Source of the DNA: Deltaproteobacteria bacterium
Lineage (GTDB): Bacteria; Myxococcota; JACRCW01
Assembly (NCBI GenBank): GCA_016218805.1
Contig: JACRCW010000039.1
Coordinates: forward strand, 62,001-84,903
Reading direction: 5' to 3'
Length of the DNA: 22,903 bases
Shown: positions 1 through 22,903 of the stretch, in pieces
Layout of the letters: each line of letters opens with the position of its first letter
Position numbering within the stretch: position 1 is the stretch's first letter
Notes under the pieces: generated by a model
The model's database searches: none
What the model was told of the DNA's origin: nothing
What the model saw: the letters and a program-made list of their open reading frames with translations, nothing else
Translations under genes and position numbers: made by a program

Positions 1-649
1 AGCGCCGGCGGAGCTGGCGGATGGCAAACCCCACCTGCTGCGGGTGGTGGAACGGCAGCAGCGAGGTGAGCAACAGGTCCAGCGCAGCGGCATCCGGCGC
101 GCGCCCCACCAGGACGTCGTCCGCGCCGGCCTCGGTGAACGCCGCCACCGCCTCCGCGTTCCCGGCGGGTTGGACCACCACGCACGGGGTGTCCGCGTAC
201 TTCTGCCGCGCCACCTGCAGCAGGTTGGTTGCCCAGCCGGGCTGGGGTCCCACCACCAGGAACAGCACCAGGTTGCGGCCGGCCTTCAACTCGTCCACCG
301 CCGCAGCCGCGGTCTGCACCACCGTGGGCACCGCGCCCGCGTGCCCCAGCAGCTCATCCAGCTTCAGGCCCGGGACCTGGCCGGGGTCCACCACCAGGAC
401 GTTGGGCCGGCGCAGTGACGGGGTCTCCGTCGTCACCACCTCGGGAGAGGAGGCAAAGACGTCCGGTTCCTCGGCAGGCGGTGCGGAGACGCTGATCCGC
501 GTGGACTCAACGTCGTCGGACGCAAAACCAGCGGCCACGGTCGGCTCGGGGCGCCGCGGGGTTGGCGTCACGCGCGTGTCAAGCTGCGTGGGAGCGCTGC
601 GCGAGCCGCCCCCAGTGTCCCCACGCGGTGGCCGAGGGCTCCGTGCCAT
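1..649 (-). CDS. Pseudo-receiver (CheY-like) domain protein with disordered N-terminus; 3' end runs off the window
   Basis: Read by hand from ATG at 649: MARSPRPPRG...SLRRPNVLVVDPGQVPGLKLDELLGHAGAVPTVVQTAAAAVDELKAGRNLVLFLVVGPQPGWATNLLQVARQKYADTPCVVVQPAGNAEAVAAFTEAGADDVLVGR... The frame is open to the window edge. NVLVVD, TPxVVV and AGADDVL follow the REC fold pattern. Starts 19 nt after the upstream stop. Confidence 0.7.
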   Translation of the reverse strand, partial: MARSPRPPRGDTGGGSRSAPTQLDTRVTPTPRRPEPTVAAGFASDDVESTRISVSAPPAEEPDVFASSPEVVTTETPSLRRPNVLVVDPGQVPGLKLDELLGHAGAVPTVVQTAAAAVDELKAGRNLVLFLVVGPQPGWATNLLQVARQKYADTPCVVVQPAGNAEAVAAFTEAGADDVLVGRAPDAAALDLLLTSLLPFHHPQQVGFAIRQLRRR

Positions 650-668
650 AGGCGCCGCGCCTGGGGCG

Positions 669-3600
669 TCAGTGGTAGTAGAGGCCGTGCAACACGCGCG
701 TCGTCACCCGTTCGCCCTCGCCGGTCTTCGGGTCAAACTTCATGGTCACGTACACGGTCTGGAAGTGCAGGTGCCCAAAGATGCTCAGCCCGCCGTCACC
801 CCCCACCTGGATGGCCTCCGTGAAGTACCCGGTGAGCGCGAAGTGATACAGCCCGTCCCCTTCGCAACCTGCCGAGGAGAGATTCACCTGGGTGAAATCG
901 CCTGGGGTTACGGACACCAGCGTCGAACCGTAGGCGCAAATGGCGTCACCGTTGGCGTCGCGGAAACCAACCACAATCTGGACGCTGTCCGACGGCCCCA
1001 CCACGAAGAAGTCGTTGCCGCCTGAATGGTCCGTGGTGGACATGCGGTCGCGGTAGGTGCCGATGAGCCCCTGGTAGATGAGAGAATCGTTCTCCTCGTC
1101 ACCATCCGGGATGGCGTGAACAAAGCTGTGGCCGCGGTCGTAAAGAACCACGTCCTCCATCGCGTTGCCACCGTTGATTTGCCCGTGACCGCGCAGGACC
1201 GCGCGGCTGTAATCCGGGAGGCCATTGACCACCGGCACCGGCACAGACCAGTCCACGGTGTCAAAATACGGGTAGCTGTTGGAGGCCAGTTCCAGGTTCT
1301 TCCAGATGAGCGTGTCCGTGTCGAACCGGCCGTTGGCGTCGTCCCACACGCCGTTGTCGTTGCCGTCAATGAACTGGTCCGTCTGCGCGATCCGCAGCTG
1401 CGCGCGCGCAAAGTCGTCGAAGGGTGCGCGCAGGTCACCGGCGATCACCTCGAACTCGACGTCCATGGACGCCACCGCCCCGCCGCCGGGGAGGGTCAGG
1501 GAGGCCAGCAACCAGGGCGCGGTACGCACCCAGGCTTTCCGGCCGCCGGTGGAGGTCAACTCCACGGAAGTGGTATCCGGAGCAACGTTGACCGCGCTGC
1601 CCGCCGTGGCGTCACCAGGCGCCTTGTACCGGAAACTACCGCGCGTGCCCCCGGTGGAGGACCAAGTCAGGACACCGCGCTCGTTCGACGTGCTGGTGAA
1701 GCCCCGACGCGCCGTCGGCGTGTCATCCTGGATCACCAGACCGTCCACGCCGGGCATCAGCACATAGCCATTGTCCGGGTTGCGCTCGCCCAGGACAAAA
1801 CTCTGGTCGTACACGGACTCCATGACCACGCTGCCGGCGGAACCGTTGATGCGCGCCGCAATCATGTTGGTGTCCCGGTAGCGCCAATGCGGGCACCAGT
1901 TCACGCGGTCCGTCTCCGGAGTCCGGCCGCCGGACGACAGCACGTCCTGGCAGTTCCATGTGCGGTCCCAATCCGGGCACCAGTGACGGCGGCATTCGGC
2001 GGCCGTCAGGCCGGGGGTGGGGAACTCGGTCGCATCGTCATAATAGGGGTTGCAGTACGTGCCAATGCCCACCAGCGCGCGGTACACGTCGTGGTGGATT
2101 GGAAGCATGTCCGCGGGCAGGTCGCAGTTGGCGCGCAGGCCATCCAGGTTCTTGTCCAGGAACGGCTCCGGCATGTCCGTGAACGGTTCAGTCACTTGGT
2201 AGTCACCGTCCCCATTGGAGTCCACGAATGACTCCTCGCCGCGGGTCGCCACCAGCAGGCTGATGAGACCGTCCTGCGGGTTGCCGATGCGGAAGACGTC
2301 CTGTGGCGCGTCCAGGTGCGGCCGGTCGTAGGCGTAGACGGAGTAGCTCTCGCCGGGCACGGGGTCGGTGTCCAGGCCGAACGAGGGGCCCGGCAGGTAG
2401 GAGGCGGTAGAGAACCCGTCTGGGTCGCTGGTGACCACGTTGGGGATGCTGCCGCTCTCCACGCGGAGTTGCAGTTGGTAGCCGGACCCACTGCGGGCCA
2501 CCCGGTTGCTGAACCGGTCCACCAACTGGACGTTGATGGCGGAGCCTGCCGGCCGTGCGAAACCACCAAACGGGTCCCGGTAGCCGGTGTGCGCGCGGTC
2601 ATTGAACACCGTGGACGCCCCGGCGATCTGGATGGACATGGGCGCCCATGCGGGCTTGCCGCCCACCACGCTGATGGGATCACTGGACGCGGTGACCACC
2701 TGCTGGTCACGCCGCGCGGTGGCGCGCACCACCAGCGACGCCGCTTGCTCACCCGAGCCGATGTAGGCCGACACGATACCCGTGGTGGAGTTGGAGGATG
2801 CCTGCGGCGTGACCGTGGCTGTCTGGTCACGGTTGTTGTCCAGCTCAAACTCCACGGGAACGTCGCCGGCCGGGCTGTTGTCGTCGTTGAAGACCTGGAA
2901 CTGGACGGTGCCGGTCGTGGGCAGGGAGGTGGAGCGCACGCCCAACACGGACGGACTTGCGCCGAGGTAAACCATGCTGGCCAGGACGGGCGCCCGGTCC
3001 ACGGTCATGTTCTCCGTCAAGGTTTTTGTGGAGGGGTCGGTGGTACGGCACGGTTGGTCCGTGGCGTCCCGGTTGGCGTCATAGGGGAGGTCCACGGCGT
3101 CAACCGTAATGGTCACCGGCCCCCGCACCACCGCTGACGTGGGCTGTACGGTGACCGTCGCCTTGCCGGTGGCGTCGGTCCGGGTCATGAGCGAGTCCAC
3201 GTTCACGTCGTTGGAGCCGTCTGACAGCAGCGCCCGTGCTGCGCTGATTCGGTCCAGCGTGAAGCACACTTCCCGGTCAGGCAGGCCGCCGGTGCCCCTG
3301 AGCATGGTGACTGTGATGGTCCCGTTCCCAAGCGCGCCCATGCGGCTGAAGATCACTCCGCTGGCGGGCGCCAACTCGGAGGTGACGCTGATGGTGTCAT
3401 TGTTGACGAACTTCACCGTGGCCTGGTTGGGGGCAATGGTGGATGTGGACGTGTTGGAGGGCTTGAAGGACGCAGACAAGGACACGTCCGAGTCCGCAAC
3501 GGACGTGGGGGCGGCCTTGAACAGGATGGTGGCAACGGTGGCCGCTGGGAGGTTGGGCGCCGCCGGCCGTTGCGTGGTGGTGACCACCGCGGTGCGCAGG

Positions 3601-4679
3601 TTGTCCAGCACGCCGGCGTCACGGACGTTGGGAGAGATACCGGTGAACCCCTGGCAGTTGTTCTCCGCACCCACGCAACTGAACTCCACCTCCATCGGAG
3701 CAGTAGGCGATCGGCCGTCACGGTCCACCACTTCCACTTCCAGTTCGACTGCGTCCGAACTGTTGGCGCCGGCCGCCAGGGTGGCCGTGAAGTCTCCGGT
3801 GGTGCCCGTGATGTTTGGAGAGCCCGTGGCCGAAGTGACACGCACCAGTTTGAGCGACGAGTGGTTGGGAGCCTGCGCATACTGGAACCTTAGTTCTGCG
3901 GTCACCGATGTTGTCAGCGCGCTGGTGAAGACTGCGCGGAGCGTGATGGGCACAGCCGCGGCCGCGGTCACGTCGTCACCCGGGTACAGCGCGTAGAGCC
4001 TCGCGCTTCCGGTTGTGGCGGGCAGGGCCACCGGCAGGGTGACCGGCGTGGTGCTGGTCTCGTCCAAAGTAAAGAGCACGCCCGTGCCCAGGGTGCTAAC
4101 CACAACGTTGCCGGACACCGGCGCACTCCCGTCGAAGTCCTTGACCTCAATGGTGATGGGGATACGGCTGGGCTCGGTCACCACAGCACCATCCGCTGGC
4201 GACGTGAACGCAATGCTGCTGGCATCAGGAACCGCGGTGCACACAATGGTCACTGGCGTGGCCACAACTGGCGAGCCCACGTTTCCGCCGTTGGCCAGCA
4301 GTGTGGCTTCCACCCGGGCGTTGCCGGAGACAGGGATGTTGGCCAGGCTGACGCACTTGAAGGACAGTTCCGCCACGCCCTCGCTGTTCAGGCGGGCGGT
4401 CACCCGGTCAATCAGACCATTCCCGCTGGAACCGTTGGCGGCCGGGTCCACCAGCGAACCGCCCGTTGCCCTGACCTGGACCTCCGCGTCCGGCGCCTTG
4501 CCGGCGGAGCCCGTCACGGTGACTGTGATGACAGAGGATTCGCGGGGATTGGCCGGAAGGGTCTGCGGATTCGCGTCGACCTTGATGGTGAAGAACTCCG
4601 TGCCTCCGCCCCGGTTGGTGCAGCCCGCCGCCACCAACGCACCCGCCACCAGCCAGCCCTGCCATCCCCGCGCGCTCAT
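669..4679 (-). CDS. Large surface lipoprotein with tandem bacterial Ig-like (invasin/intimin Big_1-like) domains and DxNxDG Ca-binding loops
   Basis: 1336 aa. Signal peptide with lipobox AAGC (C20). RBS GAGGTG upstream. Thr/Val-rich beta repeats (TRTDATGKATVTV, VTSDPDG). Motifs GEESFVDSNGDGD..EPFTDMPEPFLDKNLDG and FIDGNDNGVWDDANG. Confidence 0.75.
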   Translation of the reverse strand: MSARGWQGWLVAGALVAAGCTNRGGGTEFFTIKVDANPQTLPANPRESSVITVTVTGSAGKAPDAEVQVRATGGSLVDPAANGSSGNGLIDRVTARLNSEGVAELSFKCVSLANIPVSGNARVEATLLANGGNVGSPVVATPVTIVCTAVPDASSIAFTSPADGAVVTEPSRIPITIEVKDFDGSAPVSGNVVVSTLGTGVLFTLDETSTTPVTLPVALPATTGSARLYALYPGDDVTAAAAVPITLRAVFTSALTTSVTAELRFQYAQAPNHSSLKLVRVTSATGSPNITGTTGDFTATLAAGANSSDAVELEVEVVDRDGRSPTAPMEVEFSCVGAENNCQGFTGISPNVRDAGVLDNLRTAVVTTTQRPAAPNLPAATVATILFKAAPTSVADSDVSLSASFKPSNTSTSTIAPNQATVKFVNNDTISVTSELAPASGVIFSRMGALGNGTITVTMLRGTGGLPDREVCFTLDRISAARALLSDGSNDVNVDSLMTRTDATGKATVTVQPTSAVVRGPVTITVDAVDLPYDANRDATDQPCRTTDPSTKTLTENMTVDRAPVLASMVYLGASPSVLGVRSTSLPTTGTVQFQVFNDDNSPAGDVPVEFELDNNRDQTATVTPQASSNSTTGIVSAYIGSGEQAASLVVRATARRDQQVVTASSDPISVVGGKPAWAPMSIQIAGASTVFNDRAHTGYRDPFGGFARPAGSAINVQLVDRFSNRVARSGSGYQLQLRVESGSIPNVVTSDPDGFSTASYLPGPSFGLDTDPVPGESYSVYAYDRPHLDAPQDVFRIGNPQDGLISLLVATRGEESFVDSNGDGDYQVTEPFTDMPEPFLDKNLDGLRANCDLPADMLPIHHDVYRALVGIGTYCNPYYDDATEFPTPGLTAAECRRHWCPDWDRTWNCQDVLSSGGRTPETDRVNWCPHWRYRDTNMIAARINGSAGSVVMESVYDQSFVLGERNPDNGYVLMPGVDGLVIQDDTPTARRGFTSTSNERGVLTWSSTGGTRGSFRYKAPGDATAGSAVNVAPDTTSVELTSTGGRKAWVRTAPWLLASLTLPGGGAVASMDVEFEVIAGDLRAPFDDFARAQLRIAQTDQFIDGNDNGVWDDANGRFDTDTLIWKNLELASNSYPYFDTVDWSVPVPVVNGLPDYSRAVLRGHGQINGGNAMEDVVLYDRGHSFVHAIPDGDEENDSLIYQGLIGTYRDRMSTTDHSGGNDFFVVGPSDSVQIVVGFRDANGDAICAYGSTLVSVTPGDFTQVNLSSAGCEGDGLYHFALTGYFTEAIQVGGDGGLSIFGHLHFQTVYVTMKFDPKTGEGERVTTRVLHGLYYH

Positions 4680-4696
4680 GCTAGCACCTCGTCAGT

Positions 4697-4745
4697 TGTC
4701 GCCCGTCGACGAGCAAGCCCGGAAACGGGCGCGACATTCGACGGG
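4697..4745 (-). promoter_or_regulatory. Nested and alternative stem-loops in the leader of the Ig-like lipoprotein gene
   Basis: CCCGTCGA (4702-4709) pairs with TCGACGGG (4738-4745). Inner stem GCCCG (4717-4721) / CGGGC (4726-4730). Alternative pairing of 4697-4706 with 4725-4736 has a 2-nt bulge. Confidence 0.35.
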
Positions 4746-4771
4746 AGCCTAGGGGCGGCCCTGCGACCGGG

Positions 4772-6100
4772 TCAAGGAAAGCGCCTCACGGCCGGGTCCC
4801 CGCCACGCCTGACCAGCAGTGCGCGCATGTGGGACAACTCGGCGCGGGGGACTGCGCCAATGGCGGTGGCGACGACACTGGGGGCGCGGAACACGGCGGC
4901 GGCCACGCGCCGGACCGCTGCGGGCGTGACGGCCGCGGCCAGCCGGAGGGCCGCGCGCGGGTCAGTAGGCAGACCGAACAGCGTTCCGCGGCCGTGCCAC
5001 TCAGCCACCGAGGCAGCGTGGTCATGCATCTGCTCCAGGCCGTAGGCGAACCGCTGCCGCGCCCGGGCCAGCTCCGCGCGGCCGGGCCCGTGCCGGGCCA
5101 GGCGGTCCACCTCGCGCAGCAGCGCGCGCAGCGTGCGCACTTCCTTGCCGCGCGTCACCAGCGCGCCAAAGTCAAACGCGCCGGCGTCTTCGCCCAGGTC
5201 CACTTCGGCCCATAGCTCGTAGGCCAGGCCGGCGCGGTCCACCAGTTCCGCCTGCAGGCGGGAGGCAAAGCCGTCATCCAGCACGCGGCGCAGCAACTGG
5301 AGGGGCCAGGCGTCCGGGTGCCGTGCTCCGGGCGTGGCGAATGAGAGCCGCAGCTGCGTCTGCGGTCCCGGCTGACGCACGTGCACCAGGCGCGGGCGGC
5401 GCAGCGGGACGGGCGTGCCACCGGGCAGGCCCGGGGCGGTGCCGGCGGGGAGTGCCCCCAGGTGCCGCCGCGCCAGCCGCGTCACGCGCGCCGGATCCAC
5501 GTCACCGGCCACGGCCAGCACCAGGTTGCGGCCCACGTGGAAGCGGTGGTGGTGCGCCCACAGCTGGCGGCGGCCAAACCGCGCCACGCTCTGCAGGCTG
5601 CCATCAATGGAGCGCCCGGCCGGGTGGGCGGGGTACAGCGCGGCGCGCGCCAGGTTGTCGGGGTCAATCTCCGCTCCGTCCTCGTCAAAGCACTCGCCGA
5701 TTTCCTCCAGGATGACGGACTTCTCCGGCGCCAGGTGCGCAAACCGTGGCGCGCGCATCATCTGCCCCAACAGCGCCACCGCGTCGTCCGCGCCGCCGCG
5801 GCGGAAGGCGGTGGCGTAGACGGCGTGATCCCGCCAGGTGGTGCCCTCCAGGCTGCCCATGAAGGACTCTGCGTGCAGTGCCACCTCGCGCGAAGTGCGC
5901 CATGGCCCGCAACCGCGGAACAGCATGTGTTCCACAAAGTGACTGAGCCCGTGGGTGGCGTCCGTTTCGTGCCGCGGCCCGGCGCGCGTGAACAGCGCAG
6001 CGTGCCCGGTGGACAGGTGCGGGAGCGCCACGGCCACCACGCGCAGCCCGTTGGGGAGGACGTGCAGCCGGGCCGCCGGGTGCTGCTGCGCGCGCTTCAC
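4772..6100 (-). CDS. M16 (pitrilysin/insulinase) family Zn metallopeptidase
   Basis: LPNGLRV, then the inverted zinc motif GLSHFVEHMLFRG (HxxEH), downstream EKSVILEEI, and C-domain SRLQAELVDRAGLAY. The GTG start overlaps the upstream TGA (GTGA, 6097-6100). Confidence 0.93.
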   Translation of the reverse strand: MKRAQQHPAARLHVLPNGLRVVAVALPHLSTGHAALFTRAGPRHETDATHGLSHFVEHMLFRGCGPWRTSREVALHAESFMGSLEGTTWRDHAVYATAFRRGGADDAVALLGQMMRAPRFAHLAPEKSVILEEIGECFDEDGAEIDPDNLARAALYPAHPAGRSIDGSLQSVARFGRRQLWAHHHRFHVGRNLVLAVAGDVDPARVTRLARRHLGALPAGTAPGLPGGTPVPLRRPRLVHVRQPGPQTQLRLSFATPGARHPDAWPLQLLRRVLDDGFASRLQAELVDRAGLAYELWAEVDLGEDAGAFDFGALVTRGKEVRTLRALLREVDRLARHGPGRAELARARQRFAYGLEQMHDHAASVAEWHGRGTLFGLPTDPRAALRLAAAVTPAAVRRVAAAVFRAPSVVATAIGAVPRAELSHMRALLVRRGGDPAVRRFP

Positions 6101-8193
6101 TTGGGGGTGGTCAACCGGGCGGCAATGATCTCAGCCACGTCTTTCACCTTGACGTTCTCGTCGGCGCCCTTGGCCTTGGTCCCGTCGGTAATCATGGTCA
6201 TGCAGAACGGGCAGCCCACGGCCACCGTCTGGGCGCCCGTCTTGAGCGCCTGCTCGGTGCGCTCCACGTTGACGCGCTTGCCAATGTGCTCCTCCATCCA
6301 CAGCCGCCCGCCACCGGCACCGCAACAGAAGCTGCGCTCGCGGGTGCGCTCCATCTCCACCAGCTCCACGTTGTTGAGCACCTTCAGGCTCTGGCGCGGC
6401 GCGTCGTACACCTGCGCATAGCGGCCCAGGTAACACGGGTCATGGAACACAATCTTCTCGGCGGGAGCGTCCTTCTTCAGCGGGATGCGGTTCTTCTCCA
6501 GCAGTTCCGCCAGCAACTCGGTGTGGTGGCGCACCTTCCACTTGGGAGCGCCGTAGTCCTGGTATTCGTTGCCCAGGCTGTTGAGGCAGTGCGGGCAGGT
6601 GGTCACAATCTCCTTGAACTTGTACTTCCCCAGCGCCTCCTGGTTCTCCTTGCACAGGTTCATGAACACGTACTCATTGCCCATGCGGCGCGCGGGGTCG
6701 CCGGTGCACTTCTCTTCACAGCCCATCACTGCAAAGTTGAGCCCCGCCGCCTTCATCAGCGCCACCAGCGCCTTCTGCGTCTTCATGGCGCGGTCATCCG
6801 TGGCCCCCGCGCAGCCCACCCAGAACAGGATGTCCACCTCCTGCTTGTCGCGCATGGTGGGGACCTCCAGGCCTTCGGCCCACTTCTCGCGCTCAGACTG
6901 CGGCACGCCCCACGGGTTGCCCTGCCCTTCCAGGTTCTTGAACGCGCCCGCCAGTTCCTGCGGGAAGTCACTCTCCATCATCACCTGCGTGCGGCGGATC
7001 TCCATCAACGTTGACGGCACGGTCTCAATCAGCACCGGGCACACCTGCATGCACGCACCGCACGTGGTGCAGGCCCACGCTTCATCCACGTGGATGCTGC
7101 CGTGGCTGAGGTACATCCCGTCCGCCGCCACCTTGATGGGCCCGTCCGCACCGCCGTGCGCTACCGCTTCCTTGTTGATGAGCGCTTCCCACTTGGGCTC
7201 CGGCGGGGTGGCGCCCTCCGCGGGGGGCGGGGCGGCCTGTTGCGCCATGATGGTGGCGGCGTTGGCCTTGAGGTTGTCCTTGATGTCATGCAGCACCTTG
7301 CGCGGCTGCAGCGGCTTGCCAGTGAGGTGCGCCGGGCACGCGGCGTTGCAGCGGCCACACTCCGTGCACGCGTAGCTGTCCAGCAGCGTCTTCCAGGGCA
7401 GCTCGGTGACCTTGGACCAGCCGAACACCTCCGCGGTATCAAAATCAATGACGGAGGGTTTCCCGCGCGGCCCCTGGCGGTGGAAGAAGATGTTGGGCAG
7501 CGCCGCCATGGTGTGCGCATGCTTGGAGTACGGGAGGTAGTTCACAAACGCCAGGAACACGAACAGGTGGCCCCAGTAGCCCACCTCGTGGAGCGTGGCG
7601 TTGAGGGACCCCAGCCCCGCAAGCGCGTTGCCCATGGGCGTAGCGAACGGGCGGAACCAGCCCTGTGGCCCCCCCATGGCGATTTGCGTCGTGGTGTACA
7701 GGAAGAAGGTGACGTACAGCGCCACGATGAAGCTGAGGATGATTTCAGCATCCGCGGAGCGTGGCTCCAGGCGCGGCACCAGGTGGAACCAGCGGCGGAT
7801 GAGCGCCCACAGGCCCACCAGGATGATGAGCCCGGCGGTGAAGTCCTGGCTGAACAGGAAGGCCTGGTACAGCGGAGCGGGTAGGAACGACAATTCAAAC
7901 GGATGCTGCAGAACGCCGGTGGTCATGCCGGACAGCACGTGCTCCGCGTGTCCCAGCTGCAAGATGAGGAAGCCGTAGAAGAACACCAGGTGCATCAGGC
8001 CGGCGCGGGTCTCCTCCATCACCTTCTGGTGGCCGAACACGTAGGTGATGACGTCACGCGTGCGCTCGCCCACGCGGTCCAGCAGCGCTTCCGGCCGCCC
8101 GGCCAGCAGCAGCAGCACCAGCTTGCGGACGTTGTACGCAAACAGCCCGAACGACCCCACCGTCAACACCAGCACGACGACGGCCTTCAGCAT
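6097..8193 (-). CDS. fadF: Membrane-bound Fe-S oxidoreductase, FadF/HdrD-GlpC-like (NarI-like TM domain, two [4Fe-4S] motifs, two CCG domains)
   Basis: About 5-6 TM helices with His residues. CTECGRCNAACP and CTTCGACMQVCP. CCG-domain motifs WVGC..KCTGD..TTCPHC and HDPC..CCGAGGG..GCPFC. GNPWG motif. ATG 8193 preferred over 8220 because GGAGG directly abuts 8220 while a GGAG is spaced for 8193. Confidence 0.85.
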   Translation of the reverse strand: MLKAVVVLVLTVGSFGLFAYNVRKLVLLLLAGRPEALLDRVGERTRDVITYVFGHQKVMEETRAGLMHLVFFYGFLILQLGHAEHVLSGMTTGVLQHPFELSFLPAPLYQAFLFSQDFTAGLIILVGLWALIRRWFHLVPRLEPRSADAEIILSFIVALYVTFFLYTTTQIAMGGPQGWFRPFATPMGNALAGLGSLNATLHEVGYWGHLFVFLAFVNYLPYSKHAHTMAALPNIFFHRQGPRGKPSVIDFDTAEVFGWSKVTELPWKTLLDSYACTECGRCNAACPAHLTGKPLQPRKVLHDIKDNLKANAATIMAQQAAPPPAEGATPPEPKWEALINKEAVAHGGADGPIKVAADGMYLSHGSIHVDEAWACTTCGACMQVCPVLIETVPSTLMEIRRTQVMMESDFPQELAGAFKNLEGQGNPWGVPQSEREKWAEGLEVPTMRDKQEVDILFWVGCAGATDDRAMKTQKALVALMKAAGLNFAVMGCEEKCTGDPARRMGNEYVFMNLCKENQEALGKYKFKEIVTTCPHCLNSLGNEYQDYGAPKWKVRHHTELLAELLEKNRIPLKKDAPAEKIVFHDPCYLGRYAQVYDAPRQSLKVLNNVELVEMERTRERSFCCGAGGGRLWMEEHIGKRVNVERTEQALKTGAQTVAVGCPFCMTMITDGTKAKGADENVKVKDVAEIIAARLTTPK

Positions 8194-8246
8194 GGCGAGG
8201 GCACTCCAAGTCCGCGGCATCCTCCGTTGGACGCAGCGCGTCAGGG

Positions 8247-8275
8247 TGGATACCAGAGGGCCCCTGCCCGTCCAA
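8247..8275 (-). promoter_or_regulatory. Putative sigma70-type promoter for the fadF-like/M16 unit
   Basis: Minus strand reads TTGGAC-N17-TATCCA with a TG extended -10 element. Confidence 0.35.
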
Positions 8276-8295
8276 GTCTCGTCGGTGGACGGGTG

Positions 8296-9207
8296 TCAGC
8301 GCGGGTGGTGGCAGGCGGCCAGGCGGCCCGCATTGTCCACGACACGGAGCGCGGGCGGGTCAGTCCGGCACAGGTCCGTGGCCCGCGGGCAGCGCGGGGC
8401 AAATGTGCAGGCGGGAGCCACCATGGACGCGGCCACAGGCAGCGGGGAGGGGGCGCGGCCGGCAGCGGCGTCAACCAGCAGCCCCGTGTACGGATGCGCG
8501 GGGGCGGCGGTCACCGCGTCGGCGGCGCCGGACTCGACGACACGCCCGCGGTAGAGCACGGTCACGCGCGGGCACAGCCACCGCACCAGGGACATGTCAT
8601 GGGTCACCAGCAGGCACCCCAGCCCGCCCGCGCGCGCGATGTCCACCAGCAGGTTGAGCACCTGCGCCGCCACGCTGACGTCCAGGGCGCTCACCGGCTC
8701 ATCCAGCAGCAGCGCGCGCGGCTCCACCGCCAGCGCACGCGCCAGCGCCACGCGCTGCCGTTGTCCGCCGCTGAGCTGGTGCGGGTGCCGCGGCAGGAAC
8801 GATCCCTCCAGCCCCACGCGCGTTAGCAGGTCCACCAGCCGCGCCTCGCGCGCCGCGCCGGCGTGGAGACGGTGGATATCCAGCGGTTCGGCCAGCAGCG
8901 CGCGCACGCTCATGCGGCCATTGAGTGATGACCGCGGGTCCTGCAGCACCGGTTGCACCAGCCGCCGCCGCGCCCGCAGCGCGCGCTCGGGGACCGCGGT
9001 GACGTCGTCGCCGTCCCAGTGCACAGACCCGCGGTCCACCTTGAGCAGCCGCAGCAGCGCGCGCACCGCCGTGGATTTCCCGCTGCCGGATTCGCCCACC
9101 AGGCCGTGCCATTGCTGGGCGTGCAGTGACAGGTCCACCCCCTGCAGCGCCGCCGTGCCGTCCGCATACCGGACGTGCGCGTCACGGAGTTCCAGCAGCG
9201 CGCTCAC
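8296..9207 (-). CDS. Oligopeptide/dipeptide ABC transporter ATP-binding subunit (OppF/DppF type)
   Basis: Walker A GESGSGKST, QDPRSSLN, signature LSGGQRQR, Walker B LLLDEP, H-loop VTHD, HPYT, C-terminal CxFAPRC..C..ACH. GTG 9207 overlaps the upstream TGA. Confidence 0.92.
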   Translation of the reverse strand: MSALLELRDAHVRYADGTAALQGVDLSLHAQQWHGLVGESGSGKSTAVRALLRLLKVDRGSVHWDGDDVTAVPERALRARRRLVQPVLQDPRSSLNGRMSVRALLAEPLDIHRLHAGAAREARLVDLLTRVGLEGSFLPRHPHQLSGGQRQRVALARALAVEPRALLLDEPVSALDVSVAAQVLNLLVDIARAGGLGCLLVTHDMSLVRWLCPRVTVLYRGRVVESGAADAVTAAPAHPYTGLLVDAAAGRAPSPLPVAASMVAPACTFAPRCPRATDLCRTDPPALRVVDNAGRLAACHHPR

Positions 9208-10196
9208 GCGGCCGCTCCCGCGCGCGGGTGCCAGCAGGCCGCCGAGTGGCCCGCTGCAACCTCCGCCAGGTCCGGCGCGGCGGCGTGACACCGGTCATCC
9301 GCCGCATCACACCGGGGGGCAAACGCGCACCCGCCGGTGCCCCGGTCCGCCGGGCCCGGGACCGCACCGGGAAGCACGGGAAGGCGGGCGCCGGCACCCG
9401 CCCCGGGCGGGCGCAGGGACCAGGAGCACGCCTGCAGGCCGTGCGCATAGGGATGGCGCGGCCAACCGACGACGGCGGACGCCGGGCCTTCCTCCACGAT
9501 CCGGCCCGCGTACATGACGGCGACCCGGGAGGCCCGCGTTGCCAGCAGGCCGAGATCATGGCTGACCAGCAGCACGCCCAGGCCCGCTTCCAGGCGCAGC
9601 CGGTCCAGGACGCCCAGGACTTCGGCGGCGGTGCTGGCGTCCAGCGCGGTGGTGGGCTCGTCCGCCAGCAGGAATGACGCCCCGCACAGCAGCGCCAGCG
9701 CGATGAGCACCCGCTGGCGCATGCCGCCGCTGAGCTGGTGCGGGTAGGAACGCAGCACGCGTGCGGGGTTGTCCAGCCCCACCCGCCCCAGCAGGTCTGC
9801 CATGCGGCCCTGGTCCACGGGGAGGCCGTGCGCGCGCTGCGCGTCCGCCGCCAGCGTGCCCGCCGTCAGCACCGGGTTGAGCGCGGACTGCGGCTCCTGG
9901 AACACCATGGCCACGCGGCGGCCCCGGGCGGTGCGCCACGCGGCCTGGCCACCCGCCAGCAGGTCCACGCCGTCCAGCCGGACGGTGCCGGATGCGGTGC
10001 GCGCGCCGGCGGGCAGCAGACCCATCACCGCCAATACGGCCAGGCTCTTCCCGCTCCCGCTCTCGCCGGCCAGCCCCAACATGTCACCGGGGTGCAAACA
10101 GAAGGAGATGCCGTCCACGGCGGGTATCCAGCCGCGCGGGGTGCGGACCTCCACGCGCAGGTTCTCCACTTGCAGCGCGGCGTCAGGGTTTGTCAC
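9204..10196 (-). CDS. Oligopeptide/dipeptide ABC transporter ATP-binding subunit (OppD/DppD type)
   Basis: GESGSGKS, MVFQEPQSALNP, YPHQLSGGMRQR, ADEPTTALD, SHD, VMYAG, HPY, C-terminal Cys motif. Start overlaps the upstream gene by 14 nt. Confidence 0.93.
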   Translation of the reverse strand: MTNPDAALQVENLRVEVRTPRGWIPAVDGISFCLHPGDMLGLAGESGSGKSLAVLAVMGLLPAGARTASGTVRLDGVDLLAGGQAAWRTARGRRVAMVFQEPQSALNPVLTAGTLAADAQRAHGLPVDQGRMADLLGRVGLDNPARVLRSYPHQLSGGMRQRVLIALALLCGASFLLADEPTTALDASTAAEVLGVLDRLRLEAGLGVLLVSHDLGLLATRASRVAVMYAGRIVEEGPASAVVGWPRHPYAHGLQACSWSLRPPGAGAGARLPVLPGAVPGPADRGTGGCAFAPRCDAADDRCHAAAPDLAEVAAGHSAACWHPRAGAAA

Positions 10197-13100
10197 TGGG
10201 CGTAGGCGGCTTGGACAGCGCCTGGCGGACCTCGTCCTCGCTGAGCAGGCCCTTCTTGACGAACAGCTTGGCCAGGTTCACCACCCCGGCCGCGTCAAGG
10301 TTGGCGTCCGCCAGCGCGCCCTGTGCCGGGGGCGGCGGGGCGGCGGGCAGCGGCGGTAGCGCGCCTCCCGGCGGAGTGGTGGGCCCCGCCGTCTCCACCG
10401 GCGCGTCCCCCAGCGGCACGGCCGTGTTGACCAGCGCGAACTCAGAGGAGTCCAAGACGGGCGGCTCCAGGACGTCAGGCGCGGTGGGCAGGGGCGGCAG
10501 GGACGCGGCAGGGACCTCAGCCGGGCTGGCCACGGGAGGCGGCTCCACCGGGGGCGGGGGGAGTTCCGCCGGAAGGACGGGAGCAGCCGGTGGCGGTTCC
10601 GGCGGCGGCGCGGGCGGCGGCGGAACCTGGGCGGCCGGGTCCGTGTTCAACAGGTCTCCCACGTCCCAGGATGGCAGGTCCGCGTCCTGCGCCACAGGCA
10701 CAACGGGCGCAGCCGCGGCGGGTTCAGGCGGCAGCGCGGACGCCTCGGCGGCCGGTGCAGGAGCCGGCGGGGGTTCGGGCATGGGCGGGATTTCCGGCGT
10801 CAACGCGGCTTCGGGCGCCGGCGGGAGGTCGGGTAGCGGCGGTGGGGCTTCGAGCGCGGGAGTGGCCGGGAGGGCCAGCGGGGCTTCCGCCGCGGGCGGG
10901 GGCACCGGCACAGGCAAAATGTCGGCCGGTGGTGGCGGCAACGCGTCGGGCGCGGGGGCCTCGGGAGCGGCGGCGGCAACCGGCGCAGGCGGCGCGTCAG
11001 GCGGAGGGGGCGGTTCCACGGCCACTGAAGGCGGAATGGGCGTGGGCGGGATGGAGGCGTCCACCGCGACGTCCCACCCCTCGCCCTCGGCCGCGCCAGC
11101 CTGGCCGGCACCGCCGTCCGGAACGGTTGCGAAACGCCCGGATTTCTCCAGCGACGGATCAAACGCATTGGAGAGGTTGGCGAACTCCGTCATCAGCATG
11201 CGCGGACCGCCGGGCAGGTCAACCGGCCTGCCGGACACATCGCCCACGGCGGCCGCAGGCGCGGCGGCCTCCGGAGCGACCGGCGGCGCGGGGGCCACTG
11301 CGGCCGGAGGGGGCACTTCCGACGTGACGGCTGGCTCGGCGGGCGCCGCCGTGGACTGGGGACCGGGTGCTGGCGGCGCCTCGGGCTCGGGTGCTGGCGG
11401 CGGCGGGGCGGCGGGGGCGGCGGCGGTTGCGCCCCAGTCAACCTGGCCAGCCAGGGCGTCCGTCCACCCCTGCACTGCGTCCTGGGCTTCGGGCGCTGGC
11501 GGCGCAACGGGGGCCGGCGGCGTCTCCACGGAGGGCGGAGGAGGGGCATGTGGTGGGGGCACCTCGGCGGCGGGTGCCGGGGGCGGTGGCAGCGCCGGGG
11601 CCTCGGGCATCGGCGGCAGGTCCCAGGACGGGGCGGCCACGGCGGCCGGCTCAGAGGCGGGCGGAGCGGGGGCCACGGCGGGGGTCGCGTCCACGGCGCC
11701 CCAGTCGGGCGTGGCGTCAACCTCGGGCAGATCCCATCCGGGGGCGGCCTCCGCAGCCGCAGCGGGTGGTGCCGCGGGCTCAGCCGGGGACGCCGGGGGC
11801 GGGGCCTGCTCCGCCCGGGGCGGTGCGGCCGGGGGCGGAGGCGCGGCGGGTGGCGCCGGCGCCACCGGGGCGGCCACGGCGGGGGGCGCCGCGTCCCACG
11901 CAGGCGTCACGACGGGGACCTCCGGTCCGGGTGCTCCCCACGCGAGCGGGGTGGCATCCCACGCCGGTGGAGGCGCGGCGTCTGCGACGGGAGGCGGCGG
12001 CTCCGCCGGTGGGGGGGGCAGCCGCGAGGGCGGCGTGAAGGCGAGATCGAGCGGGGCGTCCTCGACGTTCTGGAACTCGATTTCGCCGGCGACACCGCGC
12101 GTGGTCTCCGCCTCCGTGGCCCAGGAACTGCCGGGCGTCACACCCGCGTTGACCTGCGCCGCCTGGGAGATGAAGTCCGAGGCTGACGCCAGCTCCAGCT
12201 CCCCGCCGTCGTCCGGCGGCAACTCCAGGGCCTCGCGGATGACCGGCGTGGCAGCGGGCGGCGGAGGCGCCATGGGAGGCGGCGGAGGCGCCACCACGGC
12301 AGGCGGCGGTGGGGGCGCCGCCACCACGGGAGGCGGGGGGGGCGGCGCCATCACCGGGGGAGGCGGTGCCGGCGGTGGAGGGAAGGAACTGTCCACCGCC
12401 GCATCCCAGGACGGAGTGGCCAGGTCAAAGCCCGGCGTGGGCGCGGCAGCGGCGGCGGGAACTGGAAGCGAAACAGGGGCCGACGGCGTGGGAGCCGCGG
12501 GAAAGGGCGGGGAAAACGCACTGGCGACTGGAACTGCGGGCGCCGGCGGTGCCGGCGGCAGGGCGCCGAAGGGAGTACCCGGGCCGACCATCATGGCGGG
12601 CGGCATGGCGCTGGGGGGCGGGACGGGCGCCCGGACGGGCGCCGGTGGCGGTGTCGCCGCCACGCCGGGCATTGGCACGGCGCCCCAACCAGGAGGCAAC
12701 TCGGCAGCGGGTCCCCAGGACGGGGACGGCGGTGGCGGCGGCGGTGGTGGTGGCGGTGCTGCAGCGGCGTCGTCGTCGCCCAGACCCAGCATTCCCCCGG
12801 CAGGCGCGAACATGGCCGCCCGCGGGTCCTGGACCGGCAGCTGCCGGGCGGGCGTGACGGCGGGGGCCCAGGCCGGCGGCGCGGCAGGCGTGACGGGCGG
12901 CGCCCAAGCTGGCGGCGCGGCAGACGCGGGTGGCGGGGCCCAGGCCGGCGGCGCGGGGGGCGGAGCCCAGGGCGGCGCTGCGGGCGGTGGCGGACGGGCG
13001 GCAGCGGCCGCCGGAGGACCACCCAGGAACCAGTCGCCTCCGCCACCGGGCGTGGGTGCGGCGGGCGCCGGCGGGGGCGGCGCCATGAGGACCGGCGTCG

Positions 13101-13641
13101 CGGTGCCCGTGAGAACGGGAAGTTCTTCGGAAAGTTCCACCTCATGGCCGGAGAACTGGGCGGCGGTGCGCGGCGCCACCTGCTGAACCGGGCTCTCCCC
13201 CAGGTAGTACTGGCGGATGGCGCGTTCTATCGCCGTGTCCCCCGCCAACATGGGGCGCACCTTCGTGCCGGTCTTGAACTGGACGCCGTCAATGGCCTGG
13301 AGGTTGGTCGGGTCCGCCATGGCCAGGTAGAGCACGTCGCCACCGGGTTCCCGCTTGACGCCCACGGGCACCACCTGGAACTGGGTCGCCATCTCCGGCG
13401 GAATGCAGGCAATGACCTTTTCGTGGATCTTCTGCTGGGTCAGGTCCACGGTATCCAGGTTCAGTTGGCGGGACAGCGCCTTCAACATCGTGTCCTCGCC
13501 CACAAACCGTTTCTCGACGAGGATGCGCCCCAGCTTGCCGCCCCACTGGCGCTGGTGGCCCAGCGCGGACTGCAACTGGTGCTGGTCGATAACACCAGCT
13601 TCAACAAGGATTTCACCGAGCTTCTTGCGCGGTCCGGCCAT
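10183..13641 (-). CDS. MshEN (GspE/PilB N-terminal, T2SSE_N) domain protein with a very long Pro/Ala-rich linker; no ATPase domain
   Basis: N-terminal tandem motif KLGEILVEAGVIDQHQLQSALGHQ-RQWGG-KLGRILVEKRFVGEDTMLKALSRQ, then LYLAMADP. About 950 aa of low complexity. C-terminal LAKLFVKKGLLSEDEVRQAL. GGGGAG RBS. Confidence 0.88.
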   Translation of the reverse strand: MAGPRKKLGEILVEAGVIDQHQLQSALGHQRQWGGKLGRILVEKRFVGEDTMLKALSRQLNLDTVDLTQQKIHEKVIACIPPEMATQFQVVPVGVKREPGGDVLYLAMADPTNLQAIDGVQFKTGTKVRPMLAGDTAIERAIRQYYLGESPVQQVAPRTAAQFSGHEVELSEELPVLTGTATPVLMAPPPPAPAAPTPGGGGDWFLGGPPAAAAARPPPPAAPPWAPPPAPPAWAPPPASAAPPAWAPPVTPAAPPAWAPAVTPARQLPVQDPRAAMFAPAGGMLGLGDDDAAAAPPPPPPPPPPSPSWGPAAELPPGWGAVPMPGVAATPPPAPVRAPVPPPSAMPPAMMVGPGTPFGALPPAPPAPAVPVASAFSPPFPAAPTPSAPVSLPVPAAAAAPTPGFDLATPSWDAAVDSSFPPPPAPPPPVMAPPPPPPVVAAPPPPPAVVAPPPPPMAPPPPAATPVIREALELPPDDGGELELASASDFISQAAQVNAGVTPGSSWATEAETTRGVAGEIEFQNVEDAPLDLAFTPPSRLPPPPAEPPPPVADAAPPPAWDATPLAWGAPGPEVPVVTPAWDAAPPAVAAPVAPAPPAAPPPPAAPPRAEQAPPPASPAEPAAPPAAAAEAAPGWDLPEVDATPDWGAVDATPAVAPAPPASEPAAVAAPSWDLPPMPEAPALPPPPAPAAEVPPPHAPPPPSVETPPAPVAPPAPEAQDAVQGWTDALAGQVDWGATAAAPAAPPPPAPEPEAPPAPGPQSTAAPAEPAVTSEVPPPAAVAPAPPVAPEAAAPAAAVGDVSGRPVDLPGGPRMLMTEFANLSNAFDPSLEKSGRFATVPDGGAGQAGAAEGEGWDVAVDASIPPTPIPPSVAVEPPPPPDAPPAPVAAAAPEAPAPDALPPPPADILPVPVPPPAAEAPLALPATPALEAPPPLPDLPPAPEAALTPEIPPMPEPPPAPAPAAEASALPPEPAAAAPVVPVAQDADLPSWDVGDLLNTDPAAQVPPPPAPPPEPPPAAPVLPAELPPPPVEPPPVASPAEVPAASLPPLPTAPDVLEPPVLDSSEFALVNTAVPLGDAPVETAGPTTPPGGALPPLPAAPPPPAQGALADANLDAAGVVNLAKLFVKKGLLSEDEVRQALSKPPTPSDKP
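12851..12977 (-). repeat. Intragenic 36-nt imperfect tandem repeat encoding (A)PPAWAP units
   Basis: GCCCA(G/A)GC(C/T)GGCGGCGCGG starts at 12866, 12902 and 12938 (period 36), with a fourth degenerate copy at 12965. Confidence 0.75.
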
Positions 13642-13654
13642 CTGTCTCCCCGAT

Positions 13655-13701
13655 CACCCCGGGCGTCCTGCCAAGCCGTACCATCCTGCGACGCCGGGGT
13701 G
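13655..13701 (-). promoter_or_regulatory. Imperfect inverted repeat between the two MshEN genes
   Basis: CACCCCGGGCGTC (13655-13667) and GACGCCGGGGTG (13690-13701): 12 bp with one bulge, next to the RBS of the long gene. Confidence 0.35.
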
Positions 13702-13730
13702 CGGGTCAAACGCCGCCGCCGCCGCTGGAT

Positions 13731-14519
13731 TCAGGCCCGCCGGTTCATCCAGGCGACGTATTCGTCTCGTGAGAACACGCCCTTCTCAATGAGCAACTCC
13801 AAGACGGTCTTGATGGCCTTGGTCTGGCGCTTCTGCTGTTTGTCCAGTTCTTCAGCGGGGCCGCCGGCTGGTTCCGCCATCAGCGGAGGGGCAGCGCCGG
13901 TGCCGGGCTGGCCCCAACCCGCCTGCGGCGGGGCCAGGGGTGGAGGCGGCGGGGGCGGCGGCGGGGGGGGCGGAGGGGGCGCGGCCTGCGCGGCGGGCCG
14001 GATGTCCTCCAGGCGCTTCATCATGGTGTTGCCACTGTTGCCCGTGATCTTGAATTCCTCGTCGGGGTCCTCGCGCAGCGTCTCCGCCACAAAGGTCTTG
14101 CCAATGGCGAGCGCAATGGCCTTGGCACCCGCGAGCGCCGGCATGATCTTCAGCCCGGTCCGGAACTTCAATTCATCCAGCAGCTTGACGTTGCCGGGGT
14201 CGGTCATGGCCACCTGCAGCGCGCGCTCCGGGTGGTTGTAGGCGCAGGGCAGGCAGAGGTTCTGTTCGCAGAAGCCGCGGTCCAACCGCTCCAGCACCTG
14301 TGCCGGCACCTGGATGGACTCCAGCGCGGCGCGCGGCAGGTTGAGCTGCTTGCACAGCGCCTTGATGATGATGTCCTCGGACACGTAGTTCATGTCCACG
14401 AGGATCTTCCCGAGCTTGCCACCCCACTTCTGTTGCTCGGCGAGCGCGCTCTTGAGCTGCAGCTCGTTGAGCAGGTTGGCGCGCAACAGCATTTCGCCCA
14501 ACCTCATCCGGCGTTCCAT
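13731..14519 (-). CDS. Short MshEN domain protein, paralogue of the downstream gene
   Basis: ATG 14519 with GGAGG RBS. RLGEMLLRANLLNELQLKSALAEQ-QKWGG-KLGKILVDMNYVSEDIIIKALCKQ, LQVAMTDP, a poly-Pro run, and C-terminal VLELLIEKGVFSRDEY. Confidence 0.88.
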   Translation of the reverse strand: MERRMRLGEMLLRANLLNELQLKSALAEQQKWGGKLGKILVDMNYVSEDIIIKALCKQLNLPRAALESIQVPAQVLERLDRGFCEQNLCLPCAYNHPERALQVAMTDPGNVKLLDELKFRTGLKIMPALAGAKAIALAIGKTFVAETLREDPDEEFKITGNSGNTMMKRLEDIRPAAQAAPPPPPPPPPPPPPPLAPPQAGWGQPGTGAAPPLMAEPAGGPAEELDKQQKRQTKAIKTVLELLIEKGVFSRDEYVAWMNRRA

Positions 14520-14558
14520 GCCCTGCGTGCCTCCGGCGGACAACTGCTCCAGCGCCGC

Positions 14559-14588
14559 AAGTTAGGCGGTCCCTGGCCCGGGGGGCAA
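14559..14588 (-). promoter_or_regulatory. Putative sigma70-type promoter upstream of the MshEN pair
   Basis: Minus strand reads TTGCCC-N18-TAACTT in a short, locally AT-richer intergenic gap. Confidence 0.3.
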
Positions 14589-14604
14589 CAAAACGGCGGG
14601 GCCC

Positions 14605-15372
14605 TCACGGCGCCGCCTGGGTCCCCAACGGCGCAAACAGGGACGGCGGAGGCTCAAGGCCATCCAGTTCCACCTCGGAGAACCGGACCTCCGCGGTGAG
14701 TTTCCCGGCAGCCAGCCGCAACACAGCGGCAAGATCGCGCCACGCGGGCCGCGGCTCCAGGTAGCTGACCTGTGCGCCACCCCGCGCGCCGGACAGCCGG
14801 GCCTCCCGCACCCGCGCGGCGCCGTCCACCCACAACTCCACCTCGCTGTCCGCCAGTTGCACGCGGACACACCGCAGCGCGCCGGTCTCTGGCTCCCGGC
14901 ATCCCTGGACCGCGCGGGCGGGCTCGTCTGGCAGCGGCAGTCCCAGCAGCAGCCCCACCCATTGCGAAGGAGGCAACGCCACCGGCAGCAGCGCGCCCAG
15001 CGCCTCAGGCGTGGCCGGCCCGCGCGCACCCGCGCCGGGGCGCGTGCTCCGCCACAGAAAGCGCTCCCCGTCGGTGATCACCTCGTCAGTGGGGGGACCA
15101 AAGAACCCGCGCGCAGCCACGTACAACCGCCCCGGACGCGCCGCAAAGATGTCCAGCGTGACCGACAGTCCTGGCAGCGCGGTGAAGCCCCGCGCCACCG
15201 CCACCGCATTCAGGCGCTGCATGCCCTCCACGCGGGCGCGCGCGAGCGCCAGCACTTCCAGGGGGGATCCCGCCAGCGGGGGCAGCGGGGCGGGCAGGGG
15301 GCGGGGCCCGGGACACGCCGCCCCCAGCAGGAGCAGGCAGGCAACCCCAGCGGCCCGGCGGGCGGGCGTCAT
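14605..15372 (-). CDS. Lipoprotein with probable LolA/LolB-like fold (LolB / DUF4292-like)
   Basis: Lipobox GAAC. Beta-rich segment ARPGRLYVAARGFFGPP..ITDGERF and C-terminal PPSLF resemble Lol-fold proteins. ATGA-coupled to a TPR lipoprotein gene. Confidence 0.5.
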   Translation of the reverse strand: MTPARRAAGVACLLLLGAACPGPRPLPAPLPPLAGSPLEVLALARARVEGMQRLNAVAVARGFTALPGLSVTLDIFAARPGRLYVAARGFFGPPTDEVITDGERFLWRSTRPGAGARGPATPEALGALLPVALPPSQWVGLLLGLPLPDEPARAVQGCREPETGALRCVRVQLADSEVELWVDGAARVREARLSGARGGAQVSYLEPRPAWRDLAAVLRLAAGKLTAEVRFSEVELDGLEPPPSLFAPLGTQAAP

Positions 15373-17192
15373 GGCGCCGCCACGGCCCGCGCCGCGTCTG
15401 CGGCCACCCGCCGGTCATAGGGAAGCAGGGCACGGGCCCGCGCCGCGGCCTCTTCTGCGCCCGCGCGGTCACCCTCCGCGCGGCGCGCGGACGCCACGTG
15501 CACCCAGACCTCTGCATCCAGCGGGAGCAGGCGCACCGCGCCTTCCAGCGTGCGGCGCCCCGCGGAGGTCTCACCGGCGGCCAGCTGCGCCATCCCCAGC
15601 GTGTCGGCGATTTCGGGGCTGGCGGGCTCCGCGCGCGCGGCGGCGGTGGCGTGGCGCAGGGCTTCGGCGGCCTGCGGGCCTCCCTGCAGCACCAGCAGGT
15701 ACGCCAGCAGGTTGAGCGCATCAGCATCCGCCGGCGCCAGGACCAGCCGCGCGCGCGCCGACCCGATGGCCCCGGGCAGCCGGCCCGCATCAGCCAGGAT
15801 CCGTGCGTGGTCCCGGAGCACCGCGGGGTCATCCGGGCCGGTGGCCAGCGCCGCATCCGCCAGCGCCACCGCGCGGTCTGGCGCACCCGCGTCCAGCAGG
15901 CAGCCCGCGCGCAGCAGCAGGGCCACGCCGGGCCGCGCCAGCGCATCATCCGCAAGGGAGACCGCGGCCGCACGCTCGCCCGCATCGGCCAACGCACGGC
16001 AGCGCACCGCGGCCACCTCCGCCGGCTCAGACGGCGGAGTGGGGTCCAGCGCCTTGAGCGCGGCCGCCGGATGCCCCAGCCGGACGTGGCACCGCGCCGC
16101 CGCCAGCCGCGCCGCCGGGGCGGCCCGGTGTGAGTCCGGGACCCGCGCCAACAACTCCAGCGCGCGCGCACACGCCCCGGTGGCCGCATGCGCGCTGCCC
16201 AGCACCCGCAGGCGCCACGCCTCCGTGTTGCGCGCGGGCGGTCCCAGCGCGGCCAGCACCACCTCCGCCGCCTGGGCCTCTATGAGCGCGTCCGCCACCG
16301 ACTCGGCGTCCTCTTCGTCCAGGCCGCCGTCCCGCAACAAGGTGCCCACCCGGTCCGCCAGCTGCGTGCGATCCCCCGCACGCCAGCGCGCCAGGAACAC
16401 CTCCGCGCGCAGCCCGGGTGCAAACGGGTCCAACGCCGCACAGCGTTCAAACGCGTCCGCCGCGTCCAGCGCGCGGCCCGCCCGGGCCAGGGCGCGCGCC
16501 CACGCGCTGCACGGCTCCTCGGACGCGGGGAACCGCGCCAGGACCTCCCGCGCCGCCTCCGCCGCCGCGCCGTGCTGGCCCGCGCGCGCCAGCGCCGTCG
16601 CCAGCAACAGCGCCGCCTCCTCGTCGTCCGGGCGCGCCTGCGCCACGCGCGCCTGCAGGCGCCGCGCGGCCGCCAGGTCATTGTCCGTCACCAGCATCCC
16701 CATCAGTGTGCCGGCTTCCGCCAGGCGCCGCGGCGCGCGCTCCAACAACGCCGCCAACGCCCGCCGCGCCTCCGCGCTGCGGCCACCCTGCCCCACCAGC
16801 GCCGCCGCGCGCGCGGCCAGCGCCTCCTCGGAGGCCGGGTCCGCCTTCAGCGCCGCGTCCGCAGCGTCCAGCGCCTCGCCCGGCCGCCCCTGGCCTGCCA
16901 ACGCTTCGGACAGCACGGCCCGCAGCGTCGCGCTGTCGTGGTCAAACAGCAGTGCCTCGCGCGCCGCCTTCTCCGCGGCCGCCGGATCGCCCGCGTCCAG
17001 AAGCATGCGGGCGCGCAGGTAATGGAATGAGGCTTCGCTGCTGGGGGTGGCCGCCTCACGCTCCGGGCGCGCCGGGGCGGCACGCGGCGCGGCCGCCGGG
17101 GGCAGCGCCGCATGCGCCGCACCCGCACAACCGGCCACCAGCGCCATGGCGGCCACCGCAAGCGTGCACCGGCGGAGATGGGAGGGAATCAC
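15369..17192 (-). CDS. Tetratricopeptide-repeat lipoprotein
   Basis: Lipobox VAGC. Many TPR-like helix pairs (AALKADPASEEA, ALNLLAYLL, EIADTLG, LEGAVRLLPLDAEV). GTGA overlap with the tlyA stop. Confidence 0.85.
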   Translation of the reverse strand: MIPSHLRRCTLAVAAMALVAGCAGAAHAALPPAAAPRAAPARPEREAATPSSEASFHYLRARMLLDAGDPAAAEKAAREALLFDHDSATLRAVLSEALAGQGRPGEALDAADAALKADPASEEALAARAAALVGQGGRSAEARRALAALLERAPRRLAEAGTLMGMLVTDNDLAAARRLQARVAQARPDDEEAALLLATALARAGQHGAAAEAAREVLARFPASEEPCSAWARALARAGRALDAADAFERCAALDPFAPGLRAEVFLARWRAGDRTQLADRVGTLLRDGGLDEEDAESVADALIEAQAAEVVLAALGPPARNTEAWRLRVLGSAHAATGACARALELLARVPDSHRAAPAARLAAARCHVRLGHPAAALKALDPTPPSEPAEVAAVRCRALADAGERAAAVSLADDALARPGVALLLRAGCLLDAGAPDRAVALADAALATGPDDPAVLRDHARILADAGRLPGAIGSARARLVLAPADADALNLLAYLLVLQGGPQAAEALRHATAAARAEPASPEIADTLGMAQLAAGETSAGRRTLEGAVRLLPLDAEVWVHVASARRAEGDRAGAEEAAARARALLPYDRRVAADAARAVAAP

Positions 17193-17956
17193 GCGGGCAC
17201 CTCCCAGTGCACCAGGAACTCCACGTTGCCCTTCTGGCCGGTCACCGGGCTCTCGACCACGCCGCGCTCTACCAGGCCCAGCGCCACCGCGGCCTCGCGC
17301 ACTTCACGCAGGGCGCGCTCCCGCTCTGCCGGCTCACGCACAATGCCCCCGCTGCCCACCGCGCCGCGGCCCGCTTCAAACTGCGGTTTGACCAGCGCCA
17401 CAATGTCCGCGGGCCGCGCCAGCACCCGCAGCACGTCCGGCAGCACGCGCCGCAGCGAGATGAAACTCACATCCACGCACGCGAAACCCGGCACAGGTTC
17501 CAGCGGCCCCAGGTCCTTCACGTGCGTCCGTTCCAGGTTGCGCACCCGCGGGTCACGCCGCAGCGCTTCCGCCAGCTGGCCCCAACCCACGTCCACCGCG
17601 TGGACCAGCACCGCGCCGCGCTGCAACAGCACGTCCGTGAAGCCGCCGGTGGAGGCGCCCACGTCCACCGCCACCCGCCCGGCCACCACCACCCCGAACT
17701 GGCTGAGCGCGTGGTCCAGCTTCAACCCCCCGCGGGACACCCAGCGGAGGTCTTGGCCCTTGAGGCGGATGTGCGCGGCACGCGGCACGGCGGTGCCCGG
17801 CTTGTCCACGCGGTGGTCATCCACCACCACGTCACCCGCCAGGATGCGCGCGCGCGCACGCTCCCGGCTGGGAGCGAGCCCCAACTCCACCAGCAGCACA
17901 TCCAGCCGCTGGCGGTGGCCGGCCGGCGCGGCACCGGGCTTCAGAACGCGGGCCAC
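17189..17956 (-). CDS. tlyA: TlyA family rRNA (cytidine-2'-O)-methyltransferase
   Basis: S4 domain RLDVLLVELGLAPSRERA. Motifs VSRGGLKL, DVGASTGGFTD, AVDVG, DVSFISL, LVKPQFE, GNVEFL. Start uncertain; GTG 17956 chosen because the track start at 18070 lies deep inside the upstream gene. Confidence 0.93.
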   Translation of the reverse strand: MARVLKPGAAPAGHRQRLDVLLVELGLAPSRERARARILAGDVVVDDHRVDKPGTAVPRAAHIRLKGQDLRWVSRGGLKLDHALSQFGVVVAGRVAVDVGASTGGFTDVLLQRGAVLVHAVDVGWGQLAEALRRDPRVRNLERTHVKDLGPLEPVPGFACVDVSFISLRRVLPDVLRVLARPADIVALVKPQFEAGRGAVGSGGIVREPAERERALREVREAAVALGLVERGVVESPVTGQKGNVEFLVHWEVPA

Positions 17957-19218
17957 GCCACCACGCGGAACGGCGAGCTCCCGCACGCCACCACCGTGGG
18001 CGCCAGCGGCGCAACACTGGACCCCGGTGCAAAGTCCGTGGGGCCGCACCCCGTGGGAATGTCCACACACAACTGGTCACCCAGCGCGGCGGTGGTCCCG
18101 AAGCGGCAGAGCTTCGCGGCGCCGACGTTGAAGTAGTAGACGTACTTCCCACGCCGGTCGATCTTGGCGCGGATGGCGCCGAGGCCGGCGGGCAGGTCCA
18201 GGCTCAGCAAGGTGCGGCGCGCGGCCAGCTGGGCCCCGTTGGCGGCGGCGGTCAGGTCCGGTCCGTGGAACACCGCAGCCGTCCGCTGCGAGCCATCCAG
18301 AACCACCACGGGCTGCAGCGCGGGGCTGGCGCCCACGGTGGGGCGGCCGCTGACAATGAGCTCCGGATTGGGGAAGCCCACGTAGGGCAGCTGGCCCTGC
18401 AGGGTGAACGTGTTGCCGGCAAACGTCAGGTAGCGCAGCTCGCTGGGGGTGGGGCTGACGGCCACCGCCGCGGTGACCTTGGAGGGGCTCCCGCTTTCAA
18501 TCAGGCCCATTCCGTTGTTCTGGTCCTGGGCGTTGGGTGGCTGGATGGGTGTGATGATGCCCGCCGTGGGGAAGGTGAACGCCTGGCCGCCCGTGCCAAA
18601 CGCCGCCACCACCAGCGCCATGTCCGTGTGGTCCCCGACGACGCCGGCGGTGCCCATGGCGAATGCACCCGCCACCAGCGCACCGGTGGAAGACGAGAAC
18701 ACCCGCACCGCCGATGGCGACACGCTGCACCCCGCAATCAGAAACCCGTTGCGCAGCACCAGGTCCCGGTTGGTGCAGTTGCCCTGGCTGGCGCCCAGGT
18801 CCACGGCAATGGGCGCGGCACCCGTGTACGGCAGACTGAAGGTGTCCACGTGCATGGTGCCCACGCCGCCGCCGCTGGCGACCACCAGCTGCGTGAACGT
18901 CTCATCAAACGCCACGCCGGTGGGCGCCTGCGTCAGGCTGATGCTGAACGGCGAAGCATCCCCGGAGGTCCCGCCATCCCCGGAGCTGCTGCCGCCGTCC
19001 GCCCCGCCGTCCGTCCCGCCGGAGGAGCTGGCCCCCGCATCCCGGCCTCCGGAACTGGTGTTCCCGGTCACGGGGTCCAGTGTGTCCTGGCAGGATCCGC
19101 TGACGCAGGTGGCGCCCTCACCGCACTGGCTGCTGGTGATGCACGGCGTGCTCGGGCAGCCCGTTCCCCACGCCGCAAGCCCGCCCACCAGCGACAACCC
19201 CACCAACGCGCGCCTCAT
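17941..19218 (-). CDS. Lipoprotein with a Cys-rich N-terminal module, Gly/Ser linker and probable beta-propeller
   Basis: ATG 19218 with AGGAGG RBS. Signal peptide ending GTGC. CITSSQCGEGATCVSGSC module. SSSGGxDAG linker. Beta-strand repeats (PTGVAFD, IDRRGKYVY, GPTDFA). Confidence 0.7.
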   Translation of the reverse strand: MRRALVGLSLVGGLAAWGTGCPSTPCITSSQCGEGATCVSGSCQDTLDPVTGNTSSGGRDAGASSSGGTDGGADGGSSSGDGGTSGDASPFSISLTQAPTGVAFDETFTQLVVASGGGVGTMHVDTFSLPYTGAAPIAVDLGASQGNCTNRDLVLRNGFLIAGCSVSPSAVRVFSSSTGALVAGAFAMGTAGVVGDHTDMALVVAAFGTGGQAFTFPTAGIITPIQPPNAQDQNNGMGLIESGSPSKVTAAVAVSPTPSELRYLTFAGNTFTLQGQLPYVGFPNPELIVSGRPTVGASPALQPVVVLDGSQRTAAVFHGPDLTAAANGAQLAARRTLLSLDLPAGLGAIRAKIDRRGKYVYYFNVGAAKLCRFGTTAALGDQLCVDIPTGCGPTDFAPGSSVAPLAPTVVACGSSPFRVVAWPAF

Positions 19219-19307
19219 GGCGACCTCCTGGCCCGCCCGGCGGCGGCGCCCATGCGGGGGGAAGTTGGACGGCGCGGGGGGGTTCGTCAACTTTCCCGAC
19301 GGGCGGG

Positions 19308-19742
19308 TCAGCCGCGCTCCAGCCGCAACGTGGTCCCGCCGATCCGGATGACGTCCCCCGGGTCCAGGTCCGCGTCCTGCACGTGCTGGCCGTTGACCTC
19401 CGTCCCGTTGGTGCTCATCAGGTCCACCACGGACACCGCCCCGCGCGTGTCCACAAACACCATGGCGTGCGTGCGGGACACCCCGTCATCCTGCAGTTCC
19501 ACGTCCGGCCCGCGCCGCGTCAGGCGTGACCGAACCGCCTGCCCGCCGGTGGCGCGCGTCACCAGCTGCATCCGGTCCGGGTCCAGCGCGCGCGCCCCGT
19601 CCACGGTGAGCTGCACGGTGGCGTCCGCGGCGGACACCGCGCGGCCCAGCACGCGGTAGGCGCCTTCCAGCAGCGGGTAGCGCATGCCGGACTGCGCGCG
19701 TGAGGGGGACTCAACAATGAGGAGGTGCCAGGCCGGTGCCAT
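19308..19742 (-). CDS. Stand-alone FHA domain protein
   Basis: FHA hallmarks LGR, VSRTHA, VVDLMSTNGT, LDPGDVIRIG. Confidence 0.88.
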   Translation of the reverse strand: MAPAWHLLIVESPSRAQSGMRYPLLEGAYRVLGRAVSAADATVQLTVDGARALDPDRMQLVTRATGGQAVRSRLTRRGPDVELQDDGVSRTHAMVFVDTRGAVSVVDLMSTNGTEVNGQHVQDADLDPGDVIRIGGTTLRLERG

Positions 19743-19751
19743 GGGGCCTGC

Positions 19752-19825
19752 TGGATAGCACACCTTTCCGTGATGCCGCCTCGCGCGGGCCACCCTTGAG
19801 CCCGGTTGTCCCAGGCTGCTATGTG
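19752..19825. promoter_or_regulatory. Putative divergent promoters
   Basis: Plus strand: TTGAGC (19796)-N18-TATGTG (19820) with extended TG. Minus strand: TGCTATCCA (19760-19752) just ahead of the FHA ATG. Confidence 0.3.
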
Positions 19826-19853
19826 CCCCGGCCTCAACGGCAACGGGGATCCC

Positions 19854-20594
19854 ATGGTCAATCTCACCTCATTCGGCAAGCCGGTGACCGCGCGCACGCA
19901 GGCCGCCAAGTACGTCAAGGAGCGCGCGGACCTGCTGGCGAAGTACCTCTCCAAGCACGGCCTGGAGTCCGACCTGGACGCCATCATCGAGTTCGGCGGC
20001 GTTGCCCAGGCGCTCAACTCCGCCCAGGGGCAGTCGCTCGGTGCGGGCAAGGGGGCCACCGGAGACGTGCAGGCACGGTTTGTTGCCCTGCAACAGTCCT
20101 ACAACGACGTCATGGCCGGGCTGTTGGCGGTCATCGGCGACCTCAAGCGGGCCAAGCCGCAAAAGCCTGACGTCATCACGGAGGCCGAACGCATCTACAA
20201 GAATGAGTCCGCCCTCCTCATCACCATCACGGAGACCGACGGCGGCAAAAAGGGCGAAGCGGCGCGCTCCAAAGCCCAAGAAGCGCTGCGGGCAGAGATC
20301 TGGAAGGACGCTGACGCACTGCTCTCCTTCAAGGGCGGCAAGGCGGCCCTGGAGAAGCGGGGACTCACCACGGACGCCCTCACGGCCCTGAAGACCAATG
20401 CGGACGACCTGGCCGGTTCCCTCGCGACCCGCACCGCCAAGAAAGGTGCGTCCAAGAACGTCACGGTCCAGGAACGCCAGGCCGTTGCGGACCAGGCGGA
20501 CTACTGGGGGTCCTGCTACCGGATTCTCGCGCTGACAGCGGAGAATGATGAATCACTCAAGGGGCTGTTGAAGACCGCACGCCGGCCCCGCTGA
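19854..20594 (+). CDS. Hypothetical all-alpha, Lys/Ala-rich cytoplasmic protein (246 aa)
   Basis: Strong GC3 codon bias. ATG 19854 preceded by GGGGA. Amphipathic helical pattern. No family recognised. Confidence 0.8.
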   Translation: MVNLTSFGKPVTARTQAAKYVKERADLLAKYLSKHGLESDLDAIIEFGGVAQALNSAQGQSLGAGKGATGDVQARFVALQQSYNDVMAGLLAVIGDLKRAKPQKPDVITEAERIYKNESALLITITETDGGKKGEAARSKAQEALRAEIWKDADALLSFKGGKAALEKRGLTTDALTALKTNADDLAGSLATRTAKKGASKNVTVQERQAVADQADYWGSCYRILALTAENDESLKGLLKTARRPR

Positions 20595-20623
20595 ACCAGA
20601 GGGCAAGCGCCCTCCCCTCTGGT
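20595..20623 (+). terminator. Stem-loop immediately after the stop codon
   Basis: ACCAGAGGG (20595-20603) / CCCTCTGGT (20615-20623): perfect 9-bp stem, no U-tract. Confidence 0.4.
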
Positions 20624-21043
20624 GGGTCACACCCCTTGAAACGAAGGCGATTGGAAGGGGGCGCGCATGGCGTCCGGTCGTTCGCTGTTCACGTGTCTTT
20701 CCGGGCTTTCCCAACTCAGCGTTGTTGAACCTCGTAGCGGACACCTTCGGCGTGTCGCCATCAGCCACCAGCGCGCTGGTTTCCCTCCGGCAACTGCTGA
20801 GACTGTCCACTCGAAGGCACCTGCGCGCCCGAGGCCCAAGAAACAGCTCGCGCCGGGGTCTGAGCCGATTGCCATTCGGGTCCATCTCCGCAGGAGGCAA
20901 CAGCTACCGACACCGACACATGAAGCAAGAGACCCTCGCCCACCAACCAGCGCCCGCGACAACGGGTAGACAGCACGAGCCCTCACTGCTTGCCGCGCAC
21001 CAGGCCGCACAAGACGGAGAGCCACCCGCACGATTGGGACAAC

Positions 21044-22096
21044 ATGATCAAGCCGACGATCTTCATTAGTCACTCGCCCTTGGACGCCGCCTTTGTCGGT
21101 CGACTGAAGACCATGATTTCAGACCGGACTGGATGTGTCCTTGACATATTCGTGTCAAGCGACGGTCAGAGCATTCCGTTTGGACGAAACTGGGTCTTGC
21201 GGCTGGAGGAGGCGCTGAGGGAATGCAAGGCAATGATCGTTCTTCTGACTCCAGCGTCGCTCGAGTCGCGGTGGATATTCTTTGAGGCTGGCCACGCCTA
21301 CGCAATGAAGATACGCGTGATTCCAATCGGCGCTTTGAGCGTGGACATGACAAAGGTACCCCCGCCACTGGGACTCCTCCAGGGATTCAACCTCAAATCC
21401 GAGGACGGCCTGAACAACATCATTGGCGTAGTCAACGAGCTCTTCGGACACAACCACAAAGCCTCCTTCTCGGCGGCCGACTACGCGTCGCTCATCGCCG
21501 GAACCGCGGCGGGCCACGCCGGACCGCTCAACGAGTTCGTTGGGGTGATAGATGAAATCGAGACCACACTGCATGTGCCCTTTGTCGACCTGCGGCGTGT
21601 CTTGGAGCGCTATTTCACCGCCAACGCGACTCAGTACTCGGTCCACGACTTGGCCATCAACACGTTCGGAGTACGATTCCGTTCCTTCCATGATGACCAA
21701 CGAGAGACCCTTGTTGAGATTGACCCGAGGATGTTCAGCGAGGCATTGGGCATACTGCACTCCCTCCAGACACCCGACGGAGCTTCGCTGCTCGGCGACC
21801 AGGAAACGGCCATTCGCTTCAACATGGCCATCCGCCGCATTCCCCGACACCACAGCATGACGGCGGCACTGCATGGTACAGGCGTCACGATCGAGAAGGA
21901 CGGGCGCTTTCGACTTGGAAACACGATTTTTTCAGTTGACACGAGAAGGGAGATGACCATTGTTGGCAGCGAACCCATCTTCAAGTCGATGGAGGTGGTT
22001 CTTTCGATCGGCACGCAGGAATGTCTTCCAGATGAGACCTCGATCGCAGACATCCTCCGGATCTTGTTTGATCGCTGCATTCTCGGTCCCGATTGA
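21044..22096 (+). CDS. TIR domain protein (TIR_2-like) with an unknown C-terminal domain
   Basis: IFISHS, IFVSSDGQSIPFGRNW, LEEALREC, IVLLTPASLESRWIFFEAG (putative catalytic Glu81, codon 21284-21286), RVIPI. GC is clearly below the flanking core genes. Confidence 0.9.
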   Translation: MIKPTIFISHSPLDAAFVGRLKTMISDRTGCVLDIFVSSDGQSIPFGRNWVLRLEEALRECKAMIVLLTPASLESRWIFFEAGHAYAMKIRVIPIGALSVDMTKVPPPLGLLQGFNLKSEDGLNNIIGVVNELFGHNHKASFSAADYASLIAGTAAGHAGPLNEFVGVIDEIETTLHVPFVDLRRVLERYFTANATQYSVHDLAINTFGVRFRSFHDDQRETLVEIDPRMFSEALGILHSLQTPDGASLLGDQETAIRFNMAIRRIPRHHSMTAALHGTGVTIEKDGRFRLGNTIFSVDTRREMTIVGSEPIFKSMEVVLSIGTQECLPDETSIADILRILFDRCILGPD

Positions 22097-22365
22097 GCGG
22101 ACCTTGAGCGACGCGTCATCCTTCTCGTAACCCGCGTTGGAATCTTGCCGCTTTCGTTTCACGAACAACGCACGAGCCACAGGCTGTCCCTCATACGGGG
22201 CCAGGTTGGAACCACCGTGGCGTCAGACGGCGGACGGCATGATGCGTATCGGCCCGCGTGTGCGCTTGGGCAACTCTTTGTGCCCACCGGGTCGGCCTCG
22301 GCACAGGAGGCTGCCGCGCACATCTCGTCGCTGCAGGCAACTCTAGTCCAAGACGGAGGTGCACC

Positions 22366-22821
22366 ATGACCATCGTGGAGTTCTTTCGAACGGCGTTCAC
22401 CGAAGCCGAGCTCATGCAGCGCCGCGCGTCGATGTCCAATGAGGAGTGGACGCTTCACCTCGGCCGAGCAGCTGCCGAGTGCGCCGGCCGAGTCGGGCTC
22501 TACTGTGCGACGAAGGGAGCCCCGGACGCCTTTGGCCGTGCCGAGTACTTCACCCTCGACGTCACAATGATGGAAGCCGGCCACCCGACTGACCCTGTCA
22601 CCGAGGTGAGCTACCCGCCGCCCGCCATAACGATGGAGTTCGAGAACCTCCCTGAGAAGATCACCTACGATTACTGGAAGCTCGTATGCGTGAGGTCCGC
22701 GCTCCGCGTTCTTGTCTACGTGCTTCCCGACTACGAGACGGCTAACGCAGCTGTTCTCGCCAGACTGGTGTTGTCTCTCACACTGCAGTCCAGGGCAGAG
22801 GGTGTTTCTTCCCGGTCTTGA
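22366..22821 (+). CDS. Hypothetical protein, possible PD-(D/E)XK restriction-endonuclease-like fold
   Basis: GGAGGT RBS (22355-22360) 5 nt before the ATG. Motif order EYFTLDV...AITMEFEN...YDYWKL...ALRVLVY. The ORF is likely real; the fold assignment is inference. Confidence 0.55.
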   Translation: MTIVEFFRTAFTEAELMQRRASMSNEEWTLHLGRAAAECAGRVGLYCATKGAPDAFGRAEYFTLDVTMMEAGHPTDPVTEVSYPPPAITMEFENLPEKITYDYWKLVCVRSALRVLVYVLPDYETANAAVLARLVLSLTLQSRAEGVSSRS

Positions 22822-22903
22822 CCAACGCGCGGACACGTGAGGGCGCGGGGAAGGCCGGGAATTGGCTGCAAGGGAACGCGGGGATGATGATGGAGGGGGA
22901 AAG

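Follow-up and report, generated by a model that had tools for sequence, protein, structure and literature searches.

A candidate single-gene TIR defence beside an insertion-interrupted nuclease-like gene in a Deltaproteobacteria bacterium

The presence of a TIR gene (gene 1) followed by a small nuclease-like gene (gene 2) at the end of a contig raises the question of whether the two form one anti-phage system or only happen to lie side by side. The stretch of DNA analysed, called the window here, is the terminal 22.9 kb (22,903 nucleotides) of contig C161 in a 6.4 Mb assembly that is 92% complete, and its end is the contig end, inside a multi-copy insertion element. The earlier note had described the genes as a co-oriented, lower-GC pair with a 269-nt gap, and the open reading frame positions (Table 1) and GC values agree with this. 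GC is 0.564 in gene 1 and 0.623 in the native part of gene 2, compared with 0.73–0.75 in four neighbouring genes and 0.70 in the genome. A consensus scan of the spacer gave 0 sigma70-like promoter sites, terminator-like sites numbered 5 against 2.7 expected, and the repeats within 19500–22903 were unremarkable. Upstream of gene 1 and co-oriented with it is a 246-aa ORF (19854–20594, + strand) with host-like GC3 and no Pfam or PADLOC match, a paralogue of which (35% identity) is found on contig C33.

Table 1. Positions of the features of the two-gene locus within the window.
Feature	Position	Strand	Details
Gene 1	21044..22096	+	350 aa, intact; TIR plus C-terminal domain
W77-x-x-x-E81, catalytic-type TIR motif (codons 77–81)	21272..21286	+	W77 and E81 kept in 114/114 aligned full-length proteins
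C-terminal domain of gene 1, putative sensor	21521..22093	+	Identity with homologues averages 17–19%; net charge of −9
Spacer	22097..22365		269 nt; holds a separate GGAGG ribosome-binding site for gene 2
Gene 2 ORF	22366..22821	+	151 aa; E60, D65, E91-x-E93, D102, K105
Gene 2, native part	22366..22768	+	Codons 1–134 of a restriction-endonuclease-like protein of ~190 aa with a BamHI/OkrAI fold; E60, D65, E91, E93 kept
CTGG, probable 4-bp insertion target site	22765..22768	+	Suggested by two other copies, where 4-bp flanks pair up
End of multi-copy insertion element	22769..22903	+	Starts TGTTGT; gives gene 2 residues 135–151 and stop (22819–22821)

The last 135 bases of the window recur without a mismatch at the ends of four other contigs (C129, C21, C66 and C22), and 111 nt are also found near the end of C153. 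All six genome copies of this element end begin with the same TGTTGT and all have different flanks, so residues 135–151 of gene 2 are a read-through into a repeated element. Similarity of gene 2 to its closest relative (190 aa, 49%) stops at residue 134, exactly at the element junction, and its relatives have a median of 51 extra residues, with at least 25 in 27/29 rows and 45–57 in all six members of its subclade. The missing 3′ part was not found by tblastn or profile search in the 170 contigs searched, the smallest of which is 2225 nt (best E 0.14). A candidate for the other end of the element occurs in three copies and, by eye, has 9 of its first 11 bases in common with the first end; the 4-bp flanks match at two of these three copies, as target duplications would (chance 0.0024 by simulation). 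A duplicate of the CTGG was not found in the assembly, and no other element end there has a CTGG flank.

In contigs from public sequencing runs (X1, X2 and X3) depth climbs ~7- to 13-fold on crossing the junction, with an element depth of about 10–13x, and the high-depth records are 1282 and 1369 nt in length. Our interpretation is an insertion sequence measuring some 1.3–1.4 kb, the body of which, transposase included, is absent from the assembly. The four runs all come from one study, one of them may be the source of the assembly, and their unique contigs reach only 24–29 nt into the element. As for an empty-site allele, no loose end after 22768 was seen in the contigs of the four runs, which drop rare variants, and a search of 400 genomes or plasmids gave no informative match to the element. 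X1–X3 carry a variant of the element at 22769–22797 of the window, with the same first 29 bases and divergent sequence thereafter. On C153 (G000:C153:11830-12080) an element copy ends after 111 nt and gives way to sequence starting TGTGAA, also present in run X3; another element may be nested inside this one. The assembly is broken at more than 10 groups of distinct repeated contig ends, with 3–8 copies each, which suggests that this genome is heavily loaded with insertion sequences.

We are close to certain that gene 2, described as a small gene in the earlier note, is not intact but interrupted by an insertion element. Since the insertion removed the last ~50 residues of the family, gene 2 has most likely become a pseudogene recently and would have lost its function. 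It is very unlikely that the 151-aa product is still an active nuclease. The four putative catalytic residues all lie before the break, the ribosome-binding site is intact and 2/26 relatives are 151–159 aa long, but these two stop short in the alignment and are perhaps incomplete, and according to the model of a 190-aa relative the part lost comprises half of helix 123–138 and strands 146–153, 165–170 and 173–176. An insertion is also what might be expected of an inactivated toxic gene, and the account given in PMC11350192 holds a precedent of a toxic TIR system disrupted by an IS.

Gene 2 has no Pfam or PADLOC match, and scans of 30 members of its family against Pfam, NCBIfam and PADLOC gave only weak matches in single members. 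The earlier note had called it nuclease-like from its E..D...ExE...D..K motifs. These are real and the family has a predicted restriction-endonuclease α/β fold that is BamHI/OkrAI-like, with the E...D...ExE tetrad (putatively catalytic) nearly invariant (E60, D65 and E91 in 79/79 homologues, E93 in 78/79), but D102 varies across the family. Viral contigs gave 55 pattern matches to the subclade of gene 2, of which 0 were confirmed. A second solo member of the family (L030, G277:C6:1110-1590) is apparently split over two frames and has an intact paralogue at L022. No paper on this nuclease family was found by title or abstract.

In one well-supported clade of the family, at 70 of 95 loci, the gene lies within an Hma (type-1 BREX-related) operon and shows translational coupling. 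The nuclease there is an unannotated, ~195-aa protein of BamHI fold, coupled to hmaB and followed by hmaC (L018–L021, L036–L110; e.g., L069:8001-8555), and it is possibly a regular fourth component of an Hma subtype. The clade of gene 2 is separate from the Hma clade (100/98 support) and looks to be one of solo nucleases; hmaB and hmaC have no match in this genome, where SNF2 matches were weak only and on another contig. ABC-ATPase genes that match PADLOC HEC-04 are found between hmaA and hmaB in several of these Hma operons, among them L043:3401-4855 and L069:3485-4945. Rakesh and Krishnan treat Hma-type loci as type-1 BR and describe, in general terms, stand-alone PD-(D/E)XK nucleases near or inside them, and their account, as considered here, does not single out the family of gene 2 (10.1101/2025.10.09.681413). 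Payne et al. list nine Hma-embedded candidates, none of which is, by its description there, a small stand-alone nuclease of this kind (10.1101/2024.01.29.577857). Some two thirds of hma operons are reported to carry insertions, and the roles of hmaB and hmaC to be unresolved, in the account of PMC11232893. For Hma, the family of gene 2 provides an additional candidate cutter that can be put to the test.

The earlier note had proposed either a new TIR plus nuclease system or two independent genes, and had suggested the co-occurrence of homologues as a check. Outside this genome the two families were found together at 0/95 nuclease loci and 0/3 full-length TIR loci, and in none of 9 viral TIR loci or the further genomes examined. 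Within the subclade of gene 2 the upstream side is visible at one locus (L002, the same as L031), with <160 nt upstream at L001 and L032. The other full-length TIR contexts are three independent ones, of which two extend only 2051 and 464 nt downstream, too few to measure defence-island enrichment; these three share no neighbour. Genes 1 and 2 are thus very probably not a conserved pair. Because the families were not found together at any other locus or genome examined and an insertion has cut gene 2 short, two independent genes fit the data and the proposed module does not, and the best reading is that of two unrelated, horizontally acquired cargo genes lying side by side. The insertion element at the contig end had made a cut-short gene resemble a small intact one, and the pair was a false lead.

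It is highly unlikely that the small nuclease was switched on by an ADPR-type signal from the TIR, in the manner of a Thoeris-like pair that is now partly broken. The shared orientation, low GC and 269-nt spacing of the genes would suit such a pair, as would the predicted DNases among putative Thoeris effectors in the account of 10.64898/2025.12.03.692087. Apart from the lack of co-occurrence, it is at odds with the usual partner of the nuclease being hmaB/hmaC, and with the model of the ~190-aa nuclease, predicted as a single compact domain in which a separate ligand-binding domain is not apparent.

Gene 1 is the catalytic-type TIR with an intact WxxxE glutamate that the earlier note took it to be, with Pfam TIR_2 covering aa 6–121 (E 1.1e-12) and the motif kept in every aligned full-length protein (Table 1). 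Its family of ~350-aa proteins is widespread, with hundreds of members in a single fixed architecture, and has no dedicated PADLOC model; the glutamate and the BB-loop region are invariant and the second domain is variable. A ThsB profile matches gene 1 weakly and over the TIR part only (E 1.6e-6), and 102/114 family members match it weakly as well (best E 8e-9), while PADLOC spbK matches aa 3–88 with an E of 0.013. In fold searches with the full model TIR proteins fill the lists, and SpbK is the top row of the wide search with an alignment that reaches aa 155, beyond the core TIR. Fold scores of the TIR are equal for plant and animal TIRs, and therefore the fold cannot choose between an NADase effector and a signal maker. 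Searches gave no full-length relatives in plasmids (2 partial) or phages (3 partial, P0030 included; L126 is the same element as L112), and the family occurs in 2/391 and 2/201 further genomes, the same two genomes in both cases, one with a full-length member. Proteins of 250–300 aa (L114, L130, L115–L120) have the TIR subtype of gene 1 without its C-terminal domain, their sequences suggesting domain swapping behind this subtype. A literature search by title or abstract found no paper on this TIR architecture.

The C-terminal domain is fast-evolving and putatively a sensor, modelled as ~190 aa of α/β structure with two β-α-β-β-β-β-α-like units. Across the 114 members it is mostly net acidic (median charge −5, positive in 4/114), and the 16 columns that are at least 60% conserved are chiefly hydrophobic, G or P, with almost no polar pocket residues. 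A Pfam scan of aa 160–350 gave no match, and a search with the C-terminal region alone returned only itself among 1028 candidates, a limit of sensitivity given that the full-length query found the family. For the same region, an Atlas feature search gave no usable match and an Atlas structure search led to a TIR_2 cluster of 69 members (TM 0.71). A TBP-like identity was considered, but the hints are weak (Atlas row 8, TM 0.38; a viral TBP match, E 5.3e-4, TMq 0.17) and the internal repeat is not detectable (hhalign E 0.089). Where TBP-like domains appear in the anti-phage and TIR literature, in the accounts of two papers, they are fused to Schlafen or HEPN.

We consider gene 1 a probable anti-phage defence gene, with direct NAD+ depletion somewhat favoured over signalling, and by analogy of architecture it most likely works like SpbK. 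In SpbK an accessory domain binds a phage product, which leads to head-to-tail TIR assemblies and NAD+ cleavage, as outlined in PMC11984713 and PMC12847820. In gene 1 the variable C-terminal domain would sense a phage component, more likely protein than DNA since the domain is acidic. Sensing would cluster the TIR domains and complete a composite active site around E81, and the resulting consumption of NAD+ would arrest the infected cell (abortive infection). Architectural support comes from the invariant glutamate and BB-loop, the variable second domain, the lack of a fixed partner, and the lack of SIR2_2, SMODS and Piwi in the 92%-complete genome (the Piwi search with a positive control, the STALD search without one). 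Gene 2, on its side, would have been a BamHI-like nuclease of the solo kind; Hma operons are served by a sister clade within the same family.

Two other roles for gene 1 were weighed. As an orphan ThsB-like signal maker, its effector would lie beyond the insertion element or elsewhere, missing from the assembly. The weak ThsB matches over the TIR and a contig that stops in an element with its continuation absent from the assembly are consistent with this, but the three other full-length loci have no shared neighbour and none of ThsA type among those scanned by Pfam, and with no SIR2_2 in the genome we find this role unlikely. Quite unlikely too is an effector that uses its C-terminal domain to bind a signal, small molecule or nucleic acid, perhaps made elsewhere, in the manner of TIR-SAVED, TIR-STING or a TBP-like reader, or else a non-defence role. 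Effector plus receptor architectures are common among TIRs as presented in PMC12847820, and the TBP-like hints come with a repeated secondary-structure pattern. Opposed to it are the undetectable internal repeat, the near lack of conserved polar pocket residues in a domain acidic in most members, and cyclases being found neither among the scanned neighbours of any locus nor, as SMODS, in the genome.

Overall, we give a probability of about 0.58 to gene 1 being an SpbK-like stand-alone TIR and gene 2 an insertion-broken solo BamHI-like nuclease, carried as unrelated cargo. A wider joint reading is doubtful, though it can be put forward tentatively. Gene 1 would represent a widespread, so far undescribed TIR immune receptor encoded by a single gene, and its C-terminal half would be a tandem TBP-like saddle that became acidic and was repurposed as a fast-evolving sensor of phage proteins. 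Separately, the family of gene 2 would be a fourth subunit of Hma that has escaped recognition, an ExE nuclease of BamHI type coupled translationally to the DUF1156 methylase, and it would also have escaped as solo genes. Both uncatalogued families remain useful, and the TIR family can readily be taken up as a candidate defence of one gene in which the sensor domain is new. Stand-alone TIRs were set aside in the systematic Thoeris survey of Yirmiya et al., as its account has it (10.64898/2025.12.03.692087), and such families are therefore under-tested.

Among known systems, the closest to gene 2 are the restriction endonucleases BamHI, OkrAI, BglII and BstYI, and NucC. In Hma, or type-1 BR (SNF2 helicase-nuclease, DUF1156 methylase, DUF499 ATPase), most of the sampled loci have a member of its family between hmaB and hmaC, whereas gene 2 belongs to a separate clade in a genome with no match to either. 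Thoeris ThsB (types I–IV and newer types) is like gene 1 in being a TIR with the conserved glutamate and in its weak profile matches, but gene 1 is 350 aa with an extra domain, and an adjacent effector is seen at 0/4 full-length loci, its own downstream side being cut by the assembly break. Matches of gene 1 to TIR-APAZ (SPARTA), TIR-SAVED, TIR-STING and Pycsar TIR effectors are confined to the TIR. TIR-V and TIR-VI, as well as TIR-IX, of E. coli are, like the candidate here, TIR defences of one gene, with phage structural proteins as their triggers, but they are short and TIR-only, and are set apart from gene 1 by their description in PMC11350192. SpbK of Bacillus subtilis ICEBs1, a single-gene TIR NADase of abortive infection, likewise joins a catalytic-Glu TIR to one accessory domain. 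Its 4-helix bundle is N-terminal and its TIR C-terminal, as presented in PMC12847820, whereas gene 1 has the reverse order, with an N-terminal TIR and a ~190-aa α/β partner. Gene 1 is thus a candidate for a known kind of defence, the single-gene TIR, and what is new in it is the uncharacterised sensor-like domain.
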